Of a stretch of 64,000 bases of DNA, positions 1 to 64,000 are shown one piece after another (the stretch's first letter is position 1; every line of letters starts with the position of its first letter). A program made the translations under genes and the position numbers. Source of the stretch: Bacteroidota bacterium (GTDB taxonomy: Bacteria > Bacteroidota > Bacteroidia > Chitinophagales > Chitinophagaceae); contig CANJPH010000011.1 of assembly GCA_947476145.1 (NCBI GenBank), positions 2,663 through 66,662 of the forward strand. The letters run 5' to 3'. The notes beneath the pieces are model-generated. The model saw nothing but the letters and a program-made list of their open reading frames with translations, was not told the DNA's origin and made no database searches.

Positions 1-439
1 TTACGGACAGTTCCTTTTGCAACCATCGTAAACCCAATTTTTCATATTGCTGAATGATTTCCGCTCTTATATTGGGATCAATTACAGGGATCATATCTAA
101 GCCCTCACAAAATGCTTTGATATATAAACCCGTTCCACCTACCATGACAACCGCGTCCTTGGTTTTGAACAATACTTCTACTTTGTCCAATGCATAGCGC
201 TCAAACACGGACGCATTGATCGTATCATTTATGGAATGACTTGCAATAAAATGATGGGGCAGGGCTGCTAATTCGGATGTACTAGGTCTGGCTACTCCAA
301 TGTTCATTTCTCCATAACATTGACGCGCATCGGCAGAAATAATTTCGGTATGCAAGGCTTGCGCCAATGAAATGGCAAATGCAGTTTTACCAACCGCAGT
401 TGGTCCTATTATAATATATACAGTTTTATCTAAAGACAA
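1..439 (-). CDS. miaA: tRNA (adenosine-37-N6)-dimethylallyltransferase, 3' end outside window
   Basis: Manual translation from TTG at 439: LSLDKTVYIIIGPTAVGKTAFAISLAQALHTEIISADARQCY (P-loop GPTAVGKT plus ISADxRQ). In-frame TGA at 476-478 limits upstream extension. Not in ORF track. Confidence 0.93.
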   Translation of the reverse strand, partial: MSLDKTVYIIIGPTAVGKTAFAISLAQALHTEIISADARQCYGEMNIGVARPSTSELAALPHHFIASHSINDTINASVFERYALDKVEVLFKTKDAVVMVGGTGLYIKAFCEGLDMIPVIDPNIRAEIIQQYEKLGLRWLQKELSV

Positions 440-518
440 TTTATTGATATTTAAAAGCGACCCTGCAATCTCGCTTCATTAAAAACTAAAATAAAAAAAA
501 GTGCAATTTATAAAACAC

Positions 519-1157
519 TTAGTAAGCCTCGAATGAATCATCTAAGAAACCATTGCCTTTGGAGTCCTCTCCTTCATCAGACGCATCCCCGTCGTCTTCA
601 TCAGCATCATCAGACGCATCCGAGTCCTCGCCTGCATCCCCGTCGTCTTCGCCTTCTTCACCAAATCCCTCCTTTGCTTCGGACAGGTCATACTTTTCTT
701 CAATGTCGGCAAAGTTTTTACCTAGTAGTCCTTTGGAACCATACTGCATTGGGCCCACTCCCTCCGTTCTTGAAATAATGGGATAACTTAATGTTAAGTC
801 TGCATCGGCATTTTTAATGACTTGTATTAGCTCAATTAAAAAAGTCCATGATTTATTAAAATCATATAAATAAATAAAGTGTTGATTGGTGTCAATAATT
901 TCTGTCCCAATGACAGTCTCACTCATTAATAATGGCGCTGCAACATATTCCTTCTCATAAACTTCTTTGCTAATTTCTCTCCCTCTTTTCCAAATATCAT
1001 TGCTCCTAAAAAAAGTAGCATTATGTATTTGATCAAATTCAAAGGCTTTTAATATAATTTCATGTAGTGCTGAAAAACTTTGTGTATGCTTTACTAAAAC
1101 GTCTCTGTAGATTGCATCATCCTCCTCCCAATACACCCTAAATTTTAAAATGGCCAT
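519..1157 (-). CDS. pRiA4b ORF-3-like (IS1096 passenger TnpR-like) family protein with long acidic C-terminal tail
   Basis: N-terminal pattern LHxxIxxAFEF...FF, YxYDFxxxWxFxIEL; D/E-rich tail; lies upstream of miaA on the same strand. Confidence 0.7.
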   Translation of the reverse strand: MAILKFRVYWEEDDAIYRDVLVKHTQSFSALHEIILKAFEFDQIHNATFFRSNDIWKRGREISKEVYEKEYVAAPLLMSETVIGTEIIDTNQHFIYLYDFNKSWTFLIELIQVIKNADADLTLSYPIISRTEGVGPMQYGSKGLLGKNFADIEEKYDLSEAKEGFGEEGEDDGDAGEDSDASDDADEDDGDASDEGEDSKGNGFLDDSFEAY

Positions 1158-1182
1158 ACTTTAAATTTGAAACGCTAAATTA

Positions 1183-2604
1183 CTATTTTATTACAGGAAA
1201 TAAGCCTAGTTGGGCTGCTTCTTTCAACATAAAATCATAAGCGGCATCCTGCTCATTGGGAATAACTCCATCCAATATGGCTTCTCTTATGGCATCCTTT
1301 ATTATACCCACTTGTTTGGAGGGGGTAATATTAAATATTTGCATGATCATTTCACCCGTAATGGGTGGTTGCCAATTGCGAATGCTATCCTTTTCCTCTA
1401 CTTCTTGCAAGCGCACTTTTACATACTCAAAGCCCTGCAAATATCTTTTTACTTTATTTTGATTCTTGCTCGTAATATCTGCAGCACACAACAACATCAA
1501 TGATTCAACATCATCCCCCGCATCAAATAATAATCTTCTAATGGCACTGTCTGTGACACTTTCTTTGGTTAATGAAATAGGACGCAAATGCAATGCCACT
1601 AATTTTTGCACCATCTTCATTTTTTCATTTAGCGGCAATTTTAACTGCGTAAATATTTTGGGCACCATTCTTGCACCTACCACTTCATGCCCATGAAAGG
1701 TCCAACCAAATCCAGGTTCAAATCTTTTTGTTTTAGGCTTTGCAATATCATGTAATAAGGCAGCCCATCTTAACCAAATATCATTAGAGGTACTTGCTAC
1801 ATTATCCAATACTTGAAGCGTGTGGGAAAAATTATCCTTATGCCCAATACCATCCAATGTTTCAGCGCCTTCTAATTGTAATAACAATGGGAATATATGT
1901 TGTAATAAACCTGATGCTTTTAATAAATACCAACCTTTCGATGGCGTCTCGGTCATCATTATTTTTTGCAATTCTTCGGTAATGCGTTCTTGAGAAACAA
2001 TACTGATACGATCTGCAATTTGTTGAATACCTTTAAAAGTTTCCTCCGTAATGGTAAAATCCAACTGTGTTGCAAAACGAATGGCGCGCATCATACGCAA
2101 TGGATCATCATCAAATGTTTGTGCAGGTGCTAAAGGCGTTTTCAAGATTTTATTTTGCAAATCTTCTAGTCCACCAAAAGGATCAATGATATGTCCAAAA
2201 TGCGATACATTTAATTCAATAGCTAAAGCATTTACGGTGAAGTCTCTCCTATTTTGATCATCCTCTATGGTCCCCGGACTTACTTCGGGTTTACGACTAT
2301 GACGTGCGTAGCTTTCTTTTCTTGCTCCCACAAATTCAATTTCTATATCATCAAATTTCACTTGCGCCGTACCAAAGGTTTTAAATAATGAAACGGGTGG
2401 ATTTGGATGAAACAATTTGGAAAAAGCCTGAGCCAATGCCATCCCATCTCCAATACAAACCACATCAATATCCTTAGTGGGACGTTCCAATATTTTATCA
2501 CGCACAAATCCTCCCACCGCAAAGGCAGGTACTCCTATTTTGGCGGCAGCTTCGGCTACTGCTTTTAATAGTGCTGTTTCTCGTGACGTGAGTTGGAGTT
2601 GCAT
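1183..2604 (-). CDS. cca: CCA-adding tRNA nucleotidyltransferase with HD domain
   Basis: VGGFVRD, DIDV, RRDFTVNA, DDPLRMMRAIRFA, ALLHDIAK motifs. Confidence 0.92.
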   Translation of the reverse strand: MQLQLTSRETALLKAVAEAAAKIGVPAFAVGGFVRDKILERPTKDIDVVCIGDGMALAQAFSKLFHPNPPVSLFKTFGTAQVKFDDIEIEFVGARKESYARHSRKPEVSPGTIEDDQNRRDFTVNALAIELNVSHFGHIIDPFGGLEDLQNKILKTPLAPAQTFDDDPLRMMRAIRFATQLDFTITEETFKGIQQIADRISIVSQERITEELQKIMMTETPSKGWYLLKASGLLQHIFPLLLQLEGAETLDGIGHKDNFSHTLQVLDNVASTSNDIWLRWAALLHDIAKPKTKRFEPGFGWTFHGHEVVGARMVPKIFTQLKLPLNEKMKMVQKLVALHLRPISLTKESVTDSAIRRLLFDAGDDVESLMLLCAADITSKNQNKVKRYLQGFEYVKVRLQEVEEKDSIRNWQPPITGEMIMQIFNITPSKQVGIIKDAIREAILDGVIPNEQDAAYDFMLKEAAQLGLFPVIK

Positions 2605-2608
2605 GGCG

Positions 2609-2616
2609 CAAATGTA
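2609..2616 (-). promoter_or_regulatory. Bacteroidota sigmaA -7 element TACATTTG, 4 nt before cca ATG
   Basis: Exact match to TAnnTTTG on the minus strand. Confidence 0.65.
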
Positions 2617-3639
2617 CTAATGTTGCGTCATTTGTACCAATGGAGCGTATAATTGTTGCATTTGAACACTCATAGCGCAATTAAAATGTGCCAAAGGACA
2701 GGCTTTTTTACCATGAATACCACAGGGTTTACAGGACAATGCCTTTTCTGTTTGCACAATAAAGGACTGATCAGATAAAGGTCCATATCCAAAATCCGGA
2801 ATGGTAGAACAATAGATAGCCACCACAGGTGCATTTACTGCCGAAGCAAAATGCATAGGCGCCGAATCATTTACATAATTTAACACCGCACCTTTTTGCA
2901 TAGCAGCAGAACTTAAAAAATTAAATTGCCCAGCCACATTCACCACTCTATTTTTAATTCTTGCATTAGCGGCAATCGCATTTACAATTTGATCTCCTAT
3001 TTTACGATCCCCTGGCCCACCAATAATATATACATTACCGCTATATTCTAATGTATTTAAAAATTGAACCCATTGCTCAACGGGAAATTGTTTAGTATAC
3101 CAAACAGAGGCCGGGGCAATACATATATAGGGTTGTGATTGGAATGATTTTACTTTTTCCAAGTCGGAAGGAGCAGGATATAATTTTGGATTACATAAAG
3201 GAATATCCTCATCTAAAAATTGAATCAACGCATGATTTTTTTGTATTTCATGCAAGCCCGTTTGTATGGCTTCATGTTTTACTTTATGAGTAAATAAAAA
3301 TGAAAATGGATTTTTATCAAACCCAATGGTAACCATTGCCTTTGAAAAAGCCGTCCACAAACCAGTGGCAGCATATCTTTGCACATTTATCAAAACATCA
3401 TATTGTTGGGCACGTAATTGTTTTAAAACTTTTAACCAATTTGCATATTTGCTTTGTTGCTTATCCCAAATAATTACATTACTTATATATGGATGTTGTG
3501 CAAACAAAGCTTCATTTCCTTTTCTTACTACAATATCAATTGTTGCAGTTGGATATTTTGCATGCAATGACTCTATTAGCGCCGTAGATAATACGACATC
3601 ACCAATAAAAGCAGTTTGTATAATTCCAATTTTTTGCAT
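2617..3639 (-). CDS. Glycosyltransferase family 9 (heptosyltransferase-like)
   Basis: IQTAFIGDVVL start, NDSAPMHFASA, PCGIHG motifs. Confidence 0.88.
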   Translation of the reverse strand: MQKIGIIQTAFIGDVVLSTALIESLHAKYPTATIDIVVRKGNEALFAQHPYISNVIIWDKQQSKYANWLKVLKQLRAQQYDVLINVQRYAATGLWTAFSKAMVTIGFDKNPFSFLFTHKVKHEAIQTGLHEIQKNHALIQFLDEDIPLCNPKLYPAPSDLEKVKSFQSQPYICIAPASVWYTKQFPVEQWVQFLNTLEYSGNVYIIGGPGDRKIGDQIVNAIAANARIKNRVVNVAGQFNFLSSAAMQKGAVLNYVNDSAPMHFASAVNAPVVAIYCSTIPDFGYGPLSDQSFIVQTEKALSCKPCGIHGKKACPLAHFNCAMSVQMQQLYAPLVQMTQH

Positions 3640-3672
3640 GCAATGAATTTTCTTTTATTGAGGAGTCAATTA

Positions 3673-4245
3673 TTAGTGTCTGATAATAATTAATTGCCCA
3701 TTTTTATCCCATTTAATGATCGAAGAAGGTTGTTTTAATTCGGTCTCTTCCCTACGATGCTTTACAACATAATTTACGCCTTCTATAATTTCCATTGAAA
3801 TATCATTAAAACAAAGTGCGGTAGGATAAGAAGAAATATTTGCAGAGGTACTCACAATAGGTTTACCAAATTGATAAATTAATTCCTGACAAAACTGATC
3901 CTTACAAACACGTATAGCAACTGTTCCATCATCTGACATTAAATTAGGCGCTAAATTTTTTGCGTTTTGATAAATGACAGTGGTAGGTTTATGAATGCCT
4001 TTGATATAATCAAACACTTGCAGTTCATTGATCTCTACATAATTTAATATCGACTGCTCATTATGCACTAAAATAATCATCGCTTTTGAATCCACTCTTT
4101 TTTTGAGTTCAAAAATTTGCTTCACTGCAGCTTCATTAGTCGCATCACAGCCAATGCCCCAAACGGTATCAGTGGGATATAATATGATTCCTCCTTTTTG
4201 TAGTGTTTCAAGGCAGGCTTTAAGATCATCGTGATTCGCAAACAT
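3673..4245 (-). CDS. tsaC: L-threonylcarbamoyladenylate synthase (Sua5/YrdC)
   Basis: YPTDTVWGIGCDA, KxR, STSAN motifs. Confidence 0.9.
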   Translation of the reverse strand: MFANHDDLKACLETLQKGGIILYPTDTVWGIGCDATNEAAVKQIFELKKRVDSKAMIILVHNEQSILNYVEINELQVFDYIKGIHKPTTVIYQNAKNLAPNLMSDDGTVAIRVCKDQFCQELIYQFGKPIVSTSANISSYPTALCFNDISMEIIEGVNYVVKHRREETELKQPSSIIKWDKNGQLIIIRH

Positions 4246-4325
4246 GTTGCAAATTAAACAATACCTGTTATAAAATGGATGGTTTATTGTGCAAAAGAAT
4301 TGGTCAAAAATAAATTTTGAGCATG

Positions 4326-4333
4326 TATTTTTG
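4326..4333 (+). promoter_or_regulatory. Bacteroidota -7 element TATTTTTG upstream of dapD
   Basis: TAnnTTTG match 15 nt before the ATG at 4349. Confidence 0.55.
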
Positions 4334-4348
4334 CCAAAATTGACAATA

Positions 4349-5161
4349 ATGGACTTACAAACTAAAATTGAAGCAGCATGGAATGACCGCGCTTTATTAA
4401 AAGACGAAATCTATAGCAATGCCATTCGGGAAGTGATTGAAGAAGTAGATAAAGGAAGACTAAGAGTTGCTGAACCCAGCGCAAATAATTGGGTAGTAAA
4501 CGAATGGGTAAAGCAAGCCATCCTAATGTATTTTGGTATTCAACAAATGCAAACCTGGGAATTAGCCCCCTTTGAATTTCATGATAAAATGTTATTAAAA
4601 TCGGGTTATGCAGCATTGGGCGTTCGTGCCGTTCCACATGCCATTGCAAGATATGGTGCCTACTTAGCAAAGAATGTAGTGCTTATGCCAAGCTATGTGA
4701 ATATTGGTGCTTTTGTAGACGAAGGAACCATGGTAGATACTTGGGCAACAGTCGGGAGCTGTGCGCAAATTGGAAAGAATGTGCACCTAAGTGGTGGTGT
4801 AGGCATTGGTGGTGTTTTAGAACCATTGCAAGCAAGTCCAGTGATTGTGGAAGATGGTTGTTTTATTGGAAGTAGATGTATTGTGGTCGAAGGCGTTCAC
4901 TTAGAAAAAGAAGTGGTATTGGGCGCCAATGTAGTGTTAACCAAGAGTACAAAAATAATAGATGTGAGCGGAGATACCCCTGTTGAATATAAAGGACGCG
5001 TACCAGCTAGAAGTGTTGTGATTCCGGGTGCTTATTCAAAAACTTTCCCTGCTGGTGATTACCATGTGAATTGTGCTTTAATCATAGGTCAACGTAAACC
5101 AAGTACCGATTTAAAGACCAGCTTAAATGATGCATTAAGGGATTTTAATGTTGCGGTATAA
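4349..5161 (+). CDS. dapD: 2,3,4,5-tetrahydropyridine-2,6-dicarboxylate N-succinyltransferase
   Basis: VNEWVKQAILMYF, MPSYVNIGA, DTWATVGSCAQIG, GIGGVLEPLQA. Start moved to ATG 4349 (270 aa) because the promoter element lies inside the longer ORF. Confidence 0.95.
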   Translation: MDLQTKIEAAWNDRALLKDEIYSNAIREVIEEVDKGRLRVAEPSANNWVVNEWVKQAILMYFGIQQMQTWELAPFEFHDKMLLKSGYAALGVRAVPHAIARYGAYLAKNVVLMPSYVNIGAFVDEGTMVDTWATVGSCAQIGKNVHLSGGVGIGGVLEPLQASPVIVEDGCFIGSRCIVVEGVHLEKEVVLGANVVLTKSTKIIDVSGDTPVEYKGRVPARSVVIPGAYSKTFPAGDYHVNCALIIGQRKPSTDLKTSLNDALRDFNVAV

Positions 5162-5218
5162 AAATGGGCAATGCCTCTAAAAAAGTTGGGGTGACAGAGA
5201 CTAATCCCCACCACCCCG

Positions 5219-5249
5219 ATTATCCTTCCCCCAAAGGATAATATTTTTT
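5219..5249 (+). terminator. Intrinsic terminator downstream of dapD
   Basis: ATTATCCTT-CCCCCA-AAGGATAAT 9-bp stem followed by ATTTTTT. Confidence 0.65.
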
Positions 5250-5485
5250 ATATATTTAATATTTCTTTAATTTGTTAAATTACCAAATTGCTTTTATAGC
5301 AAATTTGCAACAAAGTATTAGACATGTCACTAATTTACACAATTTTAGGTGTGAAAATCTTTATTTATTCTTTATTAGTTATAAATCATAATTTTACATA
5401 TTAGTAATATATATTCTTTGTTAAAAAATAAATAAGTAAATTTCTTATTGTATTTTTTCAATAGATTTGTGAAATATTCTAATAG

Positions 5486-6940
5486 ATGAAAAAAGCCTTA
5501 CTGTTAGCATTTCTTGCTAACTTATTTTTGCCTTCAATGGCACAAAAGGAAAGTAACCCATTAAAAAAGCATGAGGTTCAGTTACTATCCTTATTATTAG
5601 ATGATACGATAAACAATACCAACTTTACGCTAAACAACTCTTTTAATTTTGGTATTGGAAATGACTTTTTTACCAATAGCAATATAATAAAAAAAGGGAA
5701 AGATGTTTTTATACAACCCCTTGGTACAGGAAGGTTATATAAAGCCAACAAAGATAATGGGGTGGTTAAAATAGATAGAATTGACCTAACAAAGCACTCT
5801 GGTTCCAATTTCTACGCGCAAAATTTCTTAATTCATGATACCTTATATCAAATGGGAGGTGTGGGCTTTTGGCATATTAGAGGGATACTTACCTATTATA
5901 GTAATCAAACTAGACAATGGGAAATCATTCAAGCCAATAAAAATGTTCAAACCTACTTTGATGGGATTACAAATGCTGTTTTACATTATGATGAAAAAAG
6001 AAAGGACCCTAAGCTCTATATAAGTAACTCCTACTATTATCCAAATTATCCTACTTCTTTTGAAACTGCTTCCACTGATAGTTGTTACGTTTACGATTTT
6101 AATACAAGAGGCTGGAATACACTTGGGAAACTAAATCCTGAATTCATCAAGACTATTGGTGATAATCAGTCGCACGAAATGGAATTGCATATCAATAATT
6201 TATATATATTTCAGACACAGCTTAATTTTTATTGGGTAGATTTTGAAAAAAACAAACTTGGTGAATTTAATACCACCGAAAATGATCGCTTGAGAGACTT
6301 TTGGTTAAGCAATTACAATAATAATAAAAGTGGCTCTTCTTTTGGATTCGAGTTTAATCTTGGAGATGAATTGTATTTTCTAAAAGTGGATAACAACGAT
6401 TCTTTGATATGGGGAAAAACAACCTTAAACTTAAAAGAGCTCAATTTAAACAAGACAATACCTATTTATACTAATAAAGCGTCCTTTTTAGAAGCCATCA
6501 GTTCTTTTTACAGTCGTTATAAAACGGAAATTTATTTAAGCCTTTCCCTTTTACTCATCGCCATTGCATTAAGAGCTAATTTTTTCAGAAAGAAAAGAAT
6601 GCCTAAGGAACTTGTGGTGATTCTTTATCAGAACTTTTATAATTCAACCAGTATAGTGGAGAAAGAGCTTTTAGAGGTTTTATATAATAGTAGTTTAAAA
6701 GGAGAAGCAGTCTCTACCAAAACAATTAATAAAATAATTGGGGTTCAACAAAAGGATACGCTCACTCAAAATAAAAGCAGAAGTGACCATTTTATTAAAA
6801 TTAATCAGAAATTTAAAATGGCTACGCAAAGTGTAGAACCTTTAATTATAAAAAATAGAGATAAAGATGACAAGAGACAATACAATTATGACTTAAATAA
6901 ATTGTACATGCTTGAAATTGAAAAACTTTTAAAGGACTAG
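5486..6940 (+). CDS. Hypothetical membrane-anchored protein: signal peptide, Kelch-like periplasmic region, one TM helix, C-terminal winged-helix-like domain
   Basis: Signal peptide MKKALLLAFLANLFLPSMA; Kelch-like LYQMGGVGFW and CYVYDFNTRGWNTLG; TM IYLSLSLLLIAIAL then RKKR; basic C-terminus. TAGATTTG -7 element at 5462-5469. Confidence 0.6.
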   Translation: MKKALLLAFLANLFLPSMAQKESNPLKKHEVQLLSLLLDDTINNTNFTLNNSFNFGIGNDFFTNSNIIKKGKDVFIQPLGTGRLYKANKDNGVVKIDRIDLTKHSGSNFYAQNFLIHDTLYQMGGVGFWHIRGILTYYSNQTRQWEIIQANKNVQTYFDGITNAVLHYDEKRKDPKLYISNSYYYPNYPTSFETASTDSCYVYDFNTRGWNTLGKLNPEFIKTIGDNQSHEMELHINNLYIFQTQLNFYWVDFEKNKLGEFNTTENDRLRDFWLSNYNNNKSGSSFGFEFNLGDELYFLKVDNNDSLIWGKTTLNLKELNLNKTIPIYTNKASFLEAISSFYSRYKTEIYLSLSLLLIAIALRANFFRKKRMPKELVVILYQNFYNSTSIVEKELLEVLYNSSLKGEAVSTKTINKIIGVQQKDTLTQNKSRSDHFIKINQKFKMATQSVEPLIIKNRDKDDKRQYNYDLNKLYMLEIEKLLKD

Positions 6941-7909
6941 CAAACTACAACCTCTTCTGTCACTATGGTCTAGCCTTCCCAATACTTGAAAACTTCCATC
7001 CTCATAAACTTCCCCTATGTCTTGGGTGGCAATGAAGGCACAACTATATATGTTGGCCAAATCAATAATATGTAAAACGCCCCTTCCTTTGGCTTTAAGG
7101 GCCGTTGGATCCTGTTCTTCCCCCACCAAAACTTTCATCCAAGGCGGGCATTTAAAAATGCCATTACCTAAGGAATAAGCCTGACTTAATAATTCGGTCA
7201 TTCCATATTCGGAATGTATTGTGTTCACCCCTAAATTGTTTTTTAAAAGGGCATGTAAGGCCTCTTTTGTCAACTCTTCCTTACGGCCTTTCATTCCTCC
7301 GGTTTCAATCACAGTAGTATATTTTAATTGTTGTGGATAGGCTGTAGAAAAATCAATTAAACCAAAGCTCACACCCATAAACCAAGTGTTTGTTTTATTC
7401 GCTTCTAATTGTGTTAATACCTGATCTAGTTTTTCAAACTCATTTAAATAAAAACCACTTTGTGGATGTCCTGATGCTTGAATTAATTTATCTACCATGT
7501 ATACCAAGGAAGAATGTTTTCTTTCTAAATAAGAAGGCAATAATCCAATAATACAATAATCAGCAGGATTACCATAAAAACGTTGAAAACAATTTAAAAA
7601 ACTTGCTTCGTATAAATTTGTATCTGCTACCCAATGCTTGCTGACCACATCCTGGGTGGTACCACTACTTTCAAATAAAGTGCTTGGCTTTTCCCCTATA
7701 TATACTTCTTGATTTTTAAAAAAAGAAATGGGTAAAAACGGTATACTATTTATTGTTTCGAGATTATCAATGGACTGATTGGAAAGTGTGATCCATTGAT
7801 TATACACTGGATTATTTTTAGCCTGAAAAACACATAGCTCCTTGGCCGTTTCTAAAAATTGATCGGCTGGCAGGTTCCACAATGATACTATATTGAAAGG
7901 CGTGTTCAT
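6929..7909 (-). CDS. LuxE/PaaK-family acyl-protein synthetase-like protein
   Basis: FLPISFFK, FESSGTT, ETGGMKG, SEYGMTELLSQ, IATQDIG, LGRxDxSDxRGCSL. Confidence 0.85.
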   Translation of the reverse strand: MNTPFNIVSLWNLPADQFLETAKELCVFQAKNNPVYNQWITLSNQSIDNLETINSIPFLPISFFKNQEVYIGEKPSTLFESSGTTQDVVSKHWVADTNLYEASFLNCFQRFYGNPADYCIIGLLPSYLERKHSSLVYMVDKLIQASGHPQSGFYLNEFEKLDQVLTQLEANKTNTWFMGVSFGLIDFSTAYPQQLKYTTVIETGGMKGRKEELTKEALHALLKNNLGVNTIHSEYGMTELLSQAYSLGNGIFKCPPWMKVLVGEEQDPTALKAKGRGVLHIIDLANIYSCAFIATQDIGEVYEDGSFQVLGRLDHSDRRGCSLLVL

Positions 7910-8016
7910 ATCCGGCTATTGTATGCGCAAAAGTATCAATATTCTTAGGAAAAACGCCCTAAAATATAAATGCAATATGTAGTATCTTGCACTCGATAAA
8001 TTTAAACAACTATTTT

Positions 8017-9123
8017 ATGGCAAAAGCATCTAGCAAAAAACAATTAATTAACGCCAACGCATACTCTTTTTTAAAAGAATATATTAACAACCCTTCACCC
8101 GTTGGATTTGAATCCAGTGGTCAAAAACTTTGGTTAAACTATATTACAAAATACGTAGACACTACCTTTACCGATCCTTATGGTACGGCAGTAGGTGTCA
8201 TTAATCCAGATGCTCCGTTTAAAGTAGTTATTGAAGCACATGCCGATGAAATTAGTTGGTTTGTAAATTATATTAACGATCAAGGTTTAATTCATTTAAA
8301 AAGAAATGGTGGCGTTGATCATCAAATTGCACCTAGCATGCGCGTTTGGATTCATGGGAAAAAAGGACCCGTTAAAGCAGTGTTTGGATGGCCTGCCATT
8401 CATACGCGTTTAAGTAACCCAGATCATAAAGAGCCACAGCCTAAAGTGGAGAATCTTACATTAGACTGTGGAGCTAGATCCAAAAAAGAAGTAGAAGCTT
8501 TAGGTATACATATTGGCGCAGTAGTAACTTACGAGGAAGGATTTGATGAACTAGCACATGATTTTATTATAGGACGTGCTTTTGATAATAGAGTGGGTGG
8601 ATTTATGATTGCCGAAGTAGCCAGATTATTAAAAGAAAATAAAAAGAAATTGCCATTTGGTTTGTATGTGGTAAACGCAGTTCAAGAAGAAATTGGATTA
8701 AGAGGCGCTGAGATGATTGCACGTCGCATTAAACCCAATATTGCCATCGTTACAGACGTTACCCATGATACGCATACACCTATGATTAATAAAGCCATTG
8801 AAGGCGATATTCAATGTGGTAAAGGGCCCTCTCTTGCCTATGCACCTGCCATACACAATAAGTTATTGGCTATAGTGGAAGAAACTGCAAAAGCTAAAAA
8901 AATTCCAGTTCAATTTAGAACCTTAAGTAGAAGTACAGGAACAGATACAGACAGTTTTGCATATGCGAATGATGGTTGTCCTTCGGTCTTAATTTCTATT
9001 CCATTAAGATATATGCATACCACGGTGGAAATGATCCATAAGAAAGACATTGTTGACACCATACAATTAATGTATGAAACCCTGCTTCAATTGAGTCCTA
9101 AAACAAACTTAAGTTACTTATAA
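8017..9123 (+). CDS. M42 family metallopeptidase
   Basis: EAHADEI, AFDNRVG, VQEEIGLRGA, DVTH, PLRYMHT. Start set to ATG 8017. Confidence 0.9.
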   Translation: MAKASSKKQLINANAYSFLKEYINNPSPVGFESSGQKLWLNYITKYVDTTFTDPYGTAVGVINPDAPFKVVIEAHADEISWFVNYINDQGLIHLKRNGGVDHQIAPSMRVWIHGKKGPVKAVFGWPAIHTRLSNPDHKEPQPKVENLTLDCGARSKKEVEALGIHIGAVVTYEEGFDELAHDFIIGRAFDNRVGGFMIAEVARLLKENKKKLPFGLYVVNAVQEEIGLRGAEMIARRIKPNIAIVTDVTHDTHTPMINKAIEGDIQCGKGPSLAYAPAIHNKLLAIVEETAKAKKIPVQFRTLSRSTGTDTDSFAYANDGCPSVLISIPLRYMHTTVEMIHKKDIVDTIQLMYETLLQLSPKTNLSYL

Positions 9124-9908
9124 TGGGATCCTCCCCTATTAAAATTGCCGTGCTGGATATGTATGACGGTGCCCCAAATATGGGGATGCGTTGTATACAC
9201 AACATTATACATGAATGGAGCAATACAAGGGGGCATGAAATTATTTTAACCGTTTATAATACAAGAGGGCACTGTGAAATTCCAGACAATAGCTACGATA
9301 TTTATTTGTCTACTGGAGGACCTGGCTCCCCTTTAGATAGTGCTACAGAAAAATGGGATATACAATACACTCAATGGCTGGAGCAAATGTTTCAAATACA
9401 TAAGCCTGTTTTTTTAATATGCCATAGTTTTCAAATTGCTTGTAGACACTTTGATTTAGGAAATGTGTGTTTAAGAAAATCAAGACAACTAGGTGTTTTA
9501 CCCGTGCATGCTTTAATTGAAGATGAACTGTTTAATGGTTTAGAAGAAACCTTTTATGCCATGGAGAGCAGATCCTACCAAATTATTGCACCCAATGATG
9601 AAAAAATTATCGGGATGAACGCTGAAATTATGGCATTGGAAAAAATGAGACCCTCAGTGCCCCTAGAAAGAGCCATTATGGCCATAAAGTTTTCTGAAAA
9701 AATTTACGGAGTCCAATTTCATCCCGAAGCGGAATTAAAAGAACTAGTCCTTTATTTTAACGAAGCTTCGACGAAACAAAATATTATTGAAGAGTTTGGA
9801 ATGGAAAAATGGGAACGAATCCTAAATCATTTAGACGAGCACTCACCTATTCAACATACGTATACACATTTGATTCCAAATTTTTTGGATAAAGCCATCT
9901 TATCATGA
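9123..9908 (+). CDS. Class I glutamine amidotransferase-like protein
   Basis: STGGPGSP oxyanion strand, LICHSFQ nucleophile elbow (Cys), GVQFHPE (His-Glu). TAATG overlap with the M42 gene. Confidence 0.85.
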   Translation: MGSSPIKIAVLDMYDGAPNMGMRCIHNIIHEWSNTRGHEIILTVYNTRGHCEIPDNSYDIYLSTGGPGSPLDSATEKWDIQYTQWLEQMFQIHKPVFLICHSFQIACRHFDLGNVCLRKSRQLGVLPVHALIEDELFNGLEETFYAMESRSYQIIAPNDEKIIGMNAEIMALEKMRPSVPLERAIMAIKFSEKIYGVQFHPEAELKELVLYFNEASTKQNIIEEFGMEKWERILNHLDEHSPIQHTYTHLIPNFLDKAILS

Positions 9909-11104
9909 TTGCTGCATTAAGAGATAAATTTAACGCATCCTTTACTGAAATAAAGTATCAGCAAATGAAGGCTGATCTTGAAAAGGATTTTCCCAATGCC
10001 ATTGAATTCAGGTTAGCCGAAACACCTATTTTTATTGATGCAACAACCAAACAAAAACTTTTAAAGGCAGGAGAAGAAATTTGCAGCTTTATAACCAGTG
10101 CCGATTTTGCTGCTCAAACGGAACAGTCCTTTCAACATGTATTAACACCTCCCAATGAGGCCGCCTTGCCGGAATGTATCGTAATGGATTTTGCCATTTG
10201 CAGAGATAAAACAAATGCGATTGTTCCTAAACTCATTGAACTACAAGGTTTCCCTTCCTTATTTGGTTTTGAATGCCTTCACGATAAAGCTTTTAGACAC
10301 AATTTTGAAATTCCTGATGGATACAGTCCTTATTTAAATGGATACAATGAAAAAAAGTATTTATCCCATTTACGCAGCATTATTAAAGGTGATCAAAACA
10401 AGCATACCGTATTATTGGAGTTATACCCACATGAACAAAAAACAAAAATCGATTTTTATCTTACACAACAACTTTTGGATATTCCCATTGTTTGTTTAAG
10501 TGAAATTTTTGTAGTAGCTAGTGAACTGTTTTACAAAAGAGAGGGTATTGATTACAAAATAGAAAGAATTTACAACCGGATTATTTGGGATGAACTCAAT
10601 AAGCAATCCGATGCCTTACAAGCCAAGGGTAAACTATTGTTAGGATCCCTAGCGGTGGAATGGGTAACCCACCCTAATCATTTTTACAGAATAAGTAAAT
10701 TCACTATTCCCTTTTTTACAAGTAATGCAGTACCACACACTCAATTTTTATCAGATATAAAAGTGATGCCTGATGATTTAGAAAATTATGTTCTTAAGCC
10801 ATTGTTTTCATTTGCAGGGCAAGGGGTAATTATAGACATTACGCCTTCAGATATGGATTCCATAAAAAATCCTGAACATTGGATTTTACAGGAGAAAGTG
10901 CAATACGCTCCTATTATTGTCACACCCACTGGTCCTGCTAAAACAGAGATTAGAGTATTTTATTTCTGGGATGTGACGCACCAAAAATACATTGCCACTT
11001 TAAACCTAGCGCGTTTAAGTAAAGGCAAAATGATAGGCGTAAACTATAATGCAAATGCCACCTGGGTAGGTGGCAGTCTTGCTTATTTTGAAGTAGCTTC
11101 TTAA
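9905..11104 (+). CDS. Circularly permuted ATP-grasp (glutathionylspermidine-synthase-like) amide ligase, putative
   Basis: N-terminal DFAI...KLIELQGFPS, later VLKPLFSFAGQGV, WILQEKV, EIRVF. ATGA overlap with the GATase gene. Confidence 0.65.
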   Translation: MIAALRDKFNASFTEIKYQQMKADLEKDFPNAIEFRLAETPIFIDATTKQKLLKAGEEICSFITSADFAAQTEQSFQHVLTPPNEAALPECIVMDFAICRDKTNAIVPKLIELQGFPSLFGFECLHDKAFRHNFEIPDGYSPYLNGYNEKKYLSHLRSIIKGDQNKHTVLLELYPHEQKTKIDFYLTQQLLDIPIVCLSEIFVVASELFYKREGIDYKIERIYNRIIWDELNKQSDALQAKGKLLLGSLAVEWVTHPNHFYRISKFTIPFFTSNAVPHTQFLSDIKVMPDDLENYVLKPLFSFAGQGVIIDITPSDMDSIKNPEHWILQEKVQYAPIIVTPTGPAKTEIRVFYFWDVTHQKYIATLNLARLSKGKMIGVNYNANATWVGGSLAYFEVAS

Positions 11105-11116
11105 AATATGTATTCA

Positions 11117-12259
11117 TTACTCTTCGACACTATTTTTTAATTTCATTAATAATGTAAATGCATTTTTAATAACAATTTGCTGATTGTCTAAATTCGTCTT
11201 GATCTCTGCAAAGCCATTAGAATGGACACCAGTTTCAACCAGTATTAATTTATAACTTAATTCGGTTTGCTTAGCAAATACATAATCTTTGTTTTGCCAC
11301 TTTACAATTGCCTCCTCAGGCAAAGCTTTTACTTTCGCATTATTTAAGGATACTTCGGCGTTAACAAAAGTGCCAGGGAATAATTTAATTTTTTCATTCA
11401 CTAAATGACAATGTACGTCCGTTGTGCTTTCCTCTGTAATATTAGGAGTAATCACTGCTACATGTGCTATATATTTTTCATTCACATTGCTATTAGTATA
11501 AAAACTAACCGTGTTGCCAATTTGCAAATTAGCAGCATCATTATCTAAAACTGTAAGTCTTAGGTGCAAATCACTTGGATCAACAATTTCAAAAAGAATG
11601 TCTGTGGGCGATACGTATTTCCCAATATTCACATTCACCTTGGTTACATATCCACTAATGGGTGCAAAAAAGTTTATAGCCCTAGAAATATTCTCTTCGG
11701 TAAGTGTAGCTGGATTTAATCCTATTAATTTTAATTTCTCACTTAAAGATTTAACTAAAAGTTTTTGGGTCTCAAAATCACTCTTTGCCGCTTGATAAAC
11801 TTTATCACTCACTGTTTTTGATTCGTTCAACCCTTTTTGCCTTACATAATCAGCTTCTAAATAAGCCAACCTGCTTATTGCAGTTAAATAATTTTGTTGC
11901 AAATCAATGTAACTAGGGTCTTCAAGCACCGCAATAACTTCCCCTTTTTTTACTTGTACTCCAGGTATTAAGTTTGTCTTTTTTAAATATCCACCCATTG
12001 GGATACTAATAGAAACCAGGTTACTTGGGGGAACATCCATATGCCCATTTACTTTTAGCAACTTTTGTACCAAAGTATCCACCACTAAACCCAGCTCCAA
12101 ATTGGCATTCTTCAACTGCTCAGTTGTCAATGTTACCAACTCCCCTTTAGCTGCAGCTTCTATTGGGGCATTGCTATTGTCACTCGTAGCACCTTTTTTA
12201 CCAGTACAGGAAAAAAGTAAAATGCTCGTAAATAATAAAATCGTTGTACTGTATTTCAT
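11117..12259 (-). CDS. czcB: Heavy-metal RND efflux periplasmic adaptor (CzcB/CusB-like) lipoprotein
   Basis: Lipobox LFSC, APISGYV, biotinyl-lipoyl-like GVQVKKGEVIA, LFPGTFVNA; directly downstream of the RND pump. Confidence 0.85.
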   Translation of the reverse strand: MKYSTTILLFTSILLFSCTGKKGATSDNSNAPIEAAAKGELVTLTTEQLKNANLELGLVVDTLVQKLLKVNGHMDVPPSNLVSISIPMGGYLKKTNLIPGVQVKKGEVIAVLEDPSYIDLQQNYLTAISRLAYLEADYVRQKGLNESKTVSDKVYQAAKSDFETQKLLVKSLSEKLKLIGLNPATLTEENISRAINFFAPISGYVTKVNVNIGKYVSPTDILFEIVDPSDLHLRLTVLDNDAANLQIGNTVSFYTNSNVNEKYIAHVAVITPNITEESTTDVHCHLVNEKIKLFPGTFVNAEVSLNNAKVKALPEEAIVKWQNKDYVFAKQTELSYKLILVETGVHSNGFAEIKTNLDNQQIVIKNAFTLLMKLKNSVEE

Positions 12260-12270
12260 ATAAAATATTA

Positions 12271-15200
12271 TTAATTATTTAAACTTAATTTTTCAACTTC
12301 AATGGCAGCTTCATTAAGCTGTTGTACATATCCCAAATATTCATTTTGGCCTTGAATAGCCTGGTTAATTATCATGACCCACTCCAAGTATCCAATTTCA
12401 CCCGCATTCAACTTTTTAGAGGCGGATTCTATCAAAATTTTAGTATTGGGTAGTACACTTCGCTGGTATTCCTCTACTACTTTTTTATTTTGCAGATACA
12501 TAGAAATGGCATCTTTTAAATTTGTTTGTAATTGCTGACTCACCGCTTGTTTCTCTAGTTTATTTTGTGAAATAGCAATATTACCCGCATTGATTCTTGC
12601 TTTTTGAGCACTAGCAAATAAAGGAACTGACAATCCAATATTAAAAGTTCCAAATCGATGATCCGAACCATAATATCTTTCATTATTTTGAGTAGTTGTT
12701 TGCCAACCAATAATTGTAGTAGAATTATAGCCCATATTTAAATTTGGGTTCAATTTACTTTTCTCAAGCTTTAATTGTTGCTCCGATTTAGTAATATTTG
12801 CTTCCTGAATTCTTAAGGCTGGGGATTGCTCTAAAGAGAGCAGGTCCGGCATAGCAGTCAAAATCAAAATATTATTTTCAAAGTTGGGTTCATATTGTAC
12901 GCTACAATTAAGTAAATCATTAAATTGATTCATTGCAATGTCATAGCCCGTATTAATTGCCTGCACCTGGCTTTTAATTTGCGTCAACTGATTTTCGGCA
13001 GTTACTTTTTCTAGAATATCAGCATTGCCAGCATTAAATTTTTGTACTGCCCTAAATACAAATGAAGAATAGATGCTATCTGCTATTTTTAACAAAGCGC
13101 TTCTTTGTTGCAATAAAACTAAATGGTAATAATGCTTCTTGACTAATGTTTTTAACTCAACATCCTTTTGTAATTTATAGAGGGTGCTAATTTCAAAATT
13201 AGATTTATTAACAGCACCTTGATATTTATACACGGTTGGAAACTGAATACTTTGAGAAATATTATATTGATTGTCGCTATTAAAGCTATTTATATTTCCA
13301 TATCCAAATCCAATGGCTGTTTTTTCAATATCAATATTTGTTTTTTTCAACGCTTGATAATAATCAACCTGTGCTGTTGCAACTTTCCCAAATGCATTAT
13401 TCTTTAATGCTGAATCCATTGCGGCAGTCAAGCTAATTTTTTGTTGGGCGCTGGCACCTGTACTAAGGAGTAACCATATTCCAATTAGGACAAAACTAGC
13501 CTTGACTTTGCTTACTTGGCCCACCCCTTTCTCAAATAAAATATACATAACTGGTAATACAAATAAAGTTAATAATGTAGAAATAATCAATCCGCCTATT
13601 ACAACCGTTGCCAAAGGCTTTTGAACTTCGCCACCGGCCCCTGTACTAATTGCCATAGGGATAAACCCTAGTGCAGGAACAAATGCCGTCATCAGTACCG
13701 CGCGTAATTTTGACTTGGTAGCATGAATTACAATTCGTTTTACATCATGCCATCCCTCCGCTTTTAATCGATTGAATTCTGAGACCAATAATATTCCATT
13801 TAATACCGCAACACCGAATAAGGCAATAAACCCTACACCAGCAGAAATACTAAATGGCATGGATCTAGCCCACAATGCAAATATGCCTCCCATCGCCGAC
13901 AATGGAATGGCAGTATAAATAAGTAAACCTTGCTTTGCAGAACCAAATGCGAAATAAAGTAAAAGGAAAATTAAAACCAATGCAATTGGTACTACAATAC
14001 TTAATCTCTCTTTTGCAGCGGTCATATTTTCAAATGACCCCCCATATTCAATGGTATACCCTTTTGATAAATGCAAGTTTTGATGAATCTTAGTTTGTAA
14101 TTCTTTTACAATAGTTTGAACGTCTTTGCCATTAACATTAAATCCAACAATAATTCTACGTTTGGTATTTTCTCTTTGAATTTGATTAACGCCTTCAATT
14201 TGAACAATACTTGCAACCGCAGATAATGGGATAGGTAAGCCTTTTGCTGTAGTGATAGATAAATTTTCAATGTCACTCATATTTTTTCGGACATCACCAT
14301 CCAATCTTACCACCATATCAAATCGCTTCTCTTCCTCATATACCTGACCCGCAACCTGACCAGCAAATGCACTGTTTACTACTTTATTAATATCTGATAC
14401 ATTTAAGCCATACTTGGCCATACCATCTCGATTGTATTTTATGACCACCTGTGGCATCCCTGTCACTTTTTCTTCATAAATATTTACAGCACCGTTCACG
14501 GTTTGTATAATTTGATTTAATTTACCCGCATATTTTGTTAGGCTATCTAAATTTTCACCATAAATTTTACAAACAACGTCCTGTCTTGCACCAGTCATTA
14601 ATTCATTAAAACGCATTTGAACAGGAAACTGAAAGCCGACTGTAATGCCAGGCACCTGTTCCAGCACCTTAGTCATCTTCATACTTAATTCACTAAACGA
14701 TGAAGCAGACACCCATTCTTCTTTATCTTTTAAAATGACCATCATATCCCCTGCTTCAAAAGGCATAGGATCTGTAGGAATTTCGGCACTACCAATTTTG
14801 GTGACTACTTTTTCCACTTCAGGAAAATTTTGCATTAATAATCTGGACGCTTTCTGAGTAGCCTCTATTGTATTATTTAAATTACTTCCGGTTAATACTC
14901 TTGTTTCTACTGCAAAATCACCTTCTTCCAATTGTGGAATAAACTCTCCACCCATATTTAATAATATAATGACAGCAACAGAAAATAAAGCAACTGTTGA
15001 TATAATGACTGATTTTGGAAATTTTAATATAAGACCTAATAATGGCTGATATCTTCTTTCTAAAAAACGCATAAGCCTATCTGCAACACTTGGTTTGTGA
15101 TTCAGCTTCTTATTTAAACATAAGGCAGCCATCATAGGCACATAGGTAATAGATAATATAAATGCACCTAAAATTGCAAACGCAATGGTGTATGCCATAG

Positions 15201-16635
15201 GTTTAAACATTTTGCCCTCAATACCTTGTAAGGAAAGAATAGGTAGGTAAACTATTAAAATAATAATTTGACTAAATACGGCTGATTTAATCATGGCACC
15301 GGTTGACTTTCCTACCTCCTCATCCATATCCTCCTGGTTCACTTGTACTAAATTTCTAAAATGTTTAGAATGCACGAATCTATGGAGTATGGCTTCAACC
15401 ACAATGACGGATCCATCCACAATGAGCCCAAAATCTATGGCGCCTAAGGACATTAAATTTCCACCCACACCAAACATATTCATTAATATAATGGCAAATA
15501 ACATGGAAAGCGGAATCACTGAGGATACGATTAATCCTGCTCTAAAATTTCCAAGGAAAAATACTAAAACGAATATGACAATCAATGCTCCTTCCAATAA
15601 ATTAGTCTCCACAGTTTTAATAGCATTGTTTACCATTTTAGTTCTATCTAAAAAAGGCTCAATCACTACTCCCTCTGGCAACATTTTTTGAATGGCAGCT
15701 ACTTTTTCTTTTACGCGCTTTACTACTGCCGAAGCGTTTTCTCCTTTCAACATCATGACTACCGCCCCAGCTACCTCTCCTTTATCATTAAAGGTCATAG
15801 CACCATAACGAATGGCAGATCCATACTGCACTTTGGCTAGATCTCTAATTAACAAAGGGGTGCCATTGTCTAAAACTTTTACCACAATTTTATCAATGTC
15901 CTCTAAATTAGTGGTTAGCCCTTCACTTCGAATATATAAAACAGTAGGGCCTTTTTCGATATAAGCCCCTCCCGTATTTTGATTGTTCTTTTCCAATGCC
16001 CCAAAAATATCAGTGATGGTTAATCCGTATGCTTTTAATTGTTCCTGCCTTACTGCAATTTCATACTGCTTTAGCTTACCTCCAAAGCTGGCTACTTCTG
16101 CCACTCCAGGTGTACCAATAAGTTGTCTTCTTACAATCCAATCCTGTATAGTTCTTAATTGCATGGCATCATACTTATCCTCATAGCCCTTTAAAGGCCT
16201 TACTACATACTGATAAATTTCACCCAGTCCGGTGGAGACAGGCGCTAATTCCGGCGAGCCGGTTCCAACTGGGATATCCTGTTGTACTTTTTGTAATTTT
16301 TCGCTTATCTGTTGCCTGGCCCAATAAATATCTACATCATCCTTAAATACGATGGTAATGAGGGATAATCCAAATCTGGAAAAACTTCTAATTTGTTGGG
16401 TGCCTGGAATACTACTACAAGCTTGCTCTATAGGGAAAGTGACCAAACGCTCAATATCATTGGCACCCAAGGAGGGTGATACAGTAATAACTTGAACCTG
16501 ATTATCAGTGATATCCGGTACGGCATCAATAGGCAATTTAGTAACCTCGTATACCCCCCAGCCTACTAGTGCTATCACAAATAAACCAATGATTAGCTTA
16601 TTCTTGATAGAATAAGTAATTACTTTATTTAACAT
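12271..16635 (-). CDS. czcA: CzcA-type heavy-metal RND efflux pump with fused C-terminal TolC-like outer membrane factor
   Basis: LPIDAVPDITDNQVQV, SLGAIDFGLIVDGSVIVVE (CzcA-type D-D-E), FGVAVLNGI, KPLATVVIGGL; about 400 extra C-terminal helical residues. Start ATG 16635. Confidence 0.92.
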   Translation of the reverse strand: MLNKVITYSIKNKLIIGLFVIALVGWGVYEVTKLPIDAVPDITDNQVQVITVSPSLGANDIERLVTFPIEQACSSIPGTQQIRSFSRFGLSLITIVFKDDVDIYWARQQISEKLQKVQQDIPVGTGSPELAPVSTGLGEIYQYVVRPLKGYEDKYDAMQLRTIQDWIVRRQLIGTPGVAEVASFGGKLKQYEIAVRQEQLKAYGLTITDIFGALEKNNQNTGGAYIEKGPTVLYIRSEGLTTNLEDIDKIVVKVLDNGTPLLIRDLAKVQYGSAIRYGAMTFNDKGEVAGAVVMMLKGENASAVVKRVKEKVAAIQKMLPEGVVIEPFLDRTKMVNNAIKTVETNLLEGALIVIFVLVFFLGNFRAGLIVSSVIPLSMLFAIILMNMFGVGGNLMSLGAIDFGLIVDGSVIVVEAILHRFVHSKHFRNLVQVNQEDMDEEVGKSTGAMIKSAVFSQIIILIVYLPILSLQGIEGKMFKPMAYTIAFAILGAFILSITYVPMMAALCLNKKLNHKPSVADRLMRFLERRYQPLLGLILKFPKSVIISTVALFSVAVIILLNMGGEFIPQLEEGDFAVETRVLTGSNLNNTIEATQKASRLLMQNFPEVEKVVTKIGSAEIPTDPMPFEAGDMMVILKDKEEWVSASSFSELSMKMTKVLEQVPGITVGFQFPVQMRFNELMTGARQDVVCKIYGENLDSLTKYAGKLNQIIQTVNGAVNIYEEKVTGMPQVVIKYNRDGMAKYGLNVSDINKVVNSAFAGQVAGQVYEEEKRFDMVVRLDGDVRKNMSDIENLSITTAKGLPIPLSAVASIVQIEGVNQIQRENTKRRIIVGFNVNGKDVQTIVKELQTKIHQNLHLSKGYTIEYGGSFENMTAAKERLSIVVPIALVLIFLLLYFAFGSAKQGLLIYTAIPLSAMGGIFALWARSMPFSISAGVGFIALFGVAVLNGILLVSEFNRLKAEGWHDVKRIVIHATKSKLRAVLMTAFVPALGFIPMAISTGAGGEVQKPLATVVIGGLIISTLLTLFVLPVMYILFEKGVGQVSKVKASFVLIGIWLLLSTGASAQQKISLTAAMDSALKNNAFGKVATAQVDYYQALKKTNIDIEKTAIGFGYGNINSFNSDNQYNISQSIQFPTVYKYQGAVNKSNFEISTLYKLQKDVELKTLVKKHYYHLVLLQQRSALLKIADSIYSSFVFRAVQKFNAGNADILEKVTAENQLTQIKSQVQAINTGYDIAMNQFNDLLNCSVQYEPNFENNILILTAMPDLLSLEQSPALRIQEANITKSEQQLKLEKSKLNPNLNMGYNSTTIIGWQTTTQNNERYYGSDHRFGTFNIGLSVPLFASAQKARINAGNIAISQNKLEKQAVSQQLQTNLKDAISMYLQNKKVVEEYQRSVLPNTKILIESASKKLNAGEIGYLEWVMIINQAIQGQNEYLGYVQQLNEAAIEVEKLSLNN

Positions 16636-16700
16636 AAAAAATAAATTCAATAATGAAAGAAAAAATTACACATGTAAGTGTAAAAAACGCGCGCGCAAAA

Positions 16701-17087
16701 TTATACTAATCGAGGAGGTTGAAAAATATTGCCATGACTCATGGACAAATTTTTATCATCATCAAAATGTAAATATACCTTGGGGTCTGCAAATAAGACA
16801 GCAGTAGCTATAGAAATTTTTGGAGCAAATAATGTTACAAAATTTAACAACGAAACAGTGCGGTTAGACGACTTAAATGGCAACTCCATGTCCTGTTGAT
16901 AATCGCTGTCAAAAGTTTGCGGCTGAAAATAATGCATGTGAATAAACTTCGAAAAACTTAAGCCACGCTCAAATTGCTTATGTGTTTTGTAATGCTCAAA
17001 TAAATTAGGCATTTTTAGCAATTGATATGCTTCCGTTGCACCTAATAAATACAAGGAGCTAAGAAATATGACGATGGCTTTTTTCAC
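16701..17087 (-). CDS. His-rich hypothetical protein directly upstream of czcA (candidate leader/regulatory ORF)
   Basis: GTG start; hydrophobic N-terminus; EHYKTH, HMHY, DxDxxxDMxLPFK; ends IFQPPRLV. TAACTTTA promoter-like element at 17092-17099. Confidence 0.75.
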   Translation of the reverse strand: MKKAIVIFLSSLYLLGATEAYQLLKMPNLFEHYKTHKQFERGLSFSKFIHMHYFQPQTFDSDYQQDMELPFKSSNRTVSLLNFVTLFAPKISIATAVLFADPKVYLHFDDDKNLSMSHGNIFQPPRLV

Positions 17088-17130
17088 ACTATAAAGTTAC
17101 CATTTTTAATGCTTTAATACGCATCAATTT

Positions 17131-17177
17131 TAAGCAATAAAAAAACCCTCTTTTTGAGAGGGCATTTTTATTGCTTA
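17131..17177. terminator. Intrinsic terminator after the HMA gene (possibly bidirectional)
   Basis: CCCTCT/AGAGGG core stem inside a 13-bp TAAGCAATAAAAA/TTTTTATTGCTTA inverted repeat; 7-U tail on the minus strand. Confidence 0.8.
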
Positions 17178-17182
17178 AATGC

Positions 17183-17518
17183 TTATTTCTTTTTCTTCTT
17201 ACGATCGTATTGGCAACACTCCTCTAGTTTTTTATAGGCTTCTTCGGTTGCTACTTTATTTTCAGTATCGTACCCAGCGCCTGCAATAGCTGTCTCAATC
17301 TTATCTGTACTTGTCTTTCCTGCATCAAAAGTCAGGGCTAGTAATTTTTTAGCCTTGTCCCAATTTGCAGTAGTAGCGCCTGCGTCCATAGCAGCTTTTT
17401 CAATACTTTTTTTACAAGACCCACAATTGCCAGACACTTTTATAGTAGTAGGTGCTTGTGCAAATGCAAAATTGCAAACCATTAAAAGCAAAGAAACCAT
17501 CATGAAGTTCTTTTTCAT
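17183..17518 (-). CDS. Exported heavy-metal-associated (HMA) domain protein
   Basis: Signal peptide ending AFA-Q, GNCGSC metal motif, IAGAGY, C-terminal ECCQY. Confidence 0.88.
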   Translation of the reverse strand: MKKNFMMVSLLLMVCNFAFAQAPTTIKVSGNCGSCKKSIEKAAMDAGATTANWDKAKKLLALTFDAGKTSTDKIETAIAGAGYDTENKVATEEAYKKLEECCQYDRKKKKK

Positions 17519-17619
17519 AGTTGTATGTTTATTTTTTTTAAAATTATTAGTCTTTCCATGTAAAGTTAAGATTTTATTAGAGAAGATTAGGGAAATTTCA
17601 GTAAGGAATTGAGCCTTAA

Positions 17620-19617
17620 CTAGTTAATGAAATTCCACCATATCCCTACCCTAAACCACATCCCAGTTGAGGGGTAGTTTTGAGTCGTAAAATTTAAGGA
17701 CTTGCCAAATGTTTTGTTGGTAGGCAACAAGGTATTTAAGTTTTCTAAGCGTATATACCCTTTAAAACGCTTAATCATAAAGTGTAAAAAAGCGTTGGCA
17801 GTAGGCCTATTTTGAGTGGTATAATTATTCTGGTAATAAAACTGACTGGTAAATGGCATATACCCATCCACCTTGTAATTGGTATGGTAAATCAATTCAA
17901 GGCCTGTAGAAAGCTCCAAATTTTTATAAAAATTGCCCTCAAAAGCCAGGCGCTGTCTGGTTAGTATTAAAGGTACATGCACCGGCGCATTGGGATCCAA
18001 CAATTGCAAGGTAACCTGATCATACCAGTTCCAATGTTTACTAATTTTTATCTTGTGCTCAACCTGCCCTCTTAAATAACTCATTAAATTCCCATTGACT
18101 ACCGGTTGAAAACCAGTTGTAAAATAGTTATAGTTTTGAATCATCTGATAACTTACTGCAGCTTCCCAACCTAATTTTTTATTGGCAAGTACTCCATTTA
18201 AAATAGTAGCATTTTCTTTGTTGATGGAATTGAGCCCTTTAATAGGGAATTGGGTATAGCCTAAAATATTTAAAGACGGGGTTCTATTCACATTTTGAAA
18301 GGAAACTTTTAGATAAGTGCCTTTTGACGTTAAGGTTCTGGACAGAGAAGACTGCACATCATAGTCTCCTGCATGAAATCCATTTAAATATAATTTACCC
18401 GAAGCCAACAAATCCCATAATTGGTTTTTTGTTTTATTCTTATATACAGCAAACCCATATATGTCATAATTATTCCAACCTGTTTTACCCGGATAACTAA
18501 TTGTCATTTGAGTATAGCCCGAACCTAGTTGCAAAAACTGATTGCTATTAAATTTATCCGGATAGCTAATTAAACTAAACTCGTTGGTAAGCACTTTCCA
18601 AGTATCACTATATTTAATGGTGTCATTATTTGGAATGACAGTCCCAAAATATTGTAAATAATTTTGGGGTGACGGATTAATGTCTCCAAAAACATACTCA
18701 TTGCTTAATAGCTTTATCTCATTTTGTATACGTAGTCTTGGATAAAATAAATGCGTGACAACCGTATCCTTTACAATTGAATCCTTTTGACCAAAGTCAT
18801 ATGAATTTTTCCAAACGACTGTATTTTGTTTATAACTGGTCCCTGTTGAAATTTTAGTATTAAACGGATTTCTAAATGAGGCGCCGCTTACCCCAAGTCT
18901 GGTATCCAATTCATGAGGATCATTCAGCGCTAAACTATCTAGCAAATTAATATTCACCAGCCCTCCGTTTTCAGAGGAAGCCGTTTTATTAAACAACATC
19001 ACCAAATAGGATTCATACCTTTTTCTTTTGGATTGATAATGTGCTGTAATGCGCATGTTGTTCACATTTGCATTTTGATTTTTTACATTGCCCGGCGCAT
19101 TATTAAATCTGTATTCAAACGAAAAATTAAGCTGTTGTTTTTTATTTTGCGTATGTTTTACTTCTACCATCTGTTCCCCTTTTCCACCCAGCAAATAAGC
19201 AAATTCGGTAAAGGGCCTTGTGGTTTGATAAAAAGGAGTCTCCTCTAAAGTATACAAATAAGGATCAAAAGAATGGAAACCTGCATCATAACCGGCCACT
19301 CGTTTGGCATTAAACAAATAGGACTTGGTTGCGGTACCTAAATTACCTAAATTAAAAGAAGTATAGGGGACAGGATAATGAACAAAAAAATCATTAATGC
19401 TCGTGTCTAATTTTTGAATCTGATTGTTATTATAGTATTTATAATAAATAGTAATGGAATCTTCATTCTTGTCTCTTCTCTTTAAAGAATCGGGGGTTTG
19501 ATTGTTGGAAATTCTTTGTCCCCCATTCATACTAGGCCCAAATCCCTGTGCATGCATTTCTACTTGAAAAAGCATTGTCAATATCATCACTAATAAAAAG
19601 GACCTGTATTGAAACAT
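17620..19617 (-). CDS. Bacteroidota putative porin (outer membrane beta-barrel)
   Basis: Signal peptide; DTSINDF, NLGNLGT, TPFYQTTRPFTE; C-terminal FRVGIWWNF. Confidence 0.75.
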   Translation of the reverse strand: MFQYRSFLLVMILTMLFQVEMHAQGFGPSMNGGQRISNNQTPDSLKRRDKNEDSITIYYKYYNNNQIQKLDTSINDFFVHYPVPYTSFNLGNLGTATKSYLFNAKRVAGYDAGFHSFDPYLYTLEETPFYQTTRPFTEFAYLLGGKGEQMVEVKHTQNKKQQLNFSFEYRFNNAPGNVKNQNANVNNMRITAHYQSKRKRYESYLVMLFNKTASSENGGLVNINLLDSLALNDPHELDTRLGVSGASFRNPFNTKISTGTSYKQNTVVWKNSYDFGQKDSIVKDTVVTHLFYPRLRIQNEIKLLSNEYVFGDINPSPQNYLQYFGTVIPNNDTIKYSDTWKVLTNEFSLISYPDKFNSNQFLQLGSGYTQMTISYPGKTGWNNYDIYGFAVYKNKTKNQLWDLLASGKLYLNGFHAGDYDVQSSLSRTLTSKGTYLKVSFQNVNRTPSLNILGYTQFPIKGLNSINKENATILNGVLANKKLGWEAAVSYQMIQNYNYFTTGFQPVVNGNLMSYLRGQVEHKIKISKHWNWYDQVTLQLLDPNAPVHVPLILTRQRLAFEGNFYKNLELSTGLELIYHTNYKVDGYMPFTSQFYYQNNYTTQNRPTANAFLHFMIKRFKGYIRLENLNTLLPTNKTFGKSLNFTTQNYPSTGMWFRVGIWWNFIN

Positions 19618-19628
19618 GCATTCAATAA

Positions 19629-20453
19629 TTATGCGATTTCTTTTAATAACTCACTAAAAATTAAAGTGAGCTTAGGTTCAGCAGCATTTGCGGCTTCTAA
19701 AACTTCTTCGTGTGTGATTACATTATTATCCTCGCGAATACCTAAATCGGTTACGACGCTAATGGCAAATACTTTCATTCCACAATGCACCGCTGCAATA
19801 TTTTCTTGAACGGTACTCATTCCCACCACGTCCCCTCCAACCGCTTTAATTAATTTATATTCTGCCCTTGTTTCAAAGGTTGGGCCTGTTACCCCCACAT
19901 ACACACCCTCGTGTAACTTAATATTATTTGCACTTGCAATGGCTTTCGCTTTTTGAATAAAAATATCCGCATAAGGCTCACTCATATCTGGGAAACGCGT
20001 TCCTAAATCTGCTTCATTTTTTCCAATTAATGGATTAATGGTGAACATACTAATATGATCTCTTAGAATCATTAAATCACCAACTGCATAATCGGGGTTT
20101 ACGCCGCCTGCCGCATTGGATAATAATAAATTTTCTACCCCTAATAATTTTAATACGCGAACTGGATAAGCCACTTGTTCTGGCGCATAGCCTTCGTAAA
20201 AATGAAAACGACCTTCCATTACCCACACTTTTTTTCCATTCAATTTTCCTAGAATCAACCGGCCTTTATGCCCCTCTACCGTACTCACTGGAAAATGTGG
20301 AATTTCTTTATAAGAGATTTCAAAATCCACTTCAATCTTAGTGGCTAAATTACCCAACCCACTCCCTAAAATAATAGCAGTGGAAGCAGTCTCACTCACC
20401 TTAGATTTTATAAAATTAGCTGTCTCGTGTAACTGTGTCATTAATTGCGTCAT
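19629..20453 (-). CDS. punA: Purine-nucleoside phosphorylase (trimeric type)
   Basis: IILGSGLG, GRFHFYEG, GPTFET, GMSTVQE, THEEV. Confidence 0.93.
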   Translation of the reverse strand: MTQLMTQLHETANFIKSKVSETASTAIILGSGLGNLATKIEVDFEISYKEIPHFPVSTVEGHKGRLILGKLNGKKVWVMEGRFHFYEGYAPEQVAYPVRVLKLLGVENLLLSNAAGGVNPDYAVGDLMILRDHISMFTINPLIGKNEADLGTRFPDMSEPYADIFIQKAKAIASANNIKLHEGVYVGVTGPTFETRAEYKLIKAVGGDVVGMSTVQENIAAVHCGMKVFAISVVTDLGIREDNNVITHEEVLEAANAAEPKLTLIFSELLKEIA

Positions 20454-20509
20454 AAAGCCCTATAATTTGGACACAAATATAGCAACCAAAGCGCATTAAA
20501 TAGGGAAAA

Positions 20510-21769
20510 CTACCCTTTAGGTTCACGCGGATGCACAATAGGATCGTTTTTTAACACGAAATATGCAATGATCGAACTAATCAGCATAAAAATGGCTCCC
20601 GCTAAAAAAGCAGCCCCAGGAAAATAAATATCAAGGGCATTGTTTTTCCTTGAAAAATAGGTAGTTAACCATATCATTAAAGGTGGCCCAAATATGGCCG
20701 TTAAACTTTGTAATCCAGTGAGTGATCCTTGTAATTCTCCTTGTTCATTCTTAGCCACATGAATAGATATCAGGGACTGTAATGCTGGGCCAGAAATTCC
20801 CCCTAAACAATAGGGTATTAAAAATACAAACATCATCCAGCTTTGAGACGCGAACGCGAATAAAATTAATCCAATGGCTGATAATAAAATGCCTAAATAA
20901 ACACTTTTTTCATTTCCTATTCTTGGATTAATATACCTTATTAAAACTCCTTGCACCAGGCCAACCAATAAGCCTACCACACCAAGTGAAATGCCAATAG
21001 TCCTAGGGTCCCAACCAAATTTGCTCATATTCGCTAAACTCCAGTTGCTTTGGACAGAATGTGCTGCAATATAAATAAAGAACATGGCCACGATTAATCC
21101 GAAAACGGCAGGATACTTATTTAAATTTTTTAAAGCCCCAACAGGGTTCGCTTTTCTTATATTAAATTTTCTTCGGTGCTCGATACTCAAGGATTCAGGC
21201 AAAATAAAGTAACCATACAATGCATTCACCAGTGCTAAGAAAGCGGCCATGAAAAAAGGAATACGCAAACCTATCTGTCCTAATAATCCTCCTATCAAAG
21301 GCCCAATTATAAATCCAATCCCAAAAGCAGCACCAATCATACCAAAATTTTTCGCTCTATTCTTCTCATCACTAATGTCTGCCATATAAGCGGCGGCTGT
21401 TGGAATACTTGCTCCTGTAATGCCCGCAAACATCCTTCCCACAAACAACCATCCCACCGACGGAGCCAGTGCTAAAAAAATATAATCTATTCCAAATCCC
21501 AATAAGGATAATAGTAAAATAGGACGTCGACCATATTGATCACTTAAACTACCAAATATGGGTGCGAATATAAATTGCATGACCGCATAAATAGAAGTTA
21601 GATATAATAATGGCTGCTCAATCGCTTCTACATTTTTCCTATCCGTAATATGGTAAAAATCTTGTAATAATTGTGGCACCACTGGAATGATAATACCAAA
21701 GCCAATTACATCAATCAATATTGTAATAAAAATAAAGCCTACCGCTGCTTGTCTATTATTTTTTACCAT
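20510..21769 (-). CDS. TCR/Tet-family MFS transporter
   Basis: DVIGFGIIIPV, GSLSDQYGRRP motif A, GMIGAAFGIGFIIGP, FILPESL. Confidence 0.88.
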   Translation of the reverse strand: MVKNNRQAAVGFIFITILIDVIGFGIIIPVVPQLLQDFYHITDRKNVEAIEQPLLYLTSIYAVMQFIFAPIFGSLSDQYGRRPILLLSLLGFGIDYIFLALAPSVGWLFVGRMFAGITGASIPTAAAYMADISDEKNRAKNFGMIGAAFGIGFIIGPLIGGLLGQIGLRIPFFMAAFLALVNALYGYFILPESLSIEHRRKFNIRKANPVGALKNLNKYPAVFGLIVAMFFIYIAAHSVQSNWSLANMSKFGWDPRTIGISLGVVGLLVGLVQGVLIRYINPRIGNEKSVYLGILLSAIGLILFAFASQSWMMFVFLIPYCLGGISGPALQSLISIHVAKNEQGELQGSLTGLQSLTAIFGPPLMIWLTTYFSRKNNALDIYFPGAAFLAGAIFMLISSIIAYFVLKNDPIVHPREPKG

Positions 21770-21792
21770 AGTGCGGCGAAGATACTAAAAAA

Positions 21793-24396
21793 CTAGACTT
21801 CATTCCTAAAGACAATCACCCCGTCAAAAATGTCAATAAGTACTTTTTTAGCCTTGTCAATTTCACCACTTAGTATTTTCTTACTTAATTCATTTACCAC
21901 CATCTTTTGAATTAATCGTTTTAAAGGCCTTGCCCCAAATTGCATATCAAACCCTTGTTCTGATAAATATTCTACTAAGTAATCGCTAAACTCGATTTGC
22001 ATTCCATTTTCAGCTACCAATTGTTTTAAATGATTCAATTGGATTTTCACAATGGCACCCATTTGTTTTTGCAATAATGGAGAAAACATGATAATTTCAT
22101 CTACCCTGTTTAAAAACTCGGGGCGAATGGTTTGTTTTAATAAAGCCATCACTTCAGTTTTAGATTGCTCCACTTTAGACTGCAGATTTTTATCTGTAAC
22201 GCCTTCGAAGGTTTCTTGAATAATATGACTACCAATATTCGAAGTCATAATAATGATGGTGTTTTTAAAGTTCACCGTTCTTCCTTTATTATCCGTTAAA
22301 TGACCATCGTCTAATACTTGCAATAAAATATTCCAAACATCAGGATGCGCTTTTTCAATTTCATCTAACAATACCACACTATAGGGTTTGCGGCGCACTG
22401 CTTCTGTTAATTGTCCGCCCTCATCATACCCTACATAACCAGGAGGCGCACCCACTAATCTAGAAACAGAATGCTTTTCTTGGTATTCACTCATATCAAT
22501 GCGCGTCATCATAGAATCATCATCAAATAAATATTCAGCCAAGGCTTTCGCCAATTCTGTTTTACCCACCCCTGTTGTTCCTAAGAAAATAAAGGAGCCA
22601 ATAGGTTTTTTAGGATCCTGTAAACCAGCCCTGCTTCTTCGTATTGCATCCGATACGGCAGTAATGGCTTCCTCTTGGCCAATAACACGTTTATGCAATT
22701 CGTCTTCCAATTGCAATAATTTTTCTCTTTCAGATTGCATCATTTTGCTCACCGGAATACCTGTTGCTTTGGCTACATTTTCTGCAATGTCTTCCGCATC
22801 CACTTCTTCTTTCATTAATCTTTTACCATTGGTGCCCAATTCAATTAATTGAACTGTAAATTGCTCCAAGTTTGATTCCTGTTCTTTTACTTTACCATAT
22901 CTTATTTCTGCCACTTTCCCATAGTCCCCATTTCTTTCTGCTACTTCTGCTTCTTGTTTCAATTTTTCAATTTCAGACTTTGCTTTTTGCACTTTGTCAA
23001 CCATTTCTTTTTCTTCGGTCCACTTTGCTTTTAAGGTATCTTGCTGCACCGTTAAATTACTAATTTCAATATTCAAGGTCTTTAATTGCTCCGGATTATT
23101 CTCTCTTTTAATGGCTTCTCTTTCAATTTCCAATTGTCGTATTTGACGCATTAATGTATCTAATTCAGCGGGCATCGAATTCATTTCCAAGCGAAGCTTA
23201 GCGGCACTCTCGTCAATTAAATCAATGGCCTTGTCTGGTAAAAAACGATCGGTGATATACCTGCTTGACAATTCTACTGCAGCAATAATAGCTTCATCCT
23301 TAATACGCACATGATGATGTGTTTCATAGCGTTCTTTTAACCCTCTTAATATAGAGACTGCATCATCTTTAGTAGGTTCATCAATCATTACTTTTTGAAA
23401 ACGACGCTCTAATGCTTTATCTTTTTCAAAAAACTTTTGATATTCTGCTAAAGTGGTTGCTCCAATGGCCCTTAACTCACCCCTTGCCAATGCAGGTTTT
23501 AAAATATTAGCCGCATCCATGGCGCCCTCGCCTCCACCAGCACCTACCAAAGTATGTATCTCATCTATAAATAAAATTACTTCTCCGTCACTATCTGCCA
23601 CTTCTTTCACTACACCTTTTAAACGCTCTTCAAATTCACCCTTATATTTTGCGCCTGCAATTAATTGACCCATATCCAGGGCATAAATAATTTTACTCTT
23701 TAAATTATCGGGCACGTCTCCATTCACAATACGCATAGCCAATCCTTCGGCAATAGCGGTTTTACCCACACCCGGCTCGCCCACTAAAATGGGATTGTTT
23801 TTACTACGACGAGAAAGAATGTGTAGGGTCCTTCTAATTTCTTCGTCGCGACCAATTACTGGATCTAACTTTCCTTTGTTGGCTAGCTCATTTAAATTTT
23901 TTGCAAACTTTGATAAGGATTGAAACTGCGTTTCCTGTGTTGCAGAATTTACGGTTTCTCCTTTTCGTAATTCTTTAATAGCCGTGGTTAACCCTTTTTC
24001 TGTAAGTCCGGCATCTTTTAATATTTTACCAGCCACATCATTTACTTGTAATAAAGCAATCATCAAATGCTCAACGGTTACAAATTCATCTCCAAATATT
24101 TTAAGTGCTGCGTTGGACTTTAACATCACAGCATTTAAGTCTCTACTTACATTAGAAGCTGGCTCCCCCGATTGTTGCTTTGCTAAGGAGTGGATCGCAT
24201 CTTCTGTTTTTTGAAGGACCACACCTGGATTTACATTATTCTTTTTTAATAAATATTCGGTGGAGCTATCCTTGTCCAATAAAATGGCTTTTAACAAATG
24301 AGTCGTTTCAATGGATACATTACTATTATTATATGCCAACTGTTGTGCTGCCTGAATGGCTTCCTGTGCCTTAATAGTATATTGATTTAAATTCAT
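21793..24396 (-). CDS. clpB: ATP-dependent chaperone ClpB
   Basis: Two AAA+ modules ([16 protein letters not shown]), middle coiled coil, [13 protein letters not shown]. Start ATG 24396 (867 aa); the longer track ORF overlaps divergent queG. Confidence 0.96.
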
Positions 24397-24423
24397 AGTT
24401 TGTTTGTTTGTAGAAAGGTATGC

Positions 24424-24439
24424 GCAAAACAAGCGCCAA
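24424..24439 (-). promoter_or_regulatory. Sigma54 (RpoN)-type -24/-12 promoter upstream of clpB
   Basis: Sense strand TTGGCGC-TTGTT-TTGC matches TGGCAC-N5-TTGC; 27 nt before ATG. Confidence 0.6.
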
Positions 24440-24527
24440 TCTATGATATAAGTTATAATGTCATATAATTTATATGAAACCGGAATAAAAGTCAGTCCTA
24501 TCAAGGTTTTTCTGCTATTTTTACAGC

Positions 24528-25469
24528 GTGAACGAATTTTCAAATACGGTATTTATAAAGGAGCTTGCACAGCAAATGGGCTTCGATTATTGTGGCATTG
24601 CTAAGGCCAAAGAATTAACCGAGGATGCAAGACGACTTGAGTCCTGGATTAAAAAAGGATATCATGGAGAGATGTCCTATATGGAAAATAATTTTGAGTT
24701 GAGAACCGATCCCAGAAAATTAGTGCCAGGTGCAAAGTCTGTAATTACTTTTTTAAAAAATTACTACCCCTCACAAACGGCTTTGGATGAAGGACTAGCA
24801 CAAGATGCAAAAATTGCAAAGTATGCTTATGGTGAAGACTACCACGAAGTAATCCGTCAGCAATTATTTGAATGCTTGGATACCATGCGTGCTATGATTG
24901 GCCCTATTGAAGGAAGAGGATTTGTAGATTCGGCTCCCGTATTAGAACGATCTTGGGCACAATTATCGGGCGCTGGATGGATTGGTAAAAATGGAAATTT
25001 AATTAGGAATAAATCAGGTTCCTTCTTTTTTATTGCCACCCTTATTATAGACTTGGAGTTGGTTTATGATGACCCTTCTCCTAAAGATTACTGTGGGACC
25101 TGCACCAAATGCATTGATGCCTGCCCCACACAGGCAATCCTCCCTAATAAAAATATTGAAGCCAATCATTGTATTAGTTACTTTACCATTGAATTGAAAA
25201 AGGAAACCATTGAAACAGAAAGGCCATATAAGGACTGGGCTTTTGGATGTGATATATGCCAGGATGTTTGTCCTTGGAATAGTTTTAGTCAAGCACATCA
25301 TGAAAAAAAATTCAAACCGCTAAATGGTTTATTACAAATGCAAGCTGAAGATTGGTTGCAAATAGAAGAAACTACTTTTAAGGCAAGATTTAAAAAATCA
25401 CCCTTACTAAGATCAAAACTAAAAGGAATTCAAAGGAATATTCAATTTTTAAAGGAGCAGGAAAAGTAA
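24528..25469 (+). CDS. queG: tRNA epoxyqueuosine(34) reductase
   Basis: YAYGEDYH, FVDSAPVLER, CGTCTKCIDACPT, FGCDICQDVCPWN; GTG start. Confidence 0.95.
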   Translation: MNEFSNTVFIKELAQQMGFDYCGIAKAKELTEDARRLESWIKKGYHGEMSYMENNFELRTDPRKLVPGAKSVITFLKNYYPSQTALDEGLAQDAKIAKYAYGEDYHEVIRQQLFECLDTMRAMIGPIEGRGFVDSAPVLERSWAQLSGAGWIGKNGNLIRNKSGSFFFIATLIIDLELVYDDPSPKDYCGTCTKCIDACPTQAILPNKNIEANHCISYFTIELKKETIETERPYKDWAFGCDICQDVCPWNSFSQAHHEKKFKPLNGLLQMQAEDWLQIEETTFKARFKKSPLLRSKLKGIQRNIQFLKEQEK

Positions 25470-25474
25470 AAATC

Positions 25475-25969
25475 TTACTTATTGTTTTCTTGTAATAATA
25501 AATCGCGAAGATTGACTAATTCTGATTCCATTTTGTACCCCAATACCTTTTCATTCAATAAGGTTTGGAATTTTTCCCATGGATACCATTTTACATGCTG
25601 CTCAAAGGACCAATGGATTACATAAATGCCTTTTTGCAAAGGGATCCACTCTATTTTAACGATGTAAGGTCTTTGGCCAGAAGCCACCCAATTAAAGGTT
25701 GCAGAATTTTCATTCTTGGAAGCCAAGTGAATGGATTGTGTACTAATCTTCGCCGTATCTCCCGCCCATTCCACTTTGTTTTGTTTAAAATCACTCATCC
25801 ATTTATTCCATTCTTTCAAATTGCTTGTATACTTTTCAATTTGACTTGGCTGGGCACTCAGTTCAATGGCTCTTGATACAATTACCGTTGAGGGAAATAA
25901 CGCAGAAAGCCCTGTAATAAGGGTAGCTAGCACAATTAAGCTTATAATAACTAATTTAACGAATCGCAT
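25475..25969 (-). CDS. SRPBCC/polyketide-cyclase-like family protein with N-terminal TM anchor
   Basis: N-terminal hydrophobic helix, VSRAIEL, WNKW, VKWYPWEKF. Confidence 0.6.
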   Translation of the reverse strand: MRFVKLVIISLIVLATLITGLSALFPSTVIVSRAIELSAQPSQIEKYTSNLKEWNKWMSDFKQNKVEWAGDTAKISTQSIHLASKNENSATFNWVASGQRPYIVKIEWIPLQKGIYVIHWSFEQHVKWYPWEKFQTLLNEKVLGYKMESELVNLRDLLLQENNK

Positions 25970-27073
25970 TTATTCCCATTTAAATATTTTATAAGCAACA
26001 GCATATACCACTACAATCCAAATTAATAATACCGAAATGTCTCCCCAAGAATCCATTAAACTATTTCCTTCAAAAGAAATATCACGCATGGCATTATTAA
26101 AATGAGTTAAAGGTAATATTCTACAAAATGGCTGCATCCAAGCTGGAAAATTATCAATAGAAAAAAAAGTGCCGGCTAATAAAAATTGTGGCAAGGTAAA
26201 TAAATTGGCTAGAGGAGGAATCGTGCTTTCGCTTTTAGCAACGCCACTCACTATGAAGCCAAAGCCCATAAATAAGATAAGGGCAATAAAACTAAGCACC
26301 ATGATACTTAAAAAAGTACTCAACCCATGCACCAGTGTAAATTTAAAAGCAAAGTGCCCAATGCTGATAATTACAACGGCAGTGATTAATTGAAAAGTGA
26401 CCCTGCTTAAGGCTTCTCCTAAAATAATATACAACCTACGAATAGGTGTTGCATAAAAACGTTTTAAAACCAGCTGTTGTCTTAAATTAAAAAACAAAAA
26501 AGCAACGCCGAAAACACCTGCACTTAATAATGAGAATCCCATTTGTCCAGGTAAAATAAAATCAATAGTCCTATAAATTCTTCCAGGCACTTGTTGCACT
26601 GTATTATTAACGGTTGCAATGGTGGGCGCGTCCGGATAGGCATTATTATTGATCTTACCAATCACAGCATTTAAAATGGACTTCACCAATTGAACATTTT
26701 GCGGATTGGCCGCTTCAGAACTAATTAAATGAATTGTAAAAGGTGCATTTGTTTTTCCGGATGGCTGAATACTAATCAAAGCCGTAATGCGTCCTTTAGA
26801 CAGCTCCCCATTTATTTTTGCCGTATCTCCTTGTATGAATTTTAATCCAGGTATTTGACGAATGGTTGCATAAACAGGATTTGATGTATCCGACTTCGGA
26901 TCCATGGCTACATTTACATTAATATTCCCTCCACTACTCAGGAAGCCAAAGACTAATATAAAAATTAAAGGAAAGGCGACACTAAAAACCACCGCAGAAG
27001 GGCTTCTAAAAGTAGATTTTAAACTAGCTTTCGTAATAGAAAGCATGGCTTTCAATTGACTATAAGAATGCAT
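25970..27073 (-). CDS. ABC-2 type transporter permease
   Basis: FFxxAFPLIFILVFG, FILPGQMG, LKRFYATP, LAGTFF, PLTH. Confidence 0.88.
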   Translation of the reverse strand: MHSYSQLKAMLSITKASLKSTFRSPSAVVFSVAFPLIFILVFGFLSSGGNINVNVAMDPKSDTSNPVYATIRQIPGLKFIQGDTAKINGELSKGRITALISIQPSGKTNAPFTIHLISSEAANPQNVQLVKSILNAVIGKINNNAYPDAPTIATVNNTVQQVPGRIYRTIDFILPGQMGFSLLSAGVFGVAFLFFNLRQQLVLKRFYATPIRRLYIILGEALSRVTFQLITAVVIISIGHFAFKFTLVHGLSTFLSIMVLSFIALILFMGFGFIVSGVAKSESTIPPLANLFTLPQFLLAGTFFSIDNFPAWMQPFCRILPLTHFNNAMRDISFEGNSLMDSWGDISVLLIWIVVVYAVAYKIFKWE

Positions 27074-27077
27074 GGTA

Positions 27078-28835
27078 TTATGGATGATTCACCACAAAGA
27101 TAGGCAATCGAGTTTGAGGTTGCCCTATCATTTGTTTGATGGATTTAAGCTGTTTCAATGCTTCCCATTCCTGCACACCTATTTCCTCCTGAATAGCCTT
27201 CGCTTTTACTTTGTCCTCATATCCTCCAATAAAGTCTTCAATAAATGATTTTCTTTCAGGATATGCTTTTATAGAATAGCTTTTTAACTTAGCCATTTTT
27301 GCTGCAGAAGCAATGGCGTCATCCAAATTGCCAATTCTATCTACCAAGCCCACTTTTAAAGCGTCGGTTCCAGTCCACACTCTTCCTTGTGCAATGGAGT
27401 CAATATATTCGATTGACTTTTTTCTTCCTGTTGCTACCCTTAATTTGAATGCATAATAAATACTATCAACCCCTGCTTGCATAAATCTTTGCTCTGTTGC
27501 ATTAAGGGCTCTTGAAGTGGTAGGGAAATCGGCATAATTAGATGTTTTTACGCCATCATATGTAATACCTAATTTGTTTTTCATAAAATTTCCAATATTC
27601 GGTACTACCGAAAACACACCTATCGATCCAGTGATGGTATTGGCATTAGCGAAAATAGAATCTGCATTACATGCAATATAATAACCGCCAGAAGCCGCAT
27701 AATTACCCATGCTCACCACGACTGGTTTTACTTTTTTCAATAATTCAATTTCTCTCCAAATAATATCACTTGCCAAAGCACTGCCACCAGGAGAATTAAT
27801 TCTTAAAACCACGGCACTAATGCTATTGTCATTTTTTATACTTTGTATTAAAGAACGATACTCATCACTGGCAATGCCATCCTTGTCACTTTTGCCCGTA
27901 TTGATATCTCCGTCGGCGTATATCACGGCAATCTTGTCGCTTCCTTTTCCTCTAATAGCAATGGCTGCCGAATATTCATTAATGCGAACGAATGAAATAT
28001 TTTGTGATTTAGCCACATTTAATTTTTTAGCAATTTCATTTTTCACTTGATCGTCATAATATAAACCATCAATTAAATGATGCACAACCGCATCATTAGG
28101 TGTTTGTATCATTGCTTTATCAGACCATGACTTTAAACTATCCACACTTACATTTCTTTGCTGCGCCGTACCATCAATAAAACTATTATAGATACCATTT
28201 AACCATTGACTGGTTTGCAATTTATTTTCTGCAGACATTTGTGCATACCTAAACGGCTCGGTGGCACTTTTAAATTTGCCTGCATAAAAAACCTGTGGTT
28301 CTATTTCCAATTTATCCAATAAGCCTTTTAAATACATGGTCTCATAGGAGAATCCGGTCCATTCTAACCCACCCTGAGGATGCGCATAAATTAAGTCGGC
28401 AGTATTTGCAATCCAATATCCTTTTTGTGAAATGGTTTCTCCAAATGCGATGATGAATTTTTTAGACTGTTTAAATTCCATTAATGCGGCTCTTATTTCT
28501 TCAGAAGCTGCAAATCCATTGGGATTCTCTTGGCATTTTAAATAAATTCCACGAATGGATGCATCCGTTTTTGCATATTGAATAAGAGAAATTAAATTAG
28601 ATAAGCTAGGCGTTTTACCTTTCTTTTTATCGAATAGTTCAGTATATACATCCTCCTTTGCTTGTTCAGAAAAATTTTCGGACAAATCAATCACTAAAAC
28701 GGAATTGGAAGGTATCACTACTTCCTCTTGGCTTGATAAAGCACCTATAATTGCAAATAGCAAAACAAAGCCGATAAAAATAAAAACAAAAAAGGCCAAT
28801 AAACTTGCAAAAAAAGATTTGAAAAATGAATTCAT
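27078..28835 (-). CDS. sppA: Signal peptide peptidase SppA (67K type)
   Basis: GKFKSATEP, RINSPGGSALASD, SMGNYAASGGYYIA, TITGSIGV, AQGRVWTG. Confidence 0.93.
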   Translation of the reverse strand: MNSFFKSFFASLLAFFVFIFIGFVLLFAIIGALSSQEEVVIPSNSVLVIDLSENFSEQAKEDVYTELFDKKKGKTPSLSNLISLIQYAKTDASIRGIYLKCQENPNGFAASEEIRAALMEFKQSKKFIIAFGETISQKGYWIANTADLIYAHPQGGLEWTGFSYETMYLKGLLDKLEIEPQVFYAGKFKSATEPFRYAQMSAENKLQTSQWLNGIYNSFIDGTAQQRNVSVDSLKSWSDKAMIQTPNDAVVHHLIDGLYYDDQVKNEIAKKLNVAKSQNISFVRINEYSAAIAIRGKGSDKIAVIYADGDINTGKSDKDGIASDEYRSLIQSIKNDNSISAVVLRINSPGGSALASDIIWREIELLKKVKPVVVSMGNYAASGGYYIACNADSIFANANTITGSIGVFSVVPNIGNFMKNKLGITYDGVKTSNYADFPTTSRALNATEQRFMQAGVDSIYYAFKLRVATGRKKSIEYIDSIAQGRVWTGTDALKVGLVDRIGNLDDAIASAAKMAKLKSYSIKAYPERKSFIEDFIGGYEDKVKAKAIQEEIGVQEWEALKQLKSIKQMIGQPQTRLPIFVVNHP

Positions 28836-28933
28836 AAATAAGGATTGAAAAAAGATGGAACAAAATAGCTACGCAATTAATACCGCTAACAAGGTAAAAA
28901 TATGAATAATTAGGCTACTTTTACCATCATTAT

Positions 28934-29419
28934 ATGAACAAAGTATACCTATTGATAGGTGGCAATATGGGCGATCGAATGGCGAATTTAGATAATGCAC
29001 TAAATTGGATGGAGTCAAGTCTTGGCAACATACTACTGTTGTCTTCCAGATACGAAACCGCTGCCTGGGGGTTTACCGAACAACCCCATTTTTTAAATCA
29101 AGCCGTTTTATTACAAACTCAGCTTGCATCCAATGATTTAATGTTGGCCATTTTAAACATTGAAAAAGCAATGGGGCGTGAAAGATCCATTCCCTTGGGC
29201 CCCAGGACTATTGACATTGATATTATTTATTTTAATGAAGAAATTATAGACAATTTCTCTGTTACCATCCCTCATCCAAAAATGACGGAGCGTCGTTTTG
29301 TATTATTGCCTTTAGTTGAAATCGCCCCCGACTATATACATCCTATTTTACATAAAAGCAATAGTGTATTGTTGAAAGAATGTGGAGATTCTTTAGCTGT
29401 GCATAAAAAAACACCCTAA
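28934..29419 (+). CDS. folK: 2-amino-4-hydroxy-6-hydroxymethyldihydropteridine diphosphokinase
   Basis: LLIGGNMG, FLNQAV, GPRTIDIDII, PHP, RRFVLLPL. Confidence 0.93.
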   Translation: MNKVYLLIGGNMGDRMANLDNALNWMESSLGNILLLSSRYETAAWGFTEQPHFLNQAVLLQTQLASNDLMLAILNIEKAMGRERSIPLGPRTIDIDIIYFNEEIIDNFSVTIPHPKMTERRFVLLPLVEIAPDYIHPILHKSNSVLLKECGDSLAVHKKTP

Positions 29420-29465
29420 AAAGCAAGGGAGATACTATATTTGAAGCTAGTAGCATAGTGAAAAT

Positions 29466-30098
29466 ATGAATCATCGTTTTATAGCCATTGAGGGGAATAT
29501 TGGAGCAGGAAAGACAACGCTTTCGCATTTATTATCTCAACATTATAATGCCAAATTAGTACTTGAAGAATTTGCTGAAAATCCTTTCTTGACTAAATTT
29601 TATGAGAACCCAAAACAATACGCATTCCCTTTAGAATTGTTTTTTTTAGCAGAGCGATTTAAACAACAGCAGGAATTGGTAAAAAACAAAGATCTGTTTC
29701 AGGAGGTGATGGTTTCGGATTACATTTTTATCAAATGTTTATTGTTTGCAAAAGTGAACTTACCCGAAGAAGAATTTAGATTGTACCAAAAAATGTTTGA
29801 TGTATTTTATCAGCAATTAACCCCACCCGATATTATTATTTACTTACACGCACCTGTCAATAGATTACAAAGCAATATCAAGAAAAGGAACCGAAAATTT
29901 GAACAAACCATCCCAGACGAGTACTTATTTAAAATACAAGAAACCTATACCAGTTATATCAAGCAACATAATGTAAAAACCATTTTTGTAGATGCTAGCA
30001 ACTCGGATTTCTTATACAATGAAGCCCATTTTAAGGTCATTACCGATGCCTTAGAAAAGGACTTAGAAGAAGGCCAGCACTATTTTAACCTGCCCTAA
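29466..30098 (+). CDS. Deoxynucleoside kinase
   Basis: IEGNIGAGKTTL, FFLAERF, IKKRNR lid. Confidence 0.9.
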   Translation: MNHRFIAIEGNIGAGKTTLSHLLSQHYNAKLVLEEFAENPFLTKFYENPKQYAFPLELFFLAERFKQQQELVKNKDLFQEVMVSDYIFIKCLLFAKVNLPEEEFRLYQKMFDVFYQQLTPPDIIIYLHAPVNRLQSNIKKRNRKFEQTIPDEYLFKIQETYTSYIKQHNVKTIFVDASNSDFLYNEAHFKVITDALEKDLEEGQHYFNLP

Positions 30099-30105
30099 AA
30101 CTATT

Positions 30106-31374
30106 ATGGAAACAACAAAAACCAATCAGCAACAAGACCCCTTTGGCGCCATTAAGGTGACTGAATTTAGGAACCTGATGATTGGGCGTTTCTTATTTAT
30201 CATGGGTTTAAGGATGATGGGCACTTTAGTAGGATGGTGGATATACGAACTCACCAAAGAACCCTTTGCTATTGGATTGATTGGACTCGCCGAAGTCATC
30301 CCTGCCGTTTCACTAGCCTTATATGCAGGACACGTCATTGACATAAGTGAAAAAAGGAAATTATTATTGAGAGGTGTGGTGCTATATTGGATTTGTGCAT
30401 TGGGTTTATTGGGACTCTCCATATACAATGACAAGACCGATCACAGTGTAAATCAAAACACCCTTGTTATTGCCATTGGTATTTACTTTATCATTTTTTG
30501 CTCGGGCATTATAAGGTCCTTTACAGGTCCTAGCTTTGGAACCATTGTGGGTTCTATCATGCCTAAACATTTATTACAAAATGCCACTACCTGGAGCCAA
30601 GGAATCTGGTTAAGCGCATCCATATTAGGACATGCCATTGTTGGATTTATCATCGCCGGCTTTGGCCATACTGGATCTTTGATTGTAGTAGTTACATTGG
30701 TGAGTATTGGCTTTATGTTTATCTCTAAAATAAATCCGCTGCCACCCCATGCCGATATTGTGGTAGATCAAAAACCAATGGAAAGTGTTAAGGAAGGTTT
30801 GAGGTATGTATATAACACTAAAGAATTATTGGGTGCATTGTCACTAGATTTATTTGCCGTTTTATTTGGAGGTGCGGTTGCTATGATTCCTGTGTTTGCA
30901 AAAGATATTTTAAATGTGGGTCCTATTGGATTTGGCTGGCTTAATGCTGCTGCAGATATAGGCGCCATGTTGATAATTTTTATCATCACTATATTCCCTG
31001 TGCACTCAGGTCAAGGAAAAAAATTATTGATTGCAGTGGGAGGTTTTGGAATTTGTATAATTGTATTTGCATTGTCTAAAATTTTCTGGATTTCCTTTGC
31101 AGCACTTGTATTAAGTGGGATCCTTGATGGATTTAGCATGATTGTTCGCGGCACCATTGTACAATTAAAAACCCCAGACCACATGCGTGGCAGAGTAATG
31201 AGTGTAAACTCCATGTTTATTAATAGTAGTAACGAGCTGGGACAATTTGAAAGTGGCGTGGCCGCTAAATTAATGGGCGTAATTCCTTCGGTAGTATTTG
31301 GTGGTACAATGACAATACTTGTGGTATTTACCACCTGGTTTAAAGCGCCAAGTTTAAGAAAAATGGAGTACTAG
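30106..31374 (+). CDS. MFS transporter
   Basis: Twelve hydrophobic segments; LDLFAVLFGGAVA, TPDHMRGRV, SNELGQFESG. Confidence 0.88.
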   Translation: METTKTNQQQDPFGAIKVTEFRNLMIGRFLFIMGLRMMGTLVGWWIYELTKEPFAIGLIGLAEVIPAVSLALYAGHVIDISEKRKLLLRGVVLYWICALGLLGLSIYNDKTDHSVNQNTLVIAIGIYFIIFCSGIIRSFTGPSFGTIVGSIMPKHLLQNATTWSQGIWLSASILGHAIVGFIIAGFGHTGSLIVVVTLVSIGFMFISKINPLPPHADIVVDQKPMESVKEGLRYVYNTKELLGALSLDLFAVLFGGAVAMIPVFAKDILNVGPIGFGWLNAAADIGAMLIIFIITIFPVHSGQGKKLLIAVGGFGICIIVFALSKIFWISFAALVLSGILDGFSMIVRGTIVQLKTPDHMRGRVMSVNSMFINSSNELGQFESGVAAKLMGVIPSVVFGGTMTILVVFTTWFKAPSLRKMEY

Positions 31375-31406
31375 TTTCGCGTTAGTGAGAAAGAATAACT
31401 TAAATT

Positions 31407-31889
31407 TTATTTCGCTAAAAGACCAATCATCACATCATGCACAGCAGGACAAAATTCTGCATTCTTCATAGTAATTGCACTGCGTTTAAAAAACACATCT
31501 TCATCGGTATAAGGAAACCTTTCACAATCCGATGGTCGATAATCATAAATGCCACAAGTATTATCGGAGGCTAAAAAAGGGCAGGGTTTTGTCCGCACTA
31601 CATAATCACCTTCACTATCCATAGACAAATACTTTTCAATAAAAGAGACTTCCTTCATCCCCATGGCCTTACTTACTCTTTTGATATCGGGCATTTTAAA
31701 GCGGGGTGAGTAATTTTTACAACATCTGGCACAATCCAAGCAGTTTACTTTTTCAAATGCCGCATCATGTAAATCGGGTAATTGTTTTAAAATGACACGC
31801 TTGTCCACCCTTTTCAAAAAATTTTGAAACTTTTTGAGTATCTCCGGGGCGGGGGTTTCGTATAAATGTTCAACAGAAGGGTCCATCAT
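31407..31889 (-). CDS. YkgJ-family cysteine cluster (Fe-S/Zn) protein
   Basis: CLDCARCC, PCPFL, CGIYDYRPSDCERFP, CPAV. Confidence 0.82.
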   Translation of the reverse strand: MMDPSVEHLYETPAPEILKKFQNFLKRVDKRVILKQLPDLHDAAFEKVNCLDCARCCKNYSPRFKMPDIKRVSKAMGMKEVSFIEKYLSMDSEGDYVVRTKPCPFLASDNTCGIYDYRPSDCERFPYTDEDVFFKRSAITMKNAEFCPAVHDVMIGLLAK

Positions 31890-31950
31890 AGACCAAAAGT
31901 AATCTTTTTATAGTTCTTCCACAAGCTTTCCCCACCTCCTTTAAAAGCAT

Positions 31951-31980
31951 TTTGAAGCCTATGATAATTAAGTATCTTTG
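31951..31980 (+). promoter_or_regulatory. Bacteroidota sigmaA promoter of gcvP (-33 TTTG, -7 TATCTTTG)
   Basis: TTTG at 31951-31954 and TATCTTTG at 31973-31980, 18 nt apart. Confidence 0.65.
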
Positions 31981-32003
31981 TGACCATTTAAAACCCTTCT
32001 TTT

Positions 32004-34862
32004 ATGTTGCAATCAAGTACAAGTGGCGCAGAGTTTATCAAAAGACATATTGGACCCAATGACGCTGACACACAAAAAATGTTAGAAGCGATTGGCGCAA
32101 AATCTTTGAACGAATTAATTGAAAAAACAGTTCCTAATATTATTCGCTTAAAAAAGCCAATGAATATTCCTAGTGGATTGTCTGAATTTGAAATGTTACA
32201 ATCACTTAAAGTAATTGGTGAAAAAAATATAATTGCAAAAAACTATATTGGACAAGGTTACTATGGCACCATTACACCTAGTGTAATTCTTAGAAATATT
32301 TTTGAAAACCCAGGTTGGTATACTCAATACACTCCCTACCAAGCAGAAATTGCACAAGGTCGTTTAGAAAGTTTATTAAACTACCAAACCATGGTATCCG
32401 ATTTAACAGGACTTCCTATTGCAAACGCTTCTTTATTAGACGAAGCTACTGCAGCTGCCGAAGCCATGGCCATGATTTTTAATCATGTGAACAAATCAGA
32501 TAATATTACCCAACCTAAATTATTTGTTGACGGCGCTATTTTCCAACAAACCAAGGATGTATTGGCTACACGAGCAACTCCAATTGGCGTTCAATTAGTA
32601 GAAGGTGATTATCAATCTGCACAAATTGACGGTAGTTTCTTTGGTGCCATTTTACAATATCCAAATAGCAAGGGTAGCATTGAAAACTATGAAACATTTA
32701 TTAACCAAGTGCATGCGGTGGGCGGCTTGGTAATTTTAGTAGCAGATATTTTAGCATTGACCTTATTAAAAAGCCCAGGCGAATTAAATGCCGATGTTGC
32801 TGTGGGTAACTCACAACGTTTTGGTGTACCCATGGGTTTTGGCGGACCCCATGCAGCTTACTTTGCTACAAAAGATGAATTTAAAAGAGGAATGCCGGGT
32901 CGTTTAATTGGAGTAAGTGTGGATGCACAAGGTAACCGTGCATTGAGAATGGCATTACAAACACGTGAGCAACATATTAAACGCGAAAAGGCAACTTCTA
33001 ATATTTGCACGGCACAGGCATTGCTTGCCAATATGGCCGTAATGTATGCCGTGTATCATGGTCCGGCTGGAATAAAAAAGATTGCCGAAAAAGTGCATGG
33101 CTTAACGCAAAGCTTGGATCAGCAATTACAATCTTTAGGATTACAACAATCCAATCATTTTTATTTTGATACTTTATTAGTGACTGGATTTGATACTGCT
33201 ACTTTGCAAGTATTAGCAAAAGAAGCGCAAATTAATTTTAACTATCATAATAATGGAAGCATTGGCATTACTTTAGACGAAACCACTTCGGTAAGCGATG
33301 TTCAAGCCATTGTTGCTTTATTTGAAAAATTGACTGGCAAAAAATCAAACGCTACCAACGCCGCCGTTAAAAATGCAAATATTCAAGCCGAATTAGTGAG
33401 AACTTCTAGCTATTTATTACACCCTGTATTTAATACGCACCATAGTGAAACACAAATGATGCGTTATATTAAACAATTAGAGAACAAGGATCTTTCTCTA
33501 AATACCAGCATGATTAGTTTAGGAAGTTGTACAATGAAATTAAACGCGGCTACCGAAATGATTCCTGTTAGCTGGCCTGCTTTTAGTAGTATGCACCCTT
33601 TTGCACCTAGTCATCAAACACTAGGTTATCAAGAAATGGCAAAAGAACTAAGCGCTTATTTATGTGAAACGACCGGCTTCACTGCTTGTAGCTTACAACC
33701 TAATAGTGGTGCGCAAGGTGAATATGCTGGTTTATTAACCATTCGTTCTTATCATCATGCACGCAATGAATCACATAGAGATATTGTGTTAATCCCAATT
33801 AGTGCCCACGGTACCAATCCTGCAAGTGCAGTAATGGCTGGATTTAAAGTAGTAGTGGTAGCCTGTGATGCAGCAGGCAATATAGATGTTGCCGACTTAA
33901 CTGCTAAAGCAACTTTACACAAGGAAAACTTAGGTGGTTTAATGATTACTTATCCAAGTACACACGGTGTATTTGAAGAAACAATTATGGATATTTGTCA
34001 AACCATTCATGACCTTGGTGGTTTAGTATATATGGATGGCGCAAACATGAATGCGCAAGTTGGTTTAACGAGCCCAGGAAATATTGGTGCCGATGTTTGT
34101 CACTTAAACTTACACAAAACATTCGCCATCCCTCACGGTGGTGGTGGACCTGGCATGGGACCCATTTGTGTGAATGATAAATTAGCGCCCTACTTACCTA
34201 GTCATAATTATAATGGCAATAGCGCAAATGCAGTGAGTGCAGCTCCTTTAGGATCCGCCAGTATTTTGTTAATTAGTTATGCTTACATAAAAATGTTAGG
34301 CGCAGAAGGTTTAACCCTGTCTACTGCTTATGCCATTATGAATGCCAACTATATGAAATCAAGATTAGAGCAATGCTATCCTATTTTATACGCGGGTAAA
34401 AATGGCACTTGTGCGCATGAATTTATTATTGACCTAAGACCCTTTAAAATAACGGCTGGCATTGAAGCAGAAGATGTAGCAAAACGTTTAATTGATTATG
34501 GCTTCCACGCACCAACCATGAGCTTCCCAGTTGCGGGTACCATTATGATTGAACCAACAGAAAGCGAAGACAAGGCAGAATTAGACCGCTTTTGTGATGC
34601 CTTAATTGGAATTTATCATGAAATTAAAGCGATTGAAAACGGAGCATTAGATAAAACAGATAATCCATTGAAAAATGCACCGCATACTCAAAAAGTAATT
34701 TGTGCAGAAGACTGGAATCATGCTTATTCAAGACAAACCGCAGCATTCCCTTTACCATATGTTGCAGAAACTAAGTTCTGGCCAACCGTTGCAAGAGTTA
34801 ATAATACCCATGGAGATCGTAATTTAATTTGTACTTGTGAGCCCGTTGCTTCTTATGCTTAA
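32004..34862 (+). CDS. gcvP: Glycine dehydrogenase (decarboxylating), glycine cleavage P protein
   Basis: FIKRHIGP, WYTQYTPYQAEIAQGRLE, KATSNICTAQ, HLNLHKTF PLP site, MIEPTESE. Confidence 0.97.
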   Translation: MLQSSTSGAEFIKRHIGPNDADTQKMLEAIGAKSLNELIEKTVPNIIRLKKPMNIPSGLSEFEMLQSLKVIGEKNIIAKNYIGQGYYGTITPSVILRNIFENPGWYTQYTPYQAEIAQGRLESLLNYQTMVSDLTGLPIANASLLDEATAAAEAMAMIFNHVNKSDNITQPKLFVDGAIFQQTKDVLATRATPIGVQLVEGDYQSAQIDGSFFGAILQYPNSKGSIENYETFINQVHAVGGLVILVADILALTLLKSPGELNADVAVGNSQRFGVPMGFGGPHAAYFATKDEFKRGMPGRLIGVSVDAQGNRALRMALQTREQHIKREKATSNICTAQALLANMAVMYAVYHGPAGIKKIAEKVHGLTQSLDQQLQSLGLQQSNHFYFDTLLVTGFDTATLQVLAKEAQINFNYHNNGSIGITLDETTSVSDVQAIVALFEKLTGKKSNATNAAVKNANIQAELVRTSSYLLHPVFNTHHSETQMMRYIKQLENKDLSLNTSMISLGSCTMKLNAATEMIPVSWPAFSSMHPFAPSHQTLGYQEMAKELSAYLCETTGFTACSLQPNSGAQGEYAGLLTIRSYHHARNESHRDIVLIPISAHGTNPASAVMAGFKVVVVACDAAGNIDVADLTAKATLHKENLGGLMITYPSTHGVFEETIMDICQTIHDLGGLVYMDGANMNAQVGLTSPGNIGADVCHLNLHKTFAIPHGGGGPGMGPICVNDKLAPYLPSHNYNGNSANAVSAAPLGSASILLISYAYIKMLGAEGLTLSTAYAIMNANYMKSRLEQCYPILYAGKNGTCAHEFIIDLRPFKITAGIEAEDVAKRLIDYGFHAPTMSFPVAGTIMIEPTESEDKAELDRFCDALIGIYHEIKAIENGALDKTDNPLKNAPHTQKVICAEDWNHAYSRQTAAFPLPYVAETKFWPTVARVNNTHGDRNLICTCEPVASYA

Positions 34863-34917
34863 TTGCAACTAAGGTTTTCTGAATTTACAAATTCTATAAT
34901 ACCAGATTTATACTTAT

Positions 34918-34951
34918 AAAAAAAGCCTCGTCTCATTAGACGGGGCTTTTT
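34918..34951 (+). terminator. Intrinsic terminator after gcvP
   Basis: GCCTCGTCT-CATT-AGACGGGGC stem (one G.U pair) flanked by A7 and T5. Confidence 0.8.
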
Positions 34952-35008
34952 AGTAATTGGGGGAAAGATAATTGCAAGGAGGAATAAGCGACTACTTATT
35001 CAACTATA

Positions 35009-35422
35009 TTAATAAGTATCGGCAATGGTGCTGGCCTTATGATTCCCATTTAACATAAACTCATATAAGCCTATAATTTTTTCCTTATCTTTTAACACTA
35101 CATTCAATTTTTCAACATCAGATGCTAAAGATTTTAATTTTCGATTCTCCGATTCATATCGGTTGCTAAACTCTCCAACTTTTGAAATGGGTTGAGACTC
35201 CATTTCATCTAAAATCATTTCACCTTCCCCAGTGAGCACCCATAGCATATTTAAATCGGGGTAGTTGTCGTGAATTTTGACTAGGATGTCCGAGCCCACT
35301 GATCCTAAGTTTTTAATTTGCTTTGAAAAATACCCATTGGATAAATGAATTTTTCTTTCAAAGAAATGAGGAGTGATTGCTCTAAATTGCAAATACATTG
35401 CGAGTCTTTCAATTGGTTTCAT
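35009..35422 (-). CDS. XRE/phage-CI-like helix-turn-helix protein with C-terminal coiled coil
   Basis: FERKIHLSNGYF HTH-like segment, YPDLNMLWVLTGEGEM motif typical of Bacteroidota repressor-like proteins, heptad-like C-terminus. Confidence 0.7.
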   Translation of the reverse strand: MKPIERLAMYLQFRAITPHFFERKIHLSNGYFSKQIKNLGSVGSDILVKIHDNYPDLNMLWVLTGEGEMILDEMESQPISKVGEFSNRYESENRKLKSLASDVEKLNVVLKDKEKIIGLYEFMLNGNHKASTIADTY

Positions 35423-35487
35423 AATATTTTATTTAATTGGTAATAGAACATATCCAATATTAAAAATATTATATAAGCCATATTTAA

Positions 35488-35523
35488 AACATAGGCCTCA
35501 TTTTACTTGAACATAGGCCTCAT
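35488..35523. repeat. Two perfect 14-bp direct repeats AACATAGGCCTCAT, 22 bp apart
   Basis: Copies at 35488-35501 and 35510-35523, each with the palindromic core AGGCCT. Confidence 0.85.
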
Positions 35524-35536
35524 ATTTTATTAAATC

Positions 35537-37453
35537 CTATTGTTTTTCGCTTAATTCTAACCATCTAATCTCCGCCAATTCCAATGCTGCATTGACTTCT
35601 GTGAGTTTTTCACTAATGGAAATAATTTCCTCGTAATTTAAATGGGTACTATTTAATTGAGCTGTAAAAGTTGTTTTCTTTTCTTCTAGAAGGGGCATTT
35701 CCTTATTTAAGGTCTCGAATTCTAGTTTTTCTTTGTACGTCATTTTCTCTGCCGCCTTCTTTTCTAAAGATGCAGCATTGGTTTTAATTGGTTGCTCAAC
35801 TGGAACGACCACATGCTCTTTTGACGAGCTTATATCTGAGCTTACCGAGGCATAGCTTTGTTTAGATTTTTCCAGTATCCTAAACTGTGTATAATTTCCT
35901 GGATAATCTCGAATGACTCCATCCCCTTCGAAGATAAATAAGTGATCTACTAATTTATCCATAAAGTATCGGTCATGCGATACCAATAACACACATCCAG
36001 CATAGTCTAATAAAAATTGTTCTAGTACGGCTAGGGTTGGTAAATCCAAATCGTTGGTAGGCTCATCCAATATCAAGAAATTAGGATTCTTAAACAATAT
36101 GGTAAGCAATTGTAAACGTTTTTTCTCTCCTCCACTTAATGCACTTAAATAAGTGTATTGCTTATCGGGGGTAAATAAAAATAATTCTAAAAATTGTGCT
36201 GCACTTAAGGAACCTCCACTTGCTAAAGGAAATTGTTCGGCAAAAGTTTTTAAATACTCAATAACGCGCATATCCTTTTTATACACTAACCCCTCTTGTG
36301 AAAAGTGGCCAAACACGATTGTATCCCCCACATTTATTTTACCACTATCCGGCTGTGTGATACCTTGTAATATTTGTAAAAAAGTACTCTTACCCACTCC
36401 GTTCTTGCCCACAACGCCAATGCGCTCCCCTTTGCTAAATGTATAATCAAAACCCTTTAATACTACTAAGTCGCCATAGGATTTATACACTTTTTTGGCC
36501 TCAATAATTTTTCCTCCCAATCTGGTCATTTTCATGTCTAATTGCAAATTGGTTTCATCAATTTTTTGTTTGGCCCTGGCTTCTACCTCATAAAAATTAT
36601 CCTGTCTACTCTTACTCTTGGTTGTTCTTGCTTTGGGCTGCTTTCGCATCCACTCTAATTCCTTCCTAAATGTATTCTTTGCTTTATCAATACTTGCTAA
36701 TTCCGATTCTATACGTGCTGCCTTTTTTTCTAAATAATTTTCGTAGTCCCCTTTGTAACTATACAATTTCTCCCGCTCCATTTCCCAAATCTCATCCGTT
36801 ACCGCTTCTAAAAAATATCGATCATGCGATACCAATAATAAGGTTACCTTTTCTTGTTCCAAATAGTTCTCTAACCACTCAATCATATTTAAATCCAAAT
36901 GGTTGGTGGGTTCATCCATTAACAATAAAACATGCTTAGGTTCAAAACCAATTTGAATTAATGTTTTTGCTAAGGAAACCCGCTTTCGTTGGCCTCCACT
37001 TAATTTAGAAACCGGCTGCTCTAAATGATGAATATTTAATTGGGTTAAAATGGTTTTTACTTTCGATTCAAAATCCCAGGCATTGTTTTCTTCCATTTCC
37101 ATAATGGAATTGGTTATCAAATCCTCATCCTCCGATTCCATGGCCATTTCATAATTACTAATGGCCTTCATGGTAGGATGATGCTGATTAAAAAGGTTCT
37201 GTGTCACGGTAGCCGTTTCAATAAACTGAGGCTCCTGTTCAAACATCACCAAATGAACGTCCTTGTGAATTTTACAAGTACCTTCATCTGGGTGCTCTTT
37301 CCCCGATAAAATATTCAATAAAGTGCTTTTACCAACGCCATTTCGGGCAATTAAGGCAATTCGGTCTCCTTCATTTATATTAAAGCTAATGCCCTTAAAA
37401 AGGGGGGTAATTCCATAACTTTTAGTGAGTCCTTCTACTGATACATAATGCAT
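35537..37453 (-). CDS. ABC-F family ATP-binding protein (Uup-like)
   Basis: Two ABC cassettes (RNGVGKST, LSGGQRKR, DEPTNHLD; GKNGVGKST, LSGGEKKR), no TM segments, C-terminal coiled coil. Start ATG 37453; TATCTTTG at 37458-37465. Confidence 0.92.
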   Translation of the reverse strand: MHYVSVEGLTKSYGITPLFKGISFNINEGDRIALIARNGVGKSTLLNILSGKEHPDEGTCKIHKDVHLVMFEQEPQFIETATVTQNLFNQHHPTMKAISNYEMAMESEDEDLITNSIMEMEENNAWDFESKVKTILTQLNIHHLEQPVSKLSGGQRKRVSLAKTLIQIGFEPKHVLLLMDEPTNHLDLNMIEWLENYLEQEKVTLLLVSHDRYFLEAVTDEIWEMEREKLYSYKGDYENYLEKKAARIESELASIDKAKNTFRKELEWMRKQPKARTTKSKSRQDNFYEVEARAKQKIDETNLQLDMKMTRLGGKIIEAKKVYKSYGDLVVLKGFDYTFSKGERIGVVGKNGVGKSTFLQILQGITQPDSGKINVGDTIVFGHFSQEGLVYKKDMRVIEYLKTFAEQFPLASGGSLSAAQFLELFLFTPDKQYTYLSALSGGEKKRLQLLTILFKNPNFLILDEPTNDLDLPTLAVLEQFLLDYAGCVLLVSHDRYFMDKLVDHLFIFEGDGVIRDYPGNYTQFRILEKSKQSYASVSSDISSSKEHVVVPVEQPIKTNAASLEKKAAEKMTYKEKLEFETLNKEMPLLEEKKTTFTAQLNSTHLNYEEIISISEKLTEVNAALELAEIRWLELSEKQ

Positions 37454-37532
37454 GGCGCAAAGATAAGCTCCACATGCAAGGAAGCCGTATTTTATTGTAC
37501 TTTTGTCCTCAACAAACTTAAATAGTTTACAA

Positions 37533-38771
37533 ATGAAGCAATTTGAGGTGCCCAATGGATATCGAAGCCGCTTAATTACTGCCATTAAGCAGAAAAGAAA
37601 AGCAGATGATAAATTAAAAAAAGATTTTACTCCTACCCTGTTGGATTTAGGCACCGTGCAATTTTATTTAGCGCGTCATTTGGGATTTTGTTACGGGGTA
37701 GAAAACGCCATTGACATTGCATATAAAACCATAGAAGAAAATAAAGGAAAAAGAATTTATTTATTAAGTGAAATGATTCACAACCCGCAAGTAAATGCGG
37801 ACCTCATTCAAAAAGGCGTAAAATTCTTGCACGATACCAATGGAAATACAATTATCCCATTAGAAGAATTAACAGCCGATGACGTTGTGATGATTCCTGC
37901 CTTTGGAACCACTTTAGAATTAGAAAAAATAATTCAAGATAAAGGCATTGAAATTCAAAATTATAATACAACTTGTCCCTTTGTAGAAAAAGTATGGAAC
38001 CGAAGTGAACAGATTGCTAGAAAAGGATACTCCATTATAATACATGGTAAGCCAAAACATGAAGAAACAAGGGCAACGTTTTCACACGCCGCTTCCAATA
38101 CGCCTACATTGATTGTGAATGACATGGAAGAAACCATCCTGCTGGGAAATTATATTTTAGGCAAGTTAAGTGAAGCTGAATTTTTTAAATATTTTTCTGG
38201 AAGGTACTCCCATGGATTTGATCCCATTTTAGACTTAACCAAATTTGGTGTAGTGAATCAAACAACCCAATTGGCTACAGATACACAAGCTATTTCTGAT
38301 TATCTAAAGAAAATAATCATTGAAAAATATGGCGTGGAAAATATAGAAGCACATTTTGCAGATACCCGTGACACCCTTTGCTATGCGACTAATGACAACC
38401 AATCAGCCGTCATTGGCTTACTAGAAACCAGTGCCGATTTGGCCATTGTAATGGGCGGCAAAAATAGCAGCAACAGTTCTCATTTAGTAGAATTGTGTGA
38501 GCAAAAACTACCTACTTATTTTATTGATGATGTTAGTAAAGTGGTGAGCGAAAGCGAAATAATTCATGCCGATTGGAAAAACAAAACGGCTCAAGTCGTT
38601 CACAATTACCTACCCAAAAAAGAAACGGTAAAAATTCTTATGACCAGTGGTGCGAGCTGCCCCGATGCAGTCGTAGAATCTGTCATCCAAAAAATAGCAG
38701 GTTATTTTGGTAAAGAAGCAGCATTGGATCAACTAATTCTTGAATGGGAAAAACACCAGGTGAATGAATAA
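37533..38771 (+). CDS. ispH: 4-hydroxy-3-methylbut-2-enyl diphosphate reductase
   Basis: GFCYGVENA, IHNP, TTCPFV, TLCYATNDNQ, GGKNSSNS, TSGASCPD. Confidence 0.93.
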   Translation: MKQFEVPNGYRSRLITAIKQKRKADDKLKKDFTPTLLDLGTVQFYLARHLGFCYGVENAIDIAYKTIEENKGKRIYLLSEMIHNPQVNADLIQKGVKFLHDTNGNTIIPLEELTADDVVMIPAFGTTLELEKIIQDKGIEIQNYNTTCPFVEKVWNRSEQIARKGYSIIIHGKPKHEETRATFSHAASNTPTLIVNDMEETILLGNYILGKLSEAEFFKYFSGRYSHGFDPILDLTKFGVVNQTTQLATDTQAISDYLKKIIIEKYGVENIEAHFADTRDTLCYATNDNQSAVIGLLETSADLAIVMGGKNSSNSSHLVELCEQKLPTYFIDDVSKVVSESEIIHADWKNKTAQVVHNYLPKKETVKILMTSGASCPDAVVESVIQKIAGYFGKEAALDQLILEWEKHQVNE

Positions 38772-38807
38772 TCCAAATTTGGATACATTAACTTAGAAAT
38801 TCAAGCA

Positions 38808-39503
38808 CTATAAATTTTTAGACTTACCAATACTTTCTTTGGCCCAGTTGAATGCAATTTCAAATTGCGCGGCTCTATCCAGATGACTATTGTCCAATAC
38901 CAGCGCATCCTCCGCCTGTTTTAAAGGACTATGTTCCCTCGTACTATCAATAAGGTCTCTATGTTGTAAATTTTCTGCAACGGCTTCCATGGTAATTGAA
39001 GGATTGGTTGCTTGTAATTCTAAATAACGTCTATTGGCTCTGATTTCCGGCTGCGCAGTTACAAATATTTTTAATTCAGCATTGGGAAAAACCACCGTGC
39101 CAATATCACGACCATCCATTACAATCCCTTTTTGTTGCCCCATGGCTTGTTGTTGCGCCACTGCAAAATCGCGCACTGCTGCAATAGCAGCCACTTCACT
39201 CACTTTTGAACTCACTTGCATTTCACGAATAAGAAGTTCCACGTTTTCTCCATTCAAAAACATATCACTTTTAAGTGTATTTGAATTGTATTCAAAGTGC
39301 AACTTTATATTGTTTAAAGCTTTTACAATAGCTGTTTCATCCTGAAAAGAAATATGATTTCTCAAAAAATAAAGTGCAATGGCTCTATACATAGCACCTG
39401 TATCAATAAACACATACTCCAGTTTTGCTGCCAAAGCCTTTGCCAACGTGCTTTTCCCGCAGGATGAAAATCCGTCTATGGCTATGATTATTTTATTGGA
39501 CAT
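38808..39503 (-). CDS. cmk: Cytidylate kinase
   Basis: IAIDGFSSCGKST, DTGAMYR, VMDGRDIGTVVFP. Confidence 0.95.
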   Translation of the reverse strand: MSNKIIIAIDGFSSCGKSTLAKALAAKLEYVFIDTGAMYRAIALYFLRNHISFQDETAIVKALNNIKLHFEYNSNTLKSDMFLNGENVELLIREMQVSSKVSEVAAIAAVRDFAVAQQQAMGQQKGIVMDGRDIGTVVFPNAELKIFVTAQPEIRANRRYLELQATNPSITMEAVAENLQHRDLIDSTREHSPLKQAEDALVLDNSHLDRAAQFEIAFNWAKESIGKSKNL

Positions 39504-39561
39504 GTGTTTTTGTTAAAAGAATGTATAATAGTTTATGAATACTGTTAACGTTTTAAGTAAG

Positions 39562-40656
39562 TTAAGGTGCCACCGAAATAGTTTGTGTTTTAGGTAAATT
39601 TGCATTACGAATCGCAATTTGACGAACAGCTTGTGAAACCACCGCTCTTAATGCTTCTTTTGAAATTTCGTCATCGCCTACCATCGCGGGTACGCCTGCA
39701 TCACCACCCTCTCTAATACTTTGTACCAATGGTACTTGACCTAAGAATGGTAAATCATATTCCTCCGCTAAATTGCGACCGCCATCCTTGCCAAATAAAT
39801 AATATTTATTGTTGGGCAATTCTGCTGGTGTAAAGTAGGCCATGTTTTCAATGAGTCCAATAATAGGAACATTGACATTGGCTTGACCAAACATCGCAAT
39901 TGCTTTTTTAGCATCTGCCAACGCTACCGTTTGAGGAGTCGTAACAATTACAACACCCGTTACAGGAACCGTTTGCATAATGGTTAAATGAATATCTCCT
40001 GTGCCCGGTGGCATATCTATCACTAAATAATCTAACTCGCCCCAATCCACATCATTTATAAATTGACGAATGGCACTGCTTGCCATGGGACCTCTCCAAA
40101 CCACCGCATCTTTTTCGTCCACTAATAAACCAATACTCATTAAATCAATTCCAAATTTTTGTATAGGAAGTATAATGCCTTCGCCATTCGCATCTCTCAT
40201 CATGGGTCTTTGTCCTCTCACGCCAAACATGATAGGCACACTTGGTCCATAAATATCTGCATCCATTAATCCCACTTTTGCACCCCCCTCGGCCAATGCC
40301 AATGCTAAATTTGCCGAAACGGTACTTTTTCCCACGCCCCCTTTACCACTTACTACCGCAATGATATTTTTAACTTTTGATAAAATTTTATCGTCCGTTT
40401 TTCGAATGGAACTTGTTCTGGAAGTAAAGCCAACGGTAATAATGGCTTCTTTATTCACCAATAGTTTAATTGCATTTTCACAAGCATTTTTCATCAAATC
40501 CTTCATTGGACAGGCAGGTGTCGTTAATACAATTGTAAAACCCACTTTATTGCCATCAATGACAAGGTCTTCGATCATATTTAAAGTCACCAAATCCTTT
40601 CCCAAGTCCGGTTCCTGTACATTACTTAGTGCTTTTAGGATGTCTGCTTCTGTCAT
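39562..40656 (-). CDS. mrp: Mrp/NBP35 (ApbC) Fe-S cluster carrier ATPase
   Basis: LTTPACP, SGKGGVGKST, DADIYGPS, VVWRGPM, DMPPGTGD. Confidence 0.92.
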   Translation of the reverse strand: MTEADILKALSNVQEPDLGKDLVTLNMIEDLVIDGNKVGFTIVLTTPACPMKDLMKNACENAIKLLVNKEAIITVGFTSRTSSIRKTDDKILSKVKNIIAVVSGKGGVGKSTVSANLALALAEGGAKVGLMDADIYGPSVPIMFGVRGQRPMMRDANGEGIILPIQKFGIDLMSIGLLVDEKDAVVWRGPMASSAIRQFINDVDWGELDYLVIDMPPGTGDIHLTIMQTVPVTGVVIVTTPQTVALADAKKAIAMFGQANVNVPIIGLIENMAYFTPAELPNNKYYLFGKDGGRNLAEEYDLPFLGQVPLVQSIREGGDAGVPAMVGDDEISKEALRAVVSQAVRQIAIRNANLPKTQTISVAP

Positions 40657-40759
40657 TTTTGGAAGTTTTTGTTAAAAAGTTGAAAACTCGGGCAAAGTTA
40701 ATTGATGCGACCCTTATTTTAGCAAAAAATTCAAGGTTCTAGCTTAATTTTGCCCTGCT

Positions 40760-41422
40760 ATGAAAAAGACGCTTATTATATTGACGATTGGGATTTTTGG
40801 TATCCTCGCTCAGCCGGCCATGGCTCAGCAGACAGATGCCAATACCCCAAATATTTATAGAGATTCGGTGGTTCAGCTATTTGGTGTGGTCATGACCGCC
40901 GATAGTTTAAAGGCCATCCCATTTGCTAGTGTGGTAGTGAATAATAAGGGGCGCGGAACCGTTACCAACTATGATGGAGTTTTTTCCATTGCGGTAAATA
41001 AAGGGGAGAGAATCACTTTCACTTGTGTAGGATTCAAAGACAGAATCATTTTAATTCCCCATAATTTAGAAGGCAACCAATATAGCGTAGTTCAACTCAT
41101 GGTAAATGACACCAACTATTTACCCGTTACCATTTTAAAACCAAGACCCACACGCGCGCAATTTGATAGAGATTTTGTGAACACCAGAGTGGCTGATGAT
41201 TTATACGAGACGGCTAGGAAGAATACAAGCGAATCTCAGAAAAAAATTATTCTTGCTTCTTTACCTAGGGATGGAAAAGAAGCCGTTGGTGCTTCTATAA
41301 GCAATCAGGCTTCAAAATATTATTACTCTGGCCAGTTGCCCCCTATGAACATTCTAAATCCTGTTGCTTGGAAAAGTTTTATTAACGCCTGGAAAAGAGG
41401 TGACTATAAATCGAAAAAATAA
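40760..41422 (+). CDS. Exported carboxypeptidase-like regulatory domain protein
   Basis: Signal peptide; GVVMxADSLxAIPFASV, GTVTNYDGVFSI, FTCVGF. Confidence 0.75.
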   Translation: MKKTLIILTIGIFGILAQPAMAQQTDANTPNIYRDSVVQLFGVVMTADSLKAIPFASVVVNNKGRGTVTNYDGVFSIAVNKGERITFTCVGFKDRIILIPHNLEGNQYSVVQLMVNDTNYLPVTILKPRPTRAQFDRDFVNTRVADDLYETARKNTSESQKKIILASLPRDGKEAVGASISNQASKYYYSGQLPPMNILNPVAWKSFINAWKRGDYKSKK

Positions 41423-41451
41423 TTTTCAAATATCTACCACCTTTTCAAAAA

Positions 41452-42303
41452 ATGAATATGAATAAGATAGCAGTGATTGGAGCCGGCACGATGGGAAATG
41501 GAATTGCACATGTCTTTGCACAAAAAGGATTTGAAGTTCATATTATTGATACCCAAAAGACAGCGCTTGATAAAGCGATAGCAACTATCGAAAAAAATTT
41601 AGATCGACAAATTAACAAAGGGATTATTAATAGCGAGGATAAAGCCAATACGCTTAAAAAAATTATTCCTTTCACCTCCATTGAATTGGGAATAGTGGAT
41701 GTGGATTTAGCAGTGGAAGCCGCTACTGAAAACAGTGAAATTAAAAAAAGTATTTTTGTACAGATGGATGAAAAGGCCAAGCCTTCCTGCATATTAGCCA
41801 CCAATACCTCCTCCATCCCTATTGCTCAATTGGCAGCCGTTACCCAGCGTCCAGAAAAAGTTATTGGAATGCACTTTATGAACCCAGTACCGGTGATGAA
41901 GTTAGTAGAAATCATTAATGGGGTTGACACAAGTGAGGATACTACAAAAAGTATCGTTACATTAACTACTGCGATTGAGAAAATTCCTTGCGTTGTAAAA
42001 GATGCTCCTGGCTTTATTGCCAATCGAATTTTAATGCCCATGATTAATGAAGCCATTTACGCCTTCTCCGAAGGTATTAGTGATGCAACTACCATAGATC
42101 AAATTATGAAACTAGGCATGGCCCACCCAATGGGTCCTTTACAATTAGCAGACTATATTGGACTTGATGTTTGTAAAAACATTTTGGACATTATGTATGA
42201 TGGGTTTAAGAATGAAAAATATGCACCCTGTCCATTATTGATTGAAATGGTGCAGCATGGAAAATTAGGTGTGAAATCAGGTGAAGGTTTTTACAAATAC
42301 TAA
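41452..42303 (+). CDS. hbd: 3-hydroxybutyryl-CoA dehydrogenase
   Basis: VIGAGTMGNGIA, EAATEN, ATNTSS, GMHFMNP, GFIANR, HPMGPL. Confidence 0.9.
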   Translation: MNMNKIAVIGAGTMGNGIAHVFAQKGFEVHIIDTQKTALDKAIATIEKNLDRQINKGIINSEDKANTLKKIIPFTSIELGIVDVDLAVEAATENSEIKKSIFVQMDEKAKPSCILATNTSSIPIAQLAAVTQRPEKVIGMHFMNPVPVMKLVEIINGVDTSEDTTKSIVTLTTAIEKIPCVVKDAPGFIANRILMPMINEAIYAFSEGISDATTIDQIMKLGMAHPMGPLQLADYIGLDVCKNILDIMYDGFKNEKYAPCPLLIEMVQHGKLGVKSGEGFYKY

Positions 42304-42911
42304 ACAAGCAAATCGGTCTTATAGCTTACGCCTTGTAAATCTTGTATTTTATGAATAACTTCTTCTAGCCTATTTTTTGGAATGCCAATTTTTAATTCCA
42401 CAAATAGTTGTGCGACTTGCTCCACCACAGAACAGTTGTATTGTTTTACAATCATCATTACTTCATTCATTTGCTGATAATCAAAATTAAGTGCGTAAGT
42501 CACTTCCACCGCTTTTTGAATAATGGGCGATAATTGTAATACTAAAGATGTGGTCGTTTTATACGCATTAATTAAACCAGGTACCCCTAATAATGTGCCA
42601 CCAAAATAACGCACTACCACCACCATAATATTGGTTAATTGCTTGCTATCTATTTGGCCTAAAATAGGACGCCCTGCAGATCCTGATGGCTCTCCGTCGT
42701 CATTTACCCTAAATGTAGCACCATCCACTCCTATTCGGTAAGCCAAACAATGATGCACCGCTTTAGGATGTTCCTTTTTTAACTTTGCTAAATGTTTTTT
42801 ACAGGCTTCAATACTTAACACAGGAAAGCTATACGCTAAAAACTTACTTCCGCGGTCTTTAAATTCTGCGACTGCTGGCTGCTCAATAGTATTGTAAAAA
42901 AAAGGATCCAT
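42300..42911 (-). CDS. yigZ: IMPACT/YigZ family protein
   Basis: FKDRGSKF, DDGEPSGSAG, VVRYFGGTLLG. Confidence 0.9.
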   Translation of the reverse strand: MDPFFYNTIEQPAVAEFKDRGSKFLAYSFPVLSIEACKKHLAKLKKEHPKAVHHCLAYRIGVDGATFRVNDDGEPSGSAGRPILGQIDSKQLTNIMVVVVRYFGGTLLGVPGLINAYKTTTSLVLQLSPIIQKAVEVTYALNFDYQQMNEVMMIVKQYNCSVVEQVAQLFVELKIGIPKNRLEEVIHKIQDLQGVSYKTDLLV

Positions 42912-42972
42912 TCACTAAATAATAACTAGTCAAAGCTAACGCATAATGGGCATTCATTTGTAACATTGCATT

Positions 42973-43830
42973 ATGAGTTTACAGGAACTTAAACAGAAAT
43001 GCAAAGCAACACTTGCTAGCCAATATGAAAACATTGAATTGAATAGTTTAATGTCTATTTTATTTGAACACATCACCGGCTGGGATCAATTAAAACAAGT
43101 ATTAAATAAGGAACAAAAATTACCGCAAGATAAAATAGACCAATTCCATAAGGCGCTTACATCTCTTCAGGAAGGAATGCCTATTCAGTACATTATTGGA
43201 AAGGCGTGGTTTATGGGACATGATTATATTGTAAATGAAAATGTATTAATCCCCAGACCCGAAACAGAAGAATTGGTAGAATGGATTATTGAATACGCAA
43301 CCATTATTGACAAACCATTACAAGTATTAGATATTGGAACAGGTTCCGGTTGTATTCCCATTGCCATAAAATTAGCAGTACCAAATTGTATGGTGGCAGG
43401 ATTAGACATTAGTGAAAAAGCTTTGCAAATTGCAAAACAAAATGCAAGCCAATTGCTAGCGGATATTAGTTGGATGCAGGAGGATATTTTAAACACCACT
43501 TACCTACCCAATCAATTTGATATTATGGTAAGTAACCCGCCTTATATCCCATTTAAAGAAAATGCAAATATGCAGGTACAAGTAAAAAACTTTGAACCTA
43601 GTATTGCACTTTTTGTAAAGGACGAGGATCCACTTATTTTTTACAGGACCATTGCAAGATTGGGTAAGCAATATTTAAAACCCAATGGTCAACTATTTTT
43701 CGAAATGCATTATGACCAAGGCAAAGCATTATTAGCCTTATTTGACGAAATGGGCTATCATGCAGAACTACGCCAGGATATGTTTGGTAAAGACAGAATG
43801 TTAAGAGCCAGTCTTAAAAGAGCTAGCTAA
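42973..43830 (+). CDS. prmC: Peptide chain release factor N5-glutamine methyltransferase
   Basis: PIQYIIG, VLIPRPETEEL, DIGTGSGCI, VSNPPY, EPxxAL. Confidence 0.95.
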   Translation: MSLQELKQKCKATLASQYENIELNSLMSILFEHITGWDQLKQVLNKEQKLPQDKIDQFHKALTSLQEGMPIQYIIGKAWFMGHDYIVNENVLIPRPETEELVEWIIEYATIIDKPLQVLDIGTGSGCIPIAIKLAVPNCMVAGLDISEKALQIAKQNASQLLADISWMQEDILNTTYLPNQFDIMVSNPPYIPFKENANMQVQVKNFEPSIALFVKDEDPLIFYRTIARLGKQYLKPNGQLFFEMHYDQGKALLALFDEMGYHAELRQDMFGKDRMLRASLKRAS

Positions 43831-43846
43831 ATAAGAGCAATGAAAA

Positions 43847-44245
43847 TTAATGATTAGGATCTACTGCCACTACCGGTGTTGCACCTAATTTTTTTACAAT
43901 TTGCATTACTTGAATGGTAACGCCTAAATTAGCAACGCTGTCTCCATTAATTACAACAGAAGGCTTATCGGTTTCCTTATCTAAAAATATTTTTAATTGT
44001 CCTGACAAGGAATCGATCATCACCGGCGTGGAACCAATAAATAAATGCTGGTCTTTGTCAATGGTAACCACCACCGTTTGTTTTGCCTTCGTGTCACTCT
44101 CCGATTTAGGATTAGAAACCTTAATTACATTGGGATTGGCTAAGGTGGACACGATTAGAAAAAACAATAGCAGTATGAATAAAATATCATTCAATGCTCC
44201 CGTATGTACTTCGGGCTGATGCCTTAAGCGATTTCTTAAATTCAT
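43847..44245 (-). CDS. exbD: Biopolymer transport protein ExbD
   Basis: LNDILFILLLFFLI TM with conserved Asp, followed by a periplasmic domain. Confidence 0.88.
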   Translation of the reverse strand: MNLRNRLRHQPEVHTGALNDILFILLLFFLIVSTLANPNVIKVSNPKSESDTKAKQTVVVTIDKDQHLFIGSTPVMIDSLSGQLKIFLDKETDKPSVVINGDSVANLGVTIQVMQIVKKLGATPVVAVDPNH

Positions 44246-44254
44246 AGTACTGGT

Positions 44255-44905
44255 TTACGAATGCGTTGTTTCTTGTAAAATATCTAGGAAATCGGCACTC
44301 GCCGTTTCCATTTTATTCGCAGTCTTGTCTATTTGTGTAGAAAGATAATTATGTCCTACATAGGCAATTAATCCAATGATTAAGCCTGTTGCAGAAGTAA
44401 TCATTTTAGTATAAATACCGCCCGCAATGGTGTTTAAAGTATACTCACCGGTTGAAGCGATGCCGTAAAACAACTGCACCATACCTACAATCGTTCCTAA
44501 GAAACCAAACATCGGTGCAATCCCTGCTATTAAAGATAAAATATTCAAATTACGCTCCATTGCGTACATCTCTAATTTTCCAACATTCTCCATGCTCTTT
44601 TCAATGGCATCCAAGGGCTTGCCCATTCTCATAATTCCTTTTTCAATCATCTTTGCAACTGGATTATCGGTATTCTTAGCATAACTTTTTGCTGCCGTTA
44701 CATTTCCTGACAATAAATTATCCTTAATAACCAACATGAATTTAGGATCAATGGCACCGGCTTTTTTAATTGCCAACATGCGCTCTATGAAAACATAAAT
44801 CGCAACCACTAATAGAGCATAAAGAGGATACATAATCCATCCACCTTTTTGCAATAAACTTAATAAGGAAATTTTATTTTGAGCTACATCTAATAAAAAC
44901 AACAT
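44255..44905 (-). CDS. exbB: MotA/TolQ/ExbB proton channel family protein
   Basis: GGWIMYPL, IAGIAPMFGFLGTIVGM, IAGGIYTKMITSA. Confidence 0.9.
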   Translation of the reverse strand: MLFLLDVAQNKISLLSLLQKGGWIMYPLYALLVVAIYVFIERMLAIKKAGAIDPKFMLVIKDNLLSGNVTAAKSYAKNTDNPVAKMIEKGIMRMGKPLDAIEKSMENVGKLEMYAMERNLNILSLIAGIAPMFGFLGTIVGMVQLFYGIASTGEYTLNTIAGGIYTKMITSATGLIIGLIAYVGHNYLSTQIDKTANKMETASADFLDILQETTHS

Positions 44906-44928
44906 AGTAGGTAATTTATTTTTTAAAG

Positions 44929-46194
44929 TTAATTTATTTCTACCAAATTTACCAATACTTCTACCGCCTTTAGCATATCTCTAACACCTATCCACTCGTG
45001 CTTACTATGAATGGCTTGCATGCCGGTAAATATATTAGGAGTTGGCAGACCCATAAAACTCATCCTGCTTCCATCCGTTCCGCCTCTGATGGGTGTAATG
45101 ATGGGCTTTATATTCGCTTTTTCATAGGCCTTTATTGCACGTTCCACAATCACAGGGTGCTGATCAATCACTTCCCGCATATTTCGATACTGCTCGGTTA
45201 CCTCTATAGTCAATTTTACTTTGGAAAAATCTGGATTGAAATTAACTACCCCTTGTGCAATTTCCAATAATCTATGGGCATACTCCTTTAATCTTGGCGT
45301 ATCAAAGTCCCTTACTAAAAATTCAATTTTTGCTTTTTCTGCACCCCCTTCTATATGATTGGGATGAATAAAACCCATACGATCCTGGGTATATTCTGGA
45401 CACCATTCGTATTTTGGCAATGCCGCCAATATTTCACCGGCCACTTTAATGGCATTTTGCATCACTCCTTTTGCTGCACCTGGATGTGCAATCACTCCTT
45501 CAATATGCAACACTAAAAAATCGGCGCTAAATGTCTCCATTTCAAAACTTCCTAACGCTCCACCATCCAAAGTATAACCATAATCTGCTCCTAATTTTTT
45601 CAAGTCTAAATGCTCGGTCCCTCTGCCAACTTCTTCGTCCGGGGTAAACAATATTTTAACAGGGCCATGTGCAATATTTTTGTTTTCCATTAAATACTTT
45701 GCCATTTCCATAATAATAGTGACGCCCGCTTTATCATCTCCTCCTAACAAGGTTTTGCCCGATGCAGTAACAATAGCCTCCCCAATAAATGATTTTAAAT
45801 AGGGATAGTCTTTACTTGAAATAATTTGTGATGAATCATCTGGCAATACAATATCCTGGCCATCATAGTTTTGGTGTAAAATGGGTTTCACATTGGTACC
45901 ACTGCAATCCGGGGCCGTATCCACATGGGCACAAAAACAAATCACGGGCAATGGCTTCGCATTAAGCTGCATGATGGTTTCTGGTATATTTGCTGGAATA
46001 CTTGCCATTACATACCCATACGCATCCAAGTGCGCATCCTCTATGCCAAAAGAAAGTAATTCTTTGACCAGTAATTCGGAAAGATTTTTTTGTTTTTCAG
46101 TGGAAGGAAAATTGGTGCTGTTGGGGTCACTTTGCGTATCAATTTGCACATAGCGCATAAACCTATCCGCTACTTCTAATGTTTGCAATGCCAT
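44929..46194 (-). CDS. pepT: Peptidase T (tripeptide aminopeptidase)
   Basis: RFMRYVQIDTQS, AHVDT, LLGGDDKAG, TPDEEVG, IRGGTDG, HSKHEW. Confidence 0.94.
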   Translation of the reverse strand: MALQTLEVADRFMRYVQIDTQSDPNSTNFPSTEKQKNLSELLVKELLSFGIEDAHLDAYGYVMASIPANIPETIMQLNAKPLPVICFCAHVDTAPDCSGTNVKPILHQNYDGQDIVLPDDSSQIISSKDYPYLKSFIGEAIVTASGKTLLGGDDKAGVTIIMEMAKYLMENKNIAHGPVKILFTPDEEVGRGTEHLDLKKLGADYGYTLDGGALGSFEMETFSADFLVLHIEGVIAHPGAAKGVMQNAIKVAGEILAALPKYEWCPEYTQDRMGFIHPNHIEGGAEKAKIEFLVRDFDTPRLKEYAHRLLEIAQGVVNFNPDFSKVKLTIEVTEQYRNMREVIDQHPVIVERAIKAYEKANIKPIITPIRGGTDGSRMSFMGLPTPNIFTGMQAIHSKHEWIGVRDMLKAVEVLVNLVEIN

Positions 46195-46244
46195 ACTTAA
46201 CTATTTTTTGAAAGATGGTTGAAGGTAATTTGAATTTTGCGAAT

Positions 46245-46279
46245 AAAAAAAGGCGTTCCAGCAATTTGAAACGCCTTTT
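46245..46279 (-). terminator. Intrinsic terminator after the FKBP gene
   Basis: AAAAGGCGTT/AACGCCTTTT 10-bp stem with a U-tract on the minus strand. Confidence 0.75.
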
Positions 46280-46329
46280 ACAAATTACGCTATCCTATTA
46301 GGAAGTAGGCGTAATTAAAAATTATTGAA

Positions 46330-46785
46330 CTAGAACTCAGTTATAATTTTAGAGGGCGTATCAATTTTTACCAATTCTAAATCAAAAGTTAAATCTTGAC
46401 CTGCTAAAGCATGGTTTGCATCCAATACCACTACTTCTTCTTTCACTTCAACCACAATTACTTGAAATTGTTGACCTTGACCGTTGTTCATTGTTAATGC
46501 CATACCCACTGCTGGATTTAAATCGGGTGGAAATTGAGTTTTAGGGAACTCCACGATCATTTCTGGTTGTTTAGGACCATACGCTTCCATAAATGGAATG
46601 TGAACGGTTTTCTTTTCACCCACTGTCATTCCTAAAACGCCATTATCAAAACCTGGAATTACCATTCCGCTTCCTACTTCAAATTCTAGAGGAGCTCTTC
46701 CGTTTGAGGAGTCAAATGTCTCACCACTAGTTAAAGTACCGTGATAATGCACTTGAATGGTATCCCCATTTTTTACTTGTTGCAT
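46330..46785 (-). CDS. FKBP-type peptidyl-prolyl cis-trans isomerase (SlyD-like, no His-rich tail)
   Basis: VHYHGTL, FDSS, VIPGFD, LDANHALAGQDLTF. Confidence 0.92.
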   Translation of the reverse strand: MQQVKNGDTIQVHYHGTLTSGETFDSSNGRAPLEFEVGSGMVIPGFDNGVLGMTVGEKKTVHIPFMEAYGPKQPEMIVEFPKTQFPPDLNPAVGMALTMNNGQGQQFQVIVVEVKEEVVVLDANHALAGQDLTFDLELVKIDTPSKIITEF

Positions 46786-46863
46786 ATTGTATTTTTTAAA
46801 TAAAGCACCTAGGGTGCAAAGGGCAAAAGTACATAATTATGGCAGATAAACTAACTTTGCCCC

Positions 46864-47799
46864 ATGGACAATAAACCAAGCATTGTTTTTATGGGTACCC
46901 CTGCCTTTGCAGTAGCATCGTTGAGCGCATTATTAGCAGCAAAAATGAATGTGGTTGGCGTAGTCACTGCCCCTGATAAGCCCGGTGGCAGAGGCATGCA
47001 GCTGCAACAAAGTGCGGTAAAGCAATTTGCAATTACCCATAATCTACCTTTATTACAGCCAGAAAAATTAAAATCTCCTGAATTTTTTGAAGCTTTAAGT
47101 GCATGGAAACCCGACCTACAAGTGGTGGTTGCGTTTAGAATGCTGCCCGAAAAAATATGGTCATTCCCTCCCATGGGTACTTTAAATGTGCATGGCTCAT
47201 TGCTTCCACAATACCGAGGTGCTGCTCCTATTAATTGGGCCATTATGAACGGAGAAAAAGAAACCGGTGTCACTACCTTCCAATTACAACATGCCATTGA
47301 TACGGGAGATATATTATTACAAGATCGCATTGCCATTTCCGAAAATATGACCGCTGGTGAATTACATGATACTATGATGGAAGTAGGCGCTCATTTATTG
47401 GTAAAAACCTTAAATGGGATGATCAATAACAACATCTCCTCTATTCCTCAAAGCGAAGTACTTGATGGTATTGAAATAAAACATGCTCCTAAAATTTTTA
47501 CTAAAGACTGCGAAATTAATTGGGACCTATCGGTTGAAAAAGTACACAATCATATTAGAGGATTGGCCCCTTTTCCTGGTGCCATCACAAAAGTAGATGG
47601 AAAAATCGTAAAATTATACAGCACAAATATTGTACATGAAACACCAAATGAATTACCGGGTACATTTATAACAGACGGAAATACATTTGCCAAATTTGCT
47701 TGTAAGAACGGGTATTTGAATATTAATGATATTCAATGGGAAGGAAAAAAGAGAATGCCCATTGCCGATTTCTTAAGAGGATATCGTACGCCTTCATAA
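46864..47799 (+). CDS. fmt: Methionyl-tRNA formyltransferase
   Basis: VFMGTPAFA, NVHGSLLPQYRGAAPI, DTGDI. TAACTTTG at 46852-46859. Confidence 0.96.
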   Translation: MDNKPSIVFMGTPAFAVASLSALLAAKMNVVGVVTAPDKPGGRGMQLQQSAVKQFAITHNLPLLQPEKLKSPEFFEALSAWKPDLQVVVAFRMLPEKIWSFPPMGTLNVHGSLLPQYRGAAPINWAIMNGEKETGVTTFQLQHAIDTGDILLQDRIAISENMTAGELHDTMMEVGAHLLVKTLNGMINNNISSIPQSEVLDGIEIKHAPKIFTKDCEINWDLSVEKVHNHIRGLAPFPGAITKVDGKIVKLYSTNIVHETPNELPGTFITDGNTFAKFACKNGYLNINDIQWEGKKRMPIADFLRGYRTPS

Positions 47800-47852
47800 T
47801 ACGCGAAGGATTAAATGTGCGCCACACTTATCATGAACTAGTGAAGCCATTT

Positions 47853-48560
47853 TTATTGTAATGCCTTAGTGAATTCAGCCTCCTCTACAATGCCCGATTT
47901 TCTCCAAACTTCTTTTCCATTTTTATAAATGATAAAGGAAGGTAATGCCTCAAAATTTACGTGTTTCATCACGTCCATATCCACGCCTCCGTCTACAGCT
48001 AAGAAATACAATTTAGCTCCCTGATTTTTTTTGATTTGATCAATTGTTGGTTGCATCTTTCTACAAGGAGGACACCAACTTGCCCCAATATCCACTAATA
48101 CTAAATTATTAGAGGCAAGTACTTTATCATAATCCGAAACCATCATTTGTTGCACATTGGCATTGCCTTCTACCGGTAAATTATTCATTTTCCAATTACT
48201 CATCCCTCCTTCTAAATTCACTACCTTAAATCCTTTCTCCATTAAATAAGACTGCGCTGCAGCACTTCTGCCTCCTGCTTGACAATACACATATACCGTT
48301 GCATTTTTATTTAAATGTTGTGTTCTGCTTTCAAATTCTTTTGAATCATTCCAGTTGGCTTGCAATGCATTTTTAATATGGCCACCAGCAAATTCAGTTG
48401 CAGTTCGAACATCTAATACCTGAACATTTTGTTTTTGAATTGCAATTTGAAACTCGTTTACTGGCAAAGTACTTAGTAGCTTGGTTTCTTTATTTCCTTG
48501 CGCACAACTCACCAAAGAGATAGCCAATGTAAACAGGCTAGCAAAAAAAACGTTTTTCAT
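47853..48560 (-). CDS. Lipoprotein with fused rhodanese and thioredoxin domains
   Basis: Lipobox LVSC; LDVRTATEF...HI and YCQAGGRS (rhodanese); WCPPC (thioredoxin). Confidence 0.85.
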   Translation of the reverse strand: MKNVFFASLFTLAISLVSCAQGNKETKLLSTLPVNEFQIAIQKQNVQVLDVRTATEFAGGHIKNALQANWNDSKEFESRTQHLNKNATVYVYCQAGGRSAAAQSYLMEKGFKVVNLEGGMSNWKMNNLPVEGNANVQQMMVSDYDKVLASNNLVLVDIGASWCPPCRKMQPTIDQIKKNQGAKLYFLAVDGGVDMDVMKHVNFEALPSFIIYKNGKEVWRKSGIVEEAEFTKALQ

Positions 48561-48569
48561 AAATAAATT

Positions 48570-49223
48570 TTAGTAGGTAACTGAAACCTTAAAGATCTTA
48601 TTTGAAATTCCTAAGATCGTTGCTGCTGCATCGCTTAAGCGGTATTGAATGGCACCACCCACGTCGGGTAAACTATTGATTACTTTTGCACAAATACTTT
48701 TTAACTCAGGCGTTGTGATTCTTACAATCGTACCAATTGGCATTTGATTGGTAAGGATATAAAACTTGCCATCATCCCAGCCACTTAAACTTTTAAAAAC
48801 AGATGCAGTTCCTTCAAGTGTTTGAATGGTAGTAGATTTAGACTGACTAGAAAACATAGTAGCATAATACCCTTCTTTGTTATTATTATCATTCAGCAAT
48901 GAAGTTTTGCGAATACTATCTGCAACTCTTGTTTTAATTTGATTATCGGAAATCATTTGAAGAGAAGCTGTTTTACTATCACTCTCTTGTTTTAACTGAG
49001 CTGAATCTTTTACAATTCTAGTAGTGGATTTCCTCTTTTTTGACTTTGAGCCACGTTTTGATTTACTCTTTTTGCTCTTTTTAGCAGAAACGGCGGACTT
49101 AGCCTTTGCTTTCTTAGACTTAGTCACGGTTTGGTAGGTTGCATAATTCACAGCAGCACTACTATTTGAACTATTCAATAGACCAAGGCACACGACGAAT
49201 ATGAGTAAATATTTGCTAAACAT
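48570..49223 (-). CDS. Exported hypothetical protein with Lys/Ser-rich segment and RlpA-like double-psi beta-barrel C-terminus
   Basis: Signal peptide; KSKKAKAK...KSKKRK tract; GTIVRIT...AKV...RLSDAAAxxLG pattern. Confidence 0.55.
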   Translation of the reverse strand: MFSKYLLIFVVCLGLLNSSNSSAAVNYATYQTVTKSKKAKAKSAVSAKKSKKSKSKRGSKSKKRKSTTRIVKDSAQLKQESDSKTASLQMISDNQIKTRVADSIRKTSLLNDNNNKEGYYATMFSSQSKSTTIQTLEGTASVFKSLSGWDDGKFYILTNQMPIGTIVRITTPELKSICAKVINSLPDVGGAIQYRLSDAAATILGISNKIFKVSVTY

Positions 49224-49301
49224 GGATGCAAAGGTACCGAATTGAAATGTGAATAAAAAGCGAAATTAATTCTAATTAAATTAATTTATAATGTGTATTC
49301 A

Positions 49302-50663
49302 TCAGTATTTCAATATGCGCCATGGTGTAGGATAATAATTATTAGTTCTATTTGGTAATAACTTTGCCCAACCCAGCAAAATTTGATGATAATAAACCCC
49401 TGCCCAGCCCCTTGTGCCTTCTAACGTAATGTCGGCTCGTCTTAGGTATTGGAGGGCGGTTTCGAGGTCAACTTCTATTTTTCCAAAAGGCTTATTTACC
49501 CAATGACTCATAGCTAGCGCATGGTCAGGAATCAAATCTTTCCCTTTTAATTCCCCCAAAGCCATTCCCATTTTTTTTACATATAAATGCGACAGCAATG
49601 TTTTAATTGGCATTACCATATCCAACGGTACGGCAATAATCGTATTTTGATGATTGATGTATTCATATTCCAAAGGCAACTCCAAATGATCCGCTAAAAC
49701 AGCGCGTTCATTTTTTGTAATGCTATTCCAATTGAAAGTGGATTGATAAAAAGTAGTACTCGGATTGATTAGTTTTTGAAAAACACAAACAAAGAAACCT
49801 TCTCCTTTTATTTTATCCGGATAAAATCTAAATCCTTTCGCTTTTGCATTTGGACTTTCTGTCAAAACTATATTCCAATTTTCAGGAATGGTTATTTTTA
49901 CATTATGCATCCCTGGTATAGCACTAATAAAATCCATTATTTTTTCATTCTCTTCAAATGAATAAGAGCAAGTTGAATAAATTAAATACCCTCCTTCTTT
50001 TAAAGAGTCTATACTATCCTCTAAAATTCGCTCTTGCCTCGTACTACAGTGTAATACACTCTCCTCACTCCATTCATTGATCGCATCCGGATCTTTTCTG
50101 AAAAGCCCGCTACCACTGCATGGAGCGTCCACCACCAGTAGATCAAAAAAATTAGGCAATGCTTTAAAATGCGAAGGATCATTTTGTGTAACCACCACCC
50201 TGTCGCTACCCCATTTTGTTATATTCTCCACCAATATTGCATTGCGTGATTTGATGGTTTCATTAGACACGACTAACCCTTCATTAAAATAATGGGCAAG
50301 TAAGGTACTCTTGCCTCCTGGTGCCGCACATAAATCAAGTACTATTTTATTTTTCGGAGCTGGAAATATTTCTGAAATGATATGTTGAATAAACATACTG
50401 CTCGCTTCTTGCACATAGTACGCGCCGGCATGCCATAAAGGATCGGTCACGAACAAAGGCCTTTCCTTTAAATAAAAACCATTTGAACACCAGGGGATCG
50501 TAGTTGTATTGTTTAAAAAAGAATGCGCAGCCAAGTCAAATGTTTTGGCAGGGTTCAATCGAACACTGGTAATTTGATCCCCCAATTCATGTACGCGTAT
50601 AAAACTTTCCTGATGATAACCAGGCAATGAAGTTAATGACGTTAATAAACTTTGAGGTAACAA
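49302..50663 (-). CDS. rsmF: RsmF/NOL1/NOP2-family rRNA m5C methyltransferase
   Basis: YYVQEASSM, DLCAAPGGKST, VDAPCSGSG, YSTCS, ENE; TTG start. Confidence 0.88.
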   Translation of the reverse strand: MLPQSLLTSLTSLPGYHQESFIRVHELGDQITSVRLNPAKTFDLAAHSFLNNTTTIPWCSNGFYLKERPLFVTDPLWHAGAYYVQEASSMFIQHIISEIFPAPKNKIVLDLCAAPGGKSTLLAHYFNEGLVVSNETIKSRNAILVENITKWGSDRVVVTQNDPSHFKALPNFFDLLVVDAPCSGSGLFRKDPDAINEWSEESVLHCSTRQERILEDSIDSLKEGGYLIYSTCSYSFEENEKIMDFISAIPGMHNVKITIPENWNIVLTESPNAKAKGFRFYPDKIKGEGFFVCVFQKLINPSTTFYQSTFNWNSITKNERAVLADHLELPLEYEYINHQNTIIAVPLDMVMPIKTLLSHLYVKKMGMALGELKGKDLIPDHALAMSHWVNKPFGKIEVDLETALQYLRRADITLEGTRGWAGVYYHQILLGWAKLLPNRTNNYYPTPWRILKY

Positions 50664-50673
50664 TGAGTATGAT

Positions 50674-51471
50674 TTAATATCTAATGATAAAATGTTCTTT
50701 TTCTTTCTGCGCTTTTCTCAAAAACACCAACCCAATAAAAAATAAATCAATGGTTAAGGTAACCGATGGATGTGCTTTTATTTCGGCCCAAGCTTTTTCC
50801 ATTTCCGCACTCCAATGAATGTCATCAAAAATGAGCACCGAATCTTCATTCGATTTTTCAAGTAGGCAATTAAAATACTGTATGGTAGGTGCATACCTAT
50901 GATTCCCATCCACATAGGCTAACCCAATTTGATCCAATTTGCTTATATAGTCGGGTAGTGTATTGTTAAAGTCCCCCTCCAACAATTCAATATGTTGCAA
51001 TCCCACTTCATTAAAAGTTTCTTTGGCAATGGCTGCCACATTTGGCGCTCCTTCCAATGTTACCATCTTTGCGTTTACATTGCCCGCTGCTAAGTAGCAA
51101 GTAGTGATGCCTAAGGAAGTGCCCATTTCTACAATATGAGCAGGTTGATAATAAGCAACAATTTTATGCAGTAATTGGCTATACTTTTTTGGCTTTAACG
51201 CTGCTTTAGCAATTTGCTGAATGGATCTTTCCGTATGATCTGTTTGTCTTGAACCTGCACCTCTGTCCCACACTTCAATTTTTTGTGTATTTTCTTTTAA
51301 TGCTTTTCTGCGTACTTCAATTTTGGATGCGATAGGCGTGATCTCCTTTGTATTCAACACTCCTTTAATAAAATTAAATACAAACGGAGAATGCACGCCA
51401 TGTCCTTTGCCATTCTCAGATTGAATAAAATACTGTAGATATTTTTTAAGCAATGTTAGCGATGAATACAT
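50674..51471 (-). CDS. Class I SAM-dependent methyltransferase
   Basis: HGVHSPFVF, VEMGTSLGITT, YVDGNH, IFDDIHWS. Confidence 0.85.
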   Translation of the reverse strand: MYSSLTLLKKYLQYFIQSENGKGHGVHSPFVFNFIKGVLNTKEITPIASKIEVRRKALKENTQKIEVWDRGAGSRQTDHTERSIQQIAKAALKPKKYSQLLHKIVAYYQPAHIVEMGTSLGITTCYLAAGNVNAKMVTLEGAPNVAAIAKETFNEVGLQHIELLEGDFNNTLPDYISKLDQIGLAYVDGNHRYAPTIQYFNCLLEKSNEDSVLIFDDIHWSAEMEKAWAEIKAHPSVTLTIDLFFIGLVFLRKAQKEKEHFIIRY

Positions 51472-51474
51472 AAA

Positions 51475-51966
51475 TTATTTTCTTTGCCAACATTCAAAAT
51501 CAAAATCAAATGCGTGCTTTTCGTCGGCATGATTTGTTTCGGTTGATTGCTTTTCCCATTCAGTTCCTAAAACAGGGAAAAATGTATCCCCATCAATGGT
51601 AGTATGAACCCTTGTTAACCAAACTTTATTGGCCAATGGCAAAGCTATTTCATAAACCTGTCCACCCCCAATTACCATGAGTTCTTTGTAATCTTTTTTA
51701 TTCGCTAAATCTATGGCTTGTTCCATCGTATTGACCACTTCTGCGCCTTCTATTTTTAAATCCTGTTGTGTAGTCAAAATAATATTTAATCTGCCAGGCA
51801 ATAATTTACTACCCATAGATTCAAAAGTTTTTCGACCCATTAAAATGGGTAATGCCCAAGTAGTATTTTTAAAAAAACGCATATCCTTAGGCAAATGCCA
51901 AAGCAATTGATTGTCTTTACCAATGGCATTATTAAGGGAGGCTGCTACTACAAGGGTTATATTCAT
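51475..51966 (-). CDS. folA: Dihydrofolate reductase
   Basis: IGKDNQLLWHLPKD, MGRKTFES, LPGR, IGGGQVY, GDTFFP. Confidence 0.95.
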   Translation of the reverse strand: MNITLVVAASLNNAIGKDNQLLWHLPKDMRFFKNTTWALPILMGRKTFESMGSKLLPGRLNIILTTQQDLKIEGAEVVNTMEQAIDLANKKDYKELMVIGGGQVYEIALPLANKVWLTRVHTTIDGDTFFPVLGTEWEKQSTETNHADEKHAFDFDFECWQRK

Positions 51967-51977
51967 GATGATTGTTA

Positions 51978-52772
51978 TTATACAGCAACGGGTGCTTTAA
52001 TACCTGGGTGACATTCGTAATTTTCTAGTGTGAAATCCTCAAATTTGAAAGAAAAAATATCTTTCACTTCCGGGTTTATTTTCATCGTTGGCAAATGAAA
52101 TGGCGTTCTTGATAATTGCAACTGAGCTTGCTCAAAGTGATTATTATATAAATGCACATCTCCAAAGCTGTGTACAAAATCACCATATTGTAATCCACAA
52201 ACCTGCGCAATCATCATGGTTAATAAGGCATAGGAGGCAATGTTAAATGGAACGCCTAAAAAAACATCGGCACTTCGTTGATATAATTGACAACTTAATT
52301 TTCCGTCAGCCACATAAAATTGAAACATATTGTGACAGGGCATTAAAGCCATCTTTTTCAAATCACCCACATTCCATGCACTCACAATTAAACGTCTACT
52401 GTCTGGTGTTTTTTTAATTTGTTCTATAAGTTCAGTTATTTGATCTACCACAATACCATTGGCACCTTCCCAACTTCTCCATTGTTTTCCATACACGGGA
52501 CCTAAGTCACCATTTGCATCTGCCCACTCATCCCAAATACGAACCCCATTGTCTTTTAAATATTTAATATTGGTATCCCCATTTAGGAACCATAGTAATT
52601 CATAAACGATACTTTTTAAATGTACTTTTTTAGTGGTCACTAAGGGAAATCCATCGGCGAGGTTAAAACGCATTTGATATCCAAAACAGCTTTTGGTACC
52701 CGTACCTGTACGATCTGTTTTTTGCGTGCCTTCTTCTAAAATATGTTTTAATAAAGTCAAATATTGTTGCAT
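51978..52772 (-). CDS. thyA: Thymidylate synthase
   Basis: [39 protein letters not shown]. Start ATG 52772 (264 aa). Confidence 0.97.
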
Positions 52773-52851
52773 GCTGCAATTTACAACCATTGCCTCTTAA
52801 TAGAAAACATTTTAAAGAGATGGGGAGAAGCTGTGAAAAATAAAAACTTGC

Positions 52852-54042
52852 TTATTTGGTTGACTTTCGTCTGGCCAATTCTGTCTTCAATAGTACCAAT
52901 TCCTTGTTGGTTTGGCCATTTACGCTTGTATTTTCCTCGGCCCTGCGCATTAAATAAGGGATGACTTCGTTGATAGGGCCAAATGGCAAATACTTGCTAA
53001 CATTATACCCTTGAACTGCCATATTAAATGTGATGTGATCTCCCATCCCAAATAACTGAGAAAAATGAACATGATGATCGTTTTTATCAAACGATAAATT
53101 AGCCATGGCGCTAGCAATCGCAATATTACTAGCCTCATTATGTGTGGCCAATAACAATGAAATACTGTCTTTATTACTTATACAATAAGTGGCTGCTGCA
53201 TCAAAGTCTTTATCGGTTGACTCCTTGTCAAGATGTATAGGAGAAGTATATCCTAATTTTATGGCACGTTCTCTTTCTTTTTCCATGTAAGCGCCGCGCA
53301 CCAATTTTGCTCCCAACAAAAAACCACCTTCTTTCGCTAACCTATGTGATAATTGTAAAAAATGTAAACGATCGTTTCTGTATAATTGATAGGTATTATA
53401 AACTACTACCTTTTCTTTGTTGTACTCTTTCATCAATTCAATCGCTAAACGATCGATAGGATCTTGTATCCATGTTTCTTCTGCATCTAATAAAATACCC
53501 ACTCCTTTTTCTTGTGCAACATCACAAATAGCATACATCCTTTCTCTAACCCTTTCCCATGCTGCATTTTCAGACTCACTATCATGTATACCGCTTCTTA
53601 ATCGGGGGGCTTCATTTAAATGTTCTAATAAAATATGGCTTGCTATACCGGTTATTTTAACACTTATAAATGGAATATTATTTTGTGTTGCTGCAAAGTC
53701 AATCGCTTCAATAATATGTGATGTCACGTCATCAAAATTTGACTCTCCCTCTTTTGCTTCTACCCCATAATCCAAAATAACTTGTACATCATAAGAACCC
53801 AATAATTTTGCTGTTCTTGCCGACTCTTCCAACGTTTCTCCGCCCACAAATTGTTTAAACACCGTATTTCTTAAAATCCCATTGATTGGAAAACCCATTT
53901 TCATTAAGAAGGGCGTCACTTTCGTTGCAAGCGATACCATCAATGGATTTTGAATCACACTTATTAAAAATTTTGCTTTTTTTAAATCGGGCGTACTTTT
54001 GTATGCAAAAGCATTTTGGGTATTGTCAAAAGATAGGTTCAT
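52852..54042 (-). CDS. Proline dehydrogenase (monofunctional)
   Basis: QFVGGET, LDAEE, TYQLY, KLVRGAYME, ATHN, SQLFGM, PYLMRRAEEN. Confidence 0.9.
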   Translation of the reverse strand: MNLSFDNTQNAFAYKSTPDLKKAKFLISVIQNPLMVSLATKVTPFLMKMGFPINGILRNTVFKQFVGGETLEESARTAKLLGSYDVQVILDYGVEAKEGESNFDDVTSHIIEAIDFAATQNNIPFISVKITGIASHILLEHLNEAPRLRSGIHDSESENAAWERVRERMYAICDVAQEKGVGILLDAEETWIQDPIDRLAIELMKEYNKEKVVVYNTYQLYRNDRLHFLQLSHRLAKEGGFLLGAKLVRGAYMEKERERAIKLGYTSPIHLDKESTDKDFDAAATYCISNKDSISLLLATHNEASNIAIASAMANLSFDKNDHHVHFSQLFGMGDHITFNMAVQGYNVSKYLPFGPINEVIPYLMRRAEENTSVNGQTNKELVLLKTELARRKSTK

Positions 54043-54129
54043 GCTAACATTGGTTCGTATTGCAAATATCGGTTGGAAAATGGGAATGACAAAGAAATAG
54101 TACCTTTAAAATCATACAAATTAATCGCC

Positions 54130-55233
54130 ATGGATTTGAAAATTACGAAGACAGAGATTTACATGTTTAAAATACCCATGGTGCCATTTACCATTGCCAC
54201 GGGGACCATGGAATTTGCGCAGAATGTGCTTATTAAAATACATACCAATGAGGGTATCATTGGACTTGGTGAATGTTCTGCCTTTCCAATGATTGTTGGA
54301 GAAACGCAGACCAGTTGTTACCATCATGCTAAAGATTTTGCTTCATTTTGGAAAAGAAAAAATCCTTTGGAAATACAAACAAGACTTGCAGAGTTAGATA
54401 AAATCATAGCCGGTAATTATACCATTAAAAGTGCTTTTGATATTGCCCTATATGATATTGCCGCTAAGGTTGCTAACCTGCCATTGTATGCATTTTTGGG
54501 AGGCAAACAAAAGGCTATTGAGTCGGACTTAACCATTGGGATAGATAGTCCCGAAAAAATGGCAGAACAAGCCATAGAATTTAAAGAAAAGGGCGTTACC
54601 ATGATAAAAGTTAAATTAGGTAAAGATCCAGCAACAGATATTGAAAGAATACAAAAAATAAGAACCGCCATTGGCAGTGAACTTAAATTAAGAATTGACG
54701 CAAATCAGGGATGGTCCAAAGAGGATGCGCTTCCAGTTTTAAAAAGCCTTTCTCAATTTGATATAGAATTTTGCGAGCAGCCCATGCATAAATATTATGA
54801 CGACTACCTACCCGCTTTATGTGCCGCTTCCCCGATACTTATTATGGCTGACGAGTCCGTTTTTACACATCACGATGCACGAAAATTAATTGCCAACAAA
54901 GCTTGTCATTTAATTAATATTAAATTTTCAAAAAGTGGCGGGATTCAAGAAGCCATTAAAATTCAATCCATTGCTAGTGAAAATAAGATGGCTTGTATGA
55001 TGGGTGGCATGTTAGAAAGCCGTTTGGCTTTAAGTGCTAAAATGCACTTTGCCATGGCACATGACAATATTAAATACTACGATATGGACACTTGTCTATT
55101 AGGGCATATGGCGGACCCTATACTAGGCGGCGTCCAGTTTAACGGAATGCACTTAAGCATTGACGATACGCCTGGACATGGCGCGGATGTTGACCCAGAT
55201 TATCTTTCTAAACTTGAGCACTGCGTTGTATAA
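54130..55233 (+). CDS. Dipeptide epimerase (L-Ala-D/L-Glu epimerase, enolase superfamily)
   Basis: KVKLG, RIDANQGW, EQP, MADES, NIKFSKSGG, DMD. Start ATG 54130. Confidence 0.88.
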   Translation: MDLKITKTEIYMFKIPMVPFTIATGTMEFAQNVLIKIHTNEGIIGLGECSAFPMIVGETQTSCYHHAKDFASFWKRKNPLEIQTRLAELDKIIAGNYTIKSAFDIALYDIAAKVANLPLYAFLGGKQKAIESDLTIGIDSPEKMAEQAIEFKEKGVTMIKVKLGKDPATDIERIQKIRTAIGSELKLRIDANQGWSKEDALPVLKSLSQFDIEFCEQPMHKYYDDYLPALCAASPILIMADESVFTHHDARKLIANKACHLINIKFSKSGGIQEAIKIQSIASENKMACMMGGMLESRLALSAKMHFAMAHDNIKYYDMDTCLLGHMADPILGGVQFNGMHLSIDDTPGHGADVDPDYLSKLEHCVV

Positions 55234-55265
55234 GTAGTTGTATATTTGAAGTATAATTACAAAGT

Positions 55266-55781
55266 ATGGAAGCAAGAAAAGCAAGTGATTCATTTATCAC
55301 CATGAACGAATTGGTTTTACCCAACGACACCAACACATTTGGTGACTTAATGGGAGGTAAACTTATGTATTGGATGGATATTGCAGCTTACCTTTCTGCT
55401 GCGAAGCATTGTAACTCGGCAGCAATGACTGCATCGGTGGATAATATTAGTTTTAAGACCCCTATTAAATTAGGAAATGTAATTTGCATTGAAGCCATTG
55501 TTACTCGTGCTTTTAATACCTCTATGGAAATTCATTTAAAAGTGTGGAATCAAAATATGATTTCACAAACAAGGGTATTAAGCAATGAAGCATTTTTTAC
55601 TTTTGTTGCACTAGATGAAAACAAACATCCTAAAAAAGTACCTGAAATAATTGCCGTAACAGAAGAAGAAATAAAATATTATGATGGCGCATTAAGACGT
55701 CGTCAAATGAGATTGATATTAGGTGGAAAAATGAAGCCTGATGATGCTACTGAATTAAAAGCATTTTTTACACACGACTAA
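55266..55781 (+). CDS. Acyl-CoA thioesterase (hotdog fold)
   Basis: PNDTNTFGDLMGG, TASVD, AFFTFVALD. Confidence 0.9.
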   Translation: MEARKASDSFITMNELVLPNDTNTFGDLMGGKLMYWMDIAAYLSAAKHCNSAAMTASVDNISFKTPIKLGNVICIEAIVTRAFNTSMEIHLKVWNQNMISQTRVLSNEAFFTFVALDENKHPKKVPEIIAVTEEEIKYYDGALRRRQMRLILGGKMKPDDATELKAFFTHD

Positions 55782-56539
55782 GCTTCCTTTAAAGCATGAT
55801 GCTTTCCCTTAAGCATAAAGTCTTTGCTTTGCTCAATCGCTTCCATTACTTGTGAAAGAATTTCTTCTACCGGCGCATTGTAGTCAATATTAAGTGGTGG
55901 CTTAATCCGCACTGTTAAAGTAGTTCCCACTTTTTTAAACGTAAGTCCTTTTTTTGTGAATGCGCGCCAAAATCCATTGATTACAACGGGCACTACCACT
56001 GGTCTATTATTTTTGATGATATGTGCAGTTCCTTTTCTGCCCGGTGCAAAAGGCTTAGTGGTTCCTTGGGGAAATGTAATCACCCAGCTTTTTGACAATG
56101 CCTGATCAATTTTTTGTGTATCCACCGAATCTCTTTCTCGGCTTACATCCATACCCTCGGCTCTCCAAGTTCTTTTTACGGTTAATGCTCCTCCTAATTT
56201 GAACAACCTGGACAACCAACTATTATTCATGGTTTCTTCCGCTGCCACAAAATAAAGATTGGTGAATGGACTTAATAAATAATAAGGGATACCTAATTTA
56301 TTATACTTGCGCCATTTGAAGGCACAAAAAATATGTACAAAGGCAATTACATCTCCAAAATAAGTTTGGTGATTACTTACAAACAATACTTTTTCCTTAG
56401 GCAAATGGGTTAAGTGCTCGGTCCCCTCAATTTTAATGACATTAAATAAAGCAAGCCCTGGATACGTAAACAAACCTACTAAGCCATATATAATAGAGCG
56501 GAAAATTCTGATATTTTTTAACCGATCAAATAAGGTCAT
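55778..56539 (-). CDS. Lysophospholipid acyltransferase family protein
   Basis: VSNHQTYFGD (NHxxxxD), FPQGT. Start ATG 56539. Confidence 0.88.
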   Translation of the reverse strand: MTLFDRLKNIRIFRSIIYGLVGLFTYPGLALFNVIKIEGTEHLTHLPKEKVLFVSNHQTYFGDVIAFVHIFCAFKWRKYNKLGIPYYLLSPFTNLYFVAAEETMNNSWLSRLFKLGGALTVKRTWRAEGMDVSRERDSVDTQKIDQALSKSWVITFPQGTTKPFAPGRKGTAHIIKNNRPVVVPVVINGFWRAFTKKGLTFKKVGTTLTVRIKPPLNIDYNAPVEEILSQVMEAIEQSKDFMLKGKHHALKEA

Positions 56540-56593
56540 TATGCAATCAATTGTTAGAGGTGCAAGATAGTACAAATATTGTATCTTTAGGCA

Positions 56594-57256
56594 ATGAAAA
56601 AGTCGGCAGTAATTTTTGATATTGATGGATTGTTAATTAATAGTGAGCCTTTGTGGAACAAAGCTGCGACCGAAATTTTTAGACAATACGGTGTTATATT
56701 AACGCAACAACAATATGCAATTACGACAGGACTTAGATCGAAAGAATTTGTCGCATTTTGGTTACATCAATTTAATGTACCAGTTAGTCAAAATGAAATT
56801 GTCGAAAAAAGGATTATTGAATTAGCACTTGAACTTATTGATAAGGAAGTTACCTTAATGCCAGGCGTGGAACATGTTTTTGAATTTTTCTTACAGCAAA
56901 ATTTCAAAATGGGTTTAGCCAGTTCCTCTCCCATGGAATTAATTGAATGGGTAAAAGATAAATTAGGTATTAGAAGTTACATACATGCAAGTTGTTCGGC
57001 ACAGCATTTGCCTTTTGCAAAACCACACCCGCAGGTTTATTTAGATTGTGCAGCTACAATGCATACCAATCCACTTGCTTGTATCTGTTTTGAAGACTCT
57101 TATTACGGTATGATTGCTGCAAAAGCGGCAAGAATGACTTGCGTAGTGGTACCCGCTGCCGAAGACATAAAGCTAGAGCACTGGGGTGCAGCGGATTTAA
57201 AACTTTCCTCTTTACAAAATTTTGGGGCTTTACATTTTAATATGCTTAACCCCTAA
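56594..57256 (+). CDS. HAD-family phosphatase (hexitol phosphatase HxpB-like)
   Basis: IFDIDGLLINSEP, ASSS, KPHPQVY, FEDS. Confidence 0.87.
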   Translation: MKKSAVIFDIDGLLINSEPLWNKAATEIFRQYGVILTQQQYAITTGLRSKEFVAFWLHQFNVPVSQNEIVEKRIIELALELIDKEVTLMPGVEHVFEFFLQQNFKMGLASSSPMELIEWVKDKLGIRSYIHASCSAQHLPFAKPHPQVYLDCAATMHTNPLACICFEDSYYGMIAAKAARMTCVVVPAAEDIKLEHWGAADLKLSSLQNFGALHFNMLNP

Positions 57257-57266
57257 ATCAAGCTCC

Positions 57267-58229
57267 ATGAAATTAGCAAAAGAAGTTATAGGGAAAGAGT
57301 TGGTTGAGTTTGAAAAGCATTTTAAGGATGCTGTTAAAAGCAGGGTGGCCCTCTTAGACAGAATAATGCAATATATTGTCAAGCGAAAAGGAAAGCAAAT
57401 GCGACCTATGTTTGTATTGCTGTCTGCTAAATTGCATGGTGAAATAACACCCTCCTCCTATCGTGCTGCAAGCTTGGTGGAACTTTTACACACCGCAACC
57501 CTAGTCCATGATGACGTGGTGGACGATGCATTAGAAAGAAGAGGCATGTTTTCCATTAATGCATTATGGAAAAATAAAATTGCAGTATTGGTTGGCGATT
57601 ATTTATTATCAAAAGGATTATTACTTTCCCTTGAAAACAAGGACTTTGAAATATTGGCCATTTTGTCTAACGCAGTAAAAAAAATGAGCGAGGGAGAGTT
57701 ATTGCAAATGGAGAAAGCGAGAAACTTAAATTTCGATGAGTCGGTATATTATGAAATTATCAATGGCAAAACGGCCAGCTTACTTTCATCTAGTTGTGGC
57801 GCAGGGGCTGCCTCTGTAACCAAGGATGAATCTATTATTCAAAAAATGCGTGAATTTGGCGAAATGGTGGGGATGGCATTTCAAATTAAAGACGACTTAT
57901 TTGATTATGGAGATGCTATTATTGGGAAACCAACAGGTAATGATATCAAAGAAAAAAAATTAACCCTGCCGCTAATACATATTTTACAAAAAGTAGACCC
58001 GATCTTAAAAAAAGAAATTATCAATATTGTAAAAAATAATAATAACGATAAAAAGAAAGTCAAATTCGTAATTGATAATGTAGTAGCCAATGGCGGCATT
58101 GAATACGCAACACAAAAAATGATTGAATACCGAGACAAAGCCATTGACATTTTATATAGTTTCCCCGAAAGTCCATCAAGAGCGGCACTGGAAGAATTAG
58201 TTCGTTACACAACCGACCGTGCCTACTAA
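57267..58229 (+). CDS. Polyprenyl diphosphate synthase
   Basis: GKQMRP, LVHDDVVD, GKTA, FQIKDD, GKPTGND. Start ATG 57267. Confidence 0.92.
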   Translation: MKLAKEVIGKELVEFEKHFKDAVKSRVALLDRIMQYIVKRKGKQMRPMFVLLSAKLHGEITPSSYRAASLVELLHTATLVHDDVVDDALERRGMFSINALWKNKIAVLVGDYLLSKGLLLSLENKDFEILAILSNAVKKMSEGELLQMEKARNLNFDESVYYEIINGKTASLLSSSCGAGAASVTKDESIIQKMREFGEMVGMAFQIKDDLFDYGDAIIGKPTGNDIKEKKLTLPLIHILQKVDPILKKEIINIVKNNNNDKKKVKFVIDNVVANGGIEYATQKMIEYRDKAIDILYSFPESPSRAALEELVRYTTDRAY

Positions 58230-59932
58230 TGGAAAAAAGATGGAACCTCATATCAGCAGATCCTGCAAAAGTGCAAGTCTTACAAGATGCACTTAAGATT
58301 CATCCCATACTATGCGAACTTTTAGTACAAAGAGGTATCAGTGATTTTGAAGCAGCCAAACAATTTTTCAGACCAAGCCTCGATCACTTGCACGATCCAT
58401 GGCTTATGAAAGACATGCGCAAAGCGGCAGACCGCATTCGAGAAGCCATCACCGCAAACCAAAAAATATTAGTCTTTGGGGATTACGATGTAGACGGAAC
58501 TACTTCGGTAGCGACCTTATTTCAGTTTTTAAAACAGCTATCACCACATATTGATTATTATATTCCACATAGATATAAAGAAGGGTACGGTATTTCAAAA
58601 ATTGGAATTGATTTTGCAAAGGAAAATAATTTTGACTTAATTATTTCAGTGGACTGTGGCATTAAATCCACCGAGCTTATTACATATGCAAAAGAGCTAG
58701 GCATGAATTTTATTATTTGCGACCACCATTTGCCTGATGAAATTTTACCGCCAGCAGTGGCAATATTAAACGCAAAGCAAGTGGACTGTAATTACCCATA
58801 TAAGGAATTATGCGGCTGTGGCGTTGTGTTTAAATTAATTACCGCTTTGGCACAGGAATACAATTTGCCTGCCGAATCTTATTTACAATATTTAGATCTA
58901 GTAGCAACGGCTATTGCTGCTGACATTGTTCCCATCACGGATGAAAATAGAACACTGGCTTTTTTTGGTGTTCAAAAAGTAAATGATAACCCTTCACAAG
59001 GATTAAAAGCATTAATGGAGTTAGCAAAACAGTCGGGGCCTATGCGCATTACTAATTTAGTATTTGCAGTAGCCCCGCGTATTAATGCTGCCGGACGAAT
59101 GGACGATGCAAAAAAAGCAGTTCACTTATTTATTGAACCCGATTACGAAAAAGCATTGGCATTTGGATCGGTATTACAACAAGATAACTTAGATCGTCGT
59201 GAAGCAGATACCACCATTACCGAAGAAGCTTTAGCGCAAATAGAAGACGACCCTTTACATGCTACTAAAAAATCTACCGTTGTTTTTCAACCCCATTGGC
59301 ACAAAGGCGTAGTGGGCATTGTAGCAAGTAGATTAATTGAAAAGTATTATAAACCCACCATTGTACTTACTCAAAGTGGTGATGTAATTGCAGGAAGCGC
59401 AAGAAGTGTAAATGGATTTAATTTATATGAAGCATTGCATGCATGCCGTGCGCATTTAATTGGTTATGGCGGTCACTTTGCCGCTGCAGGAATGACCATG
59501 TCTGTAGATGCACTCGAAGGATTTAAAATTGCATTTGAGCAAGCAGTAGCCTCCCGCATTACCGAGGAACAATTAACTCCAGAAATTACGATTAATGCTG
59601 CACTTTCTTTAGATGATATCGGGTTAACCTTTTATAATATTATTGCACAAATGGAACCCTTTGGGCCAGACAACATGCGCCCACTTTTTATTGCAAAAGG
59701 AGTATATGATACAGGTTATACAAAATTGGTAAAAGAACAACACATCAGCTTTAGTGTTACCCAGGGGAAATCCAATGTGCGCGGCATTGGTTATAATATG
59801 CCGGAACATTTAAAAGTAATAAAATCGGGCAAGCCATTTGATTTGGTATTTCAACTTCAATTAAATGAGTGGCAGGGAAACCAGTCCGTTCAAATGCAAG
59901 TGATAGACCTTAAACCAAGTGACACTATATAA
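58229..59932 (+). CDS. recJ: Single-stranded DNA-specific exonuclease RecJ
   Basis: GDYDVDG, DCG, DHH, PRINAAGR, GSARS, GGHFAAAG, EPFGPDN. Confidence 0.96.
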   Translation: MEKRWNLISADPAKVQVLQDALKIHPILCELLVQRGISDFEAAKQFFRPSLDHLHDPWLMKDMRKAADRIREAITANQKILVFGDYDVDGTTSVATLFQFLKQLSPHIDYYIPHRYKEGYGISKIGIDFAKENNFDLIISVDCGIKSTELITYAKELGMNFIICDHHLPDEILPPAVAILNAKQVDCNYPYKELCGCGVVFKLITALAQEYNLPAESYLQYLDLVATAIAADIVPITDENRTLAFFGVQKVNDNPSQGLKALMELAKQSGPMRITNLVFAVAPRINAAGRMDDAKKAVHLFIEPDYEKALAFGSVLQQDNLDRREADTTITEEALAQIEDDPLHATKKSTVVFQPHWHKGVVGIVASRLIEKYYKPTIVLTQSGDVIAGSARSVNGFNLYEALHACRAHLIGYGGHFAAAGMTMSVDALEGFKIAFEQAVASRITEEQLTPEITINAALSLDDIGLTFYNIIAQMEPFGPDNMRPLFIAKGVYDTGYTKLVKEQHISFSVTQGKSNVRGIGYNMPEHLKVIKSGKPFDLVFQLQLNEWQGNQSVQMQVIDLKPSDTI

Positions 59933-59958
59933 GATTGAAAAATTGGTGACACAATTTA

Positions 59959-60001
59959 GCATAAAAAAAGTGACCTCCATTCGAGTTCACTTTTTTTATG
60001 C
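59959..60001. terminator. Bidirectional intrinsic terminator between convergent recJ and htpG
   Basis: 15-bp inverted repeat GCATAAAAAAAGTGA/TCACTTTTTTTATGC with 7-T tracts on both strands. Confidence 0.85.
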
Positions 60002-60037
60002 GATACTAGCAAACTTTACATTGCTTACTTTCCTTTC

Positions 60038-61912
60038 TTATTTTAATAAGTCAACACTTCGATTAATAAAATTAGTTAGCTCAGCGCCGGTTAATAAGCC
60101 CTGTGACAATAAAGCTAAGTCGGCTAAATTACGCGCCTGCTTTTGTTGCTTATCCGTATCCGTCTCTTTTAATAGTGCTTGATAAATAGGATGGTTCCCG
60201 TTAATGGTCAAATATACCTCATCTGGCATTTGCGCATAAAAAGCAGTCATTCCGCCGCCACCCATGCTAGCCATGTCCTTCATACGACGCATAAATTCGG
60301 GGCGCGTTGCAATCACTGGCGCTGCTTCGGCACTTAATCCTTTAACCTCAACGGTTAAAGTAATATCAGGTACTTGGAACTCAAATAAATTTTTTGCTTG
60401 TTCCACTTCCTCTTTACTTAATACAGAATCTACGTTTTCTTGTTTGTCAATTAAATTGTCCACTACATCCGCGTCTACACGCACAAATTGAACACCCTCC
60501 CATTTCATTTCAACATTATTAATGAATGCAGCATCCACCATGGTTTCTAATTTCACTACTTTATACCCCTTACCCACCGCAGCTTGAATGAACGCATCCT
60601 GTTGAACTGGATTCGTAGTATATAATAAAACTTGCTTGCCGTCTTTATTTTTTTGAGTCGCCTCAGTCGTAGTTTTATACTCGTCTAAAGTATAGAACTT
60701 GCCTTTTTCTGCAGCGTCTTCCAAAATCAAAAACTTATTCCCTTTTTCTAAAAATTTATCATCGGTAATCATACCATACTTTACAAACAATCCTAAGCTT
60801 TCCCATTTGTCTTCAAATGACTTACGATCGCTGTTAAATATTTCCTCTAATTTATCTGCTACCTTTTTAGTGATATGTGCATTAATCTTTTTTACATTGG
60901 GGTCGCCTTGCAAATAGCTACGACTCACGTTTAAAGGAATATCTGGACTATCAATAACACCATGCAATAACATTAAAAACTCAGGTACAATATCCTTTAC
61001 TTCATCCGTTACAAATACTTGATTGCAATACAATTGAATCTTGTCTTTTTGTATCTCAAAGCTCTGTTTGATTTTAGGGAAATATAAAATACCTGTTAAA
61101 TTAAATGGATAGTCCACATTTAAATGAATCCAAAACAATGGAGTTTCTCCAAAAGGATATAATTCCTTGTAGAAATTTTCATAATCCTCCTTGGTCAATT
61201 CCGAAGGTTTACGCACCCACAAAGGGTTGGTATTATTAATGGGCTTAGCAACTTCTTCTGCAATTTCTGTATCGCCTTCGGTCTTAGTCTCGGGCTTTAT
61301 TGCATTGGCGTCGGTAAAATAAATGCCAACCGGTAAGAACTTACAAAAACGTTCTAAAATTCCTTTAACACGATGTGCATCTAAAAACTCGGCACTCTCC
61401 TCGTTAATATGCAATACAATTTTTGTACCTCTATTACTATAATCTACTTCGTATAATTCATATTCGGTGCTGCCGTCACAACTCCAAAAAACACCTGGCG
61501 CTCCCGTATGGCTTTTTGAATAAATATCTACTTTACTACTCACCATAAATGAGCTATAAAATCCTAATCCAAAATGTCCAATAATACTTGCGTCCTTGTA
61601 TTTGGTTACAAATTCTTCGGCGCCACTAAAGGCCACTTGATTAATATATTTGTCCACTTCTTCGCCAGACATCCCCACACCGTTATCAATAATAGAGATT
61701 GTTTTTTCTTTGGCATCTAAAACCACTTCTACTTTCAATGCACCTAAATCTCCTTTGGCTTCTCCCTTACCATGTAAGGTTTTAAGTTTCTGAGCAGCAT
61801 CCACCGCATTACTCACTAACTCACGTAAAAAGATTTCGTGATCACTGTAAAGGAACTTCTTAATAATCGGAAAAATATTCTCCGTTTGAACGCGTATTTG
61901 ACCTTTTTGCAT
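60038..61912 (-). CDS. htpG: Molecular chaperone HtpG (Hsp90)
   Basis: EIFLRELVSNA, DNGVGM, IGHFGLGFYS, LNVSRSYLQ. Confidence 0.96.
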   Translation of the reverse strand: MQKGQIRVQTENIFPIIKKFLYSDHEIFLRELVSNAVDAAQKLKTLHGKGEAKGDLGALKVEVVLDAKEKTISIIDNGVGMSGEEVDKYINQVAFSGAEEFVTKYKDASIIGHFGLGFYSSFMVSSKVDIYSKSHTGAPGVFWSCDGSTEYELYEVDYSNRGTKIVLHINEESAEFLDAHRVKGILERFCKFLPVGIYFTDANAIKPETKTEGDTEIAEEVAKPINNTNPLWVRKPSELTKEDYENFYKELYPFGETPLFWIHLNVDYPFNLTGILYFPKIKQSFEIQKDKIQLYCNQVFVTDEVKDIVPEFLMLLHGVIDSPDIPLNVSRSYLQGDPNVKKINAHITKKVADKLEEIFNSDRKSFEDKWESLGLFVKYGMITDDKFLEKGNKFLILEDAAEKGKFYTLDEYKTTTEATQKNKDGKQVLLYTTNPVQQDAFIQAAVGKGYKVVKLETMVDAAFINNVEMKWEGVQFVRVDADVVDNLIDKQENVDSVLSKEEVEQAKNLFEFQVPDITLTVEVKGLSAEAAPVIATRPEFMRRMKDMASMGGGGMTAFYAQMPDEVYLTINGNHPIYQALLKETDTDKQQKQARNLADLALLSQGLLTGAELTNFINRSVDLLK

Positions 61913-61937
61913 AATTATTCTATTTGATACTAATATA

Positions 61938-61953
61938 GCAATAAGGGTACCAA
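61938..61953 (-). promoter_or_regulatory. Sigma54 (RpoN)-type -24/-12 promoter upstream of htpG
   Basis: Sense strand TTGGTAC-CCTTA-TTGC; 25 nt before ATG. Confidence 0.6.
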
Positions 61954-61978
61954 AGCCCCATTACTGACAAGCTGACAA

Positions 61979-62839
61979 CTAAATGGGGGCCTTCGGGGCC
62001 GTTTGAGGTAAATTTTGCAGCCAGGCAGCACCTGTACACCGCTTTGCCGTTAACAAAATGTCATTTGTGTCTCTTAAAATAATTTGCTTTTCGTTGTTAT
62101 ATACCGAGTAAATGCCAATCACAATTCCATTTCCAGCGGGGGTTTTGACACCTGCAAAATCGGCATACCCACTGGTCCTTAAATAAATAGTGCCTCCAGT
62201 ACAAAATTTCAAGCTTCTACTTAAGCCCAATTTGTTTTTCTTATCTGCATAGGTTTGACCTGTATCCGCTGCGCTAAATTCTACTGCATTAAGTTGAATG
62301 AGTCTCCCCTGCAAAGTATCAGACAAGTTTTTAAAACCAACCATCAATGGATAAATGGGCTCGTTGTCTGCTATTACTTGTATATGTTTTAAAAACATGG
62401 GTGCAGGAATACCCGATGTGACTAAAGCGCCACTGCTAGAATCTACCGAGGCAACCAACTGAACCATATGTCTATAATCTGTTAAAAAAAGAGATTGCGT
62501 TTTAATTTTAATTAAAGTTCCAATTGGATAGGTTTGGTATAGAGCCTGGCCGTCCAAAAGCACGACAATGCCTCCTGTTTTATCCTGCACATAAATGCAC
62601 TTATATACATTATCATGCTCATCGTTGGCCACGACGGTTCCTTGAATATATATAGGCTGCCCAATATATTCGGCCATTCCTACTATATGCATTTTTCGAA
62701 GGCTTTTAATGCTGGTAATAGAGTCACTAAAATTATTTTGGGTGGCTGCATTTGCTGATTTTTTGAAACAAGCTGGCGTTAATAATAAATACAAGCACAC
62801 TAAGGACATCACACCAAATAAACATAATTTGTTTTTCAT
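61979..62839 (-). CDS. DUF5689-like OB-fold lipoprotein
   Basis: Lipobox-like TPAC; GTVVAND..NVYKxIYVQDxTGG, GRLIQLNAVEF, LRTSGYADFA. Confidence 0.7.
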   Translation of the reverse strand: MKNKLCLFGVMSLVCLYLLLTPACFKKSANAATQNNFSDSITSIKSLRKMHIVGMAEYIGQPIYIQGTVVANDEHDNVYKCIYVQDKTGGIVVLLDGQALYQTYPIGTLIKIKTQSLFLTDYRHMVQLVASVDSSSGALVTSGIPAPMFLKHIQVIADNEPIYPLMVGFKNLSDTLQGRLIQLNAVEFSAADTGQTYADKKNKLGLSRSLKFCTGGTIYLRTSGYADFAGVKTPAGNGIVIGIYSVYNNEKQIILRDTNDILLTAKRCTGAAWLQNLPQTAPKAPI

Positions 62840-62844
62840 AATTT

Positions 62845-64000
62845 TTATTGAATTTGTAATTGAATACGAACAGAAAAGCTTGCCCCGGCATCCATTAAAT
62901 ATTTTAATGCGAATTTGTCTTTGTTAAACCGGATGTAGTCAAACCTGGTTTGCTCATAGGAGATGATGGGTATAAGTGCATTTAGTATATTTCTTGCGCT
63001 AATGCTGGTGCTCCATCTATATAATTTATTTGCACTTTTAGATTTAAGCTGAAAGAACTTTGAAGCAAATGCATTCACTACAAAATGATCTTCTAATAAT
63101 GTCAATTGCTGGATATGCCCCCAAGTAATGGGGTCCACTTTATTTTTGACCCAATCACTTCTTCTAAATAAATTCATAGACACAGGACGCTCCTGAGCAT
63201 ACACTGTTGTGACCCCAATTGTAACCCCGAATACAGGCTGATAGATCAACGAGACTGCATTCACCAGTTTGGGCGTATTGCTACTGGTCAATTTTTTTAT
63301 TTGCAACAATCCCGACTCTTTGATTTGCAAATTGTTTACATCTAAGTATTGGTAATGAGGATTATTTTGATAAAAACTATTTGAAAAAGTAGTGGCGTAA
63401 TTCAGTTTAATATTCTGAAATAAGGGCGTCTCTAGAACAAATTCAACACCATTATTTATGCTATGGATATTGCCAATAAAGCCATATACAAATAGTGCAT
63501 AGGCATCGTGATAAAACATCTTATTCTCAGACTCATTATCATGATATTTTTGATAGAAGCTTATTGATGTTTTTAAATTAGGAGCTCGGTAAAAAATACT
63601 AAAGTCAAATCCATATTTACTTTCTTGCAATGTATAAGGCGAAGCCGCTGCATTTATATCAGGATCCAAAAAAACATTTTGGTATTTTGGTGCCAACCAC
63701 TGCATTAAAAATATACTTCTAAAATAAATACGGCCATTCAATTTATATAGAAGCTGTGCTTTCATATCCGCCGTCGAAAAATAATTAAACCCACTACTGC
63801 CTTTAGAATTTGTAAATAAACCATTTTGATTATACCCAATCCTTTCTAGCCCTTCAATCCCGTATCCTAACCCAATGGCCGACTCCCAAACAGGGCCCTG
63901 CTTTTGAAACTGAATCCAGGGCTTTGTTTGAAAGGAACGCATGGTATAATCTGCTCCCCATCGCTCCCCCACTTTAATTTTTTGATCCGGATGCTGAATG
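62845..64000 (-). CDS. TonB-dependent receptor-like outer membrane barrel, C-terminal part (5' end outside window)
   Basis: Frame stays open to the window edge (IQHPDQKIKVGERWG...); alternating beta-strand pattern; YEQTRFDY near the C-terminus; adjacent to the DUF5689-like lipoprotein. Confidence 0.65.
   Translation of the reverse strand, partial: IQHPDQKIKVGERWGADYTMRSFQTKPWIQFQKQGPVWESAIGLGYGIEGLERIGYNQNGLFTNSKGSSGFNYFSTADMKAQLLYKLNGRIYFRSIFLMQWLAPKYQNVFLDPDINAAASPYTLQESKYGFDFSIFYRAPNLKTSISFYQKYHDNESENKMFYHDAYALFVYGFIGNIHSINNGVEFVLETPLFQNIKLNYATTFSNSFYQNNPHYQYLDVNNLQIKESGLLQIKKLTSSNTPKLVNAVSLIYQPVFGVTIGVTTVYAQERPVSMNLFRRSDWVKNKVDPITWGHIQQLTLLEDHFVVNAFASKFFQLKSKSANKLYRWSTSISARNILNALIPIISYEQTRFDYIRFNKDKFALKYLMDAGASFSVRIQLQIQ

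Follow-up and report, generated by a model that had tools for sequence, protein, structure and literature searches.

Introduction

The regulation of heavy-metal efflux in Bacteroidota is poorly understood. Within the window, i.e. the whole stretch of 64,000 nucleotides of a Chitinophagaceae genome analyzed here, a small open reading frame (ORF) precedes the gene of a CzcA-type efflux pump. The first-pass annotation of this DNA proposed that the ORF encodes a His-based, metal-sensing analogue of the upstream-encoded protein CruR, in which translation arrest at a C-terminal QPP motif would link metal status to the expression of czcAB. Does the ORF control the pump genes in cis in this manner, or does it encode an ordinary metal-binding protein of the cell envelope?

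Results and Discussion

Organization of the Locus

The leader ORF is located on the minus strand (16701..17087) and starts with GTG (17087–17085) and stops with TAA (16703–16701). The 128 codons reported before were found again, with the clarification that the ORF and its neighbours all lie on the minus strand. Upstream, the gene of an HMA-domain protein (17183..17518, minus strand) encodes 111 amino acids with a signal-like N-terminus and a GNCGSC motif. The strong terminator described between this gene and the ORF is indeed present on the minus strand (17163–17145): a G+C-rich hairpin of seven base pairs, four of them G-C (GCCCTCT-CAAAA-AGAGGGT), is followed by a T-run. Thus, the leader ORF is isolated from upstream transcription by the intrinsic terminator of the HMA gene. 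This gene is a variable neighbour outside the conserved unit and is missing or replaced in the loci L001 and L006–L008. An Rfam search of the locus gave sub-threshold matches only, all of them at the HMA terminator.

Downstream of the ORF, czcA (12271..16635, minus strand) encodes a CzcA-type heavy-metal RND permease of 1,454 amino acids fused to an outer-membrane-factor (OEP) domain (Pfam ACR_tran, 1.2e-271, and OEP; TIGR00914). Its ATG at 16635 was assigned from homologue alignments, while the longest open frame reaches a TTG at 16650; the gap between ORF and czcA is 65 nt, as noted earlier. The pump carries the TM4 motif DFGLIVDGSVIVVEA from residue 401, which is of the DFG...DG[AS]...VE[NA] type and differs from the CusA-type AIG...MVD; the CzcA-type motif was observed in 78 of 82 homologous pumps. 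We take this motif to indicate the divalent-cation substrate class of the pump. According to Pfam and NCBIfam scans, the last gene of the operon encodes a CzcB/HlyD-type periplasmic adaptor (11117..12259, minus strand). Judged from its sequence, the leader ORF most likely opens a leaderless transcript, ORF-czcA(OEP)-czcB, as its first cistron.

Related loci were gathered with a degenerate DNA pattern. In 96/110 loci the next gene downstream encodes a CzcA-type pump, and in three more a single small gene lies in between, in agreement with the proposed position upstream of metal transport genes. The other loci include operons with a P-type ATPase or a VIT1 transporter. The ORF also heads thioredoxin-led operons in three lineages. 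The leader ORF is portable between operon types of metal and redox function. No recurring regulator family was found upstream of the ORF in the related loci.

A Conserved Protein Family with a Putative Metal-Binding Module

Homology searches with the leader protein revealed 228 close homologues and 1,730 clusters (50% identity, E ≤ 1e-3), mainly from Chitinophagales and Sphingobacteriales, with a uniform length of approximately 127 amino acids. Neither the window protein nor 92 diverse members could be assigned to a family model of Pfam or NCBIfam, and a literature search on the motif or the family returned nothing relevant. Column conservation was determined from the 92 diverse sequences, motif counts from 150 representatives at ≤50% identity. 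Given the 228 homologues, the 1,730 clusters and an invariant Pro-Pro whose codons vary synonymously, the sequence comparison indicates that the ORF did not arise by chance; its conservation is far beyond chance. The conservation is bipartite: 72 N-terminal residues and a terminal motif of six residues are separated by a linker of about 48 residues with low information content.

Residues 1–18 (17034..17087, minus strand) consist of MKK and a hydrophobic core ending with G-A-T, in agreement with the export-like N-terminus claimed before. Based on hydropathy and conservation, this segment, modelled as a helix over residues 2–17, is predicted to be a Sec-type signal peptide or an N-in signal anchor, with small residues at −3/−1 if cleavage occurs after T18. 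Y13, T18 and E19 are conserved within the N-terminal helix, which is more than a mere targeting signal would need. Residues 19–72 (16872..17033, minus strand) comprise E19, QLLKxP, H32-x-x-(E)-H36, F48, H52-Y53 and D60-x-D62-Y-x-x-D66-M-x-L-P-F-K72, and include the His/Asp clusters EHYKTH, HMHY and DSDYQQD that the first-pass annotation had pointed out. The columns of this module are invariant or at least 90% conserved among the 92 sequences, with pLDDT values of 89–97. The His conservation on which the earlier proposal depends was observed for H32, H36 and H52, which are invariant or nearly so, and likewise for D62 and D66. This pattern suggests a putative divalent-metal binding part. The module contains no conserved Cys; in the linker Cys is only semi-conserved, and the CXXC or CxxxC motif of DUF2946 proteins is absent.

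The linker (residues 73–120; 16728..16871, minus strand) carries less than 1 bit per column at constant length. It is too weakly hydrophobic for a transmembrane segment, contains scattered Pro residues and has a Cys in about half of the members. Across this variable sequence the distance from the LPF element to the Pro-Pro is 53–56 residues in 135/146 members.

An AlphaFold2 model computed with 92 sequences reached a pLDDT of 85.9 and a pTM of 0.60. An early description of the protein as disordered rested on a shallow-alignment model (pLDDT 56) and was dropped after the deep-alignment model. Neither a sequence profile search of the PDB nor Foldseek with the confident model found a relative.

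The C-Terminal QPP Motif

The leader protein ends with I-F-Q-P-P-R (16710..16727, minus strand; Pro codons CCT CCT at 16718–16713) followed by L-V-stop, so that the Pro-Pro is located three residues from the stop, as had been described. The suggested family-wide conservation of (I/V)(F/W)QPP(R/K) was clearly borne out: 146/150 representatives carry the motif [IV][WF]QPP[RK], and two or three residues follow the Pro-Pro in 119 of these 146. Trp or Phe occupies the second position before the Pro-Pro in 145/146 and Gln the position directly before it in 135/146. No other ORF type with the QPP motif occurs in the fetched loci or in the window.

In arrest peptides of the RAPP class (ApcA, ApdA, ApdP, SecM) the Arg two positions ahead of the first Pro is irreplaceable and the residue directly before the Pro-Pro must be small, i.e. 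Ala or Gly and in part Ser, Asp or Pro (PMC12992588). According to the polyproline rules of E. coli, Gln at −1 and Arg at +1 are weak, Phe at −2 is moderate and Trp at −2 enhances arrest. By these rules the FQPPR of the window would cause only a weak-to-medium pause. A pause at QPP which controls czcAB is a candidate idea, and the motif class, the E. coli rules and the confident fold all weigh against a hard arrest. A Cys at the terminus, after the Pro-Pro, is conserved in 24% of the members. Such a residue is needless in a pure arrest peptide. For this Cys, no co-occurrence with that of the linker was found (p = 0.56).

Promoter and Start Codon of the Leader ORF

The promoter-like element noted earlier, TAACTTTA, is a sigma-A −7 box of the Bacteroidota type (consensus TAnnTTTG) and ends exactly 4 nt upstream of the GTG (17099–17092, minus strand). 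A strict box ending 1–7 nt before the start codon, most often 4–5 nt, was found in 73/106 homologous loci against a background of 0.8%. In F. psychrophilum the box spans −12 to −5 (PMC9723704). The distance of 4 nt therefore predicts a leaderless transcript which begins at the start codon. All loci have a start codon at this position of the alignment; it is GTG or TTG in 70% of them. The conserved box, the leaderless mRNA predicted from it and the mostly non-ATG starts go beyond the first-pass annotation.

The Spacer between the Leader ORF and czcA

The spacer of 65 nt (16636..16700, minus strand) consists of TTTT, the run GCGCGCGCG (16696–16688), T6, a weak hairpin, U6, the element CATTATTGAA and a U-rich stretch before the czcA AUG. 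By folding, the hairpin is formed by UUACAC-UUACAU-GUGUAA (16683–16666, minus strand) directly before U6. CATTATTGAA (16655–16646, minus strand) is conserved within the clade and is not a canonical box. Folding of the window spacer gave a z-score of about −2 (mononucleotide shuffle) and of −0.2 for a longer stretch. The spacers of the family are short and A+T-rich (C 16%, G 14%) and open with a family-specific U-run after the stop codon; 38% are structured at z < −2. RNAalifold on the clade spacers predicted no base pairs, MAFFT having left unrelated hairpin sequences out of register.

A promoter of its own for czcA had been named as an argument against a leader function. No canonical promoter was found in the spacer, and the window spacer contains no sigma-A box. 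In the family such boxes are even rarer than expected (strict, 1/96; relaxed, 12/96 compared with 26 ± 4 expected), and an own promoter for czcA was rejected. The depletion of sigma-A boxes indicates that czcA depends on the leader transcript. For the relative L082, metatranscriptome contigs were fragmentary and strandless and showed the same break point in all runs.

Several possible output structures were considered. In simulations, a ribosome at the Pro-Pro or at the stop codon lowered the energy needed to open the start region of czcA by 1.3–1.4 kcal/mol, whereas a control block lowered it by 0.2 kcal/mol. A specific helix between the U-run after the stop codon and an A-run before the AUG, masking the czcA start, had been suggested by several folds and by this simulation. 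It was rejected, as the test of cognate versus non-cognate duplexes was negative (p = 0.12–0.41); moreover, the idea does not apply to the window, where the leader of czcA is U-rich and showed no specific opening effect. The U-run/A-run pairing is retained as composition-level complementarity alone. In the window a ribosome at the Pro-Pro or the stop codon would fall short of the hairpin at 16683–16666. A canonical intrinsic terminator is not the general output, since only 6/89 spacers carry a T-rich tail (at least 6 T in the 9 nt past a hairpin). A C-rich spacer of the Rho type is likewise unsupported, as there is no C > G bias.

DUF6660 as a Probable Sister Family

DUF6660 (PF20365) comprises small Cys-rich proteins of Flavobacteriaceae with unknown function. 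They share with the leader family an MK plus hydrophobic signal, a D-x-x-(L/S)-P-F element and the ending phi-phi-QPP[RKQ]x-stop, which was found in 118/120 sequences. The spacing from ligands to Pro-Pro is again fixed, at 50 residues compared with 53–56 in the leader family. The genes also resemble each other: a sigma-A box precedes GTG or ATG by 4–5 nt, a U-run and a small hairpin follow the stop codon, and each gene leads, as the first cistron, an operon with the same RND+OEP fusion pump and CzcB adaptor or with a P-type ATPase. In contrast, the ligand module of DUF6660 is Cys/His-rich (PC.D, DH.H, C.PFC.C.CCH.H) whereas that of the leader family is H-x-x-E-H / H-Y / D-x-D-Y-x-x-D, and DUF6660 proteins, shorter by about 25 residues, come from Flavobacteriaceae instead of mainly Chitinophagales and Sphingobacteriales. 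The PF20365 profile did not match the window protein and gave weak matches below the gathering score for 2/92 members (best E = 0.01). Alignment of both families with hhalign resulted in a probability of 62.6% and an E-value of 7.3e-5 over the C-terminal halves (leader family columns 66–128, DUF6660 columns 46–103), pairing DMQLPFK with DLCSPFC and IWQPPR with LLQPPRV. DUF6660 is a probable sister family of the leader family with exchanged ligands.

Comparison with Known Upstream-Encoded Proteins

CutF of Rhodobacter capsulatus (DUF2946, cutFOG operon) is a small exported protein encoded by the first cistron; it carries a metal-ligand motif, and a short spacer with secondary structure precedes the gene under its control. 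The leader ORF shares this layout. It ends with GPPPRL-stop and the leader with QPPRLV-stop; both endings combine prolines, Arg, one or two residues and the stop codon. With fewer than 150 amino acids, a Pro-Pro in the last 15, a signal recognized by hydropathy and a same-strand gene within less than 1 kb, the leader falls within the "CutF-like" definition of Ozturk et al. 2023 (PMC9973294). In that study clusters 14 and 17, the sole ones with His alone, adjoin HupE/UreJ genes and not RND pumps. The pause of CutF is weak, EF-P-sensitive and lengthened by metal (preprint 10.1101/2025.02.05.636593; PMC9973294). CutF differs by its CxxxC ligands for Cu(I) instead of His/Asp/Glu, by PPP instead of QPP and by a stem-loop which masks the Shine-Dalgarno site, while Bacteroidota, to our knowledge, do not initiate translation by Shine-Dalgarno pairing and a specific masking helix is not demonstrable for the leader family. 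The CutF reports consulted describe no counterpart of the predicted leaderless mRNA. The function of CutF is demonstrated, that of the leader ORF predicted.

CruR (Bp2923) of Bordetella pertussis, also a DUF2946 protein, combines a signal, a ligand motif and a C-terminal xxPP three residues before the stop, again like the leader ORF; the spacing of 45 residues between CXXC and RAPP is conserved (PMC9426467). CruR controls downstream metal genes in cis, for which the leader ORF is a candidate. It differs from the leader by RAPP versus [WF]QPP, by CXXC versus His/Asp and by a G+C-rich spacer of 162 nt with Rho-dependent termination versus short A+T-rich spacers. Furthermore, CruR regulates a copper-repressed importer whereas the leader ORF precedes an exporter. 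Neither the window protein nor any of the 92 diverse members matched PF11162 (DUF2946) at E ≤ 1. The previously drawn analogy to DUF2946 and CruR consequently stands for the C-terminal Pro motif at fixed distance, but does not extend to membership in PF11162.

In the RAPP/RGPP class (ApdA, ApdP, ApcA, SecM-like), too, a small secreted or membrane protein whose gene precedes the regulated one carries a short xxPP core close to its C-terminus, and some of these peptides occur together with genes of metal or thioredoxin function. The class-defining Arg and the small residue before the Pro-Pro are absent in the leader family. Published proteome screens covered RAPP/RGPP only; according to them, Bacteroidota have no copper-related upstream ORFs of this kind. 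CzcI of Cupriavidus metallidurans is another small exported protein, encoded immediately ahead of a czc RND operon, and a suggested metal-sensing regulator. By its description it is set apart from the leader: it has no C-terminal proline motif and belongs to a DUF2946-related cluster (PMC9973294).

Proposed Function of the Leader ORF and Alternative Explanations

From these sequence features we give an even chance to the leader ORF being a CutF/CruR-like, cis-acting metal-sensor leader. The N-terminal signal or anchor would bring the growing chain to the Sec machinery, and the module with H32, H36, H52, D62 and D66 would emerge on the periplasmic side while the last codons are translated. There the di-proline of I[WF]QPP[RK], two or three codons before the stop, would slow peptide-bond formation. 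A Zn/Co/Cd-type metal bound to the module could alter the pull on the chain and thereby the dwell time of the ribosome at the 3' end of the ORF. Ribosome occupancy would in turn alter the structured, promoter-less spacer and set the expression of czcA and czcB, either via opening of the czcA initiation region or via elongation or stability of the transcript.

The ORF might instead encode an ordinary, stable His/Asp metal protein of the envelope, periplasmic or anchored in the membrane, which acts in trans as a chaperone, as a buffer or as an accessory of the pump, as proposed for CzcI or CusF, and in which QPP[RK] is structural or binds a partner. We consider this less likely, but it has clear points in its favour: the deep-alignment model is confident, residues 1–72 are strongly conserved including the N-terminal helix, 24% of the members conserve the terminal Cys, QPPR is weak by E. 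coli rules and not of the RAPP class, and operons shared with a pump are common for accessory proteins. However, the leader family and DUF6660, whose ligand modules are unrelated, both preserve the terminal motif, with the same distances to the stop codon and to the ligands. Both also head operons without an RND pump, which makes a pump-specific docking motif unlikely. The predicted leaderless mRNA and the predominance of GTG and TTG starts suggest a low output that would be unusual for a chaperone, the linker is variable in sequence at constant length, and the PDB holds no structural relative. Even less of the probability, in our estimate a small part, falls to a di-proline pause which serves the biogenesis of the protein itself (insertion, export or metal loading) and not the downstream genes. 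Polyproline motifs are enriched at domain boundaries and transmembrane segments and were proposed to tune folding and insertion (PMC5811046); this fits with the confidently predicted fold and with the weak, non-specific RNA-level link to czcA. A pause two or three codons before the stop, however, leaves about 30–40 C-terminal residues in the tunnel. It could therefore time only what happens in the N-terminal module, and the sensor model assumes just this geometry. Moreover, a role in biogenesis leaves unexplained the structured spacer without a promoter, the family-specific U-run after the stop and the constant position as first cistron. As for a chance frame or annotation artefact within a long czcA 5' untranslated region, its probability is negligible. 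The ORF belongs to no curated family, but the homologues refute this idea, with full-length protein conservation and synonymous change in all those clusters, an aligned start in all loci and a uniform length.

If the cis-acting sensor leader is the correct reading, nascent-chain metal sensing would extend from copper and Cys in Proteobacteria to Zn/Co/Cd-type metals and His/Asp ligands in another phylum. It would define a new pausing motif which is invisible to RAPP/RGPP screens, assign a function to two large families, the present one and DUF6660, and raise the question how a paused ribosome controls a downstream gene on a leaderless transcript without Shine-Dalgarno pairing. Tentatively, and with distinctly less than an even chance, we generalize that leaderless, mostly non-AUG first cistrons of Bacteroidota encode phylum-specific, non-RAPP pausing peptides of the type phi-[WFL]-Q-P-P-[RKQ], with the motif two or three codons ahead of the stop. 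Their swappable His/Asp or Cys (DUF6660) periplasmic modules might be the only dedicated metal sensors for HME-RND, P-type ATPase and thioredoxin-led operons. In a phylum without initiation by Shine-Dalgarno pairing, the output step would then differ from the Shine-Dalgarno unmasking of CutF, SecM and MifM. The leader family merits a curated model, and its compact ORF might be used to make gene expression in Bacteroidota respond to metals.

One example of a further small protein, DUF8199 (PF26622; "HYC...CC...PP"), was observed in the same Bacteroidota metal loci. It has a signal-like N-terminus, Cys motifs and a Pro-Pro near the C-terminus (SSAPPIYKLNCHYRI followed by the stop). It differs from the leader by other ligand motifs and by a Pro-Pro located 12 residues from the end in the context S-A-P-P; a sigma-A box lies 5 nt before its ATG.

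The leader ORF and its protein family

The leader ORF is located on the minus strand, where it extends from a GTG at 17087-17085 to a TAA at 16703-16701 and encodes 128 residues (MKKAIVIFLSSLYLLGATEAYQLLKMPNLFEHYKTHKQFERGLSFSKFIHMHYFQPQTFDSDYQQDMELPFKSSNRTVSLLNFVTLFAPKISIATAVLFADPKVYLHFDDDKNLSMSHGNIFQPPRLV). A promoter-like box, TAACTTTA (17099-17092, minus strand), lies 4 nt ahead of the GTG. Upstream on the same strand, the gene of an HMA-domain protein of 111 aa (17518-17183) is separated from the leader ORF by its own strong terminator (17163-17145, minus strand). Downstream of the stop, a spacer of 65 nt leads to czcA (ATG at 16635, ending at 12271, minus strand), whose 1,454-aa product fuses an RND permease of the CusA/CzcA family (ACR_tran in Pfam, 1.2e-271; TIGR00914) to an outer-membrane-factor domain (OEP); a CzcB-type adaptor gene comes next. 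Thus, the first-pass annotation had placed the ORF correctly at 16701-17087, on what is the minus strand, and each element it described (ORF, box, terminator, spacer and pump) was found at the locus. The TM4 motif of the pump, DFGLIVDGSVIVVEA, is of the divalent-cation (CzcA) type rather than the CusA type, the motif being taken as a guide to the substrate class. In this pump (12271-16635, minus strand) the inner-membrane permease and a TolC-like outer-membrane domain share one polypeptide, and the route by which the fused outer-membrane domain gets to its site is not obvious. The HMA protein ends in EECCQYDRKKKKK. A homologue is encoded at 6426-6869 of the comparison locus L008, and the homologue in loci L006-L008 carries a Cys/Lys-rich extension of 40 residues (...CCKDKSCAQDKSECCKKGATCAKDKSCCKKG), so the metal-binding tail of this protein is variable.

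The leader-ORF protein matched no model in Pfam or NCBIfam. A word-indexed search yielded 228 full-length homologues (58-94% identity), every one of them annotated as a hypothetical protein from Chitinophagaceae or Bacteroidota. A profile made from 25 homologues and run against 1.84 billion representative proteins retrieved 1,730 clusters (50% identity) at E <= 1e-3 and 852 at E <= 1e-10, nearly all with members of 125-130 aa that aligned end to end. Comparison of 92 diverse members with curated families gave no match except two weak hits to DUF6660, and no relative was found in the PDB by sequence. A DNA scan with a degenerate pattern (MQLPFK, gap, QPP; one genome per species) returned at least 120 stretches, and 119 of the 120 among the matches listed encode family members. 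The hosts among the matches listed belong to Chitinophagales (including Saprospiraceae and Lewinellaceae), Sphingobacteriales and Flavobacterium. On this comparative evidence the leader ORF is a real gene of a very large family that lacks a curated model. Contigs from seven MAGs labelled as Comamonas, Asaia, Synechococcus, Brevifollis, Williamsia, Chloroflexota and Bifidobacterium also carry the operon (L013, L039, L071, L097, L099, L100, L124). Since their pumps are 48-89% identical to the window pump, these MAGs were taken to be mis-binned, and the labels are almost certainly binning or labelling errors in public assemblies.

Conservation of the peptide

The terminal motif was counted in the best 150 of the 1,730 representatives. 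The C-terminal PP was present in 146, and the remaining four look truncated. Among the 146, the PP is preceded by [IV] (141), [WF] (145) and Q (135) and followed mostly by R or K (R, K or Q in 140), with two or three residues after the PP in 119. The proline codons differ synonymously from locus to locus; thus, selection acts on the peptide. In 92 sequences with 29-61% identity to the window protein P27, H32, H52, Y53, L69, P70, P124 and P125 are invariant, and K25, H36, F48, D62, D66, F71, K72, I121 and Q123 are at least 90% conserved. Both the terminal motif and the His residues, whose conservation the first-pass annotation had put up for examination, are therefore kept in the family.

The information profile divides the protein into three parts. 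Conservation extends over residues 1-72 (MKK, a hydrophobic core, T18-E19, QLLKLP, H-[YF]-x-E-H, F-L-x-x-H-Y and D-x-D-Y-x-x-D-M-Q-L-P-F-K), including residues within the N-terminal helix. In residues 73-120 the information stays below 1 bit per column and the hydrophobicity is too low for a membrane segment, and residues 121-126 are again near-invariant. Despite the sequence-variable linker, the distance from LPF to PP is 53-56 residues in 135 of the 146 representatives. A conserved terminal Cys follows the PP in 24% of the members. AlphaFold2 with the 92-sequence alignment gave a model with a pLDDT of 85.9 (89-97 for residues 1-70) and a pTM of 0.60; a shallow alignment gave a pLDDT of just 56.

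Genomic context

Genomic context was counted at the 110 pattern-scan loci among the matches listed that had sufficient downstream sequence and a called ORF. A CzcA-type pump gene follows directly on the same strand in 96 of them and after one extra small gene in three more, in agreement with the proposed position ahead of metal transport genes. Among the matches listed, the pump is an RND+OEP fusion of about 1,450 aa in 36 of 44 complete cases, and DFG...DG[AS]...[VI]EA is present in 78 of 82 pumps. At six loci belonging to three separate lineages of the family (L016, L023, L026, L050, L060, L117), the operon behind the leader ORF begins with a thioredoxin-like gene (confirmed by Pfam). In the three of these examined, an ApbE-like candidate and a protein of about 400 aa with a signal-like N-terminus, both judged by sequence appearance, come next; L023 also encodes a VIT1-like protein. 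No RND pump was found within the 0.8-7 kb of downstream sequence at these loci. Single loci among the matches listed have the leader ORF ahead of a P-type ATPase, a VIT1 transporter or a cytochrome-c lipoprotein. The upstream gene is not conserved among the loci compared, and no recurrent regulator family was found there.

The spacer between the leader ORF and czcA

Among the matches listed, the spacer has a median length of 94 nt (range 34-388). Its sigma-A boxes are depleted, with 1/96 spacers positive by the strict pattern and 12/96 by the relaxed one versus 26.4 ± 4.0 in shuffled spacers. Consequently, czcA generally lacks a canonical promoter of its own, and one of the findings which the first-pass annotation had named as refuting its reading, a separate czcA promoter, was not borne out. 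The spacers, among the matches listed, are more structured than shuffled ones (median z -1.5, 38% below -2). Classical terminators are uncommon, the composition gave no indication of a Rho site, and no Rfam family matched.

A U-run follows the leader stop directly. T occupies +1 in 79% and +4 to +14 in 45-63% of cases, compared with about 32% after other stop codons of the same loci, and the mean is 6.6 T per 12 nt versus 3.9 behind other genes (L009-L128). This run is specific to the family at the spacer start and is also seen in DUF6660 loci. When a ribosome was simulated at PP or stop, the opening energy of the czcA start region fell by 1.3-1.4 kcal/mol versus 0.2 for a control block (p = 8e-6), with an effect of at least 1 kcal in only about 45% of loci. 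Pairing of the U-run with an A-rich czcA leader was rejected, as cognate segments pair no better than non-cognate ones (p = 0.12-0.41); it is inapplicable to the window, whose own czcA leader is U-rich and showed no specific effect.

The window spacer contains a weak hairpin (UUACAC-UUACAU-GUGUAA, then U6; 16683-16666, minus strand). Clade relatives have hairpins of unrelated sequence at the equivalent place, followed by a conserved CATTATTGAA. Motifs like it occur in the window (16646-16655, minus strand) and in L013, L022, L041, L053, L062, L072, L081, L082, L086, L088, L111 and L120, at a distance of 12-20 nt from the czcA ATG and immediately past the variable hairpin. The motif does not match a canonical sigma-A box and may serve protein binding, act as a weak or alternative promoter or belong to the initiation region. 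The window spacer, otherwise A+T-rich, also has a GCGCGCGCG run between T-runs (16688-16696, minus strand), beginning 5 nt past the leader stop; no relative among those examined has this run in its spacer. The metatranscriptome contigs of four independent runs all stop in one 20-nt stretch within the leader ORF of L082 (6303-6322). Probably the assemblies broke off at a polymorphic position there, although RNA processing is conceivable.

DUF6660 as a probable sister family

A likeness of the C-terminal endings to those of DUF6660 proteins was tested on the PF20365 profile. A DUF6660-like probe scored 150.8 bits over the full profile length. Removal of its last 8 residues cost 17 bits and replacement of PP by AA 6 bits, and a graft of the window tail SNIFQPPRLV regained 12 bits. 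The ending [LI][LF]QPP[RQK]x-stop occurs in 118 of 120 DUF6660 proteins, all from Flavobacteriaceae, with exactly two residues after PP in 111 of 120 and a fixed C.PFC-to-PP spacing of 50 residues. Like the leader ORF, their genes are first cistrons, 125-255 nt ahead of the genes for the same RND+OEP fusion pump and CzcB adaptor; in one strain of Zobellia, genes for a 161-aa protein and a P-type ATPase follow instead. A TATCTTTG or TATATTTG box precedes the GTG or ATG start by 4-5 nt, and a U-run with a small hairpin is found 3' of the stop. Profile-profile comparison of both families gave a probability of 63% (E 7e-5) over the C-terminal halves, pairing DMQLPFK with DLCSPFC and IWQPPR with LLQPPRV. 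The two families are probably distantly related, sharing export signal, spacing, terminal motif, promoter geometry and position, whereas the ligand module is Cys-rich in DUF6660 and consists of His/Asp in the leader family.

Two genes upstream of the leader-family ORF of L008, a DUF8199 protein of 120 aa is encoded (5998-6360, plus strand). It has a signal-like N-terminus, THYC and HCC, then SSAPPIYKLNCHYRI*, and with this Cys motif and C-terminal PP represents a possible further CutF-like class.

Proposed mechanism and alternatives

The anatomy of the leader family matches that of CutF and CruR, which have been characterised experimentally. CutF ends in ...GPPPRL*, and its proline motif causes a weak, EF-P-sensitive pause; copper on the exported CxxxC prolongs this pause, so that a stem-loop over the cutO ribosome-binding site opens (PMC9973294; preprint 10.1101/2025.02.05.636593). 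The proline motif alone is insufficient for the stall (PMC9973294). In CruR a RAPP stall opposes Rho-dependent termination, and the CXXC-RAPP spacing, kept within 1-2 residues, is functionally required (PMC9426467), comparable to the fixed LPF-to-PP spacing of the leader family. By analogy, the leader-ORF product would be exported co-translationally, and its His/Glu/Asp module would bind a divalent metal outside the cytoplasm during translation, while the last 30-40 residues, from the variable linker, would occupy the exit tunnel. Metal binding would alter the dwell time of the ribosome at QPP or stop, and ribosome occupancy at the ORF end would set czcA-czcB expression.

The conserved features are those which such a mechanism needs, and we regard a CutF/CruR-like metal sensor as having about an even chance of being the right class of explanation. 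They survive a swap of both ligand chemistry and downstream operon, which makes a pump-specific docking motif hard to credit. A stable mature protein working in trans is less likely; several observations count against the sensor and fit this reading: the confident AlphaFold2 model, the conserved residues inside the N-terminal helix and the terminal Cys of some members. Moreover, the terminal motif falls outside the RAPP class (ApcA, ApdA, ApdP, SecM), in which no other residue can replace the Arg and only a small one is accepted ahead of PP (PMC12992588). By E. coli polyproline rules (W(-2) strong, F(-2) moderate, Q(-1) weak, K(+1) moderate, R(+1) weak), the FQPPR of the window would cause a weak-to-medium pause at best. 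We consider it improbable that a pause would serve the biogenesis of the leader protein itself. Overall, the interpretation of the first-pass annotation is partly supported, its comparative predictions agreeing with what was found among the homologues.

The kind of system is already known. Ozturk et al. (2023; PMC9973294) defined 'CutF-like' proteins operationally and found 5,334 of them, 19% in Bacteroidota and many upstream of ACR_tran genes; the leader ORF satisfies this definition. Their only His-only clusters adjoin HupE/UreJ genes, not RND pumps. Fujiwara et al. (2025) screened for RAPP/RGPP, an approach that cannot detect a QPP motif, and reported Cu-related uORFs of the RAPP/RGPP class to be lacking in Bacteroidota. 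A full-text literature search for the motif, the leader family or DUF6660 returned nothing relevant. Judged by its sequences, the leader family appears to be a His/Asp sister of DUF6660 that is covered by no curated model and whose terminal motif is distinct.

Promoter geometry and start codons

The promoter-like element noticed in the window is a conserved feature. Of 106 loci among the matches listed, 73 have a box of the strict pattern TAnnTTT[GA] that ends 1-7 nt (mode 4-5) upstream of the start codon, compared with 0.8% at random positions. In Flavobacterium psychrophilum the sigma-A box lies at -12 to -5 (PMC9723704). With this geometry, transcription is predicted to begin with the start codon's first base or one nucleotide upstream of it, and the leader-family mRNA is thus predicted to be leaderless. 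Only 3.7-5.5% of Bacteroidota mRNAs are leaderless. The start codons of the loci among the matches listed are GTG in 38, TTG in 36 and ATG in 32 (about 70% GTG/TTG), so the family would represent a predicted leaderless, mostly non-AUG first cistron. This promoter geometry and start-codon pattern are new in the present analysis. A box 4-5 nt from the start codon is also present at DUF6660 genes and at one DUF8199 gene (L008:5985-6000), and a small first cistron with a non-AUG start on a leaderless mRNA may be a general feature in the design of metal loci in Bacteroidota.

Follow-up and report, generated by a model that had tools for sequence, protein, structure and literature searches.

Introduction

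The closest described systems are found within Bacteroidota. Guerin et al. 2021 (PMC9723704) mapped transcription start sites (TSSs) in Flavobacterium psychrophilum and attributed the -24/-12 motif SM4 to sigma-54. SM4 occurs at groES-EL, lon, dnaK, grpE-dnaJ, htpG, skp and clpB of this bacterium; its chaperone promoters were assigned to the sigma-54 motif with a probability of at least 0.999, and different activators probably serve different sigma-54 clusters, according to the same authors (PMC9723704). A survey published in PLoS One in 2025 (PMC12316311) reported that the chaperone, HSP90, Clp and Lon COGs are enriched for sigma-54 promoters in Bacteroidota and Planctomycetota; for grpE and groES it cites Sabree 2009. 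The link between sigma-54 and chaperone genes in Bacteroidota is already published; so far, it consists of motif searches and one TSS map, and for this phylum no evidence on chaperone genes from an rpoN mutant emerged in the literature searched. Published work also reports co-expression of these genes. The rpoN gene is widespread in Bacteroidota according to the literature, and flavobacterial endosymbionts keep it in genomes of ~300 kb, which fits an essential role of sigma-54; Blattabacterium, Uzinura and Walczuchella are reduced endosymbionts that have it.

The phylum includes gut Bacteroides, the oral pathogen Porphyromonas gingivalis, fish-pathogenic flavobacteria and abundant freshwater and soil lineages, and it is without the textbook RpoH, CIRCE and CtsR signatures. 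In other bacteria, sigma-54 serves stress genes such as lonD of Myxococcus, with HsfA/HsfB, and ibpB and pspA of Escherichia coli, with PspF. Enhancer-binding proteins normally bind 80-150 bp upstream; classical sigma-54 enhancers include those of NtrC at glnAp2 and the three NorR sites at norV, and LuxO, of the NtrC family, recognises a 13-bp palindrome of the 5-3-5 style, TTGCA-N3-TGCAA. In Borrelia, BosR, a non-AAA+ factor, is described as binding beside the -24/-12 core of the rpoS sigma-54 promoter (PMC3037356). Myxococcus lonD, E. coli ibpB and pspA, and Borrelia rpoS are single genes or operons, whereas sigma-54 of Bacteroidota appears to drive the core chaperone set of the phylum.

The promoters described here share with those of F. 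psychrophilum and of the PLoS One survey the set of genes (clpB, htpG, groES-EL, dnaK, grpE-dnaJ, lon) and the -24/-12 core; they differ from those of F. psychrophilum in that the host belongs to another order, Chitinophagales.

The clpB and htpG promoters of a Chitinophagaceae genome

The window, that is, the whole stretch of 64,000 nucleotides that was analysed, carries two chaperone genes, clpB and htpG, with the following features.

21793..24396, minus strand: clpB; 867 aa; Pfam AAA_2, AAA_lid_9, ClpB_D2-small and Clp_N
24424..24439, minus strand: sigma-54-type core of clpB, TTGGCGC-N5-TTGC; GG of the -24 element at 24437-24436, G of the -12 element at 24425
24451..24463, minus strand: clpB dyad (box A), TGACATTATAACT; its left half is the TGACA box seen earlier
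60038..61912, minus strand: htpG; 624 aa; Pfam HSP90 and HATPase_c
61938..61953, minus strand: sigma-54-type core of htpG, TTGGTAC-N5-TTGC; G of the -12 element at 61939
61964..61977, minus strand: htpG dyad, TGTCAGCTTGTCAG; a perfect TGnCA-N3-TGnCA plus G, 25 nt before TGG

An earlier note on this DNA had read one common layout upstream of both genes, TGWCA-N19-TTGGYRC-N5-TTGC followed by 25-27 nt to the ATG, and this layout proved exact to the base. On the sense strand, clpB has TGACA (24463-24459)-N19-TTGGCGC (24439-24433)-N5-TTGC (24427-24424)-27 nt-ATG (24396-24394), and htpG has TGTCA (61977-61973)-N19-TTGGTAC (61953-61947)-N5-TTGC (61941-61938)-25 nt-ATG (61912-61910). Both thus contain the sigma-54 -24/-12 geometry GG-N10-G, in the form TGGCGC-N5-TTGC at clpB and TGGTAC-N5-TTGC at htpG. 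The note had also remarked that both genes are devoid of a TAnnTTTG -7 element; none is indeed present within 120 nt upstream of either, and 18 of the 57 ORFs of the window have one. At clpB, the right half of box A is degenerate, with 2 mismatches to TGnCA-N3-TGnCA, and the dyad starts 25 nt before TGG; the consensus of the orthologues is tatatGaCAtaaTtnC, at the same distance from the core. Upstream of htpG, a DUF5689 gene (61979..62839) ends with the stop codon TAG at 61981-61979, the htpG dyad begins 1 nt beyond it, and the entire htpG control region amounts to 66 nt.

Elements of other heat-shock systems were sought in the window. CIRCE had no match at up to 3 mismatches, a sigma-32-type promoter had no match, and the CtsR box was not found near clpB or htpG; two CtsR-like matches are present in the window, both far away and fewer than expected by chance. 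These scans agree with the earlier suggestion that clpB and htpG are controlled by a route other than RpoH, HrcA/CIRCE or CtsR. Furthermore, the clpB intergenic region contains no sigma-70-like site, and a reading of the two promoters as sigma-A/sigma-70 promoters was rejected on account of misfitting spacings and the missing -7 box. The window holds no Rfam element, and an RNA thermometer was discarded as an explanation, the predicted leaders (13-15 nt) being too short. HrcA/CIRCE, the CtsR box and HspR/HAIR resemble the dyad in that each is one conserved repeat element common to the chaperone genes of a phylum. However, these elements serve as operators for repressors and overlap promoters of the sigma-A type, a kind of promoter unlike that of clpB and htpG; they have no sequence relation to the dyad, and neither CIRCE nor the CtsR box is present at clpB and htpG.

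Within the window, TGG-N8-TTGC occurs 16 times against 12.7 expected. Two occurrences of the full composite of dyad and core were counted at up to 2 mismatches, with 0.71 expected, and both are the chaperone promoters. The remaining matches to TGGYRC-N5-TTGC, at 352 and 12058 (minus strand), lie within a miaA-like gene and a lipoprotein gene and were counted as chance. By themselves, the window statistics are weak and not significant, and it is the orthologues that carry the case against chance. As a rough negative control, the composite pattern was scanned against IMG/VR viral contigs and gave 94 matches, about the rough chance expectation; the matches were of diverse G+C content, none of them preceded a recognisable chaperone gene, and most were without a plausible downstream gene start.

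A 13-bp dyad is conserved and locked in position at htpG and clpB

The comparison drew on species-representative genomes for clpB and on metagenomes for htpG, with 80 loci retrieved for each gene, of which 77 and 74, respectively, entered the counts. The background was given by 100 dinucleotide shuffles, and a dyad was taken to be in register if it started 24-26 nt before TGG. A perfect TGnCA-N3-TGnCA in register was present at 55 of the 74 htpG loci and was never found in the shuffles. Dyad and core together, in register and at up to 2 mismatches, were found at 64/74 htpG loci (0.21 in shuffles) and at 42/77 clpB loci (0.25 in shuffles). The histogram of dyad-to-TGG spacings has a sharp peak at 25 (25 +/-1 nt), which places the dyad centre near -45. 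Upstream of htpG, the consensus reads tTGnCAnccTGtCAg, N10-12 and then tTGGcAtttt.TTTG, and many dyad copies are perfect palindromes, for instance TGCCAAGCTGGCA and TGACATCCTGTCA.

The loci with the dyad span Chitinophagales, Flavobacterium, Tannerella and other Bacteroidales, and Sphingobacteriales. In the orthologue consensus, the sequence flanking dyad and core is not conserved; the conservation of the dyad is thus not a matter of simple relatedness. The TGWCA box that the earlier note had placed at a fixed position is therefore real and position-locked in the orthologues, but instead of a 5-mer it forms the left half of a larger, 13-bp dyad. The note had named absence of the motif from other chaperone promoters and from orthologues as grounds for abandoning its proposal; we found it at htpG, clpB, groES, dnaK and hsp20. 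Taken together, the dyad is conserved across the phylum and is specific to the chaperone regulon, and the instance in the window is an ordinary member of this system.

In the text and supplements of PMC9723704 and PMC12316311, we found no mention of the dyad, of its fixed spacing or of a cognate activator, nor was the dyad described elsewhere in the literature searched. A spacing-locked dyad beside the sigma-54 chaperone promoters thus appears to be undescribed in that literature.

Dyads at other chaperone genes lie on the same face of the DNA

With GroEL, DnaK and HtpG of P. gingivalis as queries, 11 further loci were retrieved. At groES, three Bacteroidales have the dyad 25-26 nt before TGG; the distance is 57 nt in P. 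gingivalis and 78 nt in Macellibacteroides/Parabacteroides. At dnaK, the dyad was found at 45, 48, 57 and 57 nt in four Bacteroidales. P. gingivalis htpG carries CGCCAGATTGTCAG 26 nt before TGGCACCGGATTTGT. A Flavobacterium hsp20 gene located within a clpB locus is preceded by TGGTACAAAATTTGT, with TGACATTTTTTCAG 34 nt upstream and another copy beyond. On one Bacteroidales contig (L259, 3334 onward), ftsH directly follows groEL, and no composite motif is obvious by eye in the intergenic region.

At groES, dnaK and hsp20 of Bacteroidales and Flavobacterium, the dyad thus sometimes lies further upstream by 1-7 helical turns while remaining on the same face, the offsets at dnaK and some groES genes being 2-5 turns, in phase. 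Over all promoters, there were 77 distinct combinations of gene, site and distance, 49 of them at 24-26 nt and 28 distal, the distal copies lying 34-99 nt before TGG. The 28 distal dyads are in phase with position 25 (Rayleigh p ~0.002 for a period of 10.5 bp and 3e-5 for 11 bp), a test that is supportive rather than exact, given that some of the far one-mismatch sites are surely noise. The unusually close site proposed earlier is accordingly usual at htpG and clpB, with its centre near -45, but not obligatory, dnaK and some groES genes having it further upstream.

The sigma-54-type core and the predicted transcription starts

The spacing GG-N10-G is invariant across the orthologues, and TGG-N8-TTG is kept in 69 of the 77 clpB upstream regions. 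At htpG, the core consensus tTGGcAtttt.TTTG is followed by ~25 nt to the ATG. The -12 element of the clpB and htpG loci is TTTG followed by A, C or T, with C in only ~25%. Thus, the exact TTGC of the window is a local accident, the conserved core being the looser TGG-N8-TTG. Since only about a quarter of these sigma-54-type promoters of Bacteroidota have the canonical -12 C, many would escape scanners trained on Proteobacteria.

The supplementary table of Guerin et al. (PMC9723704) gives the sequence from -50 to +10 for each TSS. In this table, F. psychrophilum clpB reads ACATtttgtccttttatttttaTTGGAATAACAATTGACGAT, then 10 nt, then the TSS, with GG at -26/-25 and the G of TTG at -14; the mapped TSSs of clpB and groES lie 13-14 nt past the G of the -12 element. 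The dyad of this clpB promoter, (TG)ACATTTTGTCC, has the register seen in the window, with its centre near -46, and groS has TGTCAG-N11-TGG, again a dyad in register. No in-register dyad was found at the F. psychrophilum sigma-54 promoters of skp, lon and two new transcribed segments. In htpG orthologues, a conserved 'Aaa' stands 14 nt after TTTG. On these grounds, the following starts are predicted for the window.

24409..24413, minus strand: predicted clpB transcription start, ~24411 (A), transferred from the mapped TSS of F. psychrophilum clpB
61923..61927, minus strand: predicted htpG transcription start, ~61925 (A within cAAA), from the F. psychrophilum TSS geometry and the conserved 'Aaa'

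By analogy with these mapped starts, the 5' UTR would measure ~15 nt at clpB and ~13 nt at htpG. Motif and analogy likewise suggest that clpB and htpG of the source organism depend on sigma-54. The earlier proposal of a heat-shock regulon under sigma-54 agrees with the -24/-12 geometry, the lack of a -7 box and the F. psychrophilum TSSs, although it is not new, being already contained in PMC9723704 and PMC12316311.

Additional sites upstream of clpB and a lost divergent gene

Two further sites are present between box A and queG.

24481..24495, minus strand: second upstream site (UAS2-like), CTGACTTTTATTCCG; a weak match, 31 bp upstream of the box A 15-mer
24512..24526, minus strand: third upstream site (UAS1), CTGTAAAAATAGCAG; a perfect CTG-N9-CAG, 62 bp upstream of box A

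The outer end of UAS1 is 1 nt from the GTG start of queG at 24528. About half of the Chitinophagaceae loci have, beside clpB, a divergent gene for a secreted, serine-hydrolase-like protein of ~350 aa, the ATG of which is the reverse complement of the CAT inside TGACAT of the clpB box. The CTG-N9-CAG elements at 31 and 62 bp fall in the unusually conserved signal-peptide codons of this gene (FLLFLQ and CLKFS; loci L004-L057). The conservation of the clpB box in Chitinophagaceae is thus partly confounded by the divergent ATG inside it. In the window, the hydrolase gene is gone; between clpB and queG there is a 48-codon ORF (MSYNLYETGIKVSPIKVFLLFLQRE...) at 24458-24604 on the plus strand, which is the relic 5' end of the divergent hydrolase gene, and the ancestral order was queG - hydrolase <-> clpB.

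Our first reading of the CTG-N9-CAG elements as classical enhancers is undercut by their overlap with the signal-peptide codons. However, UAS1, at 5 or more of its 6 positions, is kept in 11/11 Chitinophagales loci that lack the hydrolase gene, against a background of 2.3%. Because UAS1 outlives the overlapping gene, the CTG-N9-CAG elements are probably sites at the DNA level, to which we assign a role only provisionally. Multiple phased sites occur at clpB, in 31-bp steps in Chitinophagaceae and as three copies in Flavobacterium. In the latter (L074, L076, L078 and L080), the three are direct copies of GTCAnTTTGTCGT with spacings of ~21 and 32 bp, and the proximal copy stands in the standard register before TGGAAyN5TTGA.

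A candidate enhancer next to the polymerase

The dyad probably binds the regulator of the heat-shock genes. Its most likely role is that of an enhancer for the activator ATPase of the regulon, unusually close to the polymerase, the protein presumably being of the AAA+ type. We would give about even chances to the full reading, in which the clpB and htpG promoters are two of the Bacteroidota heat-shock (protein-quality-control) regulon, each with a sigma-54-type core, a leader of ~13-15 nt and a dyad TGnCA-N3-TGnCA(G) bound by a regulator, most likely an AAA+ enhancer-binding protein. RNA polymerase with sigma-54 would then sit on the core as a closed complex, and a dimeric regulator on the dyad, centred near -45 beside the polymerase footprint, would bring about ATP-dependent opening under protein-folding stress, which we take to be the signal. 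The dyad itself would most likely be contacted through the DNA-binding domain of the enhancer-binding protein, an AAA+ ATPase expected to form a hexamer.

With the site so close, the regulator would have to stand on one face of the helix, which would account for the locked spacing at htpG and clpB and for the whole-turn offsets of the distal copies. Together with the phased clpB sites, locked spacing and same-face distal copies fit a protein that touches the sigma-54 polymerase from one face; most simply, this would be the AAA+ activator of the regulon. The dyad shares with the enhancers of NtrC, NorR and LuxO the character of a short, two-fold symmetric site for an HTH dimer, often multiple, with dependence on the face of the helix when close, and it has the enhancer feature of a symmetric dimer-type site specific to one regulon. 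Those enhancers, however, lie ~80-150 bp upstream, often with IHF, whereas the dyad lies near -45 and is mostly single at htpG. The main dyad, with its centre near -45 to within 1 bp, is thus not placed as a typical enhancer, ~80-150 bp upstream and acting by looping, and few precedents exist, to our knowledge, for binding centred there. A further point against the hexameric activator is that hexamers usually assemble on several sites, whereas a single good dyad is the rule among htpG promoters. Six-frame translations of the window and of the 160 clpB and htpG loci contained no RpoN box and no GAFTGA motif, and a Pfam scan of 20 ORFs of the window gave no regulator gene. F. psychrophilum has three proteins of the AAA+ family PF00158.

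A broader proposal, which we make tentatively and with the odds somewhat against it, is that the core chaperone regulon of Bacteroidota may be run by sigma-54 and one dedicated AAA+ activator on a polymerase-abutting dyad. Activation would be nearly loop-free, the circuit would be distinct from those of RpoH, HrcA, CtsR and HspR, and free chaperones may restrain the activator.

Other explanations for the dyad

The explanation that competes best, although we consider it unlikely, sees in the dyad an operator for a repressor or anti-activator that works by the logic of HrcA, CtsR or HspR, possibly a response regulator like RprY. Bound beside the sigma-54 closed complex, this protein would hold off the activator until stress displaces it, the activator itself acting from elsewhere or from solution. 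Outside Proteobacteria, heat-shock genes are as a rule under negative control, and this general rule speaks for such an operator, as does the TGTCA half-site, which resembles the half-sites of Pho boxes to which OmpR/PhoB-type regulators bind. More specifically, RprY of P. gingivalis bound the groES, dnaK and clpB probes in EMSA, left the htpG probe unbound and behaves as a repressor of chaperone genes, its motif not having been defined (Krishnan and Duncan 2013, PMC3646045). In the literature searched, no other protein is shown to bind Bacteroidota chaperone promoters directly. All four promoters of the P. gingivalis type that we read carry the dyad. The htpG probe is given as 203 bp long, and its reverse primer matches locus L265; with that length, it should include the in-register dyad CGCCAGATTGTCAG. 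RprY thus binds the chaperone promoters of groES, dnaK and clpB, yet as a repressor, and the htpG probe with the expected in-register dyad remained unbound; its binding therefore does not track the dyad, and RprY is weakened as a candidate for the dyad binder. Moreover, the helical phase of the distal copies fits contact with the polymerase better than steric blocking, and the dyad never overlaps the -24/-12 core.

Somewhat less probable still is a dyad occupied by an architectural or co-activating protein (for example, a bender of the IHF/HU type or a BosR-like factor) that positions a remote or non-DNA-binding enhancer-binding protein. The usual place of IHF at sigma-54 promoters is at -40 to -60, TATGACATAATTG bears a loose likeness to WATCAANNNNTTR, and the role of the actual enhancer could fall to the further conserved clpB sites at -76 and -107. 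In addition, a gene of the HU-HIG / bacterial DNA-binding family lies downstream of P. gingivalis dnaK (L261, 3954-4424, minus strand), an anecdotal point that may be a coincidence. However, the short length and two-fold symmetry of the dyad set it apart from IHF sites, nothing conserved stands further upstream at most htpG promoters, and the htpG dyad of the window abuts the stop codon of the upstream gene.

We regard as improbable a reading apart from sigma-54, in which TGG-N8-TTG and the dyad would be recognised by another sigma factor (an ECF factor or a variant of sigma-A) or by sigma-A helped by an activator. The C of the -12 element is poorly conserved, TTTG is also the 3' end of the sigma-A -7 box of Bacteroidota, and genetic proof of sigma-54 dependence is absent from the literature searched. 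Nevertheless, GG-N10-G is invariant, the F. psychrophilum TSS fits a -24/-12 promoter at the motif probability of at least 0.999 given above, TAnnTTTG is missing, the distances between dyad and core misfit a -35/-10 spacing, and even the tiny endosymbiont genomes keep rpoN.

Finally, a shared layout arising by chance, with conservation due to overlapping coding sequence or recent common ancestry, could appeal to the non-significance of the window by itself, to the divergent hydrolase start codon inside the Chitinophagaceae clpB box and to the CTG-N9-CAG elements in signal-peptide codons, but it is for practical purposes refuted by the orthologue counts, by shuffles that yield ~0, by unconserved flanks, by dyads at htpG, groES, dnaK and hsp20 where no gene overlaps, and by the retention of the dyad at clpB in lineages that lack the hydrolase gene.

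Under the preferred reading of a regulator bound next to the sigma-54 polymerase, changes of the dyad spacing could show how a sigma-54 activator works from -45. The sharply defined, phylum-wide dyad makes heat-shock regulation directly testable and can be used as bait for the regulator. With the composite motif, the extent of the regulon could be determined for any genome or MAG of Bacteroidota, and annotators gain a simple marker for stress-inducible promoters in a phylum that standard promoter models do not serve.

Source organism and occurrence

The closest relatives of the window's ClpB are those of Chitinophagales, with 89% identity in a 'Bacteroidetes bacterium' MAG and 86% in Sediminibacterium MAGs; an exact-protein look-up returned no identical protein on record. 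Two ORFs of the window, 5486-6940 (plus strand, 484 aa) and 48570-49223 (minus strand, 217 aa), had no Pfam match at E<=0.001. The sequence was found in freshwater and lake metagenomes and represents a lineage without an isolate. Its clpB gene was also detected in eight lake metatranscriptome runs, the contigs of which, from a strain ~2-3% divergent, end at 24391, inside the ORF.
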